A stretch of DNA of 64,000 bases, taken from contig JBGARZ010000018.1 in assembly GCA_044229975.1 (NCBI GenBank), forward strand, positions 64,001-128,000, written 5' to 3'. This DNA comes from Polyangiales bacterium (lineage in GTDB: Bacteria; Myxococcota_A; Polyangia; Polyangiales; Ga0077539). Below are positions 1-64,000 of this stretch, piece after piece. How positions within the stretch are numbered: the first letter of the stretch is position 1; each line of letters begins with the position of its first letter. The notes below the pieces were generated by a model. It had not been told where the DNA came from. It made no database searches and worked only from the letters and a program-made list of their open reading frames with translations. The position numbers and the translations under genes were made by a program.

Positions 1-2
1 AC

Positions 3-2432
3 GGCGGGCCCTTCGTCCCCGTGACCGCCCTCGCGCCCCAGCGCGTCGAGCAGATCTACTTCGTCTCGGAGCGCTTCGGCGGCGCGATCACCGACGGCGG
101 CCTCGTCTACTGCACGCGGGACGGCGGCGCGCGCTGGTCGCTGCTCGCGAACGAGGGCCGTGGCGCGACGCATATGAACCTGCGGCCGGAGGGCATCGAG
201 GTGAACGCCGGAGACTGGCTGCGCCTCACGCCCGACTGCCGACTCGTCGACCGCGACGGCGAGGGTGACGCCCCGCCCGGCCCGCAGGAAGCGGGTTACC
301 TTCCCGACGAGCCCGAGAGCGAGCGATGGCTGCGGGAAGACGGCGCGTCACTCCCGTGGCTGCTCGCGAGCGCCGACTCGGCGTGGATCGACCTGCTCAA
401 CGGCCGCCCCCGCCCCGACGGCACCCTGCTCGCGAACACCCGCTCCGAGCTGCGCACGCTCGACGCCGCGACCGCGCGCGTGCTTCGGCGGGTGGGCGGC
501 TACTACGAACCGTGCCGTATCGCCGACGCCGGTCACCTCGCGCGCCTCGACTGCCAGGAGAGCGGCTCACACGGCGCGGTCACCGCGTCGACCTCCTTCG
601 TCGACCCCGGCGGCGCGCGATCGACGGTTCTCGACGCGGAGCATCTGCCCCCCGGCCTCGACCGCGCGGTGCCCTCCGATCGTGCCGGCGTCGCCGTCGC
701 CCCCGGCGCGTGTCCAACGACCGTCGAACCGTCGCCCGAGCCCGCGAGCTTCGACGCGCTCTGTCAGTTCTCGTCGTCCACCTCGCCCGGGGTCACGCGC
801 CCGCTCGCGCGACCTGGCACGAGGCTTCTTGGCGTCGCCGGATCGCGGGCGCTCCTCGCGCTGGGCGAACGTGCCCTCGGCGTCGTCGACCTCGCCGCGA
901 CGGGCGCCGCCCTCGCGGTCGAGCCCGTGTTCACGGTCGCCGACGACCAGACCCTCGCCGTGGGCGTCGGGGTCGGAGGCTTCGTCACCGCGCTGACCTA
1001 TCGCGCGCACGCGCTGTCGGGCGTCGCGGTGGGCACGCTGGGTCGGCCGCTCGCCGCGGTCGCGCTCCCGCCCGGCGTCGACCGCGCGGTGTTCGCCGAC
1101 GCGGCGCACGGCCTCGCCTGGTCGATCGCATACGACCGCGTCGTCCGCACGCGCGACGGCGGCCGCCACTGGGAGCCACTCGCGCTGTCCTTCGACGGGC
1201 CCACCCAACTTCAAGGCCCCGAGGACTCCGAGCCCCCTCTCGACCCCGACTCCATGCACTGCACGCTCGACCGTTGCCTCATCGGCGGGCGGATCGTGGT
1301 CGCAGGCTGGGGGCCGCCCGCCCCCGACGCCGGCCTCTGGCTGCAAGTCCGCCCTGCGAACGAAGCGCCCGAAGCTCCTCCCGAGCGATGGTTCACGCCC
1401 GAGCAGATGCCGACGATGCGGTGCGCTCCTGACGGCGCGGCCGCGGCGCTGCCCGCGCTCCCGCCGATCGCGGCGCCCCCGGGGCACCGGGCGCGGACGT
1501 CGATGGCGCGCGCGATCGAAGGCGGCATGCACGCGGTGCTCTGGTTCGACGAGCGACAGCGACTGCGCGCGCGCTTCGCGTGGCGAGGTCGCGACGCACG
1601 GGGAGGCTTCGCCGGAGCGAGCGCTGCGGCGGAGGTGCCGGGGCCGCTCGCCGCGGAGGCGGGCGCGCTCGGAGCGGTCGAGCTCCGCGCGCTGGCGGTG
1701 GGTCGCACCGGCGCGCGGGTGGAACTCCATTCAGCGGCGATGAACAGCAGCGTCCTGTTGCGGCTGCGAGCCGGCGGCGCCCCCGAGCGTGTCGGCAGTG
1801 GCTCCCCCGTCCTCGACCCGCACGTGGTGCTGCGCTCGCGCGGCGCGTCCTTCACGGCGCTGCTCCCGGCGGCCGCCGGAGACTCGGAAGGAGGCGCCCG
1901 CATCGTCGACCTGACCGAAGGCAACGGCCCGGTCGCGGCGCGCTGGTTGTCCTTCCCGCGCTGGAGCGAGCGCAGCCGGGCCGAGCAGGAGGCGCGCGAT
2001 CGCGAGCCGGGCCGACACTCGTGGCTCCCGATGGCGCTCGCGGAGCGCGGCGACGTGCGCGGGGCGGCGCTCCTCGTCCACGGCGCGCCCGCGCGCTTCG
2101 CGGTCTACCCCGTCGCCCCATCGCCCGACGCCGCCCCCGTGTTCGCCCCCTACAACGCCCGGGGCAACCTCCGCCCCTGCGCCGCGATGCCCGCCCCCGA
2201 CGCGTGGACGCTCTCCCTCGACGCGGGCGACGCGTCGTGGGTGTCGCCCTCGCTGCCCGACGCTCGCACCTTGGTCGTCGTCGAGGCAGGCGCGGAGGGC
2301 GTCTGCCTGCGCGCGGTCGAGCAGGTCGGACGCGACGCCGCGTGGTCCGTTGCCGCGTCCGACGGCGGCGTGATGCGCGGGACGAGGGTGTCCGCCGACA
2401 ATGCCCGCCCACTGCGCTGCGAGGTGCGATGA
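3..2432 (+). CDS. Family-A Asp-box/BNR-like beta-propeller protein, 5'-truncated by window edge
   Basis: Frame is open from nt 3 (GGPFVPV matches DGGVFVPV in paralog 14075-16981). Two Asp-boxes (CTRDGGARW, RTRDGGRHW), CTLDRCL..GWGP, and C-terminal GVCLR...RCEVR are shared with paralogs. Confidence 0.8.
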   Translation, partial: GGPFVPVTALAPQRVEQIYFVSERFGGAITDGGLVYCTRDGGARWSLLANEGRGATHMNLRPEGIEVNAGDWLRLTPDCRLVDRDGEGDAPPGPQEAGYLPDEPESERWLREDGASLPWLLASADSAWIDLLNGRPRPDGTLLANTRSELRTLDAATARVLRRVGGYYEPCRIADAGHLARLDCQESGSHGAVTASTSFVDPGGARSTVLDAEHLPPGLDRAVPSDRAGVAVAPGACPTTVEPSPEPASFDALCQFSSSTSPGVTRPLARPGTRLLGVAGSRALLALGERALGVVDLAATGAALAVEPVFTVADDQTLAVGVGVGGFVTALTYRAHALSGVAVGTLGRPLAAVALPPGVDRAVFADAAHGLAWSIAYDRVVRTRDGGRHWEPLALSFDGPTQLQGPEDSEPPLDPDSMHCTLDRCLIGGRIVVAGWGPPAPDAGLWLQVRPANEAPEAPPERWFTPEQMPTMRCAPDGAAAALPALPPIAAPPGHRARTSMARAIEGGMHAVLWFDERQRLRARFAWRGRDARGGFAGASAAAEVPGPLAAEAGALGAVELRALAVGRTGARVELHSAAMNSSVLLRLRAGGAPERVGSGSPVLDPHVVLRSRGASFTALLPAAAGDSEGGARIVDLTEGNGPVAARWLSFPRWSERSRAEQEARDREPGRHSWLPMALAERGDVRGAALLVHGAPARFAVYPVAPSPDAAPVFAPYNARGNLRPCAAMPAPDAWTLSLDAGDASWVSPSLPDARTLVVVEAGAEGVCLRAVEQVGRDAAWSVAASDGGVMRGTRVSADNARPLRCEVR

Positions 2433-5059
2433 GACGGTCTCTTTGGGGCGCGTTGTTGCTCTCGGCTTGCCTGCGCCCGACGACGCGCCCGGTGGCGCCG
2501 CAGCGATCGTCCGATACCGCGCCCGCTGCGGGGACGGCGCGGGTCTGGACACGCTCCGCCGCGGACTACAGCGCGTGGTGGATCGGCGACGAGGGCGCGA
2601 CGCGGCGGGTGTTGCTGGGCGGTCGTCGGCTCGAGAGCGAGGGCGGGGCGGTGCGCGCGGCCGCGGGCGGATTCGGCGCGCCCATCGTGGCGGTGTGGTC
2701 GGCGGACGGCCGCTGGGACTTCGCGGCGGTCAACGCGCGCTGGTCGTCACCGTCGTTCCTCGGGCCGCTGCGGCTGGTCGCGGAGGTGCCGTCCGGCGTG
2801 CTCGGGCGGGGCAATGGGCGTGTCGTGGTGATCCGCGACGGCACGGCGGAGGGCCTCGGACTGCCCGCGGGCTTCGTGCTCGACGCGGCCTTCGGCGACG
2901 ACTTCCGCGGCCTCGCCCTGCTCGAGCCCGGCCGGCTGTTGCACACCGAAGACGGCGGACAGCGGTGGTCGCCGCTCGCGCTCGACGACGCACCGCTGGA
3001 GGTCTTCGCGGCAGGCGAGCGCCGTTGGGTCCGCGGCGAGTCGGGCTGCCACGAGGTCGACGCGACCGGCGCGGCGCGGGCGTCCTCGTGCGATGCGCTG
3101 CCGTTGCTCCGCCCGCTGCCGCCGGAGACCTCGGTCGACGCGATGCGAGAGGCGTCCTCCGACCGCGACTGGCAGCCGTTGGCCTTTACCGACGCCTCGC
3201 AGCGACGGGTGTTGGTGCGCGTGCGCGAACACCGTGATGCGCAGCACCCCGCGCGTGGTGCCGTCTACGACCTCGATAGCGATGACCTCGTCGCGGGTAC
3301 CGACGGCGACCTTCCCTGCGAGCCGACGGACATCTTCGTGGCCGACCGCCCGTACCTGCGTTGCCGGGGCGAGGAGGCGTCCGCGGTCCTGTGGTCGCTG
3401 GACGCCGACGGGCGCTGGCGCGAGCGGCTGCGCACCTGGGACTGCGAGCGGGAGTCGAGCTGCGCCGCGAGCGCCGACGGCGCGCGGGTGACGTGCACCG
3501 GGCGCTGCGACGCGGGCGCGACGTGCGCGGGCGGCACCACGATCTGCGAGCGCGCGGGAGAGGGCGCGTCGCGCCAATGGACGGAGGGGTCGGCCGTGCG
3601 CACGTGGAGCGTCGCGGGCTACGAGGGCGACGCTCCGTTGCTCGTCGACCGACGGGAGTGGCTCGCCCACGCGGAGCTGCGGCGCGGCGCAGGCGGGCCC
3701 ACCCCGCTGGTCGCGAGCCCGTCGGCGGTGGGACTGCGGCGCGACGGTCGGGACCTTCGGCTCGGCCGCGACGGTCGCATCCGCTTCGGGGTGCAGGGCC
3801 CCGACGGCGCCGCGCCCGTAACCCTTGAGGGCGCGCCCGGCGGCGTCTTCAGGCCACGACCCGCGCCTCCGTGGGCCGCGCCGGACGCGACCCGCGCGGC
3901 CTTCTCGTTCTGCGGGTCCGACGGCGTCGCCATGGCCATCGCGCCCGACGGCGTGCCCTGGCGTTCGGACGGAGTCGACGGACCGTGGCGGCCATTGGGC
4001 CCGGCGGAAATACCCGCCCGCTCGACCGCCCGGCAGGTCGCATGTTCGTCGCTGGGCTGGTCGCCCAACGAGCGCGACCTCGTCGTCGGTTGGGGACCGG
4101 TCGCGCCGTCTCGTCACGGGGCCGTCGGCATCCCGGCGCCCGAGCGCCCGCGCGATGAGCCGACCCCGTGGCGATGCACGCCGCGCGGATCTGATCGACC
4201 GCGCTCGGGGCAACCGCCGCGGATGCAGTGGGTCGACCCGGCCTCGCAGCGCGACCTCATTCAGCGGGTCGGACCGATGGTGCACCTATGGAGCTTCGCG
4301 CGGTCGACCCCGTCGTCGCCCGCACCGCGCGTACTTCGTTACCGCGCGGGCCCGCCTGCGGGCGGTCCGAGCTCCGGCGTGCCCTGGAGCATGCTCGCGG
4401 CCGGCCCCGCACGCGCGACGGCGCTCGTGTGGGCGCCGGACGCCGAGGGCGAGCCGCCGCGCGCCCGGCTGTTGACGCTCACGCCGGGCGCCGCGCCCGT
4501 CACCTCTGCGCCGCTGCCCGGTTGGGTGTCCGCGTCGATGTACGGCAGCGCTCGCACGCTCGTCGCCCGCGAGGGCGAGTTCATCGCCGCGTTGTCCGTC
4601 AGCGCGGAGGGGTATCCAAGCGCCCCCTCTCGGGCGCGCGCCGCCGGCTTCCTCACGATCGCGCCCGGCGCCGCGCCGATGGCGCGCCGGGTGTCCCTCG
4701 ACGCGGGGCTGCGGCCGCCCGGGGTGTTCGTGCTCGACGGCCGCGCGGGTCTCTGGCGGGTGCGGGCCGACGGGAGCGTCGAGGGAGAAGCGCCGGGCGA
4801 GTCGACCCGGGTGCTGGCGCGCGCGGTCGCGCTGACGGCGTGCGGGCCTTCGGCGCGGGGGGCGTTCACCCTCGACGCGCTGGCGCCAACGCCAGACTCC
4901 ACGGTGACCTCACGCGCGGAAGAGGAGTACGCGCTCGATGGAGACACCCTCTGCCTGCGCATCTTGCGTTCGGCCAACGTGATCGCTGCGCCCACCGCCA
5001 CCGGCGTCACGGGCGTGCGCGACGAAACGATGACCGTGGATTGCGTGCGGCCGCCCTGA
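2429..5059 (+). CDS. Family-B Asp-box/BNR-like lipoprotein
   Basis: ATG overlaps the upstream stop (ATGA). Signal peptide with lipobox LLSAC; SPSFLGPL, HTEDGGQRW, ADRPYLRC, EYALDGDTLCLR. The ORF-track extension from 1580 is shadow sequence. Confidence 0.85.
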   Translation: MRRSLWGALLLSACLRPTTRPVAPQRSSDTAPAAGTARVWTRSAADYSAWWIGDEGATRRVLLGGRRLESEGGAVRAAAGGFGAPIVAVWSADGRWDFAAVNARWSSPSFLGPLRLVAEVPSGVLGRGNGRVVVIRDGTAEGLGLPAGFVLDAAFGDDFRGLALLEPGRLLHTEDGGQRWSPLALDDAPLEVFAAGERRWVRGESGCHEVDATGAARASSCDALPLLRPLPPETSVDAMREASSDRDWQPLAFTDASQRRVLVRVREHRDAQHPARGAVYDLDSDDLVAGTDGDLPCEPTDIFVADRPYLRCRGEEASAVLWSLDADGRWRERLRTWDCERESSCAASADGARVTCTGRCDAGATCAGGTTICERAGEGASRQWTEGSAVRTWSVAGYEGDAPLLVDRREWLAHAELRRGAGGPTPLVASPSAVGLRRDGRDLRLGRDGRIRFGVQGPDGAAPVTLEGAPGGVFRPRPAPPWAAPDATRAAFSFCGSDGVAMAIAPDGVPWRSDGVDGPWRPLGPAEIPARSTARQVACSSLGWSPNERDLVVGWGPVAPSRHGAVGIPAPERPRDEPTPWRCTPRGSDRPRSGQPPRMQWVDPASQRDLIQRVGPMVHLWSFARSTPSSPAPRVLRYRAGPPAGGPSSGVPWSMLAAGPARATALVWAPDAEGEPPRARLLTLTPGAAPVTSAPLPGWVSASMYGSARTLVAREGEFIAALSVSAEGYPSAPSRARAAGFLTIAPGAAPMARRVSLDAGLRPPGVFVLDGRAGLWRVRADGSVEGEAPGESTRVLARAVALTACGPSARGAFTLDALAPTPDSTVTSRAEEEYALDGDTLCLRILRSANVIAAPTATGVTGVRDETMTVDCVRPP

Positions 5060-5121
5060 GCCCCCCATCGCTCCTCGCGCTGGCTCGTGGATCCTTCGCA
5101 CCGCCACGTTGTCACAGCGCC

Positions 5122-7860
5122 ATGAGGTCCGCCCCCACCCTCGTTCTGCTCGCCTCGCTCGCCGCCTGCACCCCCCCTCCCCTGAACCGCCCCGACGCCT
5201 CCGCCGACGCCCCGTCGGCCCTGCGATCACGCAGTGGGGAATCCCCACATCTCCCCCGCACGGCCGCCATCGCGGCGGTGCAGAACCGCGGCATCTTCGC
5301 GTCCCTCGGGGCAGCCGGCGGCGAGTCCGAGTCGTCGGACTTCTCCCCACCCAACGGCCCCTTCGGTCGACACCGCTACGAGGGCTGCTCCGCCGAGGAG
5401 CGCGCGGCGCACGACTGCCTCCCTGGCGACCACCTCTCGCAGCGCCTGCTCGACCGCGACGCGCGCGCCATCCTCTCCGCCCGCCGTCGGGCGCCCGCCG
5501 CGCTGGGGCCCTCGTGGGACCGACGGTCCCTGACGCCGGGCATCCGCCGCGTTTCCGAGAAGATGGGCCTCGACCGGGGCGTGCTCGCCGCCCTCCGCCG
5601 CAACGGCTTTGCAGTGCTCGACCGCGAGAACTTCCACTCTCCCTACGAGGCCCTGCGCGAGATCTACCGCCGCGAGCTGCCGCTCTACGTGACGTCCGAC
5701 GCGATCCTGCACGCGGTGTTTCGCAGCCACGAGGCCATCGTCGAGACGCTCGAAGCGCCCCTCGCTGCGCGCCTTGCCAACGCACTCGCCAACGCCCAGG
5801 CCGCGCTCCCCGCCGCGAGCGCACGCTGGCCATCGGAGGTCGGTCGCGACGTCGACCTGTACCTCACCGTCGCGCGGTCGCTGCTCACCGGACAGGTCGT
5901 CACCGCAGCGTTCGCCGGCACCAATGTCGAAGCCGCGCGCCTCGTCGCCCTCGTCGTGAACGCCGCGGGCCTCGACACGCCAACGCTGTTCGGCCGCCGC
6001 CGCACCGTCGACTTCTCGGTCTTCGCACCCCGCGGCCCCTATGCCGAAAACGAGCAACGAAGGCGGTGGTTCCGCGGCGCGACGTGGCTCTCGCGCCTGG
6101 AGTTCAACCTCGTGTCGCGCGACTGCCAGAGCTCGCCGCCGGGCTTCGCCCTCCTCCCCGACGAGACCCCGCGCGAGGCCCTCGCCGCGCTCGCGCTCGC
6201 CGAACTCCTCGCCCGCGATGACGTCCGCGAGGTGGTCGCTCGTGCCGAGGGCTTCTGGTCGTCGCTCGCGGGCCGTCGTGAAGACGTTTCCCCCGCCGAC
6301 CTGACCCGCCTCCGCGCCGGGGCATGCATCGAGCGCCTCGACGAGCCCGACGCCTTCGCGCGCTTGTCACGGGCGATCGGGGAGGGTTTCCCCCGCACGG
6401 CGCGCACGCACCCGATGCCGGGCGGCGTTCGGCGCCAACCGGTGATCGCCACGGTGTTGGGGCCCCGGGTGGTGCCCGACGCGGCCATGACCTGGCACCT
6501 GGTACACGACGCCGTAGAAGACCGCTACGACCTCGGCGCGGCCGACGTGGCCTATGCCCTTGGGCATGAGCCCGCCGCGCGTTACCTGGCCGAGGATCTC
6601 ACCGACTTCCCCAATCTGCGCGCGGGCTTCGCGCAGGCGCGCGCCGTCGCCCTGGCGCCCGCGACCGGCGACGACCTCTATGGCGCGTGGTTCGAGGCGG
6701 TGCGCTCGCTCGCGCGGCGTCCCGCCGGGGTGCTGCCTTCGTTCATGGCGGGGCGCGCCTGGGACGACCTGCGCATGAACTCTCTCGTCGCGGGCTTCGG
6801 GCAGATCCGCCACGCCAACGCGCTCGTCGCCGCGGCCAGCTACGACGGCGCGGCGTGCGCCATCCCCGACGCCTATGTCGAGCCGACGCCCGATCTCTAC
6901 GACGCGCTGCTGGCCTACACGTCGCGCCTGCGGGCGGTCGTCGCCCGCCAGGGCGACTGGCTCTCCGCCGAAGACCGCGCAAGCCTCGCGCGCTACCTCG
7001 ACGAGTCCGAGCAGACGTTCCGGGTTCTACGCCGTGTGGTGGCGGACGAGCTCGCGGGACGCGCCCTCACCGCGACGCAGCGCCGCTTCGTCGGGTCGGT
7101 CGTCGAGGTGATGCCCTCCTCGATGGGCGCGCCCTACCACACGGGCTGGTACCTGGACCTGTTCCCTGGCGAGGAGCCCGCGATGAAGACCGGCGCCTTC
7201 GCGACGGACTGGTACGCCTCCGTCAACACCGGCCGCGTCGCCTACGTGGGCGTCCGCACCACGCGTCTCGGACTCTTCGTGGTCGATCGCGGTGGCCCCC
7301 CGCGCCTGATGGTGGGCCCCGTCGCGCGGGCCTTCGAGTACGGCGGAAGACTCACGCAGCGTCTCGACGACGAGGCCGTGCGCGCGTTGCCCGACGCGTC
7401 GTTGGCCGAGCCGTGGGCCGCCTCGTACACGGTGACGCCGTTCGCCCCGCCCCCGCTGCGCATCGACCGCGTCGCGGAGGAGGACGACGATCGGCCCGCC
7501 GCGCGTGACGTCGCCGGGCGTTTCACGGTACGCGCGCTGGCCCCGCAGGGAACGCTTCGGGTGGAGTACCTCGACGCGCACTGGCGTGTGGTCGCTCGCG
7601 GCGAGGCGGCAGTGGTCGCGGGGTCGGCGGCGGTGACGGTGCGCTGGTCCGCGACGGTGCTGCGGGCGCACTCTCGCTCGCGCGTCGACGCGGAGGGTCG
7701 CGGGGGACTCGACGGCGTGGTGTGCGGGACGAGGGTCCGACTGGGGGAGTGGACTGCGGTCGCCTCGTCGCGCTCGGAGGACGCCGGACACGCCTGCGAC
7801 ATCGAGGCGGTCGACGTCGAAATGGACACGCTCTCCGGCACGAACACCGACGCGGATTGA
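5122..7860 (+). CDS. DUF3160-like lipoprotein
   Basis: Lipobox LAAC. Motifs LPLYVTSDAILH, FAPRGPY, WFRGATWL, QIRHANAL and AYVEP resemble the DUF3160 family. Confidence 0.75.
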   Translation: MRSAPTLVLLASLAACTPPPLNRPDASADAPSALRSRSGESPHLPRTAAIAAVQNRGIFASLGAAGGESESSDFSPPNGPFGRHRYEGCSAEERAAHDCLPGDHLSQRLLDRDARAILSARRRAPAALGPSWDRRSLTPGIRRVSEKMGLDRGVLAALRRNGFAVLDRENFHSPYEALREIYRRELPLYVTSDAILHAVFRSHEAIVETLEAPLAARLANALANAQAALPAASARWPSEVGRDVDLYLTVARSLLTGQVVTAAFAGTNVEAARLVALVVNAAGLDTPTLFGRRRTVDFSVFAPRGPYAENEQRRRWFRGATWLSRLEFNLVSRDCQSSPPGFALLPDETPREALAALALAELLARDDVREVVARAEGFWSSLAGRREDVSPADLTRLRAGACIERLDEPDAFARLSRAIGEGFPRTARTHPMPGGVRRQPVIATVLGPRVVPDAAMTWHLVHDAVEDRYDLGAADVAYALGHEPAARYLAEDLTDFPNLRAGFAQARAVALAPATGDDLYGAWFEAVRSLARRPAGVLPSFMAGRAWDDLRMNSLVAGFGQIRHANALVAAASYDGAACAIPDAYVEPTPDLYDALLAYTSRLRAVVARQGDWLSAEDRASLARYLDESEQTFRVLRRVVADELAGRALTATQRRFVGSVVEVMPSSMGAPYHTGWYLDLFPGEEPAMKTGAFATDWYASVNTGRVAYVGVRTTRLGLFVVDRGGPPRLMVGPVARAFEYGGRLTQRLDDEAVRALPDASLAEPWAASYTVTPFAPPPLRIDRVAEEDDDRPAARDVAGRFTVRALAPQGTLRVEYLDAHWRVVARGEAAVVAGSAAVTVRWSATVLRAHSRSRVDAEGRGGLDGVVCGTRVRLGEWTAVASSRSEDAGHACDIEAVDVEMDTLSGTNTDAD

Positions 7861-7939
7861 TCGACAAACGGATTACTCCATCGAAGCGGCGCGACGTTCG
7901 AGAAGGATCCGACCTGATACGATCGGCCGCGCGGACCCG

Positions 7940-9700
7940 ATGACACCCGAAAACCATCACCGCGAGGTCGGCAACGGACCTTATCGGAGCGTCACCGTCC
8001 AGTCGCCGCGAGCGGCGAGGCGCGTCGGTCGCGTCGTCGCGGTTGGGCTCGCGCTCGCGGCGGTGACGGCTGCGGCAGTGATCGGGTGGCGTTTCGACCG
8101 CGCGCGGCGCACGCGAGAGGCGCAGCGGGTCGCCATGGCGCGCGCGGTCGCGGAGCTCGTCGCGCTGTCTCACGCCGGGACGATGGCGGGCGGCCCGCAG
8201 ATCACGATCGTCGAGGGCGAAGGGGACCGCGCCATGGTGGTGCGCCTCCCGGGCGTGCTGGTGCGCCGGGGCACCGACGTGGTGCGGCGGGCGGAGGTGC
8301 TGCGAGCCCCCGGCGTGATCGCGCTGATGCCCGACGGGGCGTGGGCTGTCCGCCGCGACGGCAACGTCATCATGGTCGGCGACTGGATGGCCGACGGGTG
8401 CGCCCATGGGCACTGCGCCCCGCAGCGCGTGGCTGGACACGGAAGGGTGTTGCAGGTGGGCCGCTTCTTCCATGCCCGCCTGGAGGACGGCACGGTGGGA
8501 TCGATCGATGGTCGGTCGTACCTGCGAGGCGGAGCGGACCAGTCTCGGCGCGTCGTCGACCTTGGCGTGTCGGGTGGCACGCTGCTGGATGACGGCGACG
8601 TCGAGTTCGACTTCCCCCACAGCTGCGGGACCGGTCACGTGTCGCCCGATCTGAGGTCGTCGGCCCTGCGCGTTCCGCGCCCCGTCCAGCTCGTGAAGAC
8701 CCGCGTCCGTGAGTTCGGCGGCCTTGTCTGCGCACGCGGCGAGCGCGGCGACTTCGCGTGCGGGACGCCCCACCGCGAACGTCCCGGCGATCCATCGCAG
8801 CTCCGCCCCGTGCGCATCGACGGAGCACCGCGCGCCCGCCAGGTCGCGCTGAGCAACGCCGACCTCTGCCTCCTGGGCCTCGACGGAACCCTCTCCTGCG
8901 TCGTCGGGCCGGCCGACGACCTCGCCTTCGACAACATCGACGTCCTCGGGCATCGGATGCGCCGCGTGCTCGAAGGCGTGACGGAGGTCGCTCTCTCGGA
9001 CGACGTGGGCTGCGCGCGCCGGTCGGGTGAGGTCGTGTGCTGGGGGCAGCCGCTGCGGGACGGCGGGGTTGTGCGGCGCGACGCAGCGGTCGAGATCGCG
9101 GGGCTCGACGCGGTCGAGCGTCTGGTGACCTTCGGTGACTACGTCTGCGCTGTGCAGCGCGGGGCCGTACTCTGTTGGGGCGCTTTCGCGCCGAACAGCC
9201 CTCCGCACCCGCGCCCTGCGACCGTCGCCCTCGCCGGCCGCGCCGTCGAGCTCACGGTGAGCAGTCATCGTGGAGCCCTATGCGCAACCCTCGCGGAGGG
9301 GGCGGCCCGCTGCTGGGAGGGCGACCCGTTCACCGCGTCGTCCCGCGACGCGACGCCCGACGACATCCTGGTGATTCACGATGCGACGACGACATCGTCG
9401 CTGCGCCTGTTTCGGTGCGACGTGGCGCCGGGCGGTACCGTCACCTGCTATTGGGACGCCTCGCAGTACGGGGCGGGCCGCGACTCCGTGCTCGTGGGCT
9501 ACGACGAGCCGCCGGTGGTTCCAGGCGTCAGCGACGCGGTCGAGGTCGCGGTGACCTACCAGGGCCTCGCGTGCGCCCGCCGTGCGTCGGGCCGCGTTTC
9601 CTGCTGGGGGATCAACGTGGGCGGTGTGCTGACGTCGGGGGAAGGCGACTCGCCACGGCTGTTCACGCTGCGCGAGCTCCTGGCGCGGTCCGGGGGATGA
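7940..9700 (+). CDS. Membrane-anchored RCC1/BLIP-II-like repeat protein
   Basis: N-terminal TM helix. Repeated CA.R.SG.V.CWG units (CARRSGEVVCWG, CAVQRGAVLCWG, CARRASGRVSCWG). Confidence 0.75.
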   Translation: MTPENHHREVGNGPYRSVTVQSPRAARRVGRVVAVGLALAAVTAAAVIGWRFDRARRTREAQRVAMARAVAELVALSHAGTMAGGPQITIVEGEGDRAMVVRLPGVLVRRGTDVVRRAEVLRAPGVIALMPDGAWAVRRDGNVIMVGDWMADGCAHGHCAPQRVAGHGRVLQVGRFFHARLEDGTVGSIDGRSYLRGGADQSRRVVDLGVSGGTLLDDGDVEFDFPHSCGTGHVSPDLRSSALRVPRPVQLVKTRVREFGGLVCARGERGDFACGTPHRERPGDPSQLRPVRIDGAPRARQVALSNADLCLLGLDGTLSCVVGPADDLAFDNIDVLGHRMRRVLEGVTEVALSDDVGCARRSGEVVCWGQPLRDGGVVRRDAAVEIAGLDAVERLVTFGDYVCAVQRGAVLCWGAFAPNSPPHPRPATVALAGRAVELTVSSHRGALCATLAEGAARCWEGDPFTASSRDATPDDILVIHDATTTSSLRLFRCDVAPGGTVTCYWDASQYGAGRDSVLVGYDEPPVVPGVSDAVEVAVTYQGLACARRASGRVSCWGINVGGVLTSGEGDSPRLFTLRELLARSGG

Positions 9701-9938
9701 GCGATCCGGTCGCATGACCCTGTTTGCGATGCGATCCATCGACACGTGCTCGGCTCACTATGGTTCGTGTGGTGAACGAACCCATCGGGCCAGCTGAGCC
9801 TCCCGCCGAAGTAGGGATGTTCGACTCGTGGGCCTTGGGGGTGACGACGGAACTGGTCGACGCCTTGACTCTCAACCCGCAAGCGCCCTGTCTGCCCCCG
9901 TGCGAGCGACGGGCGGGCTATCGGCGGGCGTCGGCCCG

Positions 9939-10289
9939 TCACTCGGGTCGGGCGCACCGCGAGGGGTCGCAGCCGCCCTCACTCCACCACGCCGGTCTCG
10001 TCGCCGAGTGGTCTCTCCAATAGCCAACCGCGCAGTCAAAGAATGGCATTCCGTACGCATTCAGAGCGGGTCGGGCGGGCGAATCGCCAACCCCGAGGCC
10101 GTGGGCAATCGAGCCCGATCCACGCCCGACTTGACCCTCCCTCAACCATCTCGCAGCCCTCGCGCCAAACACCGCGAGCCGCTCATGCCGGTAGCGCCCT
10201 CCGTCATCGGGCGCCATCGGCAACCAGTGGGTGCCTACGGTTGCCATGAGGCCCAACGCAGCGGCGAAGACGCGAGCGCGGTTCACCAT
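9939..10289 (-). CDS. Possible small secreted hypothetical protein
   Basis: Hydrophobic N-terminus and a protein-like C-terminus (NAYGMPFFDCAVGYW). No recognised family. Confidence 0.3.
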   Translation of the reverse strand: MVNRARVFAAALGLMATVGTHWLPMAPDDGGRYRHERLAVFGARAARWLREGQVGRGSGSIAHGLGVGDSPARPALNAYGMPFFDCAVGYWRDHSATRPAWWSEGGCDPSRCARPE

Positions 10290-10393
10290 TGGGCGAGGCT
10301 ACCAGAGCGCCCGCACGGGGCGCGAGCGGGCCGCCGCGTGGTAATCGTCGCTCCGCGGGTCGGCAATGGGTCGCCCCCCAATGGAGGCGATCA

Positions 10394-10705
10394 ATGCAAC
10401 GGATCAAGATGGCGGGCGGGATGCTGGTGGGCGCGGTGGTGCTGCACGTCGGGTTCATGGCGTGCTCGGCGCAGAGCCCCACAGGGATGATCGGCAACCT
10501 GCTCGACGCGGGCTCACGCGACACGGGCATCCTCGGCGGGCGAGACGCGCGGGCGCAGGAGATGCCCTGCACGCAGTGGGAGGTGAAGATCAACGCCATG
10601 GTCGCGACGGCGACGCCCACCCCGGTCGAGGCCGGATGGGAGCCCTTCGCGGTTGTCGTCACGAGCGACCGACAGGTCATCCTCCGTCGCTGCACCTCGC
10701 GCTGA
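10394..10705 (+). CDS. Small lipoprotein, hypothetical
   Basis: GGAGG RBS before ATG 10394. Signal peptide ends FMAC. Confidence 0.65.
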   Translation: MQRIKMAGGMLVGAVVLHVGFMACSAQSPTGMIGNLLDAGSRDTGILGGRDARAQEMPCTQWEVKINAMVATATPTPVEAGWEPFAVVVTSDRQVILRRCTSR

Positions 10706-10729
10706 CGCCCGCGCGGTGTACCGTCGGAC

Positions 10730-11077
10730 ATGGCGACGGAGTGCCAGCGGTGCGTGGCGGAGCGGGAGGCCCGACAGGTGCTCCGCATGGTCCGCGCGGG
10801 GAGCGCGATGACCGCTCTGTTGCTCGCTGCCCTTTGGCACTTCACGGGTCTAGCGAGCGGGGGCAAGGGCGCCGTCGCATGGTTCGCGGGGCCTTTGCTG
10901 TGGTTGGCCCTGGGAGTCGCCGGGCTGGTCTATGTGGTCTGCGCACTGCTCCCTCGCGCGTGGCTCCTACTCTACCGCGCTGGCCTGCCCCGACCCGCGC
11001 CCGCCCCAGATACGCTGACCAGTTACCGCGCGTCCGCGCCCGCCGAGTGCCCCCGCCACCCCTACGAGCGCTTGTAG
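10730..11077 (+). CDS. Small two-TM membrane protein
   Basis: Two hydrophobic segments; follows the previous gene by 24 nt. Confidence 0.55.
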   Translation: MATECQRCVAEREARQVLRMVRAGSAMTALLLAALWHFTGLASGGKGAVAWFAGPLLWLALGVAGLVYVVCALLPRAWLLLYRAGLPRPAPAPDTLTSYRASAPAECPRHPYERL

Positions 11078-11405
11078 GGTGCTTCGCCCGGCCAGTGCTC
11101 GCGGTCGCCCGGGGCTCCGCCGACTGCCCCGGTCTGAGCCGGCGTGGCAACCGATGACGCGCTCCGTCACGCGCCCCGGGGCGACGATTCCGCCAATTCG
11201 GCCCGCGAAATCACATGGGTTTTCGGTCGGGGCGACAACCGGATAGGCATGCCTGGAACCCATGACGAGGACGCTACGTAGCGAGGGATGGAGAGGGGGG
11301 TGTCCTTTCAGCGCGCGGCGCTGACGCGAGGCCGAACGGCGCGCGCTGACCCTGGAATGGCGACAAGACCCTCGTGTCCGACACGGCGGAGGTTGAGCCC
11401 TGCGA

Positions 11406-14078
11406 TCAGGGCCACTCGCAGCGCACTGGCGTCCCGTCGCGGCGCACGCCGTCGACGCCGTCGGCCCCCGGCGCGGCGAGGACCTCCTCCCCCCGCAGCG
11501 ATCGCAGACAGAGCGCGTCCCCGTCGAGCGCGTACTCCGCGAGCGCGGGCTCGGCGTCGGTGGGTTCGTTCGTCGTCGCCATGACCGGGAAGGTGAACGC
11601 GCCGCGCGCCGACGGGCCGCACGCCACCGCCGTCACCAAGCGGGCCAGCACCCGCGGGGCCTCTCCCGGGGCACCACCCACGACGCTCCCGTCGGGACGC
11701 TTGCGCGCGACGCCCGCCGCGCCGTCGAGCACGTAACAGCCCGGCGGCCAGTCGTGCGCGAGGGACACCCGGCGCACGCCCGCCATGGCCCCCGCCCGCA
11801 GCACCACGAGCCGCGCGCTCAAGCGGTCTTCGAGGTCGAACGCGTCTCGCGCGTGCTCATGCACGAGCACGGCGGTGACAGCGCCCTCGCGCGCGACCAG
11901 CGATCGGACGTTCGAGGGCGACCCCGTCGCGAGCCATGTGGGCAGCGTTTCGATCGTGCGCGGAGGCTCCTGCGGCGAGAGCGCGAGCAGGCGCACGCGG
12001 CGGGCGGAGGACGTCGCGTCCCTGGCCCACGCGAGCACAATCGCACCGCGAGCGTCGGCCGCGACCACCGACCAGATGAGGGCGGCCGTCTCCGCGCCGG
12101 CCCCCGCAGACCGATAGCGCAGGACACGCGGGGCGGGCGACGCCAGGGTCGCGAGCGCGAAGCTCGGCACCTCGATCGAGCCCCGGCTCTCACGCGGCAA
12201 CCCGGCGCCGTGGGTCGAGAGGAAGCGGTCGTCGACGCGCACGGCGGCGCCCATCGGTGACGGAGGCGACCGCGGCGTGCAACGCCACTGCGACCGGTCG
12301 TAGGTGCCCCAAGGCCGCACGACGGCTTCCGCACCGTAGTGCGACGCAGCCGGGCGCCCCCAGCCGATCACGCGGCTGTTCCAGTCGTGGTTGCGCCGCC
12401 AGCTGACGGCGTCGCACGAGAGGTGCGGAGCTGCTGTGAGCGGGTCCCCGGCGACGGTTACGAAGGCCGGGTCGCTCGTGTCGGACGCCACGCGCTGCCA
12501 CTGGTCCTCAGGGCCGCGAGAGATCCACGTGTAGCCGTCGGGCGAGGCGCTGACGGCGGCCCCGTCGTCGCCGCAGAACAGGAAGCTCACGCGGTCGTCG
12601 TCGGACCCGACCCACGGCGGCCGCGCCCGCTCGGCGAAGGGCCCGCCGGGTCGTCCTTCGAGCGGCACGAAGCGCTCCCCGTCGGCCCGCGCCGCCCAGA
12701 AGCGCAGCCGCCCGTCTTGCCCGAGTCGCGGCGGACGCAACTCACGGAACCCCCCCCACGCGGGATCGGGCGCGAGTCGCGCAGGCGCCCCCTCCCCACG
12801 TCGCACCTCGGCGTGCGCGAGCCACTCCCGCCCGTCGAGCAGCACCGCCGTGTCCCCCTCGTAGCCCGCCACGCGCCAGCCGCGGTCCGCCGCTCCAGCG
12901 CTCCACTGCCGCCGCGCGCCGCCCGCCGTGCCTTCGCAGAACCACGCAGCGTCCCCGCACCCGGTCCCCGCGTCGCAGCGCCCCGCGCAACTCACCCGCG
13001 CGCCGTCCGCGCTCGCCGCGCACCCGGTCTCGCCGCCGCAGCGCCACGTCGTGAGCCGCTCCTGCCATCGGCCGTCGGGCGCGAGTGAGCGCAGGACCAG
13101 CGCGCCGCGAGCCGCCGGGCACCGCAGGTACGGTCGGTCGGCCACGAAGACGTCGTCCGGGCCCTCCACCTCGCAGGGGAGATCGGCCTCGGTGCCCGCG
13201 ACGATCTCGTCGCGCTCCAAGTCATAGATCATTGACCTCGCGCCGCGCGGCTCGGGCTGCGTGGTCGCGCGCGTCCAGGCGAGCACCTGTCGTCGGGTGG
13301 CGTCCGTGAACGCGAGCGGGACCAGCGTCCGGTCGGCGTGCGGGGTGCCGATGCGGTGCAGTGCGGCGTCGACGGCATCCTCGGGCGTCGTGGCGTGTAG
13401 TAGCGGGAGCGTGTCGCACGAGACAGGAGCGACCGTCGCGTCGGCTCGAACCTCGTAACAGGCCTCGTCGCCGCGCACCCAGCGTCGGCCGTCGAGGGCG
13501 ACCACTTCGAGCGCCGCGTCGTCGCCCAGCGGGAGGGGCGACCAGTGCGCGCCGCCGTCGTCGGTGAGGAGCGCCCGCCCCGGTTCGAGGACTGCGAGCC
13601 CGTGGCGCTCGTCGCCGAAGGCCGCGTCGATCACCACGCCCGGCGGCAGCGTGAGGCCCTCGACCGCGCCGTCGCGCACGACCGTCGTCCGCCCGCTCCC
13701 GAGGCCGAGCGTCGCGGCCGTGATCTGGGTTCCGCGCCGCAGCACGCCGAGGAACGACGAGGCCTCCCACCGCCCCGAGCGTCCGACGAACTCCCAGTGG
13801 CCGTCGCGCTCCCACACGGCGGACAGCAGCGCGATGAGCTGCCCGTCGGCCCGCGCGACGGAGGCGCCGTCGACCTCCAGGCGAACACCGTCCACGATGG
13901 CCCGCTGGGGCCGCGACCGCTCGTCGACCCACCACGAGCGAAACACGCCACCGCCCCGCACGAAGTAGCGCGCCGTGGGTTCGGGGGGCGCCGCGGGCGG
14001 GCGGCGAACGACGACCGGACGCGAGCTTGCGTGTCCACAGGCCGTCAGGAGGAGGGCCGCGATCCAGGCGTGCTTCAT
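11406..14078 (-). CDS. Family-B Asp-box/BNR-like lipoprotein (paralog of 2429-5059)
   Basis: ATGA overlap with the upstream gene. Lipobox LLTAC; SSFLG, LTDDGGAHW, ADRPYLRC, CAASADGARV, EYALDGDALCLR. Confidence 0.85.
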   Translation of the reverse strand: MKHAWIAALLLTACGHASSRPVVVRRPPAAPPEPTARYFVRGGGVFRSWWVDERSRPQRAIVDGVRLEVDGASVARADGQLIALLSAVWERDGHWEFVGRSGRWEASSFLGVLRRGTQITAATLGLGSGRTTVVRDGAVEGLTLPPGVVIDAAFGDERHGLAVLEPGRALLTDDGGAHWSPLPLGDDAALEVVALDGRRWVRGDEACYEVRADATVAPVSCDTLPLLHATTPEDAVDAALHRIGTPHADRTLVPLAFTDATRRQVLAWTRATTQPEPRGARSMIYDLERDEIVAGTEADLPCEVEGPDDVFVADRPYLRCPAARGALVLRSLAPDGRWQERLTTWRCGGETGCAASADGARVSCAGRCDAGTGCGDAAWFCEGTAGGARRQWSAGAADRGWRVAGYEGDTAVLLDGREWLAHAEVRRGEGAPARLAPDPAWGGFRELRPPRLGQDGRLRFWAARADGERFVPLEGRPGGPFAERARPPWVGSDDDRVSFLFCGDDGAAVSASPDGYTWISRGPEDQWQRVASDTSDPAFVTVAGDPLTAAPHLSCDAVSWRRNHDWNSRVIGWGRPAASHYGAEAVVRPWGTYDRSQWRCTPRSPPSPMGAAVRVDDRFLSTHGAGLPRESRGSIEVPSFALATLASPAPRVLRYRSAGAGAETAALIWSVVAADARGAIVLAWARDATSSARRVRLLALSPQEPPRTIETLPTWLATGSPSNVRSLVAREGAVTAVLVHEHARDAFDLEDRLSARLVVLRAGAMAGVRRVSLAHDWPPGCYVLDGAAGVARKRPDGSVVGGAPGEAPRVLARLVTAVACGPSARGAFTFPVMATTNEPTDAEPALAEYALDGDALCLRSLRGEEVLAAPGADGVDGVRRDGTPVRCEWP

Positions 14079-16981
14079 CGGGCCTCGCAGCGCCACGGGC
14101 GGAGGCCCTGTGGGGAAGCGATCGTGCCGCGCATCGCACCGTCGGCGCCGGCCTCGACGGAGAGGGTCTGGCCGCGCCCGGACTGCTCCAGGGAGCGAAG
14201 GCACACGCCGCTCTCGCCCGCCTCGACGACGACGGAGGTGCGCGCGGCGGCGATCGGGGGCGTCACCCGCGCGGCCTCTGGGAGGGCGAGGTCGAGGCGC
14301 CACGCATCCGGCGCCGCAGGCGCGACGCACGGGCGCAGCGGTCCCGCGAGGCGCCAGGGCACATGCAGGGGCAGCGCGTCGGGCGACGGCGCGACGGGGA
14401 ACACCGCCACCACGGTCGCGTCACCGCGGGTCGTGAGCAGCGCCGCGCCGCGCACCTCCGCGCGCACGGCGAGCCCGAGCGCCCGTCGCAAGTCGGCCCC
14501 CTGTTCTTCCATGACCGTCGGCGCGAGGCGCGGGTCGTCGTGTTCGAGGAACTGCGAGAAGTGAAGCGTGCGCACCGTGGTGGCGCTCGCGCCATCGGGC
14601 CCTTCGTAGACGGCGACCTCGCCGTCGCGGTCCCCCGACCGGGCGACGATCGCCAGTCGACCGTCGCGCGCCCACTGCGGCGCCGACCACTCGTACGCGG
14701 GGGTCGGAAACGCCAGGAAAACCGTCGCACCGCCCGCGCGGGTGTGCAGCCACGCGTCGTGGGACTCACCCTGCGCCGACAGCCTCACCAGCGCCCGACG
14801 GCGGTCGAGCGCGAAGGCGTGCACCGAGAGCCAGGCGGGGTGCTCCATGTCGCGGGAGAGATCGGTGGTGAGCACGGAGGGCTCGCCGACCGCCGCGTAG
14901 GCGCCCTCCGCGTCGCGGCCGCGCCACGCAAACTGCACGTGCATCAAGGCCCCGTCGCTCCAGACCATTGCGTCGACGCAGCCATCGACCGCGCAGTGAG
15001 AAAGCGTCCGGTGGCGGAAGCCCGCGGGCGCGGCGAGCACCGGAGCGGTCGGCCACGCCTGCACCACGCCCGTGGGCGAGCATTGGAGCGCGGGCACCTG
15101 CCGCGCCTCGAACCACTGGCGCAGCGAAGCGCGCGGCGGGGGTGGCGGTGGCGGCGGGTCGGGCAGCGCCCCGAACAAGCGGCCCGCGTTGGGCGCGAGG
15201 GGCCCCCACCCCGAGACGACGAGACGCCCCCCGAGGAGGCAGCGATCGAGCGTGCATGCGAGCGCGTCGGGAACGAAGGGATGCTCGGCATCCGGTGCCT
15301 CTGCGCCGTCGCGCCCTTCCGGGAGGCGACCGTCGACCGCGGGTAGGGCCTCCCAGTGGCGACCGCCGTCGCGCGTGCGGGCGACGCGCTCGAAGCCGGT
15401 GGACCACGCGTAGCCGTGGGTGGGGTCGGCGAACACGGCGCGGTCGACGCCGGACGGCAGGTCGATGACCACGAGGGGATCGCCGAGCAGGCCCACGGCG
15501 GCGCCGCGGAGCGAGCCCGCGCGGGTGACCAGCGCCGTGACGACACCACCCACGCCGACGGCCGCGGAGACCGTCTCGCCCTCGTTGGCCGTGAAGACCG
15601 GCGTGACCGGGATCGGGTCGGCCGCGGCGCCCACGTCCGCAACGCCGAGGGCGTGCGCGGAGAGACCGAGGAGCGCCCGCGAGCCGCTCAGACCGAGGAG
15701 CGCGGTGTAGGGGCGGGCGACCTGCCGCGTGACCCCCTCCAAGGTCGGTGTGTCGTACCGGCAGAGCGCCCTGTGCGACGGCGTCGCGCCGCACGGGCCG
15801 TCGCCCACCGCGAGGTCGGCGCGGTCGGAGGGCAGCGCGTCCGCCATCCCCGCGGGCACCCGGTCGCTCGGAATGACCTCGCCGCCACCGGCGCGTGGGT
15901 CGACGAAGATCGTCGTCACGGGGTGCGGGTCATCGCTCGTTCCTCCGCCACTGGTGATCCGCACCAGGTGCCCCGCGTTGGCGGTCCCATTCCAGTGGTC
16001 GTCGAGTCGGAAGCGCGTCAGGCCGCGGGCGGTGTGCCCCTCCACAAGGCTGAGGTCGCGCCCGGAGTGCACCACCAGGGTGCCGTCGGGGCGGGCGATG
16101 CCGTGCAGCAGGCCGGTCCACGCCGGGTCGCGGCGGGCGAGGAGCCAGGGCAGGCCGGGTCCGACGCGATGCCATTCCGCCGGCGGATCCCTCCCGGTCG
16201 AGAAGTCGTCGTTGCGCGGGGGCACGTCGATGTCGTCGCGCGGGGCGAGGCGACAGTCGGAGGTGACGACGCTCCTGCCGCCGATGTCCGCAAGTACGCC
16301 GTCGGCGCTGGACCTCAGGCTCGGAGGACCGTGGAGGACACCCCCGACGGCCATCCAGTGCGCGCCGCCGTCGCGGGTGCAACGGAGCGCGCCGCCCTCC
16401 GTCCACGCGACGCCCGCGCGCTCGGACACGAAGAGGATCTCCTCGACGCGCTCGCCGTCGAGCGCCGCGACCGGCACGAAGACGCCGCCGTCACTCATCC
16501 ACGCGACGCGTCGGCGGTCGACGAGCGCGAGGCGTCCGCGCTGCCCCATCCCGTAGTCGAGGCCATGGAAAACGAGACCATCGTGGAAGCCCGGGAAGGC
16601 GCCCACGCGGGTGAGCGGGCCGAGGAAGTCGGGCGCGGCGAGGGCGGTCCCGGCCGCGTCGACGAAGACCCACCCGCGCGCCGTGCGTCCGGCGAGCACG
16701 ATCTCAGCGGCGGGCTGATCGGCCGCCACGCGGACCTGGTCGTCGCGCACCTGGAGGCGGAGCGACCCGAGAGCCACGTCCGCGAAGCCATCGGGCTCGC
16801 GCTGCACGAACAACTCAGGACCCGTGGGGAGCCACGCGAGGCGCGTGGGTGCCTCCCTCACGCCTGCCGTGCTCGGCAGCGGCGCGGGCGAAGGGGCGGA
16901 TGGTGCGGTGGTCGGCCGGGGCAAAGGTCGACAGCCCAGCGCACCGACGAACAGCAGGGCGAGTCCACGAGGTGGTCGCAT
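14075..16981 (-). CDS. Family-A Asp-box/BNR-like lipoprotein (paralog of 3-2432)
   Basis: Lipobox ALGC; DFLGPL, CTRDGGAHW, GVDRAVFAD, RTRDGGRHW, CTLDRCL, GVCLR, RCEAR. Confidence 0.85.
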   Translation of the reverse strand: MRPPRGLALLFVGALGCRPLPRPTTAPSAPSPAPLPSTAGVREAPTRLAWLPTGPELFVQREPDGFADVALGSLRLQVRDDQVRVAADQPAAEIVLAGRTARGWVFVDAAGTALAAPDFLGPLTRVGAFPGFHDGLVFHGLDYGMGQRGRLALVDRRRVAWMSDGGVFVPVAALDGERVEEILFVSERAGVAWTEGGALRCTRDGGAHWMAVGGVLHGPPSLRSSADGVLADIGGRSVVTSDCRLAPRDDIDVPPRNDDFSTGRDPPAEWHRVGPGLPWLLARRDPAWTGLLHGIARPDGTLVVHSGRDLSLVEGHTARGLTRFRLDDHWNGTANAGHLVRITSGGGTSDDPHPVTTIFVDPRAGGGEVIPSDRVPAGMADALPSDRADLAVGDGPCGATPSHRALCRYDTPTLEGVTRQVARPYTALLGLSGSRALLGLSAHALGVADVGAAADPIPVTPVFTANEGETVSAAVGVGGVVTALVTRAGSLRGAAVGLLGDPLVVIDLPSGVDRAVFADPTHGYAWSTGFERVARTRDGGRHWEALPAVDGRLPEGRDGAEAPDAEHPFVPDALACTLDRCLLGGRLVVSGWGPLAPNAGRLFGALPDPPPPPPPPRASLRQWFEARQVPALQCSPTGVVQAWPTAPVLAAPAGFRHRTLSHCAVDGCVDAMVWSDGALMHVQFAWRGRDAEGAYAAVGEPSVLTTDLSRDMEHPAWLSVHAFALDRRRALVRLSAQGESHDAWLHTRAGGATVFLAFPTPAYEWSAPQWARDGRLAIVARSGDRDGEVAVYEGPDGASATTVRTLHFSQFLEHDDPRLAPTVMEEQGADLRRALGLAVRAEVRGAALLTTRGDATVVAVFPVAPSPDALPLHVPWRLAGPLRPCVAPAAPDAWRLDLALPEAARVTPPIAAARTSVVVEAGESGVCLRSLEQSGRGQTLSVEAGADGAMRGTIASPQGLRPWRCEAR

Positions 16982-17084
16982 CGAGCCGAACGATACGCCG
17001 AAGGGTGACGCGGGCGGCGCGCGCGGTGCTCGGCGCATCCGTTCGCGAAGCGTAGGCACGCGCGCTGCACCGCGGCCCTTCCGC

Positions 17085-17972
17085 ATGCGATCGACGATCT
17101 TCTGCGCGCTGTTCTTCTTCACGTCGGTCGGCCGGGCGCAGGGTGTCCACGCCGTCGACTTCGCCAACCGCGTCTGGACCCACACGTGTGTCGGGCGGGT
17201 GCGAACACACCGGGGCGTCTCCAGCGACTGGCAGCCCGGAGGGGACGACCGGGCCTTCCGGGTCGACGCCCCCGTCTTCGGAGACCTCGACGGCGACGGC
17301 CGCGACGAGGCGGTGGTTCGCACGCACTGCGCCCCTGGCTACGTGAACCACTTCGGCGACGCGATCGTCTTCGCGTGGCGCGGGGGACAGCTCCGCGAGA
17401 TCGCGCACCTCGGCGTGCGCGCCGACGGGAGGTCGGGCGATGGCGGGCGCGACACCCTCAACGCCGTCCGCATCGAGGGCGGGGCCATCGTCGAGGAGCG
17501 TCCCGTCGACCGCATCCTCGGATCCGACACGGGCTACGTCATCGTCCACCGCCGGGTGCTGCTCGCCGGCCGGCTTGTCGAGCCCGCTCCCCCGACCGTG
17601 GCCTGTCGGCCCGCGAGCGCCGCGACCTGCGTCCCCCCGGCTGAGCAGTCATCCGAGGTGCACTTCCAGCCGTCGCACATGGCGGCCACGCGGCCGATGA
17701 CCTTCGACGCGAGCGGCGACCTGCCGACGCTCTCGCTCCGGCTCCATGAAGGGCAGGACCTCCACGTCGACTTCTGGTGCGACAGCACCGAGCCCGCGCT
17801 CATGCGCGTCGAGCCCCCCGAGGGCGACGCCGTCGAGAGCGACTCCACCGTGGGGTGGATGCACGCGCTCGTCGAGCGGTCGGGGCGCTACCGGGTCGTG
17901 CTGCGCGCCCGGCAGCCGGTAGGCGTCTGCTACGTGCGGCTCGGCGCCCATGCGGTCGCCTCCGCTCGGTAG
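17085..17972 (+). CDS. Secreted hypothetical protein (DxDGDG motif, C-terminal beta-sandwich-like domain)
   Basis: Signal peptide; VDFAN, FGDLDGDGRDEAVV, SGRYRVVL. Confidence 0.65.
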   Translation: MRSTIFCALFFFTSVGRAQGVHAVDFANRVWTHTCVGRVRTHRGVSSDWQPGGDDRAFRVDAPVFGDLDGDGRDEAVVRTHCAPGYVNHFGDAIVFAWRGGQLREIAHLGVRADGRSGDGGRDTLNAVRIEGGAIVEERPVDRILGSDTGYVIVHRRVLLAGRLVEPAPPTVACRPASAATCVPPAEQSSEVHFQPSHMAATRPMTFDASGDLPTLSLRLHEGQDLHVDFWCDSTEPALMRVEPPEGDAVESDSTVGWMHALVERSGRYRVVLRARQPVGVCYVRLGAHAVASAR

Positions 17973-18292
17973 AGCGAGGCCGTTGGGACGCAACGACTTC
18001 GGGCAGCTCGCCGCCGACGGTCCAACATCGGACGAGGCACGGCCGGTGGTGCGCCTCGACCCCGACGACCAGTACCGGGACGCCTCCTACGACCCACCGC
18101 CGCGCGGCTGGTTGTGAGCCCCTTCACCGCGCACGTCGTCCTCGCAAGATTCAGCACCACGCGCCATCCGACCGGGCAGGGGCTTACGCGCTTCGAGCAT
18201 CTCGACGGAAGCGGACGTTCTCGATCTCGACCCCGAGCTCCTCGAAGCTTCGGCGGCCTGCCTCGTTGATCCCCAGGTCCGGGCCTGTCGCA

Positions 18293-19021
18293 CTACAACC
18301 GCACTTCGCTTGGACTAGGGTTGGTCGTGTCCCGCGCCACGACGGCTGCTGTGAGCCTAGTGACGACGATGATGGCGACGCCTGCCGCGCCGACGCGCAA
18401 CCCGTCGACGGCGGCGGCCAGCAGCGTCGCCGTGCGAATGCCGTCGGCGCGAGTCGGATCAAGGTGCACCAGGGATGCGACGAGCGGCACGACGCCGCTC
18501 GCGAGCCAAAGCGCCGCCCAGAGACCGATGGGTGCCCGACCATCTGTGCCCACGGCCGGGAGCGACGTTAGGGCCGGCTCGCGGTAACCGACGTCGTCGC
18601 GCGCGACGGGGCGCGGCTCCGCCAACGGCGTCTCGACGAGTGCGCGGCGCAACGAGAGCAGGCGGCGGAATGGCTGCACGAGGTTGACGCCGGGGATGAG
18701 CCACGACAGCGCGAGCGTCGGAGGCGCATCGCGCCAACCGAGAAGACCCGCCCGCCTCGCCGCTCGGGACAGCGCGACGGACCAGAGCGCAAGCGCGGCC
18801 AGGCAGCCGAACGCGAGCACGGCGGAAGTCGTAGAGAGCACGTTGAAGGCCCGGTCGAGGGCTCCGACGGAAGGCGTCGCGGTCGGCGCATGACGCGCGA
18901 GTCGATCAATCGCGTGAAGGGCGAAGGCGTGACGGGCGAGGAGCAGCGCGTGGTTGAGCGCACCCAGCGCGAGCAGCACGCGAACGGCCCATGCACAGCG
19001 ACGCAAGGAGACCGCGGACAT
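18293..19021 (-). CDS. DUF4328-like membrane protein
   Basis: Multiple TM helices with motif SWLIPGVNLVQP. Start overlaps the upstream stop (TGATG). Confidence 0.7.
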   Translation of the reverse strand: MSAVSLRRCAWAVRVLLALGALNHALLLARHAFALHAIDRLARHAPTATPSVGALDRAFNVLSTTSAVLAFGCLAALALWSVALSRAARRAGLLGWRDAPPTLALSWLIPGVNLVQPFRRLLSLRRALVETPLAEPRPVARDDVGYREPALTSLPAVGTDGRAPIGLWAALWLASGVVPLVASLVHLDPTRADGIRTATLLAAAVDGLRVGAAGVAIIVVTRLTAAVVARDTTNPSPSEVRL

Positions 19022-20982
19022 CACTCCCTCCCCTCCGCGCGGCCTTCCTCGCGCGGGTCGTCCACCAGGCGAAATGGTGTGACGGTCTCGCCGTCGTCGA
19101 GGACGCCATCGAGCCGTCCGCCGTGCGCTTCGAAGCGCGCGGGGGCCATCTCGTCGGAGTCGCTGTCCTCCGTCGCGGGGAGGCGGACGTCGAGGGTTCG
19201 GAGGCAGAGGGCGCCGTCGCGGAGCTCGTAGACGGCGTGCGTCGCCACGAAGGCAACGCCCTCGGTGTTGGCAGACCCGATGACGATCGGCGGCGTCACC
19301 CGATCCGACGGCCCCGTTAACGCGGAGAAGAAATGCAGCCGCGGCGCGGACCCGGCAGGCGTCGCGCAAGGCACGACCCGCGCGCCTTCGACCGGGAGCG
19401 AGCCCAGCACCACCGCGTCGTCCCCGTCCATCGGGAGAAAGCGCGCGACGCGGCCGCGATCGACGACCGCGAGCCCGAAGTCTGCACCGAGCTCCGCGGG
19501 CCCGAGGATCTGCGCGTCCGCGTCGTGCACGCTCCAGGCGCGAGCCGCCATCGCACCGTCGACGCCGACCCGCGCCACGACCGCGCGGTGCCGTCCAGCG
19601 CCATAGTGGGCGTAGACGCCGCCGTAGTCAGAGACCGAGTGTTCGAGGCCGACGAGCAACATCCGCCCGTCGTCGACGTGGGTTCCCCGGCGCCAGAGGA
19701 GGTTCGTGTCGAAGGGGGACAGGTCCGCCGACTGGTGCCCACGCGCCCAGAGGATCGTGTCCCCGGAGTGGCCGACGAGGACGCCGTCACGACTGACGGC
19801 GAGCGCGCGCCGTCCGACCCCGACGCCCGTAACGTCGAAGTGGTCGAAAGGGTGGATCTCGGTGGGGATGTCGGCCGCACCACGGAACTCCCCCTGCGCG
19901 TCGTGTCCACGCCAGCGCAGGGAGGCGTGCGTGTCCCAGTACGAACCGGGTGCCCGTGACGACCGGGCCAGCAGGGCCCCATCGGCGGCCCGCAGCGAGT
20001 GGGTCCAACCCAGGCCGGTGAAGAGCGGCGCGCGCACCGGTCGTCCGCGGCTCGCCACGCGCAGCGCGACGGGCGGAGGCTCCCAGGGCGCGCCGGGCCC
20101 CGTGCAGCGCGGACGCTCGCCAGCCGCCAGCACCTCGTAGCGCTGCTGTCGCACCCTTGAGGGATCCCCCACCTCACCGGACGTTCCTCGCGGCTCCGTC
20201 GACGGCGACAGCGTGGGGTGCTGCGCGTCGGACGCCCCGTCGGCGAAGAGCATCCACCCGTGGCTGGTGTGCACCCGCAACCCAGGCGGCGAGGCCGCCT
20301 CCACGGTCTGCGCGCATCTCAACGAGACGGCCACGTCCCGCCGCGTGGGCGTGCCTCCGAGGTCGACCGGACGCCACCGCACGCCGCCGTCATCGGTGCG
20401 GAAGAGCGCGCCCTCGCGGGTGATGGCCGCACCAACGAGTCGGTCGCAGAACAGTGCCTCGGCGGTGCGCGGCGGCGCGTGCAGGGACACCCGGCCGCGG
20501 CGAGGGTCGATCAGGTACGGACGGTCCGCCACGAACTGCACCGCGAGCCCGCGACCGTAGGCCCCTGCGCGGTGGTCACAGACGGCACCGGCGACCACCC
20601 GCAGCGGCCCGAGGAAGGTCTCGCTGACCAGGGCGCGTCCGTACTCCGTGAGGAAGACCCACGCGCCGTCGACCTCGAACACGCTCGTGATCGCCTCTTC
20701 CGTGCAGTCGCCGGCGACCGTGAAGGACCGCTGGTCCCCGGCGCGGAATCGCACGCCCTGCCACCAGCCGAAACGATCACCCGACGGGCCGCGGATGGAG
20801 TCGCTGAGGTTGAAGGCACCGCTGACGTTCTCGGGAGGCGGGCGCCGTAGCGCCTCGCGGGCGGCGATGCGTCGACGCTCCTGCGCGCGAGCGAAGGGGC
20901 CCAGGCCCGCCGGAAGCAGCGGCCCATGCAGCGGGAGCGCGGCGAGCAGCAACAGCCCACCGAGGGCGTGCGACCCGTTCAC
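19021..20982 (-). CDS. Solo Asp-box paralog of the A/B lipoprotein families
   Basis: Hydrophobic N-terminus from GTG 20982; SETFLGPL, RTDDGGVRW, WRGHDAQGEF, GALCLR. Confidence 0.75.
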   Translation of the reverse strand: MNGSHALGGLLLLAALPLHGPLLPAGLGPFARAQERRRIAAREALRRPPPENVSGAFNLSDSIRGPSGDRFGWWQGVRFRAGDQRSFTVAGDCTEEAITSVFEVDGAWVFLTEYGRALVSETFLGPLRVVAGAVCDHRAGAYGRGLAVQFVADRPYLIDPRRGRVSLHAPPRTAEALFCDRLVGAAITREGALFRTDDGGVRWRPVDLGGTPTRRDVAVSLRCAQTVEAASPPGLRVHTSHGWMLFADGASDAQHPTLSPSTEPRGTSGEVGDPSRVRQQRYEVLAAGERPRCTGPGAPWEPPPVALRVASRGRPVRAPLFTGLGWTHSLRAADGALLARSSRAPGSYWDTHASLRWRGHDAQGEFRGAADIPTEIHPFDHFDVTGVGVGRRALAVSRDGVLVGHSGDTILWARGHQSADLSPFDTNLLWRRGTHVDDGRMLLVGLEHSVSDYGGVYAHYGAGRHRAVVARVGVDGAMAARAWSVHDADAQILGPAELGADFGLAVVDRGRVARFLPMDGDDAVVLGSLPVEGARVVPCATPAGSAPRLHFFSALTGPSDRVTPPIVIGSANTEGVAFVATHAVYELRDGALCLRTLDVRLPATEDSDSDEMAPARFEAHGGRLDGVLDDGETVTPFRLVDDPREEGRAEGRE

Positions 20983-21387
20983 GGCGTGCCCCGCGGGGCG
21001 GTCTGCTGGGGCATCGGTCGGATCCTCCGGCGCCTCAACGCGCGATCGCGGAGGGGTCGTCCCTCGCGGCGGTCGAATGCCACGATAACGGTGCGAGTCA
21101 GCAACGGTGACGAATGCCGTCGCGATCCGGCGCGTCATACGTCGGCACGAGTTCAGCGAGCGGCCGCGCTTGCGTCGCCCGCGGGCGGGTTGCTAGCCTC
21201 TGCTCAACCGCGCCTCGGCTTCGATCACCTACGATCGACCGCACTCGACGCGACCCTTGCAACAACAGCCTCTTCTCGATTCGTTCCGCATCGCGCTGCA
21301 GTTCGCGCACGCGACGACAACACCACAACCCCAACCCCTCACGAGACCCGCGCCGTGTCACCGAGGCACGGGTGCCCCGCGTGGGCG

Positions 21388-22374
21388 ATGAGCGCGCTCC
21401 ATGCGTCCCGGTGGGCGACCCTGGTCGAACGCCGCGTTCGCGGGCGCCTCTCGCGCGTGCTGTCCGCGGTCCGCGGCGCAAGCCGTCCCGAGTCGGCGTG
21501 GGAGACCCTTGCGGCACGCGACCTGATCCCGCACGACTGGACTGCGAGCACACACACGCGCGCGTTCGCCCCAGCATCGATGTGTGGCCGGTGCGACAAA
21601 GGACTGACGCAAGAGCGCCATCACTGGGGCCGCAAGTCCGCGCGGTGGTTGCGGTGCCCGGCGTGCCTCGACCACTACGACGACTGCGCCGCGCGACTCG
21701 TACCACCGAGCCTCGACGACGTGATCGGACTCGCGCTGGACCCTTCGGGGGTGGCGACCGCCGAGGCGCTCGGACTCGAGGTCGCCGCGCGGCTCGCCGA
21801 GGACGGGCCCTGCGCGCAGCGGGTGCTCTGGCGCTTTCACGATGCGCGCGCAGACGAGCGACTCGTTGAGACGCGGTACAACGACCCGCGGCTGCGCGCG
21901 CTCAACGAGATGAGCGCTCGCGCCTGGGACATCGAAGAGGCGCTCACCGACGCACGGCGCGACGACGACCTTCCAGACGACGACGGCGAGTACTACGAGG
22001 CCTACAGGCCGCGGTTCAACGCCGCCGTCCTACCGCCGTACGAAGCGCCGCCACCCGCGGGGCGCCACCTGGGGCTCGCCGCGATCTGGCGCGCGCTACG
22101 GCGCATGGTGCTCGATCCGCGCTCGGCGCCGGGCGAAGTGGAGGACACGACGAGCGACCCGGTCGAGGCGCTGCTCGCGCGCCACGCGGCGTGGGCACGC
22201 GAGTGTGTCGGCAAGACGCTCGACCGCGATGGCCCCGACCGCGACCGGCTCGCAGCCTTCGCGCGGTCGCCGAACCCATACGAACCAGCAGTAGCGATCT
22301 GGGCACTCGGGTACGGCATCGAGGCCGTTACTGATCACACCGTGGTGCTGGTCGCGCCGAAGTACGATTCGTGA
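21388..22374 (+). CDS. Hypothetical protein with CxxC...CxxC zinc-finger-like motif
   Basis: CGRC and CPAC; C-terminal NPYEPAVAIWALGY; coding-like codon pattern. Confidence 0.65.
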   Translation: MSALHASRWATLVERRVRGRLSRVLSAVRGASRPESAWETLAARDLIPHDWTASTHTRAFAPASMCGRCDKGLTQERHHWGRKSARWLRCPACLDHYDDCAARLVPPSLDDVIGLALDPSGVATAEALGLEVAARLAEDGPCAQRVLWRFHDARADERLVETRYNDPRLRALNEMSARAWDIEEALTDARRDDDLPDDDGEYYEAYRPRFNAAVLPPYEAPPPAGRHLGLAAIWRALRRMVLDPRSAPGEVEDTTSDPVEALLARHAAWARECVGKTLDRDGPDRDRLAAFARSPNPYEPAVAIWALGYGIEAVTDHTVVLVAPKYDS

Positions 22375-22458
22375 GGGCGCGGCGACGGCGGAGTCGATGC
22401 TGATTGCGAGTGCGAGTGGGGCTCAGCTTCGAGCACCACAACTGGCCTTGGTCGCCTC

Positions 22459-23013
22459 GTGTATCTTGCAACCGAGGCGACCTTGTTCCTGCGATCGCTG
22501 TTGGTGTTCGCCGTTGCGATCGGATGCGCGCGCCCGATCGGTCGCCCTGAGGTTGGAGGCGGAACGGTGATCGAACTCAGGTGCGACGAGGAGCGGACGA
22601 CCGTACGACGGAGTCCGCCGGGTCTTCCCTTCCCGCCAACCTCCGAGATGTCGGACACAAGCTGGAGCAGCGTCGTCCCGGACGTCGTCGTCGATCCGCG
22701 CCGCGTGCCGCGAATCACGGCGTACGCGTGCGCGGCGGAGCGATCGAGAGCGCGGGAGGCGTGCCCGCCGGATTGGACCTGCACCGCGACGAGCGATCGA
22801 CCAGAGCCTGATTGCGTTCGAATCGATGCAGAGGTCACCCCCGACGGACACGTCAGGATTCCGTGCGGCCACCGGACGTCGTATTCGCACCCGTCGCTTC
22901 GTCCCGACACGATCGTCGGCGACGCCGGATTGTCGTTCCCCCGACCGTCACCGGAGTTCGGTATCACCGCGCATACGTTCGAATCGAATAGCGACGTCTA
23001 CCCATCTCGGTGA
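22459..23013 (+). CDS. Hypothetical Cys-containing lipoprotein
   Basis: Lipobox-like AIGC and several cysteines. Confidence 0.45.
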   Translation: MYLATEATLFLRSLLVFAVAIGCARPIGRPEVGGGTVIELRCDEERTTVRRSPPGLPFPPTSEMSDTSWSSVVPDVVVDPRRVPRITAYACAAERSRAREACPPDWTCTATSDRPEPDCVRIDAEVTPDGHVRIPCGHRTSYSHPSLRPDTIVGDAGLSFPRPSPEFGITAHTFESNSDVYPSR

Positions 23014-23125
23014 CCGATCCCAGCGAGGGTGCCGCGCTGGACTCTCCATCACGCCCGTCGCTCACGATCCGCAAGACTGGAACCGGAACGCTCGTGAGCA
23101 AGGCGTCCAGCGATGGCCCGCGCTG

Positions 23126-23482
23126 CTACTGGTAGCTGCCGCAAAGCACCGCGCTGTCCACCATGTTGCAGTACGCGTCGACCATCTCCGCGTTCCATCC
23201 GCGGCACGCGAAGACACACGTCGCCACGCGACGCCGGCACGCTTCACGACACGCCGCCTCGTGCTGCGGCGCTGGAGGACGCGGGTAGCACCCGTTCACG
23301 CACGCCGCGTACGTCCGCCAACACCCGCGATCGCAGCGCGCCCGACGCGCCTGGACGGCGGTGACCCTCCGCTGCGCCGCGACGTCGCCGGACGGAACCA
23401 CCATCGCCCCCAACCAGAGCGCAGCCATCACCGTCAAGGACCTCCCGCGGCCGCCCTTCCTGCGACCGCACGGCGTGCGCAA
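23126..23482 (-). CDS. Small secreted 10-Cys protein with two CX3CX6CX3C motifs
   Basis: Signal-like segment ending VAA-Q, then regular Cys spacing. Start is either TTG 23482 or ATG 23428. Confidence 0.65.
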   Translation of the reverse strand: MRTPCGRRKGGRGRSLTVMAALWLGAMVVPSGDVAAQRRVTAVQARRARCDRGCWRTYAACVNGCYPRPPAPQHEAACREACRRRVATCVFACRGWNAEMVDAYCNMVDSAVLCGSYQ

Positions 23483-23490
23483 CGACCGCG

Positions 23491-24291
23491 TCAACGCGCG
23501 CTCCCTGCCAGCCCACGCGCCGCGACCGGCGAGCAGCGGAACCGGGCCCTGTCCGTCGCGGTCGTCGCGTGCCGCGTGTCGTCGTACTCCACCCCGACAA
23601 GCCCGCCCCCCGGCGCGGGCCAGGCGTAGAACGCCTCCCCGAGCGTGCCCTGCACGTTGCGGATGCATGCGCGATCGCCGCCGATATCCACCGTCGCATG
23701 GGCGGGCATTGACCCTCCCGCCCACGACGACATCTCAGACGGCACGGCCACCCGCAGCGCCTCGCGCCGGGTCGCGTCGTCGCAGAGCCCGAGCGTCGCC
23801 GGTGACGGGACGGCGACCGTCTCGCCCGCGACCGCCGCGTCGGCCGAGACGAAGCGCGCACGACCGTGCTCGTCGGACACCCAGAGCACCGCCCCCGGCG
23901 TCGACCCGTGCTCGGCAGGCGAGACCGTCTCGTCGGCGCCCGACAGCCTCCGCCGCACCACCGCCGATCCACCGATGCCGAACAGGAACCAGGGTCGGCG
24001 CGACCGCAACACGAAGACCGCCCGCTCACGGGTGAACCAGCGCACGCGAGTCACCGAGCGTGACACCCGCAGGCGTGAGCTCCACCCGCAGCCCGCCACA
24101 GAGCGCGCGGACGGTTCCGTCCAACGGCCACCCCAAGAGCCGGAACGTGCAGGCGGGGTAGACGACGTCCACTCGCAGTGTCGGTACCTCACCCTCGAAG
24201 GGGGGGCGGAGGCGCAGCCGACGAGCGCCATCCTGAGCGAGTGGGTGAGGAGGCGGCCACCGCGGCGCGGCGGAGGGCGGTGGGTGTTCAT
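23491..24291 (-). CDS. Short lipoprotein resembling only the C-terminal module of the A/B families
   Basis: Lipobox LVGC. ATVDIGGDRACIR...GGGLVG...RFRC parallels family-A C-termini. Confidence 0.6.
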   Translation of the reverse strand: MNTHRPPPRRGGRLLTHSLRMALVGCASAPPSRVRYRHCEWTSSTPPARSGSWGGRWTEPSARSVAGCGWSSRLRVSRSVTRVRWFTRERAVFVLRSRRPWFLFGIGGSAVVRRRLSGADETVSPAEHGSTPGAVLWVSDEHGRARFVSADAAVAGETVAVPSPATLGLCDDATRREALRVAVPSEMSSWAGGSMPAHATVDIGGDRACIRNVQGTLGEAFYAWPAPGGGLVGVEYDDTRHATTATDRARFRCSPVAARGLAGSAR

Positions 24292-24414
24292 GCACAATCC
24301 CAACGTCGGATGGACGATGGCCGTGACGACGTCCTCGCCTACCGCAACGAGATCAGCCCCATGGCGCGTGCTCGACCGAGTGGGCGGTCGACGCCGCAAC
24401 GGCCTTTGGCGAGA

Positions 24415-24960
24415 TCAGTCGAGCGCGCCTGAAGGGCCATGCCTAGACGGAGGGTTCTGTTGCGCCCATGCGCGCAGTTCGCGGCGCCAGGCACGAAGCC
24501 GCCACACGATGCGCAGCGCCGCGGCGAACAGCCCGAAGACCTCCAGCATGCGCAGGGCGCGGTCGAAGCCGAGATTGCCGTCGTCGACGTAGATGGAGTC
24601 GGGCACGAAGCACTCGCGCTCATCCTCCAGGCAGCGCACGGTCACCGGCTCGCGGTACCGGACGCGCTCGATCTGCGTCTGCGTGAGCTGGATCCTCCAG
24701 ACGCCATGCCGCGCATCGTTGAGCTCGTACTCGGCGAGGGAGGGATTGAAGCGCCGCACCTCGCGCTCGACGGTCATCACCCGCTCGGGCGCGCCGGGGC
24801 TCTCGCCGCGGAGGCGGCTCATCTCAGTGAGCTTGCCGGTCGTGAATGCGCACAGGAGCGCGCAGCCGACGCACACCAGCGCCGCCACGGCGACGTTGGG
24901 AGGGCGCGGTCGGGCCGCGCGCGGGCGCTCTCGGTAAGGGGAGACCGACACGGGCTGCAA
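24415..24960 (-). CDS. Two-TM membrane protein, hypothetical
   Basis: Two hydrophobic helices flanking a soluble domain. Confidence 0.6.
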   Translation of the reverse strand: MQPVSVSPYRERPRAARPRPPNVAVAALVCVGCALLCAFTTGKLTEMSRLRGESPGAPERVMTVEREVRRFNPSLAEYELNDARHGVWRIQLTQTQIERVRYREPVTVRCLEDERECFVPDSIYVDDGNLGFDRALRMLEVFGLFAAALRIVWRLRAWRRELRAWAQQNPPSRHGPSGALD

Positions 24961-25136
24961 GAGGACCCGACGCGGGACGCGGCGTCAACTCGCGGCGTGG
25001 ACGTCTCATCAATGAGCATCCGCGCTCACTGCGCTGCCGGAGCGCGTTGTGTCAACGCGCGGGCCGCGAGCGCGAGGAACGCCCACGAGCCGACTGCTCT
25101 CGCGCCATGCGGCGCAGGTCAGGACTGCACCGACGA

Positions 25137-27806
25137 TCAGCGCCACCGCCGGAGCCGCGTCGGCCGCGAGCATCGCAGGGCGGTCGAGCGGCCCCAGGGA
25201 CCGCGAGCGCCCCGGGCGTCGATCGTGAAGGGCGTCCCGAAGTGGGCCAGGGCTCTTAGGCAGAGCGCATCGCCCGCGCGCGAGAAGTGCGCCTCAAGCA
25301 GCATGTCGACCGCGCGGTCGTCGACACCGGTGACCGACGCGCCGGTCTCTACGACGTAGTCACCCATAGCGCTGGAGACGCAGGGGTCGAGGGAGATGCG
25401 GGTGGCGAGCACGCGCGGCACCTCGCCCGGCGGACCGCCGAGCGCCGTCCCGTCGTCGAGAATGCGCAGGAAGCCCCCGTCCACTCCTGCGGCGTACACG
25501 CCGACCGTGCCCTCCGCGCGAGCCGCCACCGCGATGCTTGCCGCCCTGACGCCCGCGCGTTGCGACGAGACCACCACCGTTGGACTCAGCCCTCGGTGAT
25601 CGCCAAAGCGCCGCAGCCTCACCGCAACGGTCGTCCCATCCCGCGCGACGAGAGCTGTCGTATACGGGTCGTGCTCGTACGGCGCACGCCAGAGGATCCG
25701 CGGGGAAGTGTTGGCCGACAGCTCCACGAGCGTCTCGATGCTCCGCGAGTCGTTCGAAGGCGCGAGGACGAGCGCGCGATCATGTCGGAACTCGACCAGC
25801 GTGATACGGGGTCGTCGATGACCTGTCGCGCGCATCTGCCAGGGGAAGGCGTAGGAGGTTCGCTGCGGGATGGCCGGCGACTCGCGGACCCAGAAGCGCC
25901 CGTTGAACCACGACGACGAATCGCTTTCGTACTCGGCGCCGGGTAGCGCGGCTGGTTCGGGGTCGGGCTGATCGTCCGTGGGGCGTGAGGGATCGCCGTC
26001 GGGCGCGCACTGCCAAAGATCGGTCGGCTCCCGCTCCCACAGGAACTGCGGCACGCCCCGACCGAGACCCACGTGGTTGTGCCCCGATTGCACCGGGCGG
26101 CCCCAGCCGATGCCAGTGGGGCCCGCCGACCAGCCCGTGCTCGAGCAGGAGAGCTCGCCCCGGTTGCCGGGCGAGCCCCGGAGCGCGGTGAGGTACGGGT
26201 CGTAGCCGCCCGCTTGCAACGAGTGCCACGCCCGTTCGAGGTGGGTAGAGAACCAGATGCCCCCGTCCGGTGCGACCGCCCCGAGGTCGCCGTCCGCCGA
26301 GCAGAGCGCGACGCGACCGCGCAGGTCGGGAGTGGTCGCCCAGGACGGAGCCTCACGCGCCACGAAGCGTCCGCCGGGTCGCCCTTCGAGCACGACGGAC
26401 TCGCGGGTGTCGGACGTCGTGGCCGTGACCCGGAGCAGGCCGTCTCGGCCGAGTCGCAGCAACGAGCCGTGGATGCGGTAGCGCGCCCGGTCTTCGTTGG
26501 CCATCAGCAGCACGCGGGGACCGGACCCCCGGAGGGCCATCGCGTGAGAGGCGAAGCGACGCTCATCGAGCAGGACGAGTTCGTCGCCGTCCCACCCAGC
26601 GATGGACCACCGGGGCACCCGACCCCCGACGACCCGGGAACGCGGCGGCTCATGGTCGATCTGCTCGCACACGGTGGTGCCCGCAGCGCAGGACTCCTGC
26701 TCCGAGCAACGCCCTTCGCACGCCACGCGACGGCCGTCAGGGCTCACCGCGCACGTCGGCGCCTCGCCGCACGCCCGGAAGGTCAGCCTCGGGGCCCAGG
26801 CCCCGTCGTCGCCGCGCGCGAGCAGCGCCCACCCTCCGTCCTGGTCGCACACGGCGTAGAGGCGATCAGCGACCTGGTAGCTGCCGAGGCGGCAACGGGG
26901 AGGCGGCTCGAACGGACCCACGATCCGGTCGTCTACGAGGTCGTAGATGGCCTCGTGGGACGTGTGCCAGGTCCCGATCCGGGCGACGGCGGTCCGCTGA
27001 CTCGTGTCGAGGAAGGTCGTCAGGTGCTCGACCTCACGGAAGTCGAGCAGGTTGCGAGGGCGCGCGGCCTCCGGCTCGGCGGGCTCGAAGGTGCGCGGGG
27101 CCCCGGCCACGTCCACGACGGTCTGCGTCCCGTTGGATCGGTGAACCCGCGCGCGGGTCGCGCCGATCAGCCAGAGACCCTCGACGTCGGCGGCGACCTC
27201 GCGGACGGTCTCCTCGAACGGCGGCGCGAGCGTCCAATGCTGCCCGGCGTCCCCTGTCACGAACGCCACGCCAGGCTCGATGAGCGCGACTCCGCGCGCG
27301 TCGTCGGCGAACGCCGCATCGATGACCACAGAGGGGGGAAGAGGTGCGCCTTCGAGGCGGCCATTGCGAAGGGTGACGACGCGCCCGACGCCGTGACCCA
27401 GGACGCCCTCTGGCGACGACACCACGAGGTGAAGCGGGCCCAGGAACGACGGCGACGCCCACACGCCCGTCTCGGAAATGAAGCGCCAGCCGTCTGCCGC
27501 GCGCAGCACGCGCCACGTCCCCTCGGCGAGGCTCCAGTCGGCCGAGCGCGTGACGTCGCCCTCAAGCTCGAGCGCGTGACCGTGCACGATGTACCGGCGC
27601 ACGGCGCCTTCGCGCGGGCCGACCTCCAAGACGGTCGGGGAGAGCCCCGTGGAGGCCACGCCGATCCGCATCACGTTGGCGTCGGCGACGGTCGGGGCTG
27701 CGGCGGCGACCGACCTCGCGTGACGATGACGCGCGGCCCGGGGTGGGGCCACTCCCGCGCAGCCGATCGCCGCGAGCAGCAGCCACGCCGTCAGCGGACG
27801 ACGCAT
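25137..27806 (-). CDS. Family-B Asp-box/BNR-like lipoprotein (third copy)
   Basis: GGAGG RBS; lipobox AIGC; SPSFLGPL, DAAFADD, TGDAGQHW, ADRLYAVC, GDALCLR. Confidence 0.85.
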   Translation of the reverse strand: MRRPLTAWLLLAAIGCAGVAPPRAARHRHARSVAAAAPTVADANVMRIGVASTGLSPTVLEVGPREGAVRRYIVHGHALELEGDVTRSADWSLAEGTWRVLRAADGWRFISETGVWASPSFLGPLHLVVSSPEGVLGHGVGRVVTLRNGRLEGAPLPPSVVIDAAFADDARGVALIEPGVAFVTGDAGQHWTLAPPFEETVREVAADVEGLWLIGATRARVHRSNGTQTVVDVAGAPRTFEPAEPEAARPRNLLDFREVEHLTTFLDTSQRTAVARIGTWHTSHEAIYDLVDDRIVGPFEPPPRCRLGSYQVADRLYAVCDQDGGWALLARGDDGAWAPRLTFRACGEAPTCAVSPDGRRVACEGRCSEQESCAAGTTVCEQIDHEPPRSRVVGGRVPRWSIAGWDGDELVLLDERRFASHAMALRGSGPRVLLMANEDRARYRIHGSLLRLGRDGLLRVTATTSDTRESVVLEGRPGGRFVAREAPSWATTPDLRGRVALCSADGDLGAVAPDGGIWFSTHLERAWHSLQAGGYDPYLTALRGSPGNRGELSCSSTGWSAGPTGIGWGRPVQSGHNHVGLGRGVPQFLWEREPTDLWQCAPDGDPSRPTDDQPDPEPAALPGAEYESDSSSWFNGRFWVRESPAIPQRTSYAFPWQMRATGHRRPRITLVEFRHDRALVLAPSNDSRSIETLVELSANTSPRILWRAPYEHDPYTTALVARDGTTVAVRLRRFGDHRGLSPTVVVSSQRAGVRAASIAVAARAEGTVGVYAAGVDGGFLRILDDGTALGGPPGEVPRVLATRISLDPCVSSAMGDYVVETGASVTGVDDRAVDMLLEAHFSRAGDALCLRALAHFGTPFTIDARGARGPWGRSTALRCSRPTRLRRWR

Positions 27807-30412
27807 CGCACCTCCCTGCGTGCCCGCTCGCCTACGGCGATGCCGCCCAACGATCCGTCCTCGCGCGCCACCACGCGCAGCGTCTCGCCCTCGGTCACGA
27901 CGTCCATCGCGCGGACACAGGTGGCGGTCGGCGTCACCTCCAGCGTCGCGTGTTCCTCGGCGCCGCCGTCGTGCTCGACGCGCGCGGGCCACGTCGTCAG
28001 CCGGTCCGGCAGCGTGAGCTGGAAAGCGTCCGGGTCGGGCGGTCCCGCGCACACCGTCACGACGGCGTCGGGGTTCCAGCGCACCTCGACGGGGTTCGCC
28101 GCCGTCGTCGGGCGTACGGGCAGGAAGCTCCACCAGCCTTCGGGCACGAGCACGGCCCCGCCCGCGTGCTCGCCTCGCCGCGCGATCGCGGTCGGCCCCG
28201 CATACGACTCCTCGTCCAACCCGCCCTCCCGGAAGTGCCCGCTGCGGACACGGGCAACCGCGCCGCCTGCTGGCAGATCGAGGACAAAGACCTGGTCCAT
28301 ATCGCTACCGCCGGGCGAGCCGAGCACGAAGATCCCATCGCCCTGGAGCCACGGGCGGAAGTTCGGGAAGAACATGGGCACGGGTGCCCTCGCCGTCGTC
28401 GCGCGCGTCGCGCCGGTCGTCACCCGGAAGGCGCGACCGTCGACCATCGGGGCAGGCCTTTCGCTCAGGGAGAAGGTGAGATGACCCCGGCCCATCGATA
28501 GGGGTGCCAGGAAGGTCGGCTCATGCGGGCCACGGGGGCGGGCCGGCAGGGGCCGCCTGAAGTCGGCAGTGACGAAGTAGTCGACCCACACGTTCGAGAC
28601 TGACCCGACGACGATGTCCTCCGGCGTGACGGCCCGCCACGCGAAGCTCGCGCGGCGACCCGGACCCGCGGCGCGCCCGGGCTCGCGCCAGATCGCACCC
28701 CTCGCCTCGCCGTCAACGGTTCGGGTCGCGAAGGTCGCCGCACGAACGCCCGCGGGCACGACCGGCCGCAGCGGCGGCAACGCGCTGGGGCGTCCCACGG
28801 TTTCGCACCGGAATCGCGGCACTCGCGCACCGACGCCCTCGACCCGTGCCAAGAGTTCCCGGCTCGTGGGTCGCGAAGCAATCACGCCGACGTTCTCGTC
28901 CGGCACGGAGGCATCGTTGGCTCGCGCGACCCCGGCGTCCACGGGCGGCGGCTGGAGGCGTGCAGCCAGCGCGCGACGCGGCGAGGGATCCAGGGGTCCC
29001 CACCCACGTACGAACAGCCGTGAGCCCACCATGCAACGGGCCGCCGTGCATGTCCCCGGGATGGCGTGCCATGGATCGTCGCGCGACGGTCGGCGCCTGT
29101 TTGATTCGCCATCAAACGACGGCCGGTCGTCGCGGGGAGCGGGGAGTGCCGCCGCGACGTCTCCGTCGATCGCCAGCGGAACTTCCTCCCAATGCGCACC
29201 ACCATCGAGGGTTCGGACGAGGCGGTACGGCGGCGACGACCACGCGAGCCCGCGCCGCGCGTCGGCGAACGCGACGTGCTCGGTCCCGGCGGGAATGTCG
29301 CCCGAGACGGTGGTCCCGCTGGACCGGACGACGAAGACGCTCGGCGCGGCGTCGCCCACCGCGAGCCGCGCCGTGAGCAGGCCCCAGGGCGTGCGCGAGG
29401 CGTCGACAATCTCCAGACCGGGGCGGGCCGCACGCAGGATCGCGAGCTCGTCCTCGGAGGGCCCCGACGCCTCGTCACGTTGCCAGCACGTCCCGGCATC
29501 AAGGTCGCGACAGGAAGCCGCGGCGATCTCCCTCCCCGTCGAGAGCTCGAAGGTGAGGAGCGTCTGCCGCCACACGAACCAGGCCGTCGTCGGGTCGCTC
29601 GACTTCGATCCCAGCGCGTCGAGCCAAAGCGGATCGTGCCTCACCGCCGCGAGCCGGAGCGCATCGAACGAGAGCACTTCCGCGGCGAACGGCTCCGCGG
29701 GTTCCCGCTCGCGCGCGCCGGCGGATCCACCGGCGTCCGTCCCTTCGCCGCCAAACGCGCAGGCCGTCATCTCCAGGACCTCCCACGCACGCTCCCCTGG
29801 CGGCACGGTGGTCCACGTCCGGCCCGCGTCTCGGGTGCACTGGAGCGTCGACCCGGCGATCAGCGCGCCGCCGCGACGCCCGTCGATGAACTCGATGTCG
29901 TCGACCGGGCCGGGCGCGAGCCCAGTCACGCGCTGGAAGGTCCCTCCATCGCTGGACCACGCGACCCGGTCGCGGTCGACAACGGCCATGCGCCCCTCGC
30001 GACGCTGCACCACTCCATCGTCGACGCTGAACAGCAGATGGCGCTGCGGGAAATCCCCAACCCGCTGGAGCGGGCCGGTGAACGTCGGGCTGAACGCGGC
30101 CACGCCGTCGCGTGCCAGGAAGAGCCACCCTCCTGGCACCCTGGCCACCTGTCGGATCGCCGATGCGAACGCCTCGTCCGCGAACTCGACCTCGTCCTCC
30201 AGGGCGCGCAGCCTTCGCCCGTGGAAGACCACGTCCGTCCACCCGCCGGGCTCGTCAGCGACCCGCTCGAAGTCGCCTCTCGGAACCCACTCGACACGCG
30301 CCAACGAGAGCGACGTGCCGACGCCCACCGAGGCGCGCGGTCGCTCGCGAGAAGCGCACGCAAGGCCCGCGAGGATCAGGGCGGACCAAGGGCGCGGGGT
30401 GTTCGCCGACAC
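27791..30412 (-). CDS. Family-A Asp-box/BNR-like lipoprotein (third copy)
   Basis: Lipobox GLAC; TFTGPL, CTRDAGRTW, RTLDGGAHW, CTAARC..GWGP, TCVR...RCVVR. Overlaps the downstream gene by 16 nt. Confidence 0.85.
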   Translation of the reverse strand: MSANTPRPWSALILAGLACASRERPRASVGVGTSLSLARVEWVPRGDFERVADEPGGWTDVVFHGRRLRALEDEVEFADEAFASAIRQVARVPGGWLFLARDGVAAFSPTFTGPLQRVGDFPQRHLLFSVDDGVVQRREGRMAVVDRDRVAWSSDGGTFQRVTGLAPGPVDDIEFIDGRRGGALIAGSTLQCTRDAGRTWTTVPPGERAWEVLEMTACAFGGEGTDAGGSAGAREREPAEPFAAEVLSFDALRLAAVRHDPLWLDALGSKSSDPTTAWFVWRQTLLTFELSTGREIAAASCRDLDAGTCWQRDEASGPSEDELAILRAARPGLEIVDASRTPWGLLTARLAVGDAAPSVFVVRSSGTTVSGDIPAGTEHVAFADARRGLAWSSPPYRLVRTLDGGAHWEEVPLAIDGDVAAALPAPRDDRPSFDGESNRRRPSRDDPWHAIPGTCTAARCMVGSRLFVRGWGPLDPSPRRALAARLQPPPVDAGVARANDASVPDENVGVIASRPTSRELLARVEGVGARVPRFRCETVGRPSALPPLRPVVPAGVRAATFATRTVDGEARGAIWREPGRAAGPGRRASFAWRAVTPEDIVVGSVSNVWVDYFVTADFRRPLPARPRGPHEPTFLAPLSMGRGHLTFSLSERPAPMVDGRAFRVTTGATRATTARAPVPMFFPNFRPWLQGDGIFVLGSPGGSDMDQVFVLDLPAGGAVARVRSGHFREGGLDEESYAGPTAIARRGEHAGGAVLVPEGWWSFLPVRPTTAANPVEVRWNPDAVVTVCAGPPDPDAFQLTLPDRLTTWPARVEHDGGAEEHATLEVTPTATCVRAMDVVTEGETLRVVAREDGSLGGIAVGERARREVRCVVR

Positions 30413-30791
30413 GCTCTCGACGGTACACCGGATGGGCGCCGCCGCATTCTTCCCGAGGCGCCGATGATGCCTCGCGTGCCGGAAGCCGACTCGTTCCGTC
30501 GCTACACCTACGACGAGCGGCTCCCCGCCGACGCGGGGGTCAGATCATCGATCGAGGTCCAGTCGCTGGTCCCATCGCCGTCGACTCGATAGAGGCGGTC
30601 GCCGTCGACCGCGCAGGCAAGAGACCCCTGACAACAGGCTCGGAGGATGCGCCGCCGCAGACCACGAACCGGGCCCCGATGAAGGAGACGACTCGGACGC
30701 ATCTCGCGGCGAGGCCCACCTGGAGGGCTGCCGCCTCCATCGCGTCACGACTGGCGCCCGCAACGACTTCGTCTGATTCCGTGGTCGTGCT

Positions 30792-33173
30792 TTGATCGCA
30801 CCCGTGAGGTCCACCCTATTCCGCGTCTTCGGTTGTGCCGCCATCCTGGTCGTCGCGTCATGCGCGGGACCAGACCCTCTCGTGCACGGGTCTTCCGAAG
30901 ACGCTGCGATCGCCGACGGCGCTGCCGATCTCACCACTCCGACCGCCGACGCCGCGATCGAGGACGGCGTCACAGCGAACGACGCACCGTCGGCCGACGC
31001 CGACCTCCGCGACGCGCTGCCCCCCGACACCGTGAGCGACCGGCCGTTCGACGTCGGCTCGTCCCTCGTCGATGTCGCGGCGCTCGACCTCGCCATCGAC
31101 GAGGGCGCCCCTGACGTTCCCGTCGACCTCGGGGTCGACGCGGCCGTCGACGATCGCGCGGACGGCGGAACCGTCGTGGCCGACGTCACGGCCGACGTCG
31201 CAACGACGGACGCCCCGCGCGACGCTGCGGGGCTCGACCTCCCGGCGGTCGTCGACGTGTCGGCTGCCGACGCGGGCGGGGTCGACGTGGTGACCGTGCC
31301 GGACGTTCCCGTGGACGTGTGCACCCCTCCGCCGGACGTTCCCCGGGCCGACGTGCTGCTGCCCGACGGGGGCATCCCCGACGAGGGCTTCACGATCGAG
31401 CGCGTGACCCGCGGCGGCGCGGGTCTCTGCCCGTGTCGATGCCCGACGGGGACTGTCTGCTCCAGTGCCGGAGTCTGCGAAACCGCCCCCGTCGTCCCCC
31501 GCGCCGTGCGCCCGCTCTCCGGGGTCGTCACCGCCACGCGCCCGCTCTTCCGCTGGGCCCGCCAGGGCGCCGACGGATACGCGACCGTCGAGATCTGCCG
31601 CGACGCCGCCTGCACCGACGTCGTCGCGACGCTCTTCGGCGCCGACGCCGCGCGCCCCGCCGCGGACCTCGCCCCGGGGCACTACTTCTACCGGGTGTTC
31701 GGTCGCGGCCTGCGTGACGGCGCGGTGGTCGACGGTGCGACCGGGTCGCCCGTGCGGGTGTTCTACGTCGGCCACCGCCGCGGCGCGATCGACGGCTCCA
31801 ACGGGCAGGTGCCCGACGTGAACCGCGACGGCACCCCCGACCTCGTGCTCGGCGACCTGCTGCCGGGGTCGCCCACCTACGCGCGCGTCACCGTGGTGCG
31901 GCGCGGGTCGTCCAGCGAGAACCTCACGGGCGGCGGCGTCTTCAACGGCGCCTACGGCGATTTCACCGACCGCTCGTTCGCGTCGATGATCACCAACGCG
32001 GGCGACATCAACGGCGACGGGTTCCCCGACGTCGTGACGCTTGAGCGGTACTGGTACGCCAACCCGCAGACGCTGCTGCTCCTGCGCGGCGGCCCGACCA
32101 CCTTCACGGCCGCGGGCCGACAGCGCTACACGCTCCCCGCCAACGGCGTGGTCGCAGACCTCATGGGCGTCGGTGACGTCGACGGCGACGGCTACGCCGA
32201 CCTCGGCGTGGCGCAGATGGAGTCGTCGGTCGGCGGCGGCGGCGAGCGCGCGATGTCGGTGGTGTACGGCAGCGCCGCAGGCCTCAGCGCGCGCACCACG
32301 CGCATCCCCTACCCCCGCGACGGCGTAGCCTCCGGGGCGTCCCTCTTCGTGGTGGGCCTCGGCGACGTGGACGGCGACGGCTACGACGACGTCGCGCAGA
32401 GCCACTACAACGGCGTCTCGATCCGGCGGCTCATCGTGTTCCGCGGCGGGCCGATGGGACTGTCGACGACGCCCGCAGTGACCCTCACGGGGATGCTCAA
32501 CCCCATCGCGCGGGGCGACGTGGACGGCGACGGCTACACCGACGCCGCTGCGACGGTGGATTTCCCTTGGGCGCCCATGACCCCGGGCGTGCCCTTCGGG
32601 CGGCAGGTGGTGGTCTACTGGGGCAGCGCGACGGGCCTCTCGGCCGAGCGGGTCAGCTACGTGCAGGGGCCCTGGCGCGTCGAGGCTGAACTGATCACCT
32701 GCTTCAGCAGCTGCCAGCGCGTCGACGGCCGTTACGTCGACCCGTACATCCTCTCGATCGCCGCCGCGGGCGACGTCACGGGCGACGGCGGCAACGACCT
32801 GTGGCTGAGCGGAACCCTGACCGCGCGGACGACCGAGCGGGCGCTCTTCCTGGTCACGGCTGGTCCGGGGCGCGTGTTGTCCGTGCGCGAGACGCCGTTC
32901 GAGACCCCCGGCACCGACCCGCTGCGCGGGCGGCAGGTGCCGTACACCAACCTCGCCTGCCCCGGCGACTGGAACGGCGACGGCTTCGACGACATCGCCA
33001 CGCACACCAGCGTGCTGCACCCGATCACCCGAACCCGCTCGGACTACCCCGTGACGGTGAGCTTGTTCCCCGGCTCCCGCACGGCCGCCTCGGCCCCCGC
33101 CCTGTTGACGCTCAGCAACGGCGGAGGCCCCTCCAACAGCGGTTACGGGGAGCGCATCCTCGGAATCTGGTGA
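30792..33173 (+). CDS. FG-GAP/integrin-alpha-like repeat lipoprotein with Asp-rich linker
   Basis: Lipobox VASC; Asp/Ala/Val-rich spacer; seven D-x-[ND T]-x-D-G-x-x-D motifs (e.g. GDINGDGFPD, GDVDGDGYAD, GDWNGDGFDD). Confidence 0.85.
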   Translation: MIAPVRSTLFRVFGCAAILVVASCAGPDPLVHGSSEDAAIADGAADLTTPTADAAIEDGVTANDAPSADADLRDALPPDTVSDRPFDVGSSLVDVAALDLAIDEGAPDVPVDLGVDAAVDDRADGGTVVADVTADVATTDAPRDAAGLDLPAVVDVSAADAGGVDVVTVPDVPVDVCTPPPDVPRADVLLPDGGIPDEGFTIERVTRGGAGLCPCRCPTGTVCSSAGVCETAPVVPRAVRPLSGVVTATRPLFRWARQGADGYATVEICRDAACTDVVATLFGADAARPAADLAPGHYFYRVFGRGLRDGAVVDGATGSPVRVFYVGHRRGAIDGSNGQVPDVNRDGTPDLVLGDLLPGSPTYARVTVVRRGSSSENLTGGGVFNGAYGDFTDRSFASMITNAGDINGDGFPDVVTLERYWYANPQTLLLLRGGPTTFTAAGRQRYTLPANGVVADLMGVGDVDGDGYADLGVAQMESSVGGGGERAMSVVYGSAAGLSARTTRIPYPRDGVASGASLFVVGLGDVDGDGYDDVAQSHYNGVSIRRLIVFRGGPMGLSTTPAVTLTGMLNPIARGDVDGDGYTDAAATVDFPWAPMTPGVPFGRQVVVYWGSATGLSAERVSYVQGPWRVEAELITCFSSCQRVDGRYVDPYILSIAAAGDVTGDGGNDLWLSGTLTARTTERALFLVTAGPGRVLSVRETPFETPGTDPLRGRQVPYTNLACPGDWNGDGFDDIATHTSVLHPITRTRSDYPVTVSLFPGSRTAASAPALLTLSNGGGPSNSGYGERILGIW

Positions 33174-33501
33174 GCGATGCTCGCCCGAGGGTCGTGCGTG
33201 GCGCGCCTGGTCGTCGAGGCTTAGGAGGAGCCCGACCACCTTCCGTCCGTGCGTCCGTCCCCGGACCAGTGCTCCCGCTTGTCCGGACCTCGGCTCAATA
33301 CGGCGCACCCTGACTCGTTCGAAGCAATCTCGCCGAGCGAGACGTGCACCTTCATCAAGGGTCGGTTCGTTGGCGTCCGAACCAACCTGAAGCGGGGTCG
33401 ACGTCGTTTGGGCCCGGCTGTTCGGGTACCGTTTACCCCATTTCGCGCACCAATTTGAAGCGCCGTCGCCCGACCGGCACGGTGTGGACCTCCAAAGTCT
33501 C

Positions 33502-33539
33502 TCATATCATCGCCAATTTCGGTCGCGTCAGTGATATGA
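33502..33539. repeat. Perfect 8-bp inverted repeat TCATATCA-N22-TGATATGA
   Basis: Read directly, within an AT-rich intergenic tract. Confidence 0.6.
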
Positions 33540-33698
33540 AGTACGGCCAGCAAACAAGGTGGATAAATTGGGCTACTTCAAATTCCCTCGCCCGCTGCAA
33601 CAAACCCCCTCGTTGCCGCTGGTCGGCCCCACCCGCGCCTCCTGCTCCCGCAGTCGATCCCTCCAACCCCCTCGGCGGACCCCACCTTGAAAGCGCCC

Positions 33699-34676
33699 AT
33701 GAACCTCACGCCCAGCGAGACCACTGTGCCAGGCCCCGCCACGCTCCCGACGCCCCCCGAGGGGACGGCGCTACTGACGATCGGCAGGATCCGACTCGGC
33801 TCCCATCGGCGCGGGGGCAAGCGCGAACACGTCGCCCGAGTGGCTCCGGCGGACCTTCGCGCCGCGTTGCTGTCGCAAGCCCCCGGGCGGTACCGGGTGG
33901 CGTGTCTCAACCGTCGCGGACACTTCGTTGCGGGTGGTTCGTTCGTCGTCGAGGTGTCGGGCGGGACCCACGAGCCGGTGAAGGTCCAGGCCAGAACCCC
34001 CGGCGACTACCCCCGTCGGCCGGTGTCGGCCGAGCACGGAATCAGGCGGGGGACGCAGCGGATCGAGCAGCGGAACCAGGTGCTCCAGGCCGATCTGCGC
34101 GAGGCGTACACCGCTCGCGCACGCGCGGAGCGTGTCGCGGCCACGCAGCGGGAGCAGCACTCAAGGGAGTCGCTCCACCTCCACGCAACCGTCGAGACGC
34201 TGGTGGAGCAGGTCGAACGCCTCGTCGATCGGGTGAAGGAGCTGGAGGCCCAGCAAGACGAGCGGCAGAGGAAGGGTCGCGCCGACCTGACCAGGGTGCG
34301 CGAGGAGCTCGCGAACGAGCGGCGACAGCGGGAGGACGTCGTCGCCCGGTTGGCCGCGGACATCGTCTCCCTGCGCGGGGCATCTCCCGTGATCGACCGG
34401 GAACCACGATGGTCAACCCCGGGTGTCGTCGGATCGGGGTCCGCGTCGGTCGATCACGGGCCAGCGCCTATCGCGGCGTCGCCCGCGCCCCCTGTGCCGG
34501 GACCTCCACCCCGGACCGTGGCGCCCGGCTTCGCGGCCCTGGCCAACGTGCGGGCGGTCGTCCAGCAGCCCGGGACGCCCGGTGAAAGGTCGTCGACATC
34601 CGCTGGAGTCAGGTCGCCCGACTACGTCGAAGGTCTCGACGACTTCTTCCGCCTGCGACCCCCGCGCCCGAAGTAG
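33699..34676 (+). CDS. Hypothetical protein with central coiled coil
   Basis: Heptad-rich segment (TVETLVEQVERLVDRVKELEAQ). Confidence 0.6.
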   Translation: MNLTPSETTVPGPATLPTPPEGTALLTIGRIRLGSHRRGGKREHVARVAPADLRAALLSQAPGRYRVACLNRRGHFVAGGSFVVEVSGGTHEPVKVQARTPGDYPRRPVSAEHGIRRGTQRIEQRNQVLQADLREAYTARARAERVAATQREQHSRESLHLHATVETLVEQVERLVDRVKELEAQQDERQRKGRADLTRVREELANERRQREDVVARLAADIVSLRGASPVIDREPRWSTPGVVGSGSASVDHGPAPIAASPAPPVPGPPPRTVAPGFAALANVRAVVQQPGTPGERSSTSAGVRSPDYVEGLDDFFRLRPPRPK

Positions 34677-35182
34677 GGCCGGTCGGACACCGCGCTGCGC
34701 CCACCGGGACCCCAACGGCGACGAGCGCCCGGCGTCACGACAGGCGCATTGGCCGCGATCCGCTCGCGCCCGGGAAGTGCCGTCTGGCGCGCAAATAGCT
34801 GGAGCTCAGGGCGATTCTTGCGGAGGTACGCCCGCTCTCCTTCCGCACGGTGGACGAGCCTCCAGGCCCAGCGGGACGTGAAGTTCGCATGGATTCCCGA
34901 CATTCTCAGTGTCTTTCGCGGCGAGGCGGGGCGTGGCCAACGGGTCGATCGCGGAGTGTGCCGGACCCGTCCATCGGTCCGCTCGGGGCTCCTACCGCCC
35001 CCTTTCACCCCACCAAGTGACCCGTCTTAGCAAAAAGCAGAAAAGTCATGCCACGCCTGAGTGCTGTCCGGGCCTCGACGACGAATTTTCTTCACGTCGG
35101 CGGACCGGCGGCGCGTGCTGGAGAAACAGCCCTCGCGTCATCACGCAGGGGCGGCCTCTCCCCCATCCAAGGAGCCTCCACC

Positions 35183-36574
35183 ATGAACTACCCGATCCAC
35201 TGCGACTGGGCCTCCTTCCCCCAAAGCGATGTCATCCCGCGACCGCTCCGCCCCCTGGTGCTCGACCGACCGGCCCCCGTAGCGGTGCCGTCGCTGGTGG
35301 GGTGCGCCATCGCCGCCCTCATCGAGCGGGGGCGGGAGCTCGCCCGGGCGATCGCCCGCGGCATCATCAAGTTCGTCGAGCTCTGCCAGCAGTTCTTGGT
35401 CAACCTCGGGCTTCTGCCCGCCGCGCCGACCCCCATCGCGCCCACGGCGGTCGTCGCCCCGTCGCTTGATGTCGCCGCGCAGAGGTGGGCGATGACGGCC
35501 GCGGCGGAGTGGGCCGACTTCGGTTGCGCGCCGCCGACCGCCGCGACGGGAGTGCCCCCGCTCCCCGCCCCAATGAACGTCGTGCCGTGCTCGCCCCCTG
35601 ACGCACCGCCGATCAGCTCGACGGCCGGGCCCATCGACCCGGTACGCGTCGAGGTCCACCAGGATGCGCCGATGATCGACGAGCCCGCGCCGAGCCTCGA
35701 TCTTTCCCGCGCGTGGCTCAAGGCCACCAACCCGCTAAGGGACGACGAGCCTTCGACCGAAGGGGTCGCGTGGGACGAGCTCCCCGTCGACGAGGTGCAG
35801 GGGATCCTCAGCATCGCGGTGTCCTCGCGGGCCCGCACCGTCCACGGCGTCCGTCCCGGGTGCGAGCGCGATGTGCTCCACCACTGGCTCGGCACCGTCT
35901 CCAGGATCGCGTACGACGACCCCGGCCAGCGGCTCCACTGGATGGCCACCCTCGCGCCCTCGCTGGCGCGCAACGGGATCGCCGACGACCGCAGGGTAGA
36001 GCTGATCGAGGCCGTCGTCGGATGGCTCGACGACGTGGACCGCGGGGATCCGCAGGCCGTGCTCGGCGCTCTGCGAGCTGTGGAGCGGATCGCAGCCTCG
36101 GGGATCGACCCGGACGGCAACCTGCTCGAGCAGACCGGCTCGGTGTGGTTCAAGCGCGCATGGCCGAGGATGTGTGGGGGCGACGCCGGAGAGCTGCTCC
36201 GGGTCGGCGTGACGCAGATGACCGCGGCCCTCGCCCGACGCGAAGGATCACGCGCCCGGATGTTCGCGCACATGATCCTGGCACTCGCCCCGGCCTGCTA
36301 CGTCGACGTCGCCGAGCGACTCACGTGGTTCGCCCGCGCCGTAGCGCGGCCCATCGGCCTGGCCGGCCTCGACGGTGCGCCGGTGCGCGACGTCCTGACC
36401 GGGGGACTGGGCCGCTGGTTCGAGACGCTTAAGAGAGGGTCGACGTGCGGGGCCGTCGACGTCGTCCTCGAGTGGTGGAGCTCACCCATGGGAGCCTGCA
36501 CACACGAGGCGTCGATCGCTGGATGCCTCTCAGCGGCACGACCCGGCCCCAGCGACCACGTCTTGAACGAGTGA
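35183..36574 (+). CDS. Hypothetical protein with Pro-rich linker and duplicated helical domain
   Basis: AAGGAG RBS before ATG 35183; long ORF with coding-like codon usage. Confidence 0.65.
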   Translation: MNYPIHCDWASFPQSDVIPRPLRPLVLDRPAPVAVPSLVGCAIAALIERGRELARAIARGIIKFVELCQQFLVNLGLLPAAPTPIAPTAVVAPSLDVAAQRWAMTAAAEWADFGCAPPTAATGVPPLPAPMNVVPCSPPDAPPISSTAGPIDPVRVEVHQDAPMIDEPAPSLDLSRAWLKATNPLRDDEPSTEGVAWDELPVDEVQGILSIAVSSRARTVHGVRPGCERDVLHHWLGTVSRIAYDDPGQRLHWMATLAPSLARNGIADDRRVELIEAVVGWLDDVDRGDPQAVLGALRAVERIAASGIDPDGNLLEQTGSVWFKRAWPRMCGGDAGELLRVGVTQMTAALARREGSRARMFAHMILALAPACYVDVAERLTWFARAVARPIGLAGLDGAPVRDVLTGGLGRWFETLKRGSTCGAVDVVLEWWSSPMGACTHEASIAGCLSAARPGPSDHVLNE

Positions 36575-37185
36575 GTGCAGGTCACGGCGTGGGCTGCTGA
36601 GAGGACGACTGTCCTGTTCGAAGATGAAGAGCGGCCGCCGCGAGACGGTGGTCGCGAAGGTCGGCCCGCGCGCCGACAGGTGCCGACGCGATCGAGCACC
36701 TGGTGGAGCTGGTCCACCACCGCGCGCACGGTCGTGAGGTCGGCTTCGCGGATCGGCTTCGCGTGCGCGTCCTCACGGTGCGCGTTCAGCACCTCGAGCA
36801 GCGCCACGCACTGCGCCCGGCTCAGGCGCTCGCCGGCGTCGGCGACGCCTTCGTCTACCCGCGCACGCGCATCGACGGCCTCGGCACGTGGCTGCTGGGC
36901 ACGCCGGGCTGCATCGTCATCGCGCCGCTCTGGGCCGCGCCAGCGGACGACACCTTACGTGCAGAACGGCGACGGAACGCTCGGGGCGGGCCCCCGCCGG
37001 GCCTGACTCGCGTCCCCTCTGAAGGCCTCTGCGACCTGGTGCGCGGGTACCTTGACGGCTCGCTGACGCGGGACGGCGTCGAGGTGTCGGAGCCCGCGCG
37101 CGTCGAGCTCTTCCCGGCGACGCTCGACCCGGACAACGTTGACATCCAGCCTGCGGCCGTCGTGCCCGTCACCGTCCGCGTGCGG

Positions 37186-37539
37186 CTCCCGGCCGAGCGT
37201 GGTGCTCGGCTGCTTGCGCGTGATGGCGATCACCGCGCGCAGACCCGGCCGCGCCCGCTCGGCCGCCTTCACGAGCTCGAGCGTGTCGCGCAGCGCGAAG
37301 AGGTCCAGGCCCGAGGGAACCGAGGGCAGCACGATCAGGTCGGCGACCATCACGGCCGCGCGCTGCACGTCGCCGCGCCGGGGGCAGTCGATCACCGTGA
37401 TGTCGTAGGCGGAGGCCAGGTGCGGCACCTGCGTGTGCGACTGCGCCCCGAGCGCCATCGCGGCGACGGCGGGGATGCGCGTGCCGAGCGCCGCGGCGAC
37501 GTCGGCCCAGGCGCGCCCGCTGCCCTGCGGGTCACCGTC
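37186..37539 (-). pseudogene. parA: Internal fragment of a ParA/ParF-type partition ATPase
   Basis: DGDPQGS..W, YDITVIDCP, AAVMVADLIVLP..PS..D are present. There is no Walker A N-terminus and no C-terminus. Confidence 0.75.
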
Positions 37540-38603
37540 GCGCGCTTCATCGACTTCGGCTGCACGCCCGACAACGCCGCGCGGCTCTTGCGGGCGCGTA
37601 CGACTACCCACGACCGCCGGGCGGCCTGAGCCCGCGTGCTACCGCGGCCGTCGCACGGGCGGGAACACGTCGGCACGGGAGAGCGCCGCGGCCGCCTCGT
37701 CGAGCCCCGTCCAGTCGATCGCGTCGGCCTCGACGCCGACCGTGAACCAGGTCGCCGCGCGGTCGCGCCGGTACTGCTCCATCATCACGACGCGCGCGGG
37801 CACGTCCGCCCCCGGCGGGACGACGGCGGGCTCGATCTGCGCCAGGGGAACGACCGTCCAAAGGATCACGGCGCGCGTCGCTACGCCGGTGCGGGAAGCG
37901 GGCGCACGCCTTTCGACGTTGGTCCGTCATGCCCCGCCCGCGCCCCCGCTGCCGCGCGTCGCGCCGCCGTCGCTGCACGGGCGTCCCCGCGTCGACGTGC
38001 GACCCGATGCACGGGCCGATCGACCTCTTCGCCACGCCGCGAGTGTCGTGCGAGGGCGGCTTCGCGGCGTTCGACCGGCGGCGCGCGGCCGAGGCGATCA
38101 CCTACGACGCGAGTGACTCGCCGTGGATGCAGAGTCGCCTACGGGGCCTCGCGCGCTCGTACGAGTGGCTGCTCGCGCAGGAGCGGGAGGAGTCCTCAGC
38201 GCGGTGCGCCGCGGGCGTCGGGATGCTCGTGCCCCTCGGCGCGCGCCGGCGCCCGCGGCCGCTCGTGCGCACGGGCCTGGTGCCCGCGGTGCTGCCCGCC
38301 GCGTTCGGGCTCGCGTGGTGCCGCGTGGGGCTTGCGACGCGCAGCGCTCGCCGATGACGCTCACGCCGCCCGACTCAACCCACGCGGCGCTGCAAGTACA
38401 CCACCGCGGTCCGCGTCTCGCGCGGCCAGAGATGCACGAGCGCTTCGAGCGTCTCGTTGCGCACCGTCGCGGTCGCGCACACCGCGCGGATCACCCACTG
38501 CCCGAGATCCTGGCTCGCGCGCTCGACCCGCACGCCGGCAGCGCGTCGAGTTGCTCGACGAGGCGGGCGACCTGGGCGGCGATGAGCGGGGCGAGGCGGT
38601 CCG

Positions 38604-39458
38604 TCATGCATCCCGCGAAGTTGTCACGACCTCAGCCGGCGCTCCGTCCCATGCGAGGCAACTCGGGCATCCCGGCGAGCTCCGCGCCAAGGTCTTTGCC
38701 TCGGACTGCCGGCCGTCCGCACGCGACTTGAGCGCATCGACGCCGCCCGTACGCTCGGCCGCTGTGACCACACCGGCAGCAGTGCGCAGCGTGATCGTCT
38801 CCACCTCCTGCTCGCTCAGGGTGACGAGGAATCGGCGAACGCGCGCGACGCCCACCTCGAGCGGCGTCTGCGGCATGAGGACAATGACCTCGTCGGCCCC
38901 ACCGGAGAGACGATAAGCTTCGCCGACCCCCTCGAAGCACACCGCGACGTGGCTGAGGTACGAGCGGATGGCCTGGTCACCTACGTCGTGGCCCTTCTCG
39001 TTGAACCGCTTCACTTCGTTCAGATCGAAGAACGCGACGCACAGCGGGTGCTCGGCGTCGACGTCCAGCAAGGCGACCTCAGCGTCTCGACGGAAGTGAC
39101 GCCCATCCCAGATCAACCCCATCGGCTCGCGGATGCGCCCCGACGCAAGTTGGTCTCGCAATTCGGCAGCGCGCACCAAGCCCTCGTGCGTGATCGTGAG
39201 CGTCAACTTGCGCCCCTCAAGCGCGCCCCCGACGGCCGTCCACTTGCGACTCCGCATCTGGACGGGAACTTCGTCCCAGCTCATCCGGGCAAGGACGGAC
39301 CCGCTCAGGCCAACCGGCACGGCGTAGTCTCGGAACAAGAGGTGGACCAAGGCACGGCCCTCGTCGCTGTCTGCCTCGTGGCCATCGAAGTCCAAACTCG
39401 ACACATTTGAGAGGGCCGTGAGGAGTCTCAGTTCGGTGACGCGGGGATCGGTTCGCAT
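38604..39458 (-). CDS. Divergent GGDEF-fold nucleotide cyclase with unknown N-terminal domain
   Basis: FFDLNEVKRFNEKGHDVGD and YRLSGGADEVIV, where canonical is RxGGDEF. Confidence 0.8.
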   Translation of the reverse strand: MRTDPRVTELRLLTALSNVSSLDFDGHEADSDEGRALVHLLFRDYAVPVGLSGSVLARMSWDEVPVQMRSRKWTAVGGALEGRKLTLTITHEGLVRAAELRDQLASGRIREPMGLIWDGRHFRRDAEVALLDVDAEHPLCVAFFDLNEVKRFNEKGHDVGDQAIRSYLSHVAVCFEGVGEAYRLSGGADEVIVLMPQTPLEVGVARVRRFLVTLSEQEVETITLRTAAGVVTAAERTGGVDALKSRADGRQSEAKTLARSSPGCPSCLAWDGAPAEVVTTSRDA

Positions 39459-39621
39459 GGTGTTCTCAATTGGTTTCGGAGGTTGCGAGTACGGAAACGT
39501 GGGGCTGGCTACGACGCGAGGGCGCACGGCGGGAAGCTCGGTCCCCGCGGATCGCCTCCCAACTCGTCCCAGTGTGCGAGCTCGACGACGCGGTGCGCTC
39601 AAGAAGGATCGCAGCGGGCCT

Positions 39622-40245
39622 CTACTCCACCACGCGGAGGTTCCGCAGCTCGCGCCAGTCGCCACCCTCCAGGGCCTGCTCGAAGCCCGCTGCGATCGCC
39701 TGCGCCCGCAGGCCGCCAGTCGGGTGGGTACACGAGGGTTCCGCGGAGAGCTCGCGCAGGACCACCGTGAGGTAGTCGGGCGGGAAGCCGGTCCTGGCCA
39801 ACACCCACCCGGCGACCGCGTCGGCGCGAAGCTCCTGGAGCTGATTTGGCGAGCAAGACGCGAGGTCGTCCGGCGGGAGGCCGACGTGCTGGAAGCTCAG
39901 GTGCGCGACCTCATGCGCGAGGATGCCGACCAGGATCGCCGCGCGGCACTCGGCGCTGCGGCAGTAGCGCTGGAGCAAGTCCTCCACCCAGCCGCGGTTG
40001 CAGAGGACGGTGAACCCGCGCGGATCGGCGACGAAGGCCGGCTCACCCGGACCGACGGACAGGCCTGGCCAGACGTCGAGGCGCATCACCCGGCAGACGC
40101 GGTCGAGCTCGCCCAGCACCAGGTTGAAGGTGTGGTCGACAGTCGGCGCGTTCGACCCGGGCGCAAGCGCATTGAGGAGCACCGCGCCAAAGATCCCCAG
40201 CGCCACCGCCTCGCCCGCGTTCAACCCGCCGCCGCTCTTCGCCAT
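39622..40245 (-). CDS. HEXXH zinc metallopeptidase (M48/ImmA-like)
   Basis: ILAHEVAH, ELRADAVAG, THP....R; N-terminal hydrophobic segment. Confidence 0.75.
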   Translation of the reverse strand: MAKSGGGLNAGEAVALGIFGAVLLNALAPGSNAPTVDHTFNLVLGELDRVCRVMRLDVWPGLSVGPGEPAFVADPRGFTVLCNRGWVEDLLQRYCRSAECRAAILVGILAHEVAHLSFQHVGLPPDDLASCSPNQLQELRADAVAGWVLARTGFPPDYLTVVLRELSAEPSCTHPTGGLRAQAIAAGFEQALEGGDWRELRNLRVVE

Positions 40246-40535
40246 GACCGCTCCTTCCATCGAGAGATTCCTTCAGGGTCCCTTCAGGGTATCGCGGGTG
40301 GATCAACGCCCGTGAAGCGCGGGATCCGCGGCAAACCCAGGCGTCGCGGCCAAAATCGACGCGGCACGCGTGCTGAGTCCACGATCGCGGGGCGTCAATC
40401 CTCTGACACTCCTCACGCCCCTTCGAGGTCCGCGGCGAGCGCGGCCTCGACGACAGCACGTACATGACGCCCGAGCAGCTCGCGCCACGTCGTCGGCGCC
40501 CCCTCGTGCCGGGCGCTCCTGTACCGTCGGCGCTT

Positions 40536-43500
40536 ATGCCCGCCATCCTGCCCCGCGCGCTCGACCTCCTCGAAGTCCACGAGATCCCGGCGGAGTACTC
40601 CGCGACGCGCATGAGGGCGTTCGTCGAGCGGACGCGTGGCGCCCAAGGGGCCGAGCTGGCCAACGCGCAGACGGTCTTCAACCTCCTGTGCGAAGCCTTG
40701 CAGGTGCCACCGCCGTCTCTCAAGGACGCCGGCGCCCACACCCCCTACTGCTTCGAGGCCGACGTACTCGACGGCGCCGCGCACCGCCGGATGGACGTCT
40801 ACAAGCGCGGGCACTTCATCTTCGAGGCGAAGCAGGGCGCCGATCTGGTCGACACCGCGGGCGCCCTCCAGGCCTCCTCCAAGGGCCACGCGAAGACGCC
40901 CAAGGGGACCGGTGTGCGCGGCACGAAGGTGTGGCGCGACGCGATGAGCAGCGGCCGGGTGCAGGTTGGCCGCTACGCCGCCGCCGTCACGCGCCGCGGC
41001 GACCCGAAGCCGCCCTTCCTCCTCCTCGCCGACCTCGGGCACCGGCTATGGGTCTGGTCGAGCTTCTCCCCGGACGCCGTGGACGACTACGGCGACTTGG
41101 AAGAGCTCGCTGCCTTCGCCTGGGAGGAGCTCGCCGACCCGCGCGTTTTCCGCTTTCTGCGAACGGTCTTCACCGACCCGCGGTCGCTCGATGAGGACGC
41201 CATCGGTCAGCGCATCACGGCGGAAGTCGCCGACCTCGTGGGCGCCCTCGCCGTGCAGCTCGAGAAGCGGGAGCCGGGCGACGTCGTCGGCGACTTCCTG
41301 ATGAAGTGCGTCTTCACGATGTTCGCCGAGGACGTGGGCCTACTGCCGCGCGGGCTCTTCACCGAGCGCCTCGACAAGTGGATCGCGGACAAACAGTCGG
41401 GGCGCGAGGGGACGTTCGTCCGCGGGCTGCGCGCACTCTGGGCGCGCATGGACGCCGGCGGCGACCTCGACTCCGGCGAGCGGCTGCGGCAGTTCAACGG
41501 CTACCTCTTCAAGCAGCACGAGCCCATCGACCTCACGCTCGGAGAACTGGAGGCGCTGCGCCGCGCCGCCGCGGCCGACTGGCGACGAGTGTCGCCCGCG
41601 ATCTTCGGCACGTTACTCGAACGAGCGCTCACCCCGGCCGACCGCCACCGGCTCGGCGCCCACTACACCCCGGAGCCGTACATCCGCCGCCTCGTCGACC
41701 GCACGATGATGGGGCCGCTGCGCGCCGAGTGGACGCTCGTGCGCGCCGAGATGGAGCTCGCCGAGCGCACGGCGAAGTCCCCGGCGGCCGGACGGAAGAG
41801 GGCCGCGGCGCTTGGGGCGGCGTTCCGCAAGCGCCTCGCCGGCGTGCGCGTGCTCGACCCCGCGTGCGGGAGTGGGAACTTCCTCTACGTCGCACTCAAG
41901 GAGCTCAAGCGCCTCGAAGGCGAGGTCGAGCGCGCCCTCGAGGCGGCGGGCGGATACCAGGCGCCGATGGACTACCAGGGCGAGTCGGTGCACCCGGTGC
42001 AGTTCCACGGCCTCGAGGTGAAGCCCTGGGCGGCGAAGATCGCGGAGCTCGTCCTCTGGATCGGCTACCTCCAGTGGCAGACCTCCGCGGGCCGCCTCGG
42101 GCGCATGCCCGACCCGCTCATCCAGGACCTGCACCACATCGAGGCCCGCGATGCGCTCATCACCTGGCGCGCGAAGGAGCCGGTGCTCGATGAGCACGGC
42201 AAGCCCGTGCTGCGCGCCGTGGGCGTGACGGACAAGAAAGCCGTGCGGCGCATGGCGCCGATCGAGCGGTACCTCGGCGTGCAACGCGCCGCGTGGCCCC
42301 AGGTCGACTTCGTGGTGGGCAACCCGCCCTTCATCGGCAACAAGCGACTGATGGACCTGTTGGGGAGCGGCTACACCGAGGCCATCAAGGTGGCGTACCC
42401 CGAGGTCCCGGGGACGGCGGACCTCGTGATGTGGTGGTGGTGGCGCGCCGCCGACCTCGTCGCGCAAGGGAAGCTGCGGGCCTTCGGTTTCGTCACGACC
42501 AACAGCATCACTGGGAGCTTCAACCGCGGGGTGGTGGCCGAGGCCGTCGACCGGAAGAAGCTCCGCCTCGGGTACGCGATCGCGGACCACCCCTGGTACG
42601 AGGAGGGCGCGGCCGTTCGCATCGCGATGACCATGGCGACGAAGGCCGCGGGCCCGTCGGTGAAGGGGACCGTCGTCGACGAACGGAAGACGAAGGCCGC
42701 GGAGCTCGAGAGCGTTCGCGTCGAGGAGCGCGAGGTGCCTGCGATCCACCCGGACCTCTCGGCCGGCGCGCGGGTCACTGAGGCGGTGCCGCTGCGCGCC
42801 AACGAGGGCCTGTGCTTCCAGGGGATGAACCTCGTTGGCGAGGGGTTCCGACTGACCAGGGAGGAGGTCGCCGGGCACGGCTACGATCCTGACGCGCTAC
42901 CAGCGGTGCTCCGCCCCTATCTGATCGGGCGCGACCTCGTGCAGAAGCGGCAGGAGCGCTACGTCATCGACTTCTATGGGTTGGAGCCGGACGACGCTCG
43001 CAGGGCCCATCCCACACTTTGGGAGCACCTCGTCAAGCACGTGAAGCCTGAGCGGGAGAAGAACAACCGCGAGATCCGCAGGCGCAAGTGGTGGTTGTTC
43101 GGGGAGACGGTGGGCAGGCTCCGGCGAGCGGCGACGGGCGTGAGCCAGTATTGCGCGACCTGCCGGACAGCCCGACACCGACTGTTCTCGACCATTCCCA
43201 CCGAGGTACTGCCGGACACCAAGCTCGTTGCGATCACGCTCGAAGGAGCGGAGTTCTTTGCTGTGCTCTCCAGCCGCGTCCACCTCGTGTGGGCCCACAG
43301 CAAGAGCGGCTTCCTCGGCGTCGGCAACGACCCGACTTACAACCACAGCGACATCTTCGAGTCGTTCCCCTTCCCCGACATGCCTCCCGCTGTCCGTGTC
43401 CGCATTCGCGCCCGCGGCGAGGCCGTGGAGCATCACCGTCGCGAGCGCCAGCGGGAGAACCCTGACCTCGGCCTCACGGACATTTACAACGTCGTCGAGA

Positions 43501-44033
43501 AGCTGCGACGGAGGGAGATGCTCGCGGACCCGGAGAAGGCGGTCGCGACGCGCGCGCAGATCCACACACTCGTGCAGCTCCACGACGAACTCGACCGTGC
43601 GGTGCTCGACGCCTACGGCTGGCCCAACGACGCAGCCGACGACGACCTGCTCACGCGCCTCGTCGCGCTCAACCAACAGCGCGCCGCAGAGGAGGTCCGC
43701 GGAGTGGTCCGTTGGCTGCGGCCCGAGTTCCAAGCGCCCGAAGCAGACGCGCAAACCGCACTCCCCGAGGCCGGCGGAGCGAAGCCCTCGCGTACACGCA
43801 CCAAGGCGCCAAGTGCCAACCGATGGCCCGCGGACCTGCCCGGCCAGATCGCCGCCGTGCTCGCCGCGCTCGACGTCTTCGGCGGCGAGGCGCCGCTGGC
43901 GGCACTGGCGGACGGCCTCGGCGGCGCTCCGACCGAGAGCGTGAGCATGGTGTTGGAGTGCCTACTCGTCGCGCAGAGGGTCGCGCGCACAAGCGACGAG
44001 GACGGCGCCGAGCGCTGGGTGCTGCGCGCGTAG
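40536..44033 (+). CDS. MmeI-like (type IIL/IIG) fused restriction endonuclease-adenine methyltransferase
   Basis: N-terminal D..KRGHFIFEAK nuclease motif, GAHYTP, VLDPACGSGNF (motif I), GNPPF (motif IV), TRD, and C-terminal LDRAVLDAYGW. Start may be 40464, 40536 or 40611. Confidence 0.9.
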   Translation: MPAILPRALDLLEVHEIPAEYSATRMRAFVERTRGAQGAELANAQTVFNLLCEALQVPPPSLKDAGAHTPYCFEADVLDGAAHRRMDVYKRGHFIFEAKQGADLVDTAGALQASSKGHAKTPKGTGVRGTKVWRDAMSSGRVQVGRYAAAVTRRGDPKPPFLLLADLGHRLWVWSSFSPDAVDDYGDLEELAAFAWEELADPRVFRFLRTVFTDPRSLDEDAIGQRITAEVADLVGALAVQLEKREPGDVVGDFLMKCVFTMFAEDVGLLPRGLFTERLDKWIADKQSGREGTFVRGLRALWARMDAGGDLDSGERLRQFNGYLFKQHEPIDLTLGELEALRRAAAADWRRVSPAIFGTLLERALTPADRHRLGAHYTPEPYIRRLVDRTMMGPLRAEWTLVRAEMELAERTAKSPAAGRKRAAALGAAFRKRLAGVRVLDPACGSGNFLYVALKELKRLEGEVERALEAAGGYQAPMDYQGESVHPVQFHGLEVKPWAAKIAELVLWIGYLQWQTSAGRLGRMPDPLIQDLHHIEARDALITWRAKEPVLDEHGKPVLRAVGVTDKKAVRRMAPIERYLGVQRAAWPQVDFVVGNPPFIGNKRLMDLLGSGYTEAIKVAYPEVPGTADLVMWWWWRAADLVAQGKLRAFGFVTTNSITGSFNRGVVAEAVDRKKLRLGYAIADHPWYEEGAAVRIAMTMATKAAGPSVKGTVVDERKTKAAELESVRVEEREVPAIHPDLSAGARVTEAVPLRANEGLCFQGMNLVGEGFRLTREEVAGHGYDPDALPAVLRPYLIGRDLVQKRQERYVIDFYGLEPDDARRAHPTLWEHLVKHVKPEREKNNREIRRRKWWLFGETVGRLRRAATGVSQYCATCRTARHRLFSTIPTEVLPDTKLVAITLEGAEFFAVLSSRVHLVWAHSKSGFLGVGNDPTYNHSDIFESFPFPDMPPAVRVRIRARGEAVEHHRRERQRENPDLGLTDIYNVVEKLRRREMLADPEKAVATRAQIHTLVQLHDELDRAVLDAYGWPNDAADDDLLTRLVALNQQRAAEEVRGVVRWLRPEFQAPEADAQTALPEAGGAKPSRTRTKAPSANRWPADLPGQIAAVLAALDVFGGEAPLAALADGLGGAPTESVSMVLECLLVAQRVARTSDEDGAERWVLRA

Positions 44034-44045
44034 AGTCCGTGCCTT

Positions 44046-44303
44046 CTACGAATTCTCTGGTGCGACCGCCGAGGCAAGGAGCCCCCGCAGTCCTGTCAGA
44101 AACTGCGCGCGCTCTTCGCGGTCATCGTCGGAGCTATCGAGCAGGCTCTCCAATTCTTCGATCGCTGCCTCGACATCCGCACGTTGCACGGGTCCCCCTC
44201 GGATGAGCGCCGATCCGACGACGTTGAAGTGATCGTCATCGCCGTAGCCGTGAAGTTGGCATAGCGCTGCCCCGAACTCCCTCGGGTCACGGACGTCAAT
44301 CAA
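44046..44303 (-). CDS. Small acidic hypothetical protein
   Basis: GGAGG RBS upstream of TTG; helical acidic sequence; convergent with the R-M gene. Confidence 0.45.
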   Translation of the reverse strand: MIDVRDPREFGAALCQLHGYGDDDHFNVVGSALIRGGPVQRADVEAAIEELESLLDSSDDDREERAQFLTGLRGLLASAVAPENS

Positions 44304-44450
44304 GGCGTCCTCCCGTCTCGCAGATCGCGCCGCGAGTCGGCGCGCTGCTTTGGCAGAGCGCGGGCCTCGGACGTCCAATGCTTGTGCGCGGGCCTCGGCC
44401 CGTGCTGTTCTACGACCATCTTCATCGAACTGATCCTTCGGTGAGGGGAG

Positions 44451-44484
44451 AAGCCCCGGGCGCGTGCTAGGCGTTCCGGGGCTT
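44451..44484. terminator. Stem-loop AAGCCCCGG...CCGGGGCTT, terminator-like
   Basis: Perfect 9-bp arms with short T runs on both strands. Confidence 0.5.
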
Positions 44485-44737
44485 TCGATTGGGCGCAGCG
44501 CGCCACCGGAGGCACCTCAACAGAAGGGGCGGGCAAACGCCACTACCCGTCGGACATACCCTGTCACCGCGAAATCACGGAAAAATCAGGCATTCCAAGA
44601 GCGGGTGTCCGCAGCAGAGTAGGCAGCCGACGAGCGGTTGTTCGCGCTTTAATGGGGTCGACGCAGTGCAGCGGCCAGCGACGAGGTGAGTGCTCGGCAA
44701 TGGGTTGCTGGGCGAGGTCCGAGGTGCTGCGGCAGAT

Positions 44738-45604
44738 TCAGCGACCGATCACTTTGGCGAATCGCTGCAGGTTGACCCATTGAACCTCCAGCAGGTCGCC
44801 CCCCATCCCGGTAGTCGCCTCGGAGAGTCGGTGCAGCACGAGACCGGCGTCTGGCACTTCGGCCACGGTGTGTCCTCGCGCCGGATTGTGGGGCTGGCCG
44901 CCGGCGAATCCGAGCGTTCCTCGGGTTATGCCAATGGTGCGGTCGCCATGGTCGGACTGCCCTCGAAAGGTGAAGTACTCGTCCGCCGTTGGGGGGTCCT
45001 CAACCAACACCACACCAAGACCGTCGAAGATGCGGTGCATCCCTTCGACGTCGCGCGCATCCATCCGCCGCAGCGTCTCGGCGCAGGAGCGGAAGAACCG
45101 ATCGGGCCCGCGCCCCTCCCGGGCGTAAAGGCACCCGAGGCGGGCTAGGCAGTTGGTGACCTCCCGGTCGGTGACGTCCAGCGCCGCGGTGAGCGAGCGC
45201 CGAAGGCTCTCTCGAGACCCGGGGCTCTGCGCCTGGCGGAGGAACTCCTCGAAGGCCGCGTCGGCGCCGACCGTCGCGACCACCGCTTCGCCCCACGCCC
45301 CGACCTGCCGCGCCCTCGGCTCGTCGCTCGACCGGAGTTGGCCGAACGCCGCGCCGGCCGCTGCGGCCGACGGAACGCTCAGCAGCAACCACGCGAGCGC
45401 AAAGACAGGACCGGACTCGGCGGGCAGTCCCAGCAAGAGCAGCGACTGCACCACCGCGGGCCCCACCGCCCCCAAGCCCTTGCCGGCGAGGTCCTTCACC
45501 AGCGCCTCGCCGCCCTTCTCGTTGGCCCGCTTGCGGGCGCGCTGGAGCCAGTCCGCAAGCGCTTGACGCCGATGGAGCGCCCGACCGTCCGATCCCTTCG
45601 ACAT
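44738..45604 (-). CDS. Hypothetical protein
   Basis: 288-aa ORF with hydrophobic hairpin near the N-terminus. No recognised family. Confidence 0.6.
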   Translation of the reverse strand: MSKGSDGRALHRRQALADWLQRARKRANEKGGEALVKDLAGKGLGAVGPAVVQSLLLLGLPAESGPVFALAWLLLSVPSAAAAGAAFGQLRSSDEPRARQVGAWGEAVVATVGADAAFEEFLRQAQSPGSRESLRRSLTAALDVTDREVTNCLARLGCLYAREGRGPDRFFRSCAETLRRMDARDVEGMHRIFDGLGVVLVEDPPTADEYFTFRGQSDHGDRTIGITRGTLGFAGGQPHNPARGHTVAEVPDAGLVLHRLSEATTGMGGDLLEVQWVNLQRFAKVIGR

Positions 45605-45894
45605 GAGCCCAACCCTCGGGGTGCGACACTACCTCGACCGACGGGGTGACGGGGGCCTCAGACCGAAGCTACCAACGATGGCCGGGATGGGGCGGAGAAT
45701 GGCAGCGCGGTCCGCAACAGCGCCCCCGAACGGCAAGCGACAGCAGACCGCGTGGCCCGGTGGAACCCAAGCGGGCCCGGAGGCGCGTCACCTCGGAGTG
45801 AGGTCGCGGACAGTTGCTGTCGATGGGGTCGAACGAGTGGCGAAACGTCGACTGCGCGCGATGGCGCTCGGAGTGGAGGAACCGACGCCGCTCG

Positions 45895-46773
45895 CTACGA
45901 GCAGTACCCGTATGAGCCGTCGCCGTAGCGGGAGCACGCCAGCCCGTAGGGGCACTGCCCAGGCCCGCCGCACCGGAGATAGCAGCGGCTGGTGTTCGTA
46001 TCGCACACGCGCACGCTCGGCGAGTCCGACGGCGGCGAGGGGCAGTCCGCATCCGCCGTGCAACCCCGGGCGCAGAAGCGGCGCCCGTCGCCGAAGGCCA
46101 TACACACTGCGAAGGGCCCGCACTCGGAGGGCATCGCCGACGCGGCGCTCGTGCAGATGTTGTACGCCGCAACCGCGGGGCACCGCACCCCGCCGACGAC
46201 CGCGCACGAGGTCACGGACGCCGAGTAGCACGACCGGGCGCCGTCGCACCGACGCTGCCCGCAGCGGAAGCCGCTCGGGCAGTCGACGTCCTGCGCGCAG
46301 GCCATGCACATCGTCTCGCACGCCCCGCAGTCGTCCGAGCAGCTCGTGCACGTCTCGCTGCCGTTGCAGGTCCCGTCTCCGCAGCGCGCCGCGCACGCAC
46401 CGCAATCGTCGGAGCAGGTCGTGCAGGTCTCCGCCCCGTTGCACGTCCCATCCCCGCACCTCGCCGACGCGCATGCGCCGCAGTCTGCACCGCACGAAGA
46501 ACACGTCTCGGTCCCGTTGCAGGTCCCGTCCCCGCACCGCGCCGAAGTCCCGGCGTCTCTCGCTGCACAGACGCAGGCGTCGAAGCCCGCGCCGCTCGCG
46601 TTGCACGACTGCGCTCCCATCGCTCCGCTCGCGCACACGCAAGCCTGCGTCGCCCCCGGAGTGCAGCCGCCGATCGGGATCGACTCCCCACCGCACCCCA
46701 GCACAAGGCTCACCACCGTCACCGCCCACACGACCATGCGTGCGGCGATCCGCCGTCCATCTCGTCGTCTCAT
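45895..46773 (-). CDS. Cys-rich lipoprotein with CGDGxCNGxExCxxCxxDC repeats
   Basis: Lipobox VLGC; three tandem repeats. Start may be 46737. Confidence 0.8.
   Translation of the reverse strand: MRRRDGRRIAARMVVWAVTVVSLVLGCGGESIPIGGCTPGATQACVCASGAMGAQSCNASGAGFDACVCAARDAGTSARCGDGTCNGTETCSSCGADCGACASARCGDGTCNGAETCTTCSDDCGACAARCGDGTCNGSETCTSCSDDCGACETMCMACAQDVDCPSGFRCGQRRCDGARSCYSASVTSCAVVGGVRCPAVAAYNICTSAASAMPSECGPFAVCMAFGDGRRFCARGCTADADCPSPPSDSPSVRVCDTNTSRCYLRCGGPGQCPYGLACSRYGDGSYGYCS
46318..46536 (-). repeat. Three tandem ~75-bp coding repeats (CGDGTCNGxETCxxCxxDCGAC)
   Basis: Visible in both translation and DNA. Confidence 0.85.
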
Positions 46774-46828
46774 CGAAACCTCCCTCTGCGTTCCGGTGCC
46801 GACCCTTAATCTCGACGCACATTGCAGA

Positions 46829-46849
46829 CAAGATTATTAGGCAGTCTTG
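46829..46849. promoter_or_regulatory. Possible XRE operator CAAGA-N11-TCTTG
   Basis: Dyad in the AT-rich divergent intergenic region upstream of the XRE gene. Confidence 0.3.
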
Positions 46850-46893
46850 AGTGAGTAAATTGATCTCCGTCGGGCCCCGACAGTGGGCCCCTG

Positions 46894-47250
46894 ATGGATC
46901 CCCCCGAAACCCCAGCCGATGTCCTCCGCGACGTCGGACGGCGCATCGCAGAGTTGCGGGTGGCCCAGGGCTGGACCCAGGAGCAGATGGCAGAAGCGCT
47001 CGACGTGAACCTCCCCTACCTCCAGCGGATCGAAGGGGGCCGGGAGAACCTCACGGTCCGCTCGCTCGCGAGGCTCGCCCACGTTCTGGGCGTCAGGGTC
47101 GGGGCCCTCTTCGAGGCGCCGACGGATCGGACGGTGCGCGGGCCCGGTCGACCCCGCCGACCCAGGTCCACCGCGGTCGCACCGACCGAAGGGCATCCCT
47201 CCCCCGAAGAAGACGCGGCTGCGACCGCCTCCCAGAAGCCAGCCAAGTAG
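46894..47250 (+). CDS. XRE-family HTH transcriptional regulator
   Basis: GRRIAELRVAQGWTQEQMAEALDV...YLQRIEGGRENLT..SLARLA. Confidence 0.9.
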   Translation: MDPPETPADVLRDVGRRIAELRVAQGWTQEQMAEALDVNLPYLQRIEGGRENLTVRSLARLAHVLGVRVGALFEAPTDRTVRGPGRPRRPRSTAVAPTEGHPSPEEDAAATASQKPAK

Positions 47251-47305
47251 GGGGCGACTGTCGCTCGCTGGATCTCTTCATACCGAAACGATATGGTTTA
47301 CCGCC

Positions 47306-48268
47306 ATGTCACCCCCCACACGGACCAACCTGCGCAAGGTCCAGCCCTTCCTGCTGCCCCACGGGATCGCCCAGGCCCTGGAAGCAACCGCCCGCGCGAT
47401 GGCGTCGCCCATGATGCCGCACGTCAGCCTGGCGGCGGCTGCGCGTGAGCTCATCGACAAGGGCCTCGTCTCGCTCGACGCGCTGCTGCAGTCCGGTCGG
47501 GAGGTGGTCTGGGAGGCCGTCGACCCGCCGCGCGGTGCACGTCGGCGCGAGGCTGCATCGTCGAGCGACACGCGGGTGCGCGACGACACCTACGTCCAGG
47601 TCTCGCCGCTCGCGCTCTCGGAGGAGATCATCGAGCGCCTGGAAGACGTGCGACGACGCCTCTCCGCGGCGAAGGGCACGAAGGTCTCGACGGTGAAGGC
47701 GCTGCGCGAGTCGCTGGTCCGGGGCCTCGCCGCGCGGGAGCAGGCCCACGCGGGCGTCGAGGCTCTGCTCCTGAAGTACCCGCGGGAGTTCGGCGCGCTC
47801 GGCTTCGGCTCGGCGGCACAGGTCACCGTGGTCGCATCGGGCGTGACTCAGCGCTACGCCCAGCCCGCGGGGAAGGCCAATCCGTGGGGCCGCCCAACTC
47901 GCGCGGCTTCCAAGCGCAAGGCGACCCCTGCCCCCAAGGTCGCCACGAGGTCGACGACGACGGCGCGCCCCCGGTCACGCGGTCATCACCAACAAGCCGC
48001 CGTCCGCAAGGTGCCGTCTGGAGACGATGACGATGGCGGAGGCGACGGTGAACCACCACCCGCGCGGCGACCGCCCGCACAGGCCCCCACAACTGAGACA
48101 GCGAGCATCGCGAGCGCGACGCCGCCCGCGCGAGAGCCTCGGCTGGCGGATCTGGCGTGGCGGGCGAAGGCCCAGAGCGCCCTGGCTCGGCTCTTCCTGG
48201 CCACTGTCGGCCGACCGCAGCAACAGCCTCTTCGAGGCCCCGTGACCCCAGACCGAGGCAGGCAATGA
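47306..48268 (+). CDS. Putative tandem ribbon-helix-helix DNA-binding protein
   Basis: Two strand-helix-helix patterns (QPFLLPHGIAQALE..SLAAAARELIDKGL; PLALSEEIIERLE..STVKALRESLVRGL). Stop overlaps the integrase ATG. Confidence 0.55.
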   Translation: MSPPTRTNLRKVQPFLLPHGIAQALEATARAMASPMMPHVSLAAAARELIDKGLVSLDALLQSGREVVWEAVDPPRGARRREAASSSDTRVRDDTYVQVSPLALSEEIIERLEDVRRRLSAAKGTKVSTVKALRESLVRGLAAREQAHAGVEALLLKYPREFGALGFGSAAQVTVVASGVTQRYAQPAGKANPWGRPTRAASKRKATPAPKVATRSTTTARPRSRGHHQQAAVRKVPSGDDDDGGGDGEPPPARRPPAQAPTTETASIASATPPAREPRLADLAWRAKAQSALARLFLATVGRPQQQPLRGPVTPDRGRQ

Positions 48269-49863
48269 AGGTGGCGATCTACGTCCGCGTCTCGACCGAC
48301 GAGCAGGCCCACAGCGCGGGGGCCCAGGAGGCCGGCGCGAGGGCCTGGGCCGAGGCACGTAGGCACACCGTCGTCGCCGTGTACCGCGACATCGGCCAGT
48401 CGGGCGCCGAGTGGGTGCGCCGACGCGGCATCCTCGACGTGCAGCTCGACGTCACCCGTACGCCGCGACCGTGGGACGCGCTCGTCGTCCGCGATCTCGA
48501 CCGCCTCGGACGCGACCAGGTCCGACTGCCCCTGCTGCTCTCCACCCTGGGTGACCACGATGCGAAGGTCATCGAGTGGTCCGTCGATCGCGTCGTCGAG
48601 CTCGACGCGGTGGGAATGATGATCGCGTCCATGCGCTCGGGCATCGCGGCGATCGAGCGGGAGAACATCGCCCACCGCACGCGCACCGCGCTCCGCCAGA
48701 AGGCCGAGCGCGGCCTGAACGTCGGCGGCATCGCCTACGGCTACCGCCACGTCCGGTCCCCAGACGGGGTGCGCGACGTCATCGACGAGGTCGAGGCCGG
48801 GGTGGTGCGCGAGGTGTTCGAGCGCGCCGCGAGCGGCCAGAGCGTACGCGTCATCGCCCACGACCTGAACCTTCGGGGCGTCCCCTCCCCTCGCGCCGGC
48901 AAGCGCGGCACCGGCACCTGGGCGCCGTCGGCGCTCTGGGTGATCGTACGCAACCCGCGCTACCGGGGGTTGATCGTGTGGGGCGCGGTCGGGTCGAAGT
49001 ACAAGGGTGGCTCTCGAGTCACGATCGACCGGCCGGACGCCGTGGAAAGGGTCGATCCCTCCCTCGCCATCGTGAGCACCGACCTGTGGCAGCGAGCGCA
49101 GTCGGAGGCTGACCCTGCACGGGTCGCCGCCGGGCGAGCGATCAAGCGCGGCGCCACGCCGAGGCATCTGCTGATTGGGCTCGCCGTCTGTGATCGGTGC
49201 GGCGGCCCCATTGGAAGCGCGCGACAACTGGCTGGCGGCGTGAGCGTTCCGGCGTACTGCTGCCTCTGGCACCGCGACCGCGGCGACGCGGTCTGCCCGG
49301 TGGGCTTCTGCCGCGTCGCGGAGCGGCTCGACCGGGTTCTGCTCGACTGGCTCGTCACGGAGGTACTGGACGCCGAGCTGATCGCCGGAGCGGTCGCCGA
49401 AGCCCGCCGGATGGCGCTTGCGACGGAGCCCGATACTCGCCTCGAACAACTGCGCGCCGAGGAGCGGGAGCACGTGCTGGCAGTGTCGCGCCTCACGACC
49501 GCCATCGAGATCGGGGCGGGCGAGGTATCGGAGATCGCCACCCGGCTGGCCCAGCGCTCGAAGCAGTTGGCAGAGGTGCGGTCAGCCCTGGCCCGTGAGA
49601 CCATGACGTCGTCGGAGATTCCGATCGACCTCGAGGCCCGGTTGGGCGCGGCAGCTAGAAATGTGAGGGAGGTGATGACGGCTGAGCCCGCCCAGGCGCG
49701 TGGAGTCCTGGAAGCCGTTCTCGTCGGCCGCGTGCGAGTGTCGCAGCCGGTGAAGCGCGGTCCCGTATGGCTGACTGCCGAAGCAGTCCCCGGGATGCTG
49801 CTCGCCTCTCAGGAGCAGCACCCCGGGCATACGGGGTATGTGGGTGACCCTAACGGGATTTGA
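48265..49863 (+). CDS. Large serine recombinase (integrase)
   Basis: YVRVST catalytic motif, DLDRLGR, YGY recombinase domain, LLIGLAVCDRCG...YCC...C zinc ribbon, coiled coil. Confidence 0.95.
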   Translation: MKVAIYVRVSTDEQAHSAGAQEAGARAWAEARRHTVVAVYRDIGQSGAEWVRRRGILDVQLDVTRTPRPWDALVVRDLDRLGRDQVRLPLLLSTLGDHDAKVIEWSVDRVVELDAVGMMIASMRSGIAAIERENIAHRTRTALRQKAERGLNVGGIAYGYRHVRSPDGVRDVIDEVEAGVVREVFERAASGQSVRVIAHDLNLRGVPSPRAGKRGTGTWAPSALWVIVRNPRYRGLIVWGAVGSKYKGGSRVTIDRPDAVERVDPSLAIVSTDLWQRAQSEADPARVAAGRAIKRGATPRHLLIGLAVCDRCGGPIGSARQLAGGVSVPAYCCLWHRDRGDAVCPVGFCRVAERLDRVLLDWLVTEVLDAELIAGAVAEARRMALATEPDTRLEQLRAEEREHVLAVSRLTTAIEIGAGEVSEIATRLAQRSKQLAEVRSALARETMTSSEIPIDLEARLGAAARNVREVMTAEPAQARGVLEAVLVGRVRVSQPVKRGPVWLTAEAVPGMLLASQEQHPGHTGYVGDPNGI

Positions 49864-49916
49864 ACCCGTATTACCGACGTGAGAGGCCGATGTCCTAACC
49901 GTTAGACGATAGGGCC
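49845..49916 (-). tRNA. tRNA-Glu(CTC)
   Basis: Cloverleaf GGCCCTA/TAGGGTC, anticodon loop CT-CTC-AC, T-loop TTCAAAT. Followed by CCC rather than an encoded CCA. Confidence 0.95.
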
Positions 49917-49924
49917 GAGAGAAC

Positions 49925-49998
<74 letters not shown>

Positions 49999-50027
49999 AG
50001 AGTGCATCTCGCCGGAGCGGGACTGGC

Positions 50028-50056
50028 GATGTACTCGGGTCCTTCTTCGACGTCAA
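50028..50056 (-). promoter_or_regulatory. Sigma70-type promoter for the tRNA pair
   Basis: TTGACG-N17-TACATC on the minus strand, about 30 nt upstream of tRNA-Gln. Confidence 0.5.
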
Positions 50057-50075
50057 CAACCTTTTCCAACATTTC

Positions 50076-50972
50076 TCAATGCGGCGCGGCGGCGGCTCTT
50101 CGCGGCGCACCGACGGCCGTACGGATGTAGCGCTCCAGCGCATCCAAGCGCGGGTGGGGGTCGCCCGGTCGTCGCGCTGGCTCGTTGAGCAGCGCCACCC
50201 CGTGCGCGTCGCTGCCCGCGATCCGCAGGCGCTCGATGGCGATGGTCGGCGCGCCGGTGGTCAGCGCGGTCGGAGACGTGGTGGCCAGCGTCGTCAGCGC
50301 CTGCGCGCTCTCCACGTCGCCCTCCCCTGCCATCATCCACAACGTCCGCGGCGGAAAGGTCCGGAGCGCCACGTACCGGTCCATCGGGTCGCGAATGTCG
50401 ACGCCGTGGTAGTCGACGCCCGGCGAGATCATCGCGAGCCCCACGACCCTCGCTTCGTCGGCGAGCCCCGCCACCGCGGCCGACGCCCCGATGCTCGACC
50501 CCACCACCACCAGCGAGCGCACGCGGCCCTGCTCGAAGAGGTACTGCGCCGCCGCCTGCGCATCCCGCGCGAGTCCGTTCCAGAGCGCCTGATCTTCGCC
50601 GAAGCTCTCCCAGGTCTGCCGCGTCGACTCCGGGCCGTGCGTCACGCTCTCGCCGTGCCCCCGCAGGTCGATGGCCAGCACGGTGACGGCGGGCGGCTGC
50701 TGCAACCGCTCCACGAGCATGCCCCACTCCGACCGGTTGGAGCCGAGCTGATGCAGCAGCAGCACGGCTCCCTGCGATCCGGAGGCGCCCAGCCAGAGGG
50801 TCCCGACCCCACGCCAGCCGTCGGAGGTCTGCGGCATCGGCGTCGTCACCGGGCGGGGCGGCACCGCGGCGACCACGCCGGCGTCCGGGGCGCGCTTGCG
50901 AAAACGATCGCATCCACTGAGCAGCACCGCGGCGACCATCACCCCCGCCAGGACCCGCACCGCGCTTCGCAT
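50076..50972 (-). CDS. Alpha/beta hydrolase lipoprotein
   Basis: Lipobox LSGC; LLLH, IDLRGHGES, GSSIG nucleophile elbow, HG. Confidence 0.85.
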   Translation of the reverse strand: MRSAVRVLAGVMVAAVLLSGCDRFRKRAPDAGVVAAVPPRPVTTPMPQTSDGWRGVGTLWLGASGSQGAVLLLHQLGSNRSEWGMLVERLQQPPAVTVLAIDLRGHGESVTHGPESTRQTWESFGEDQALWNGLARDAQAAAQYLFEQGRVRSLVVVGSSIGASAAVAGLADEARVVGLAMISPGVDYHGVDIRDPMDRYVALRTFPPRTLWMMAGEGDVESAQALTTLATTSPTALTTGAPTIAIERLRIAGSDAHGVALLNEPARRPGDPHPRLDALERYIRTAVGAPRRAAAAPH

Positions 50973-51040
50973 GGCGCGCACTCTACCCTCGCGACCGATG
51001 GCTTGCGACCGCGCGTTCGGCGGCCCTATCGTTCGCCGCG

Positions 51041-51775
51041 ATGAACCGTACCGCCGCGGCCCTGGTGATCGGCAACGAGATCCTCAGCGGCAAGGTGCAC
51101 GAAAGCAACACGCTCACCCTCGCCCGCGCGCTGCGCCCGCTCGGCATCGAGCTGCGGCGCATCGTGGTGATCCCCGACGAGGTCGAGCTCATCGCCGCGG
51201 AGGTCAACCAGCTCCGCCTCGCGCACGACTTCCTCTTCACCTCCGGCGGCGTCGGCCCCACCCACGACGACGTCACCGTCGAGGGCATCGCGCTCGGTCT
51301 CGGCCGCCGCGTCGTGCGCAGCCCGGTGGTGGAGGCGCTCCTGCGCGAGCACTACGGCGAGCGGCTCACCGAAGGTCACCTCCACATGGCCGACGTCGTC
51401 GAAGGCACCGAGCTCTACCCGGGCTCCTCCCCCGCGTGGCCGACGATGGTGGTGGGCAACATCTTCGTGCTGCCCGGCGTGCCGCAGATCTTCGCGCACA
51501 AGCTGGAGGGCCTGCTCCCGCGCCTGCGCGGAGCCGATGCGCCCTTCGTCCTCCACAGCGTCTACTGCGGCATCGACGAGGGCCCGCTCAAGCCGTACCT
51601 CGACGCGGTGGTCGCGCGCTTCGCGGACATCTCCGTCGGCAGCTACCCCCGCTGGGACGAAGGCGATCATCGCGTGCGCGTCACCTTCGACGGGCGCGAC
51701 GCCGAGCGCGTCGTGGCGGCGCAGTCCTTCTTCGCGACGAGCCTGCCCCCCGAGTGGCTCCTCCGCAGCGAGTGA
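51041..51775 (+). CDS. Stand-alone COG1058/CinA N-terminal-like (molybdopterin-binding fold) pyrophosphatase
   Basis: IGNEILSG...SN, SGGVGPTHDDVT, LPGVP, GSYP. No PncC domain. Confidence 0.9.
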   Translation: MNRTAAALVIGNEILSGKVHESNTLTLARALRPLGIELRRIVVIPDEVELIAAEVNQLRLAHDFLFTSGGVGPTHDDVTVEGIALGLGRRVVRSPVVEALLREHYGERLTEGHLHMADVVEGTELYPGSSPAWPTMVVGNIFVLPGVPQIFAHKLEGLLPRLRGADAPFVLHSVYCGIDEGPLKPYLDAVVARFADISVGSYPRWDEGDHRVRVTFDGRDAERVVAAQSFFATSLPPEWLLRSE

Positions 51776-51830
51776 CACCCGTCGGCGACCGCGGCTGACG
51801 ACCCGTGAAGTTGTGGTAGGAGTCTCGCCC

Positions 51831-52352
51831 ATGAAGCGAGCCGTCCTCGTCTCCCTCCTCGCCGTCGTCGGTTGCATCCGTCAGCCCCCGCAGAACAGCG
51901 CCGCGCCGCAGGTGCAGCCCGAGGCGCACGCCGCGCACGACCCGCACTCCACCAACGCGCCCCTCGCCGCGCCGCTGCCCTCGACCGCCGCTGCCGCCGC
52001 GTCGCACTTCGGCGCGCCGCTCACGGTGACGCAGCCCACGTCGCTCGCGGCCATCGTCGCGACGCCGCAGCCCTACAACGGCCAGACCGTCCGCGTCGAC
52101 GGAACGGTCGCCGCCGTCTGCCAGGCCCGCGGCTGCTGGATGCAGCTCACCGACGCCGATCAGCGCGTGCACATCCGCATGCACGGTCACTCGTTCTTCA
52201 TCCCGCGCAACGCAACGGGTCACCACGCTCGCGTGCAGGGCACGGTCATCGCGGCCAACGCCGAGGGTCACTGCGAGTCCGAGGCGGCCGAGCAGACGGG
52301 TCAGCCGGTCGCGCGCCTGGAGCTCGACGCGACCGGCATCGAGCTCGACTGA
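51831..52352 (+). CDS. DUF4920-like lipoprotein
   Basis: Lipobox VVGC; VCQARGCWM, FFIP. Confidence 0.75.
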   Translation: MKRAVLVSLLAVVGCIRQPPQNSAAPQVQPEAHAAHDPHSTNAPLAAPLPSTAAAAASHFGAPLTVTQPTSLAAIVATPQPYNGQTVRVDGTVAAVCQARGCWMQLTDADQRVHIRMHGHSFFIPRNATGHHARVQGTVIAANAEGHCESEAAEQTGQPVARLELDATGIELD

Positions 52353-52353
52353 A

Positions 52354-53739
52354 TCAGCGCAGCGGGTTCCATCCACCGACGCCGGCCACGAGGTTGTCGG
52401 CCTCGGTCGGGCCCCACGAACCCGGCTCGTACTCGTACACCGGCCCCGTCGGGTGCAGCACCGGCTCGACGATCGACCACGCCGCCTCGACCACATCCTG
52501 CCGCGCGAAGAGCGTCGCCTCGCCCGCCATCGCGTCGCCCAACAATCGCTCGTAGGCGTCCATGCGACCGCCCGCTCCCTGCGCGGGCTCCTCGACCATG
52601 GCGAGCTCGACGTTTTCGCCGACCATCTCCTCGCCGTGCTTCTTCACCCTCGCCCCGATGGCGATGGAGACGTTGGGACTCAACCGGAAGCGCACGACGT
52701 TGCCCATGCTCGGCGCCTTCTCGTTGAAGACCACCTGCGGCGGGTTCTTGAGCTCCACGGTGACCTCGGTGCAGTTGGCCGCGAGCCCCTTGCCCGCGCG
52801 CACATAGAAGGGAACGCCGTCCCATCGCCACGAGTCCACGAAGAGCTGGAGCACCGCGTAGGTGGGCACCTGCGAGTCGGGCGCGACGCCGGGCTCGTCG
52901 CGGTAGCCCTTGAACTGCCCGCGAACGATGTGGTCCTCGGACATCGGGCGCACCGTGCGGAGCACCTTGGCCTGCTCGTCGCGGATGGCCTCGGAGTACG
53001 TCGACGACGGCGCCTCCATGGTCAGGTAGCTGACGATCTGGAGCAGGTGGTTCTGCATCACGTCGCGGATGACGCCGGTCTCCTCGTAGAACTTCCCGCG
53101 CCCCTTCACGCCGAAGCTCTCGGCCATGGTGATCTGCACGTTCTCGACGTACTGGCGGTTCCAGACGGGTTCTAGGAAGGCGTTGGCGAAGCGGAAGTAC
53201 AAGATGTTCTGCACCGCCTCTTTGCCCAGGTAGTGGTCGATGCGGAAGATCGACGACTCGGGAAACACCTTCCGCAGCGTCTCGTTGAGGCTGCGCGCCG
53301 ACGCGAGGTCACGACCGAAGGGCTTCTCCACGATCACGCGCCCGTGGTCGGCGCACCCGGCGGCGGCGAGGTTCTCCACCACCAGCGGAAACATGCTCGG
53401 CGGGATGGCGAGGTAGTGGGCCGGTCGCAGCGCACCGCCCATGGCTGCGCGCAGTCGCGCGAAGGTGTCGGGGTCCGCGTAGTCACCGTCGACGTAGCGC
53501 AAGAGCGACACGAGCCTGGGGAAGGCTTCGGGGTCGAGGCCGCCGTACTCGGTGACGCTGGCCCTTGCGCGCTCGATGAACTGTTCGAGGTTCCACCCCG
53601 ACTTGGCGACGCCGACGATGGGCACATCGAGCCGGCCGCGGCGCACCATCGACTGGAGCGCGGGGAAGATCTTCTTGTAGGCGAGGTCACCCGTCGCCCC
53701 GAAGAAGATCAGGGCGTCCGAGCGGTGCTTGTCACTCAC
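52354..53739 (-). CDS. zwf: Glucose-6-phosphate 1-dehydrogenase
   Basis: [25 protein letters not shown]. Confidence 0.97.
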
Positions 53740-53813
53740 GTTGCTGGGCTCCTCGTCACGCGGGCGTTGTCACCCGACGGGACCGCGCGCGACGAGGAAG
53801 AGGGTCGCGGCGT

Positions 53814-55703
53814 CTACGCCTTGATGTCGCGCTTAATGTGCAGCTCCGCAAGCTGCGAGTCGGCGACGGCGTTGGGCGCGTCGGTCATGAGGTCGACCGC
53901 GCGCTGGGTCTTCGGGAAGGCCACCACGTCGCGGATGCTCTCGGCCCCGGAGAACAACATACAGACCCGGTCCCACCCGATGGCGATGCCGCCGTGCGGG
54001 GGCGCGCCGAACTTCAGCGCGTCGAGCAGGAACCCGAACTTCGTCCGGGCTTCGTCGTCGGCGATGCCGAGCGCGCGGAAGACCTTGGCCTGCACCTCGG
54101 GGTCGTGGAGGCGCACCGATCCGCCCGCGATCTCGAAGCCGTTGAGCACGAGGTCGTAGCGGTGGCAGAGCACCTTGCCCTGGTCGTTTTCCAGGTACTG
54201 CACGCAGTCGTCGTGGGGGCGCGTGAAGGCGTGGTGCGCGGCGGCCCACTTCCCGGTGTCCTCATCGAACTCGAAGAGGGGCGGGTCGACGACCCAGAGG
54301 AAGTTCCAGTCGTTGTTGGTGCCGTACTCGGGGATGAGCTTGAGCTTGCGCCCGAGGTGCAGGCGAAGGTTCGCCATCACCGTGTGCACCATGGAGGTCG
54401 CGCCCGACTGGAAGAGCAGCAGGTCGCCCGGCTTCGCTCCCGTCGCCGCGTGCACCGCCGCGCGGAACTCCGGCGTCGCCACCTTCGCCCACGCCGACTG
54501 CGCCCACGTCCCGTCCTCGGCGACGCGCGCGCGAGCCAGGCCACCAGCGCCCATGCCCTTGCAGAACTCTTCGAGCTTGTCGACGTCGGCGCGCGACAGC
54601 GTGGCGCTCGCCGGCACCACCATCGCCTTCACGATGCGGCGCGGAACGTCCCGGCGGTCTTCACCCTTCGCATAGGCCTCGGCAATCTCGGCGAGCATGG
54701 GTACGCCGCCACCGTTCTGCTCGATGACGAGCCCGGTGAGATCGGTGTGTGGCAGACCGAAGCGGAGGTCGGGCTTGTCGTTGCCGTACTTCTCCATGGC
54801 TTCGTCGAAGCGCATGCGGGGAAACTTCCCCTCGGTGTAGCGGTCGCGCAGGTCGGTGCCGAAGACGGCCTTCCACACCGAGAACAGCAGTCCCTCCACG
54901 ATGGTGAAGATGTCGTCCTGCGTGACGAACGACATCTCGATGTCCACCTGTGTGAACTCGAGCTGCCGGTCGACGCGGAGGTCTTCGTCGCGGAAGCAGC
55001 GGGTGATCTGGAAGTACCGATCGAAGCCCGCGACCATGTAGAGCTGCTTGAAGAGCTGCGGGCTCTCGGCGAGCGCGTAGAACTTCCCCGGGTGCACGCG
55101 CGACGGCACGAGGAAGTTGCGCGCCCCACCCGGCGTGTACTTCACGAGCACCGGCGTCTCGAGTTCGAGGAAGCCGTTGTCGTCGAGGAAGCGACGCGCG
55201 GTCTGGTTCATCTTCGAGCGCGTGCGGAGCGTGCGCTGGAGCTTCGGGCGGCGCAGGTCGAGGTAGCGATACGCGAGCCGCTTCTCCTCGTTGGTGTTGA
55301 CGTCGTCCTCGATCTCGAAGGGCGGCGTCTCGGACTTGTTGAACACCACGACCTCGTGCACGAGCACCTCGACCTCGCCCGTCGCCATCGACGGGTTGTG
55401 CATCGAGATGTCCTTGCCGAGCTTCTTGGAGAACTGCATCCCGCGGTCGCGCACGACGCCGCGGATGCCGACGACCCACTCGCTCTTGAGCGTCGACGCG
55501 ACGGCGGTCGCCTCGGGGTGCGCCTCGGGGTTGAAGACAAGCTGCGTGATGCCGTCGCGGTCGCGGAGATCGACGAAACGGAAGGCCCCGAAGTCTCGGG
55601 AGGTCTGCACCCACCCGAACAACACCACCTCGCTGCCGATGTCCTTCGCGCGGATTCCTCCGCACGAATGCGTACGCTTCAACTCGTCGATGAACCTGGC
55701 CAC
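53814..55703 (-). CDS. aspS: Aspartate--tRNA ligase
   Basis: RTHSCG, DLRDR, YRYLDLRR, CFRDEDLR, GAPPHGGIA.G.DR; AAGGAG RBS before GTG. Confidence 0.97.
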   Translation of the reverse strand: MARFIDELKRTHSCGGIRAKDIGSEVVLFGWVQTSRDFGAFRFVDLRDRDGITQLVFNPEAHPEATAVASTLKSEWVVGIRGVVRDRGMQFSKKLGKDISMHNPSMATGEVEVLVHEVVVFNKSETPPFEIEDDVNTNEEKRLAYRYLDLRRPKLQRTLRTRSKMNQTARRFLDDNGFLELETPVLVKYTPGGARNFLVPSRVHPGKFYALAESPQLFKQLYMVAGFDRYFQITRCFRDEDLRVDRQLEFTQVDIEMSFVTQDDIFTIVEGLLFSVWKAVFGTDLRDRYTEGKFPRMRFDEAMEKYGNDKPDLRFGLPHTDLTGLVIEQNGGGVPMLAEIAEAYAKGEDRRDVPRRIVKAMVVPASATLSRADVDKLEEFCKGMGAGGLARARVAEDGTWAQSAWAKVATPEFRAAVHAATGAKPGDLLLFQSGATSMVHTVMANLRLHLGRKLKLIPEYGTNNDWNFLWVVDPPLFEFDEDTGKWAAAHHAFTRPHDDCVQYLENDQGKVLCHRYDLVLNGFEIAGGSVRLHDPEVQAKVFRALGIADDEARTKFGFLLDALKFGAPPHGGIAIGWDRVCMLFSGAESIRDVVAFPKTQRAVDLMTDAPNAVADSQLAELHIKRDIKA

Positions 55704-55760
55704 AACGGTCTCCTTCAGCCCGCCGCAGCCGTGCGGCGGGGGCCGCGGACCATACACCAT

Positions 55761-56819
55761 TCAACCGAGGGTCGAGTCACCCAGGGTCAGCACCGGTCCC
55801 GCGAGCGGCAGCTCCAGGGTGAAGCGCGTGCCCTCCGCGCCCGTGTCGACGGTCATCGTTCCCTGGTGTTCGGTGACGATGCGGTACGCGATGGCGAGCC
55901 CGAGGCCGGTACCCCCGCGGCCCTGTCGCGTCGTCACGTAGGGCTCGTAGAGCCGCGCCATCACCGACTCCGCGATGCCCGCACCGTTGTCGGCGACGGT
56001 GATCTTGATGGTGCGCTCGCCGGGATACTGCGCTGCGACCTTCACCCACCCGGCGCCTCGCGAAGGGTCGTGGGTCGCGCGCTCCTCGGCGGCGAAGACC
56101 GCGTTGCCCACGAGGTTGATGAGCACCTGCGTGATCTGGTCTCGATCGGCGCGAAGCGACGGCAGATCGTCGGGCGCGTCGCACGTCACGGTCGCCGACG
56201 ACGATCGGTGGAGGTCCGTCGCGTGGTGCAGCAGCTCGGCGACGTCGACGGGCTCGGGTCGCGGCCGGGGCATGCGTGCAAACTGCGAAAACGCGTCGAG
56301 CAACCGACGCAGCCGCTCGACCTCTTCGAGCACGATGCCTGTCTCCTCGTCGAACAGTCGTTCGAAGAGGTCGCGGTCGCGGGCGCGAGCCTTGCGAAGG
56401 TTCTCGACGCCGAGGCGGATGGGCGTGAGCGGGTTCTTGATCTCGTGGGCCATCTGCCGCGCGATGTCCCTCCAGGCCGCGAGGCGCTCGGCGCGGCGCG
56501 AACGCTTCTCCGCGACAGCGAGCGCGTCGGTCATGCGGTTGAAGGCGACCACGAGGCGTTGTGAGTCGGCGTCGCCGTCGTCGTCGAGGGCGACGTGCAC
56601 GCGCCGCTCGCCCTGGGCCACGCGCTCGGCGGCCTCGGCGAAGGGCGCGAGCGCGGAGGGTCGGCGACGGAAGAGCACCCACGCGAGGGCGAGCACGCAG
56701 ACGAGCGAACCCGCGAAGGCGGGCAGCACGTAGCCGCCCTCCAGCGTCGCGATGAACACCGCCCCCACCGCCGGCAGGATGGCGATGGCCAGCGCGAGGG
56801 CGCGTCCGCTCGCCGTCAC
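55761..56819 (-). CDS. NtrY-like sensor histidine kinase (2 TM, HAMP, HisKA, HATPase)
   Basis: AWRDIARQMAHEIKNPLTPI, NLVGNA, DNGAGI, GTGLGL. Confidence 0.92.
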   Translation of the reverse strand: MTASGRALALAIAILPAVGAVFIATLEGGYVLPAFAGSLVCVLALAWVLFRRRPSALAPFAEAAERVAQGERRVHVALDDDGDADSQRLVVAFNRMTDALAVAEKRSRRAERLAAWRDIARQMAHEIKNPLTPIRLGVENLRKARARDRDLFERLFDEETGIVLEEVERLRRLLDAFSQFARMPRPRPEPVDVAELLHHATDLHRSSSATVTCDAPDDLPSLRADRDQITQVLINLVGNAVFAAEERATHDPSRGAGWVKVAAQYPGERTIKITVADNGAGIAESVMARLYEPYVTTRQGRGGTGLGLAIAYRIVTEHQGTMTVDTGAEGTRFTLELPLAGPVLTLGDSTLG

Positions 56820-58306
56820 TTCTTGTAGAGGACTTCGAGGATGGCGGTGCGGCGCGAGGCGTTCTCGTCGAAGGTTACGACCTCGTCGTTGGCGAGCGAC
56901 TCGTGGCCGTGGGCGCGCGCGTAGATGTAGTCGTTGCCCGGGTCGGGCTCGGGCTTGTTCCAGCAGACCTTGAGCGCGAGCTCGGGCACGCCGAGGGCGA
57001 GCTCTTCGAGAATGATGTACCCGCGGTCGGCGGTGTTGTTGTGGTGGTAGTAGGCGCCGCGCAGGGAGGAGTAGTTCATGCTCTTGAGCGCGCCGTTGTG
57101 GCGGGTGAACTTCTTGCCCTTCTCGTCGACCGCGGTGTTGTCACCGGAGTCCGCCCAGCACGGCGTGTGATAGATGCCCAGGCCGAAGGTGCGGCCCGTG
57201 ACGTGAACGCCCTTGGGGAGGTTCTTCGGCAGCACGAGGCCCGACTTGAGGACGCCCATGAGGTTCTCGGTCCGGGTGCCGTGCCAGCCCCAGGTGATGC
57301 CGGTGGCCTTCGGCTTCTTGGTGATGGTCGCGGCGTAGTTGTCGAAGAGCGACTTGCGTCCCTGCTGCTCGACCTTCCAGATGCGGCCGACCTTGAGCAG
57401 GTTGTAGAAGTTGGAGTTCTTCGGCGACTGGCCCTTGGAGAAGAGCTTCTCGATGAGCTTGTACTCGTCGCTCTTCGGGTCGATGTGCCCGATGTCGCAT
57501 TTGAGACCGTCGTACCAGACCTCCGTCGGGTCATCGACCTCGGCGGCCTTCGAGAACACGTCGCGCTGGAGGAAGGCGTCCCTCAGCAGCGTGATGAACT
57601 TCCGCTGCTCGTTGATGCGCTCTTCGGAGTTGATGACGATGGCGTCGAGGTCGAGCTTCCCCTTCTTGCGCGCGCCGTCGATGTTGCGCGGGATGTTGGA
57701 GAGGTACTCGTTGGTGAGCTCGATGTAGTCGTTCTTGGTGGCCTTGGTGGTGCCCTTCACCATCGACTCGGCCTGCTGGAGAAGGTCGGCGCCCTTGTCC
57801 AACTGGCGGTCGGAGAGGTTGCCCAGCGGCGACTCCTTGGTCGCGCCCGCCGACGACGAGAGACCCGCCGCGACGGCCTGCCCGGTCGCCCCGTAGAGGA
57901 GCTTCAGCAGCGACTCCACCTCGGGGTGAAACTCCCTCGTCCGCACGGTCTTCGCCTTCGGCTGCGATGGGTCCGCGGCGGGCTCGGCGGTCTTCGCGGA
58001 GGTCTTGGCCTTCTCCTCGTCGAGCGACCGCATGTCGAGCTTCGTGTAGCCCTTGGCGACCTTCTCGTTGACCTTCTTGTTGAGGGCAGACTTCGCGGCC
58101 ACGAGCGTCGACGCCGTGACCTCCTGGGTCTGCCCGGCCTGCCCCACGCGCCCGTAGGTGAAGATCACCCGGAAGGTGCCGCCCTCGTCGAAGATCTGCG
58201 CCTTGTAGAACTTGTTGGACCCCAGGGACGTCGCCCCGGTCTTCTTCCCGGTGAGGTCGGTCCAGTTGAGGGTGACCTCTTCGACCAGTGTTCCTGTGCT
58301 GCTCAT
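56816..58306 (-). CDS. PARP-family ADP-ribosyltransferase (WGR + helical regulatory + catalytic domains)
   Basis: SNKFY...YGRVG (WGR); PLGNLS.RQL and LTNEYLSNIP (helical domain); WHGTR..N...LK.GL, G.TFG.GIY, KSMNY, LEELALG, NDEVV (H-Y-E triad). Confidence 0.9.
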   Translation of the reverse strand: MSSTGTLVEEVTLNWTDLTGKKTGATSLGSNKFYKAQIFDEGGTFRVIFTYGRVGQAGQTQEVTASTLVAAKSALNKKVNEKVAKGYTKLDMRSLDEEKAKTSAKTAEPAADPSQPKAKTVRTREFHPEVESLLKLLYGATGQAVAAGLSSSAGATKESPLGNLSDRQLDKGADLLQQAESMVKGTTKATKNDYIELTNEYLSNIPRNIDGARKKGKLDLDAIVINSEERINEQRKFITLLRDAFLQRDVFSKAAEVDDPTEVWYDGLKCDIGHIDPKSDEYKLIEKLFSKGQSPKNSNFYNLLKVGRIWKVEQQGRKSLFDNYAATITKKPKATGITWGWHGTRTENLMGVLKSGLVLPKNLPKGVHVTGRTFGLGIYHTPCWADSGDNTAVDEKGKKFTRHNGALKSMNYSSLRGAYYHHNNTADRGYIILEELALGVPELALKVCWNKPEPDPGNDYIYARAHGHESLANDEVVTFDENASRRTAILEVLYKK

Positions 58307-58395
58307 CCGATGGCGCTCCGACGTAGAGGGTTTCAGGGAAAGGGGCTGAGTTGAGGCGGACGGGGATACCACCGGGACGGCATCGGATGCGAGGC

Positions 58396-58465
58396 GGGGA
58401 CGGTCTCAGCTTTTCACCCTTGGACGTTGCCTGACCCCTGAAGGTGAAAAGCTGAGTCCGTCCCC
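58396..58465. repeat. 23-bp inverted repeat (1 mismatch) with 24-nt loop
   Basis: GGGGACGGTCTCAGCTTTTCACC / GGTGAAAAGCTGAGTCCGTCCCC, read directly. Confidence 0.9.
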
Positions 58466-58668
58466 ACCCGCCTGCGCCGACGCGTCGGCGTAGGCCCGGG
58501 AGGACATCGCGCCAGAGCGGGGAAAGTGCCGCGACCGTCGCGCTTCGTTGACACCGGCCGGTGAAGTTGGAGAGACTCCCGTCCGAAGAAACCACCGTAA
58601 TTCCTGCGGCGGTATCGAAGTCTTCGCGGGCGCTCCAAGGGGCGGGCCCGCGGAGGGGTTGAAGGGCG

Positions 58669-60267
58669 ATGCTGAAGCTCGTGATCTCCGACGACGAGGG
58701 CAAGACGATGGTCATCCCGCTCACCCGGGATGAGCTCACCATCGGTCGCAAGGACGGAAACTCCATCCGCCTCACCGAGCGCAACGTCTCCCGACGCCAC
58801 GCGCGCATCGTGAAGCGTTCGGAGGGCTTCTTCCTCGAAGACCTCGCCAGCTACAACGGCATCGTCATCAACGGCGCACGCCTCGCCGAGCCGAAGCCGA
58901 TGCGCGGCGGCGACCAGATCCTCATCGGCGACTACAAGCTCCAGGTCGTCGAAGAGGCGGGTGCCCAGCCCACGCCTCCGCCGCCTGCGCCGCCGCCCGT
59001 CGCCTCCGAACACGCGGCCCCGCTCCTCGCCGCCACGCCGAGCACCAACCCGGGCAGCGCGCCGGGCCTCGCCGCCCTCAATGACCCGCTCGCGCCTGCG
59101 TCGACTGCCAGCGCGCCGGTGCCCGAGAGCATCAAGGGCATGCGCGTGGTGTTTCTCGCGCCCGCCGGCGTGCCCGCCCCGGTGTTGCTCGACCGCCTCC
59201 CGATGATCCTCGGGCGCAGCGAGTCGGCCGACATCGCGCTCGCGTTCAGCTCCATCTCGCGTGAGCACGCGCGGCTCTTCTGCGAGGACGACAAGCTCTT
59301 CATCGAGGACATGGGGAGCTCCAACGGCATCCAGATCAACGGCGAGAAGTGCCGCAAGGGGGAGCTCTCCCCCGGCGACATGGTGCAGCTCGGGGTCGTG
59401 GAGTTCCGCGTCGCTCGCCGCGGTGACAGCACCGTGGTCATCCAGCGCGCGGCCGCCGACGAGCGCGCCGCCGCGGGCCGATCGAACAAGGGCCTCATCG
59501 CGGGCGTGGTGTTCGGCGGCGTGTGCCTCGGGCTCCTGGTGCTCTTCATCGCGACGCACCGCACGGGTCCGTCGCCGGTCAATCCGCAGCCCGATCCCCC
59601 GACGGCCTCGGCCGCCGCGACGCCCACCGCCCCGACGCCTCCAACGACGCCGGTTGCTCCCCCACCGACCCCGGTCGCGCCCGCCGCCACCCCCGAGTCT
59701 GTGCCCGCCGTGGTCGCTGCTGCGGCTCCCGAAGCGGGTGTTGCGCCTGCGCCCGCCGCAGCTGTTGTTGCGCCGCCCACCGCACCGACCCCGGAGGTCG
59801 TTCCTGCCGCGCCTGCGGTGGTGCCTGCGCCGCCCGCTGTCGTCGAGCCCACGCCCCCGGTGAACCAGGTCGTCGAGACGGCCCACGATCGCCGCGATCA
59901 CCGCCACCCGACCACCACCCCCGCCGCGACCCCACGCGCCGCGGCGACGCCTCGCCCCGTCACCGCACCGGCCCCCGCGCCCGCGCCAACCCCGGCGCCC
60001 GCGGGTGACCCCGGCGCTTCGCCGATGGACCAGGCGCGCGCCTGCCTCCGCTCTTCGGAGAACATGAACGCCGGCAACCAGTGCGTTGTCAACGTGCTGC
60101 GCGGCCGCGCCAACAGCGAGTCCGAGGTGGGCCTGCTCTGCACGACCTACCGCACCATGAGCCGCACGAGCGACGCGGTGCGCTGCATGCGCAACTACAT
60201 CCAGCGCTTCCCCTCCGGCGCGCGCGTCCCGTCCTTCCAGCAGTACATCGACGGCAACAGCCAGTAG
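58669..60267 (+). CDS. Tandem-FHA membrane protein with Pro/Ala linker and TPR-like C-terminus
   Basis: Two FHA signatures (IGR..SRRHA..DL.SYNG; LGR..SREHA..DMGSSNG), TM helix, Pro-rich stalk. Confidence 0.9.
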   Translation: MLKLVISDDEGKTMVIPLTRDELTIGRKDGNSIRLTERNVSRRHARIVKRSEGFFLEDLASYNGIVINGARLAEPKPMRGGDQILIGDYKLQVVEEAGAQPTPPPPAPPPVASEHAAPLLAATPSTNPGSAPGLAALNDPLAPASTASAPVPESIKGMRVVFLAPAGVPAPVLLDRLPMILGRSESADIALAFSSISREHARLFCEDDKLFIEDMGSSNGIQINGEKCRKGELSPGDMVQLGVVEFRVARRGDSTVVIQRAAADERAAAGRSNKGLIAGVVFGGVCLGLLVLFIATHRTGPSPVNPQPDPPTASAAATPTAPTPPTTPVAPPPTPVAPAATPESVPAVVAAAAPEAGVAPAPAAAVVAPPTAPTPEVVPAAPAVVPAPPAVVEPTPPVNQVVETAHDRRDHRHPTTTPAATPRAAATPRPVTAPAPAPAPTPAPAGDPGASPMDQARACLRSSENMNAGNQCVVNVLRGRANSESEVGLLCTTYRTMSRTSDAVRCMRNYIQRFPSGARVPSFQQYIDGNSQ

Positions 60268-60444
60268 TCGTCGCCCCGCCGCAACGATGGCTTGACACCC
60301 CATACCGATCGGGTAGTTGTCGCCGCCCTGCGTATCCATCGTCCCCGCACGGATGGTCCGTGTTTACCGCCCGCCTCCAACGGGCGAAGCGCCGAGAGGG
60401 TCCTCTGACCCGTCGAAGCGTGGGGCGCGCAGTCGAGGCAAACG

Positions 60445-60648
60445 ATGCCGAAGATGAAGACCAACCGCGCCGCGGCCAAGCGATTCAAGATCACTGGCTC
60501 CGGTCGCATCCGCCGCTCCAAGTGTGGCGGCAACCACTTCATGGGAAACAAGGGCTCGCGCCAACTGCGCCGCCTGCGTAAGAACGACATGGTGCATCCC
60601 TCCTTCGAGGGGCGCATCGGTCAGCTCTTCCCCTACGGGCTCCCCTGA
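60445..60648 (+). CDS. rpmI: 50S ribosomal protein L35
   Basis: MPKMKTNRAAAKRFKITGSG. Confidence 0.97.
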   Translation: MPKMKTNRAAAKRFKITGSGRIRRSKCGGNHFMGNKGSRQLRRLRKNDMVHPSFEGRIGQLFPYGLP

Positions 60649-60665
60649 AAGCGAGCTGAGTACCA

Positions 60666-61043
60666 ATGCCCAGAGCAAAGCGTGGATTCAAGGCGCGTCG
60701 TCGCCGCAACCGGGTGTTCCAGTGGGCGCAGGGTTTCTCTGCGGGCCGCGGTCGCCTCTATGGTCCGGCCCGCGAGGCCGTGCACAAGGCGTGGTCGTAC
60801 GCGTACGTGGGCCGCAAGCTCCGCAAGCGTGACTTCCGCCGCCTGTGGATCGCCCGCATCTCCGCGGGTGCCCGCTCCCTCGGCGTGAACTACTCGCGCC
60901 TCATCTCCGCCCTCAAGACCGCCAACATCGGTCTCGACCGGAAGATCCTGGCCGACCTCGCGGTGCGCGACTTCGCCGGCTTCAAGGCCGTCCTGTCCGC
61001 CGCCGGCGTCGAGCTCAAGCCCAACGCCTTCGCCCCCGCCTGA
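60666..61043 (+). CDS. rplT: 50S ribosomal protein L20
   Basis: MPRAKRG, RKRDFRRLWIARI, LDRKILADLAV. Confidence 0.97.
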   Translation: MPRAKRGFKARRRRNRVFQWAQGFSAGRGRLYGPAREAVHKAWSYAYVGRKLRKRDFRRLWIARISAGARSLGVNYSRLISALKTANIGLDRKILADLAVRDFAGFKAVLSAAGVELKPNAFAPA

Positions 61044-61146
61044 TCTCCCACTCCTCACCACGCTGAGACCCCTGCACGGACGCGTTGCGCCCGGTGGGGG
61101 TCGTGTGTTTTCATCGCCCTCCGACACCGGGAGGCTGAGGGTATCC

Positions 61147-61428
61147 ATGACGAAGGCCGAGATCGTCGAGAGCATCTATGCGACCGTGGGCGGCTTCTCC
61201 AAGAAGGAGGCCGCCGACCTCGTCGACGCCGTCTTCGACGTGATGAAGCAGACCCTCGCCGAGGGCGACAAGGTGAAGATCTCCTCCTTCGGCAACTTCC
61301 TCGTGCGCGACAAGCACGAGCGCCCCGGGCTCAACCCCCGCACGCTCAAGCCCATCACCCTCGCCGCGCGGCGTGTGGTGCGCTTCCGCCCCTCGCCCGT
61401 TCTCAAAGCCCAGGTCAACGGGCGCTGA
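61147..61428 (+). CDS. ihfA: Integration host factor alpha subunit
   Basis: MTKAEIV, VKISSFGNF, RPGLNPRT, ARRVVRFRPS; conserved position before merR. Confidence 0.9.
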   Translation: MTKAEIVESIYATVGGFSKKEAADLVDAVFDVMKQTLAEGDKVKISSFGNFLVRDKHERPGLNPRTLKPITLAARRVVRFRPSPVLKAQVNGR

Positions 61429-61457
61429 CCGTTGCACCGCCGGGTGAGCCCCGCGAC

Positions 61458-61916
61458 GTGACCACACCCCTCCCCCCGAAGAAGTACTTCCGCATCGGCG
61501 AGGTCGCGCGCCTCCTCGAAGTCCCCGCCCATGTGCTGCGGTACTGGGAGACGGAGTTTCGCGCCGTCCGCCCGATGAAGTCGCCCAGCGGGCAGCGCAT
61601 CTACAGCCGCCGCGACGTCGAGCGCCTCGCCCTCATCAAGCGCCTGCTCCGCGAGGAGCGCTACACCCTCGAAGGCGCCCGCCGCGCCCTGAAGGAGCGC
61701 GGCCTCGACGACGACGCCAACACCCCCGCGCGACCTGAGCTCCTGCGCGGCGCCCTGCTGCGCGCACGAGAGAGGCTCACCGCCCTGTCCTCCGCCCTCG
61801 ACGCCCTCACGCTGGTCGAAGCCGACGAGGCCGTGGAGGTCGAGGAGGCCCCGGCGCCCGAGATTCGCGTGACCGAAACCACCATCGAGAGCGACCTCGC
61901 CGAGCGCAACGGCTGA
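61458..61916 (+). CDS. MerR-family regulator (ihfA-linked type)
   Basis: KKYFRIGEVA, HVLRYWETEF, YTLEGA. Confidence 0.92.
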   Translation: MTTPLPPKKYFRIGEVARLLEVPAHVLRYWETEFRAVRPMKSPSGQRIYSRRDVERLALIKRLLREERYTLEGARRALKERGLDDDANTPARPELLRGALLRARERLTALSSALDALTLVEADEAVEVEEAPAPEIRVTETTIESDLAERNG

Positions 61917-61932
61917 GGGTCGCCGAGACGGC

Positions 61933-61960
61933 TTGACTCCCTAGTTCGCCCCCGTACCAT
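61933..61960 (+). promoter_or_regulatory. Sigma70-type promoter upstream of rimK
   Basis: TTGACT-N16-TACCAT. Confidence 0.45.
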
Positions 61961-62002
61961 CCGCGGCCCCTGTCTCGCCGCGATGCCCTGCGGAGGCCGC
62001 TG

Positions 62003-62956
62003 ATGTGGATCCTGATCTTGTCCCGCAAGGCGTCGATCTACTCGACGCGACGACTCACCGAGGCCGCCATCGCGCGGGGCCACCAGGTGAGCGTGGTCGA
62101 CCCGCTGGAGTTCTCCCTCGTCGCCTCGCGGGGGCGGCCGTCGCTCTTCCATCGCGGCGTCGAGGTCGGCGGCTACGACCTCGTCATCCCACGCATCGGC
62201 GCGTCCATCACCAGCTACGGGCTCGCGGTGGTGCGGCAGTTCGACATGCTCGGCGTGCCGGTGCTCAACTCCGCGCTCGCCATCGCCCGCTCGCGCGACA
62301 AGCTCCGCGCGATGCAACTCCTCACCAAGCGTGACCTCGACATCCCGACGACGGTCTGCACCAAGACCGCGTCGCACATCGACGCCGCGCTCGCCCTCGT
62401 CGGGGGCCCGCCCGCCATCGTGAAGCTGCACCAGGGCACGCAGGGAATTGGTGTGATGCTCGCGGAGACCCGGCAGGCGGTGGAGAGCACCTTGGAGGCG
62501 TTCTGGACGCTGGGGCAGGACATCATCCTCCAGGAGTTCATCGCCGAGTCGCGCGGCAAGGACGTGCGCGCCATCGTGGTGGGCCGTCGCGTGGTCGCGG
62601 CGATGCGCCGGCGCGCGCAGAAGGGTGAGTTTCGCTCCAACCTGCACCGCGGCGCGGAGCCCGAGGCCATTCCCCTCGACGAGCTCGACCCGCGCTACGC
62701 CAAGGCCGCCGTCGAGGCGTGCAAGGTCATGTCGCTGGAGGTCGCCGGCGTCGACATGCTGGAGACCCGCGGCGGGCCGAAGATTCTCGAGATCAACAGC
62801 TCGCCCGGCCTCGAAGGCATCGAGCGCGCGACGGGGCAAAACGTCGCCGCCGCCGTGATGCGCCACGCCGAGCGCTTCGTGAAGCGCCGCATGGCGAAGA
62901 ACGCCAATCCCCTCATCGAGGACGAGCGCTCGCGCCGTCGACGCAAGGGCTCATGA
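62003..62956 (+). CDS. rimK: RimK-family ATP-grasp alpha-L-glutamate ligase
   Basis: YSTRRL, PRIGASIT, SRDKL, GTQGIGV, EFRSNLHRG, EINSSPGLEGIE. Confidence 0.93.
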   Translation: MWILILSRKASIYSTRRLTEAAIARGHQVSVVDPLEFSLVASRGRPSLFHRGVEVGGYDLVIPRIGASITSYGLAVVRQFDMLGVPVLNSALAIARSRDKLRAMQLLTKRDLDIPTTVCTKTASHIDAALALVGGPPAIVKLHQGTQGIGVMLAETRQAVESTLEAFWTLGQDIILQEFIAESRGKDVRAIVVGRRVVAAMRRRAQKGEFRSNLHRGAEPEAIPLDELDPRYAKAAVEACKVMSLEVAGVDMLETRGGPKILEINSSPGLEGIERATGQNVAAAVMRHAERFVKRRMAKNANPLIEDERSRRRRKGS

Positions 62957-63714
62957 GCGGCGTCGAGCGCCTCGACGAAGGGGCCGTGCAGGTGCTGCGG
63001 GTCAACCGCCCCGAGCGCAAGAACGCCCTCGACCCGGAGGCCCTCAAGGCGCTGCTCGGACACGCCGAGGCGATGCGGAGCATGCCCGCCGTGCGCGGCG
63101 TGATCCTGGCGGGTGAGACGTCGTGCGGGGTCTTCGTGAGCGGCGGTGACCTGCAGGCGCTGAAGGGTGTTCGCACGGCGCGGGGCGCGCGAGACCTGGC
63201 GCGCAAGGCCCACGCGGCGGTCGACGCGCTGCGGGCGCTGGGCGTGCCGCTGGTGGCGGCCGTGGAGGGCGATGCGTTTGGCGGGGGCTGCGAGCTCGCG
63301 GCGGCGTGCGACTACCGCGTGGCCGAGCGGCACGTGCGCTTCCATTGGGTGCAGGCGCGCATGGGCGTCACCACGGGCTGGGGCGGCGCGGCCAACCTGC
63401 TCGACCTGGTGAGCCGCGGCACCGCGATGCGATGGCTGCTGACCGCGGAGCCCGTGTGGGCCGACGAGGCGCACGCGGCGGGCTTCGTCGACGAGGTGGC
63501 GGAGGCGGGCGGCGCCCTCGACGCGGCGCGGGCGCTCATCGGGCGCGTCGCGCGGCAGCCGAAGGCCGGAACGCGACGGATGGTGTTTCTCCTGCGAGAG
63601 ACCACGCGGATGGACGCGCGGCGGGCGCGGGTGCTGGAGCTCGATCACTTCGGGCGATCGTGGGCGACGACCGACCACCACGAGGCCGTAGCGAGGTTTC
63701 TCCGCAAGGCATAG
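62953..63714 (+). CDS. Enoyl-CoA hydratase/isomerase family protein
   Basis: NRPERKNAL, SGGDL, AFGGGCEL..ACD; ATGA overlap with rimK. Confidence 0.9.
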   Translation: MSGVERLDEGAVQVLRVNRPERKNALDPEALKALLGHAEAMRSMPAVRGVILAGETSCGVFVSGGDLQALKGVRTARGARDLARKAHAAVDALRALGVPLVAAVEGDAFGGGCELAAACDYRVAERHVRFHWVQARMGVTTGWGGAANLLDLVSRGTAMRWLLTAEPVWADEAHAAGFVDEVAEAGGALDAARALIGRVARQPKAGTRRMVFLLRETTRMDARRARVLELDHFGRSWATTDHHEAVARFLRKA

Positions 63715-63738
63715 CGTCACCCTTCGGAGGTGACGAGC

Positions 63739-64000
63739 ATGACGAGTCGGTGGTGGTCGGTGGGGCTCGCGGGCGCGCTGGCGCTGGGCTGTAGCAACGG
63801 GTCGTCGGTGGTGGGCGGCCCCGACGACGCGGCGACCGTCGACGTCGCGCTCGACCTGGGCGCAACGGACGTCTCGACCATGGACCTCGTCGACGTGCAG
63901 ACCACGGACGTCGTCACCGTGGACGCCGTCGATGCGGCCGACGTGGCCGATATGCCGGCGGTGGATGTTCCGTTTCGCTGCACCGACAACGCGTCGTGCA
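63739..64000 (+). CDS. Lipoprotein with Asp-rich linker, 3'-truncated by window edge
   Basis: GGAGG RBS; MTSRWWSVGLAGALALGC, then D-rich spacer and CTDNASC. Confidence 0.75.
   Translation, partial: MTSRWWSVGLAGALALGCSNGSSVVGGPDDAATVDVALDLGATDVSTMDLVDVQTTDVVTVDAVDAADVADMPAVDVPFRCTDNASC

Follow-up and report, generated by a model that had tools for sequence, protein, structure and literature searches.

A PARP1/2/3-type protein of a Polyangiales bacterium, its co-occurring predicted DNA-binding partner and a possible role in DNA-break repair

What does a complete, eukaryote-like PARP do among the core genes of a bacterium, and with which protein might it act? The question is raised by a gene in a 64,000-nucleotide stretch of a Polyangiales genome (GCA_044229975.1, contig JBGARZ010000018.1, positions 64,001 to 128,000; the window). 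A reading made from the sequence alone had assigned this gene a full WGR-helical-catalytic architecture. A search with the Pfam WGR, PARP_reg and PARP models matched all three domains in that order, each above its curated cut-off, and the gene is here termed PARP-B. Its features are as follows.

56816..58306, minus strand: PARP-B gene, 496 aa, WGR-helical-ART; ATG start, 0 internal stops
58040..58228, minus strand: WGR DNA-sensor domain, aa 27-89, with a YGR motif (Pfam WGR, E 4e-15)
57542..57928, minus strand: helical regulatory domain PARP_reg, aa 127-255 (Pfam, E 1e-12), with PLGNLS at 57812-57829
56819..57472, minus strand: ART catalytic domain (Pfam PARP aa 279-389, E 4e-11)
57281-57283, 57170-57172, 57083-57085 and 56882-56884, minus strand: ART residues H342, Y379, K408 and E475, respectively; also Y412
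57086..57169, minus strand: region aa 380-407, a short hairpin in the model (high confidence), with a 22-residue insertion that follows the catalytic Tyr and is specific to the clade

The best PDB sequence match of PARP-B was PARP2 (E 3.6e-16, aa 28-384), and PARP1 and PARP3 were also matched. The AlphaFold model (pLDDT 89) retrieved DNA-bound PARP1 and PARP2 as top Foldseek matches (E about 1e-26 to 1e-24, the best being 2.5e-26; TM 0.58-0.67). The PLGNLS motif that the sequence-only reading had seen in the helical domain was located at aa 160-165. That reading had also named catalytic residues and a Lys by their PARP1 numbers, H862/Y896/E988 and K903. In a profile alignment, H342, Y379, K408, S409, Y412 and E475 fall at the PARP2/PARP3 catalytic positions, with E475 assigned by profile alignment across a 30-residue gap rather than by atomic superposition. 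H342, Y379, S409, Y412 and E475 were present in 169/169 relatives, and K408 in 168/169. Gly52 and Arg53 of the WGR motif (G52, R53) were found in 168/169 relatives, with one gap, and Tyr replaces Trp in 162 of them, a substitution given as common among bacterial PARPs in the consulted part of PMC5966428.

PARP-B resembles human PARP2/PARP3 and the PARP1 WGR-HD-ART region (PDB 9zqb, 6x0l, 3c49, 7s6m) in domain order, fold, H-Y-E and K/S/Y residues and PLG motif, but it differs from PARP1/2/3 by having only ~19% structural-alignment identity, no N-terminal extension and a partner gene without a Pfam family. We conclude that PARP-B is a true PARP1/2/3-type protein, with the domain order, fold, H-Y-E and K/S/Y residues of Clade 1 (DNA-dependent).

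The acceptor side departs from the human enzymes. Compared with PARP2/3, PARP-B has 22 residues inserted between its catalytic Tyr and K408, and ~30 residues ahead of the catalytic Glu are lacking; the PARP2 motifs YMF and YNE read RTF and NDE. By sequence alignment, the PARP1/2-type acceptor-site residues and pre-Glu segment are missing from PARP-B. The PARP3-like catalytic sequence (SGGRVGKGIY, QSEY, long pre-Glu segment) is likewise absent from PARP-B and present in its paralogue PARP-A. Acceptor-site residues of PARP1/2 have a role in chain growth, and the altered region weakly suggests that PARP-B would yield mono-ADP-ribose or short chains instead of long ones.

Might the function be read from the adjacent genes? 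The neighbourhood contains:

55761..56819, minus strand: histidine kinase (HisKA, HATPase_c) downstream of PARP-B; it starts with GTG and shares 4 bp with the end of the PARP gene
58669..60267, plus strand: double-FHA gene, divergent from PARP-B and adjoining it in this genus only
58374..58493, no strand assigned: REP-like insertion of ~120 bp, with 23-bp inverted arms at 58396-58418 and 58443-58465

The FHA-PARP-kinase-aspS order is kept in 6/8 other members of the genus and, together with the 4-bp overlap, would fit a PARP-B that acts for the histidine-kinase or FHA signalling genes beside it. We consider this very improbable: the FHA gene is not adjacent outside the genus, a similar kinase lies near PARP-B in only 3/19 other loci, and one genome of the family (G008) retains both kinase and FHA genes although its PARP-B has decayed. 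In three loci from other genera, a similar kinase (53-58% identity) already lies 3.4-3.6 kb downstream, which speaks against the earlier idea of a simple insertion between the FHA gene and the kinase. The REP-like insertion is missing in 7/7 aligned relatives and recurs elsewhere in the same genome; the palindrome upstream of PARP-B was therefore rejected as an operator, because it belongs to a repeat that occurs throughout the genome and, at this site, is confined to this genome. Separately, contigs from three RNA libraries span much of the PARP-B gene in close relatives; because DNA carry-over is possible, this coverage is not evidence of transcription.

The sequence-only reading had further noted a Lys-rich protein with no eraser gene nearby. 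Both observations hold: Lys makes up 9.9% of PARP-B vs. 1.4-5.3% of three neighbours (genome 99th percentile, 6.5%), and the contig of the window gave zero eraser matches. The foreign orphan without erasers that these observations implied is not borne out. The mean Lys content of 169 PARP-B orthologues is 10.2%, which makes it a family trait. PARP-B has a GC3 of 0.96 vs. a genome median of 0.91, and recent horizontal insertion is ruled out by this value, by orthologues across the family and by the tree described below. The source genome (10 Mb, 93% complete) holds three full PARPs, namely PARP-B, the PARP3-like PARP-A (contig C11) and PARP-C (contig C38). A genome-wide search above cut-off found one PARG, six Macro, four ARH and one NADAR gene, all on contigs other than that of PARP-B (C24). 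PARP-C and an adjoining Macro gene precede a type XIII retron.

PARP-B orthologues (70-91% identity) were found in 14/24 other genomes of the family, one split by a frameshift and one lying over two contigs. Outside the family the distribution is patchy (3/61 and 1/61 genomes in two sets), and identity across families is 58-90%. The relatives are myxobacterial by name, and one (P0282) comes from the named species Paraliomyxa miuraensis. Outside the family, PARP-B directly follows PARP-A in 7/8 genomes examined. Within it, PARP-A lies elsewhere in the genome in 13/15 PARP-B genomes, the two without it being 64% and 80% complete, and two family genomes have PARP-A without PARP-B. In a quick IQ-TREE analysis (57 rows, leaving out five partial rows and all eukaryotic and Herpetosiphon rows), PARP-A, PARP-B, PARP-C and phage PARPs formed separate clades with 100% support on long stems, which rules out that PARP-B arose recently by duplication of PARP-A. 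A phylum-wide search scoring the best three candidates per genome gave PARP-B in at least 6/401 genomes, a figure of little information, and none of the 23 pattern matches in IMG/VR belonged to the PARP-B clade.

A 222-aa protein recurs with PARP-B and is here termed the partner. Its copy in the source genome (C16:19926-20591) lies beside pyrH and is unlinked to PARP-B. The partner matched no Pfam family and no PADLOC 2.0 profile. Its model (pLDDT 86) joins two folds in one chain: a winged helix at the N-terminus and, at the C-terminus, an MraZ-like tandem AbrB fold. The comparison with MraZ 1n0e gave Z 7.7, rmsd 3.6 and 98 aligned residues (Foldseek E 0.013, probability 1.0), and that of the winged helix with the Fur-like 9ire gave Z 7.4, rmsd 3.1 and 71 aligned residues; these fold scores are middling, and the Foldseek search returned nothing at E <= 0.001. 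Compared with MraZ/AbrB and Fur-like winged-helix regulators, the predicted folds are alike, but identity is 8-24% and the partner fuses both folds. On these models the partner is predicted to be a DNA-binding protein. An ESM Atlas search with the partner gave one sub-threshold lead (0.78).

Among 163 genomes, full PARP-B and the partner occurred together in 19, the same genomes holding both in each of three sets (15/41, 3/61 and 1/61). Neither was found in 143, which include the unpublished G445 and the family genome G006, and both had decayed in one (G008). The partner was also found in 5/5 further PARP-B genomes, three of which were already counted. Since many genomes are incomplete and related, this co-occurrence is a pattern and not a statistical test. 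In G008, what is left of PARP-B at the FHA locus is ~100 codons with stops, and the partner gene at the unlinked pyrH locus has an internal deletion. This co-decay at unlinked loci is the evidence least dependent on kinship.

A toxin-antitoxin pair, in which a toxic PARP-B is neutralised by the AbrB-fold partner, would explain such strict co-occurrence: full PARP-B without a partner match was seen in 0/163 genomes, and AbrB folds occur in antitoxins according to the consulted part of PMC7824862. PARP-B, however, has its own helical autoinhibitory domain, and the two genes are unlinked in the source genus and in Haliangiales. An antitoxin could persist alone, yet no partner without PARP-B was found among the 163 genomes. 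In G434 PARP-B is intact but its partner is split in two. We therefore hold such a pairing improbable.

In other genera the partner, there ~220 aa long, lies directly upstream of PARP-B in 13/25 loci, and the association extends to viruses and metagenomes. Viral partner homologues, many on contigs of 240-450 kb, had a PARP match within 6 kb in 19/22 loci (two of these PARPs being fragments), and the phage PARPs form a clade apart from PARP-B. The 22 viral loci and the best 80 of 113 metagenome loci (102 in all) fell into 78 clusters at 90%. Among clusters whose upstream flank reached 3 kb or more, a PARP match was found in 28/29 low-GC and 10/14 high-GC clusters; these linkage counts overstate the association, because kin are not independent and phage DNA-metabolism genes cluster loosely anyway, and the query alignment, seeded with PARP-linked partner copies, may favour PARP linkage. 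Partner and PARP distances over 35 loci were correlated (Spearman 0.45, 0/2000 permutations). Three-domain PARPs also occur on 20 large plasmids and in five annotated phages; in single-query searches the partner had no match in annotated phages and plasmids, so that it is not universal for PARPs.

The gene order bears on what the partner does. If it were a transcription regulator, it would repress the PARP and ligase genes, and PARP-B would probably lift the repression on damage, or the partner would regulate in unmodified form. Both predicted folds, Fur-like winged helix and MraZ, are typical of regulators. In four genomes (G432, G434, G456, G466) ligA is the divergent neighbour of the partner, this LigA being a second copy in the three genomes checked, and the partner is the first gene of the operon in 13 loci. 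In contrast, it is the last gene of an ARH-LigA-PARP operon and lies downstream of the PARP in phages, and no operator motif stood out in one upstream alignment, from the source genus only. One would hardly expect a generic regulator to have remained with PARPs in both myxobacteria and phages. We regard the regulator role as fairly unlikely.

The ARH-LigA-PARP-B-partner run is tight in four metagenome loci (L149, L150, L153, L165), in which one protein is named Polyangiaceae. The operon domains of L150 were confirmed with Pfam, and a Macro gene faces the operon. Erasers recur elsewhere: a PARG gene lies upstream of PARP-B in L180, and ARH lies beside or near the partner in G431, G432 and G435. 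Of 13 phage loci, the PARP-to-partner stretch holds NADAR in at least seven, a pyrimidine-dimer glycosylase in at least four and UvdE in at least one, with 74/103 ORFs covered in one of two scans. LigA lies 5-8 kb upstream in 3/4 phage records. Glycosylase/lyases and UvdE make nicks, and a ligase seals them. The ligase link is not universal, because no accessory ligase was found in the source family (a single LigA, at 33-38% identity, in 14/15 other genomes and none in one) and no close orthologue of the operon ARH was found in the source genome. Second-copy LigA occurs in 11/61 genomes, 8 of these 11 without PARP-B; with the source family, this led us to reject LigA as an obligate member of the module.

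These data suggest that (i) within the earlier interpretation, which as a whole is partly supported, a role in DNA damage, one of two proposed, has real genomic support from the ligase, glycosylase and eraser neighbours in relatives; and (ii) PARP-B and the partner may form an ADP-ribosylation module that is activated by nicks and serves DNA-break repair, the partner acting as cofactor or substrate, an explanation that we prefer and to which we give an even chance. By the models of PARP1/2/3 and the Herpetosiphon PARP, the WGR domain would bind a nick or break and relieve the helical domain, and the activated PARP-B would use NAD+ to ADP-ribosylate itself and the DNA-bound partner. The modified partner might then be released from the damaged site, or help stage it; a ligase would seal the nick, and erasers would reset the ADP-ribose mark. 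HaPARP activity is described as requiring DNA in the consulted part of PMC8120803.

The other proposed role, anti-phage defence, found little direct support. As a conflict system, PARP-B would sense phage DNA ends and drain NAD+ or modify host or phage proteins, leading to abortive infection, and the phage copies would be counter-measures or takeover enzymes. The patchy spread outside the family also fits this, as do the three-domain PARPs on large plasmids and phages and the position of PARP-C with its Macro gene ahead of the retron. Like the present module, the large phages of Iyer 2021 (PMC7824862) and Iyer 2022 (PMC9503650) carry three-domain PARPs; these are proposed, in the consulted parts of both papers, to modify host proteins, but they form a clade separate from PARP-B. 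Against this role, PADLOC 2.0 gave one weak WGR-only match for PARP-B (E 6e-4) and none for the partner, the source locus lies among core genes, and identity across families is high. PARP-B was also kept after the module dispersed, and its recurring neighbours are ligases and glycosylases. We judge a conflict system unlikely.

A wider pathway may tentatively be drawn, in which myxobacteria and jumbo phages would run PARP-dependent single-strand-break repair with a nick-activated PARP, an accessory NAD-dependent ligase, erasers and a new winged-helix/MraZ-fold family acting as cofactors or histone-like substrates. The eukaryotic set comprises PARP1/2, XRCC1-LIG3 and ARH3/PARG. The ARH-LigA-PARP-partner operon has the same sensor-writer, ligase and eraser functions, by an analogy drawn from genes only, but it uses NAD-dependent LigA instead of LIG3, and its partner is unrelated by fold. 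If true, prokaryotes would have their own equivalent of the PARP-XRCC1-LIG3-ARH3 axis, and a bacterial PARP would for the first time be assigned a target and a function in vivo. The present work bears on the roles of PARPs before, or outside, eukaryotic chromatin, and the compact four-gene operon lends itself to testing.

Bacterial WGR-helical-ART PARPs are already known; what is new is the PARP-partner module with its repair neighbours. Surveys listed 28 bacterial sequences in 2014 (PMC4245714, consulted in part) and 72, Myxococcales included, in 2018 (PMC5966428, likewise). From their descriptions, the Herpetosiphon aurantiacus and Clostridioides difficile CD160 PARPs share with PARP-B the WGR-PARP_reg-PARP order, H-Y-E and a genomic PARG; they are active in vitro, and the consulted parts of PMC5966428 and PMC8120803 describe no partner or ligase link for them. 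In Table 1 of a 2021 review (PMC8120803), bacterial PARPs are listed with neither target nor function known. The present analysis supplies a candidate target or cofactor of PARP-B: the partner occurs together with it, has decayed along with it at unlinked loci and has diverged in step with PARPs in bacteria and phages. The consulted parts of a 2026 preprint (10.64898/2026.10.17.759577), a NADAR paper (PMC11125620) and a ligase review (PMC7470946) do not describe the module, and the terms 'wHTH', 'AbrB' and 'WGR' have 0 occurrences in the main text of PMC9503650. A literature search that covered few subscription journals found neither the partner nor the ligase operon described; the Iyer supplements could contain the neighbourhoods. 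The deltaproteobacterial PARPs of Garcia-Saura 2018 (clade 2.1) are listed without characterisation or gene context in the consulted part of PMC5966428, and its Table S1 gives two PARPs each from RIFOXYA12_FULL_58_15 and RIFOXYB12_FULL_58_9. The PARP-B clade has probably already been catalogued there, because its relative P0288 comes from the same source, RIFOXYA12_FULL_58_15.

In the window's own genome (G000), a type XIII retron operon begins with PARP-C, the third full PARP of that genome, and a Macro (ADP-ribose eraser) gene; PADLOC identified WGR/HEAT-ARM, SWIM and RT_XIII components in this operon.

G000 contig C38:252552-260761 (fetched locus L068:2553-10762): PARP-C, Macro gene and type XIII retron operon (PADLOC)

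PARP-C is a candidate retron effector or msDNA sensor, a lead separate from PARP-B. At two other loci a C-type PARP is accompanied by the partner, the predicted DNA-binding protein that co-occurs with PARP-B, in an operon with an ARH eraser gene.

L171:142-3298 and L173:4977-8133: partner-ARH-PARP-C operon

Two further loci carry a ligase gene.

L148:2-5660: contig of 42% GC with LigA (NAD-dependent DNA ligase), two genes resembling the partner, and a divergent PARP
L154:4079-4699: DarT gene, directly 3′ of a LigA-PARP-B-partner operon

On L148, thyA-like and HU-like genes lie close to these genes, and the contig is probably a phage or plasmid. A second-copy LigA was also found.

L087:14997-16937: second-copy NAD-dependent LigA; same clade in relatives of genome G434

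This clade is present in 11 of the 61 genomes, including the unpublished G445. Its members share 64–73% identity with the LigA query, but the housekeeping copy only ∼35%.

PARP-A and PARP-B form a tandem operon in seven genomes.

G000 contig C11:407527-409080 (L069:2531-4081): PARP-A

The catalytic domain of PARP-A closely resembles that of human PARP3, including the long pre-Glu segment. This likeness may reflect transfer between eukaryotes and bacteria, in either direction.

In the plasmid collection, three-domain PARPs were found on 20 plasmids typed as non-mobilizable (H6–H25), 19 of them at least 360 kb in size. At the loci examined (L103 and L104), one such PARP adjoins a nucleotidyltransferase-SAVED pair, and another adjoins RNA 2′-phosphotransferase and Ter genes.

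Two other elements lie in the window.

58374-58493: insertion of a REP-like palindromic repeat between the PARP-B and FHA genes
47306-49863: serine recombinase (Resolvase, Recombinase and Zn ribbon domain matches)

Many further copies of the repeat occur elsewhere in G000. The recombinase gene, which adjoins an uncharacterised ORF, probably marks the border of an integrated element.
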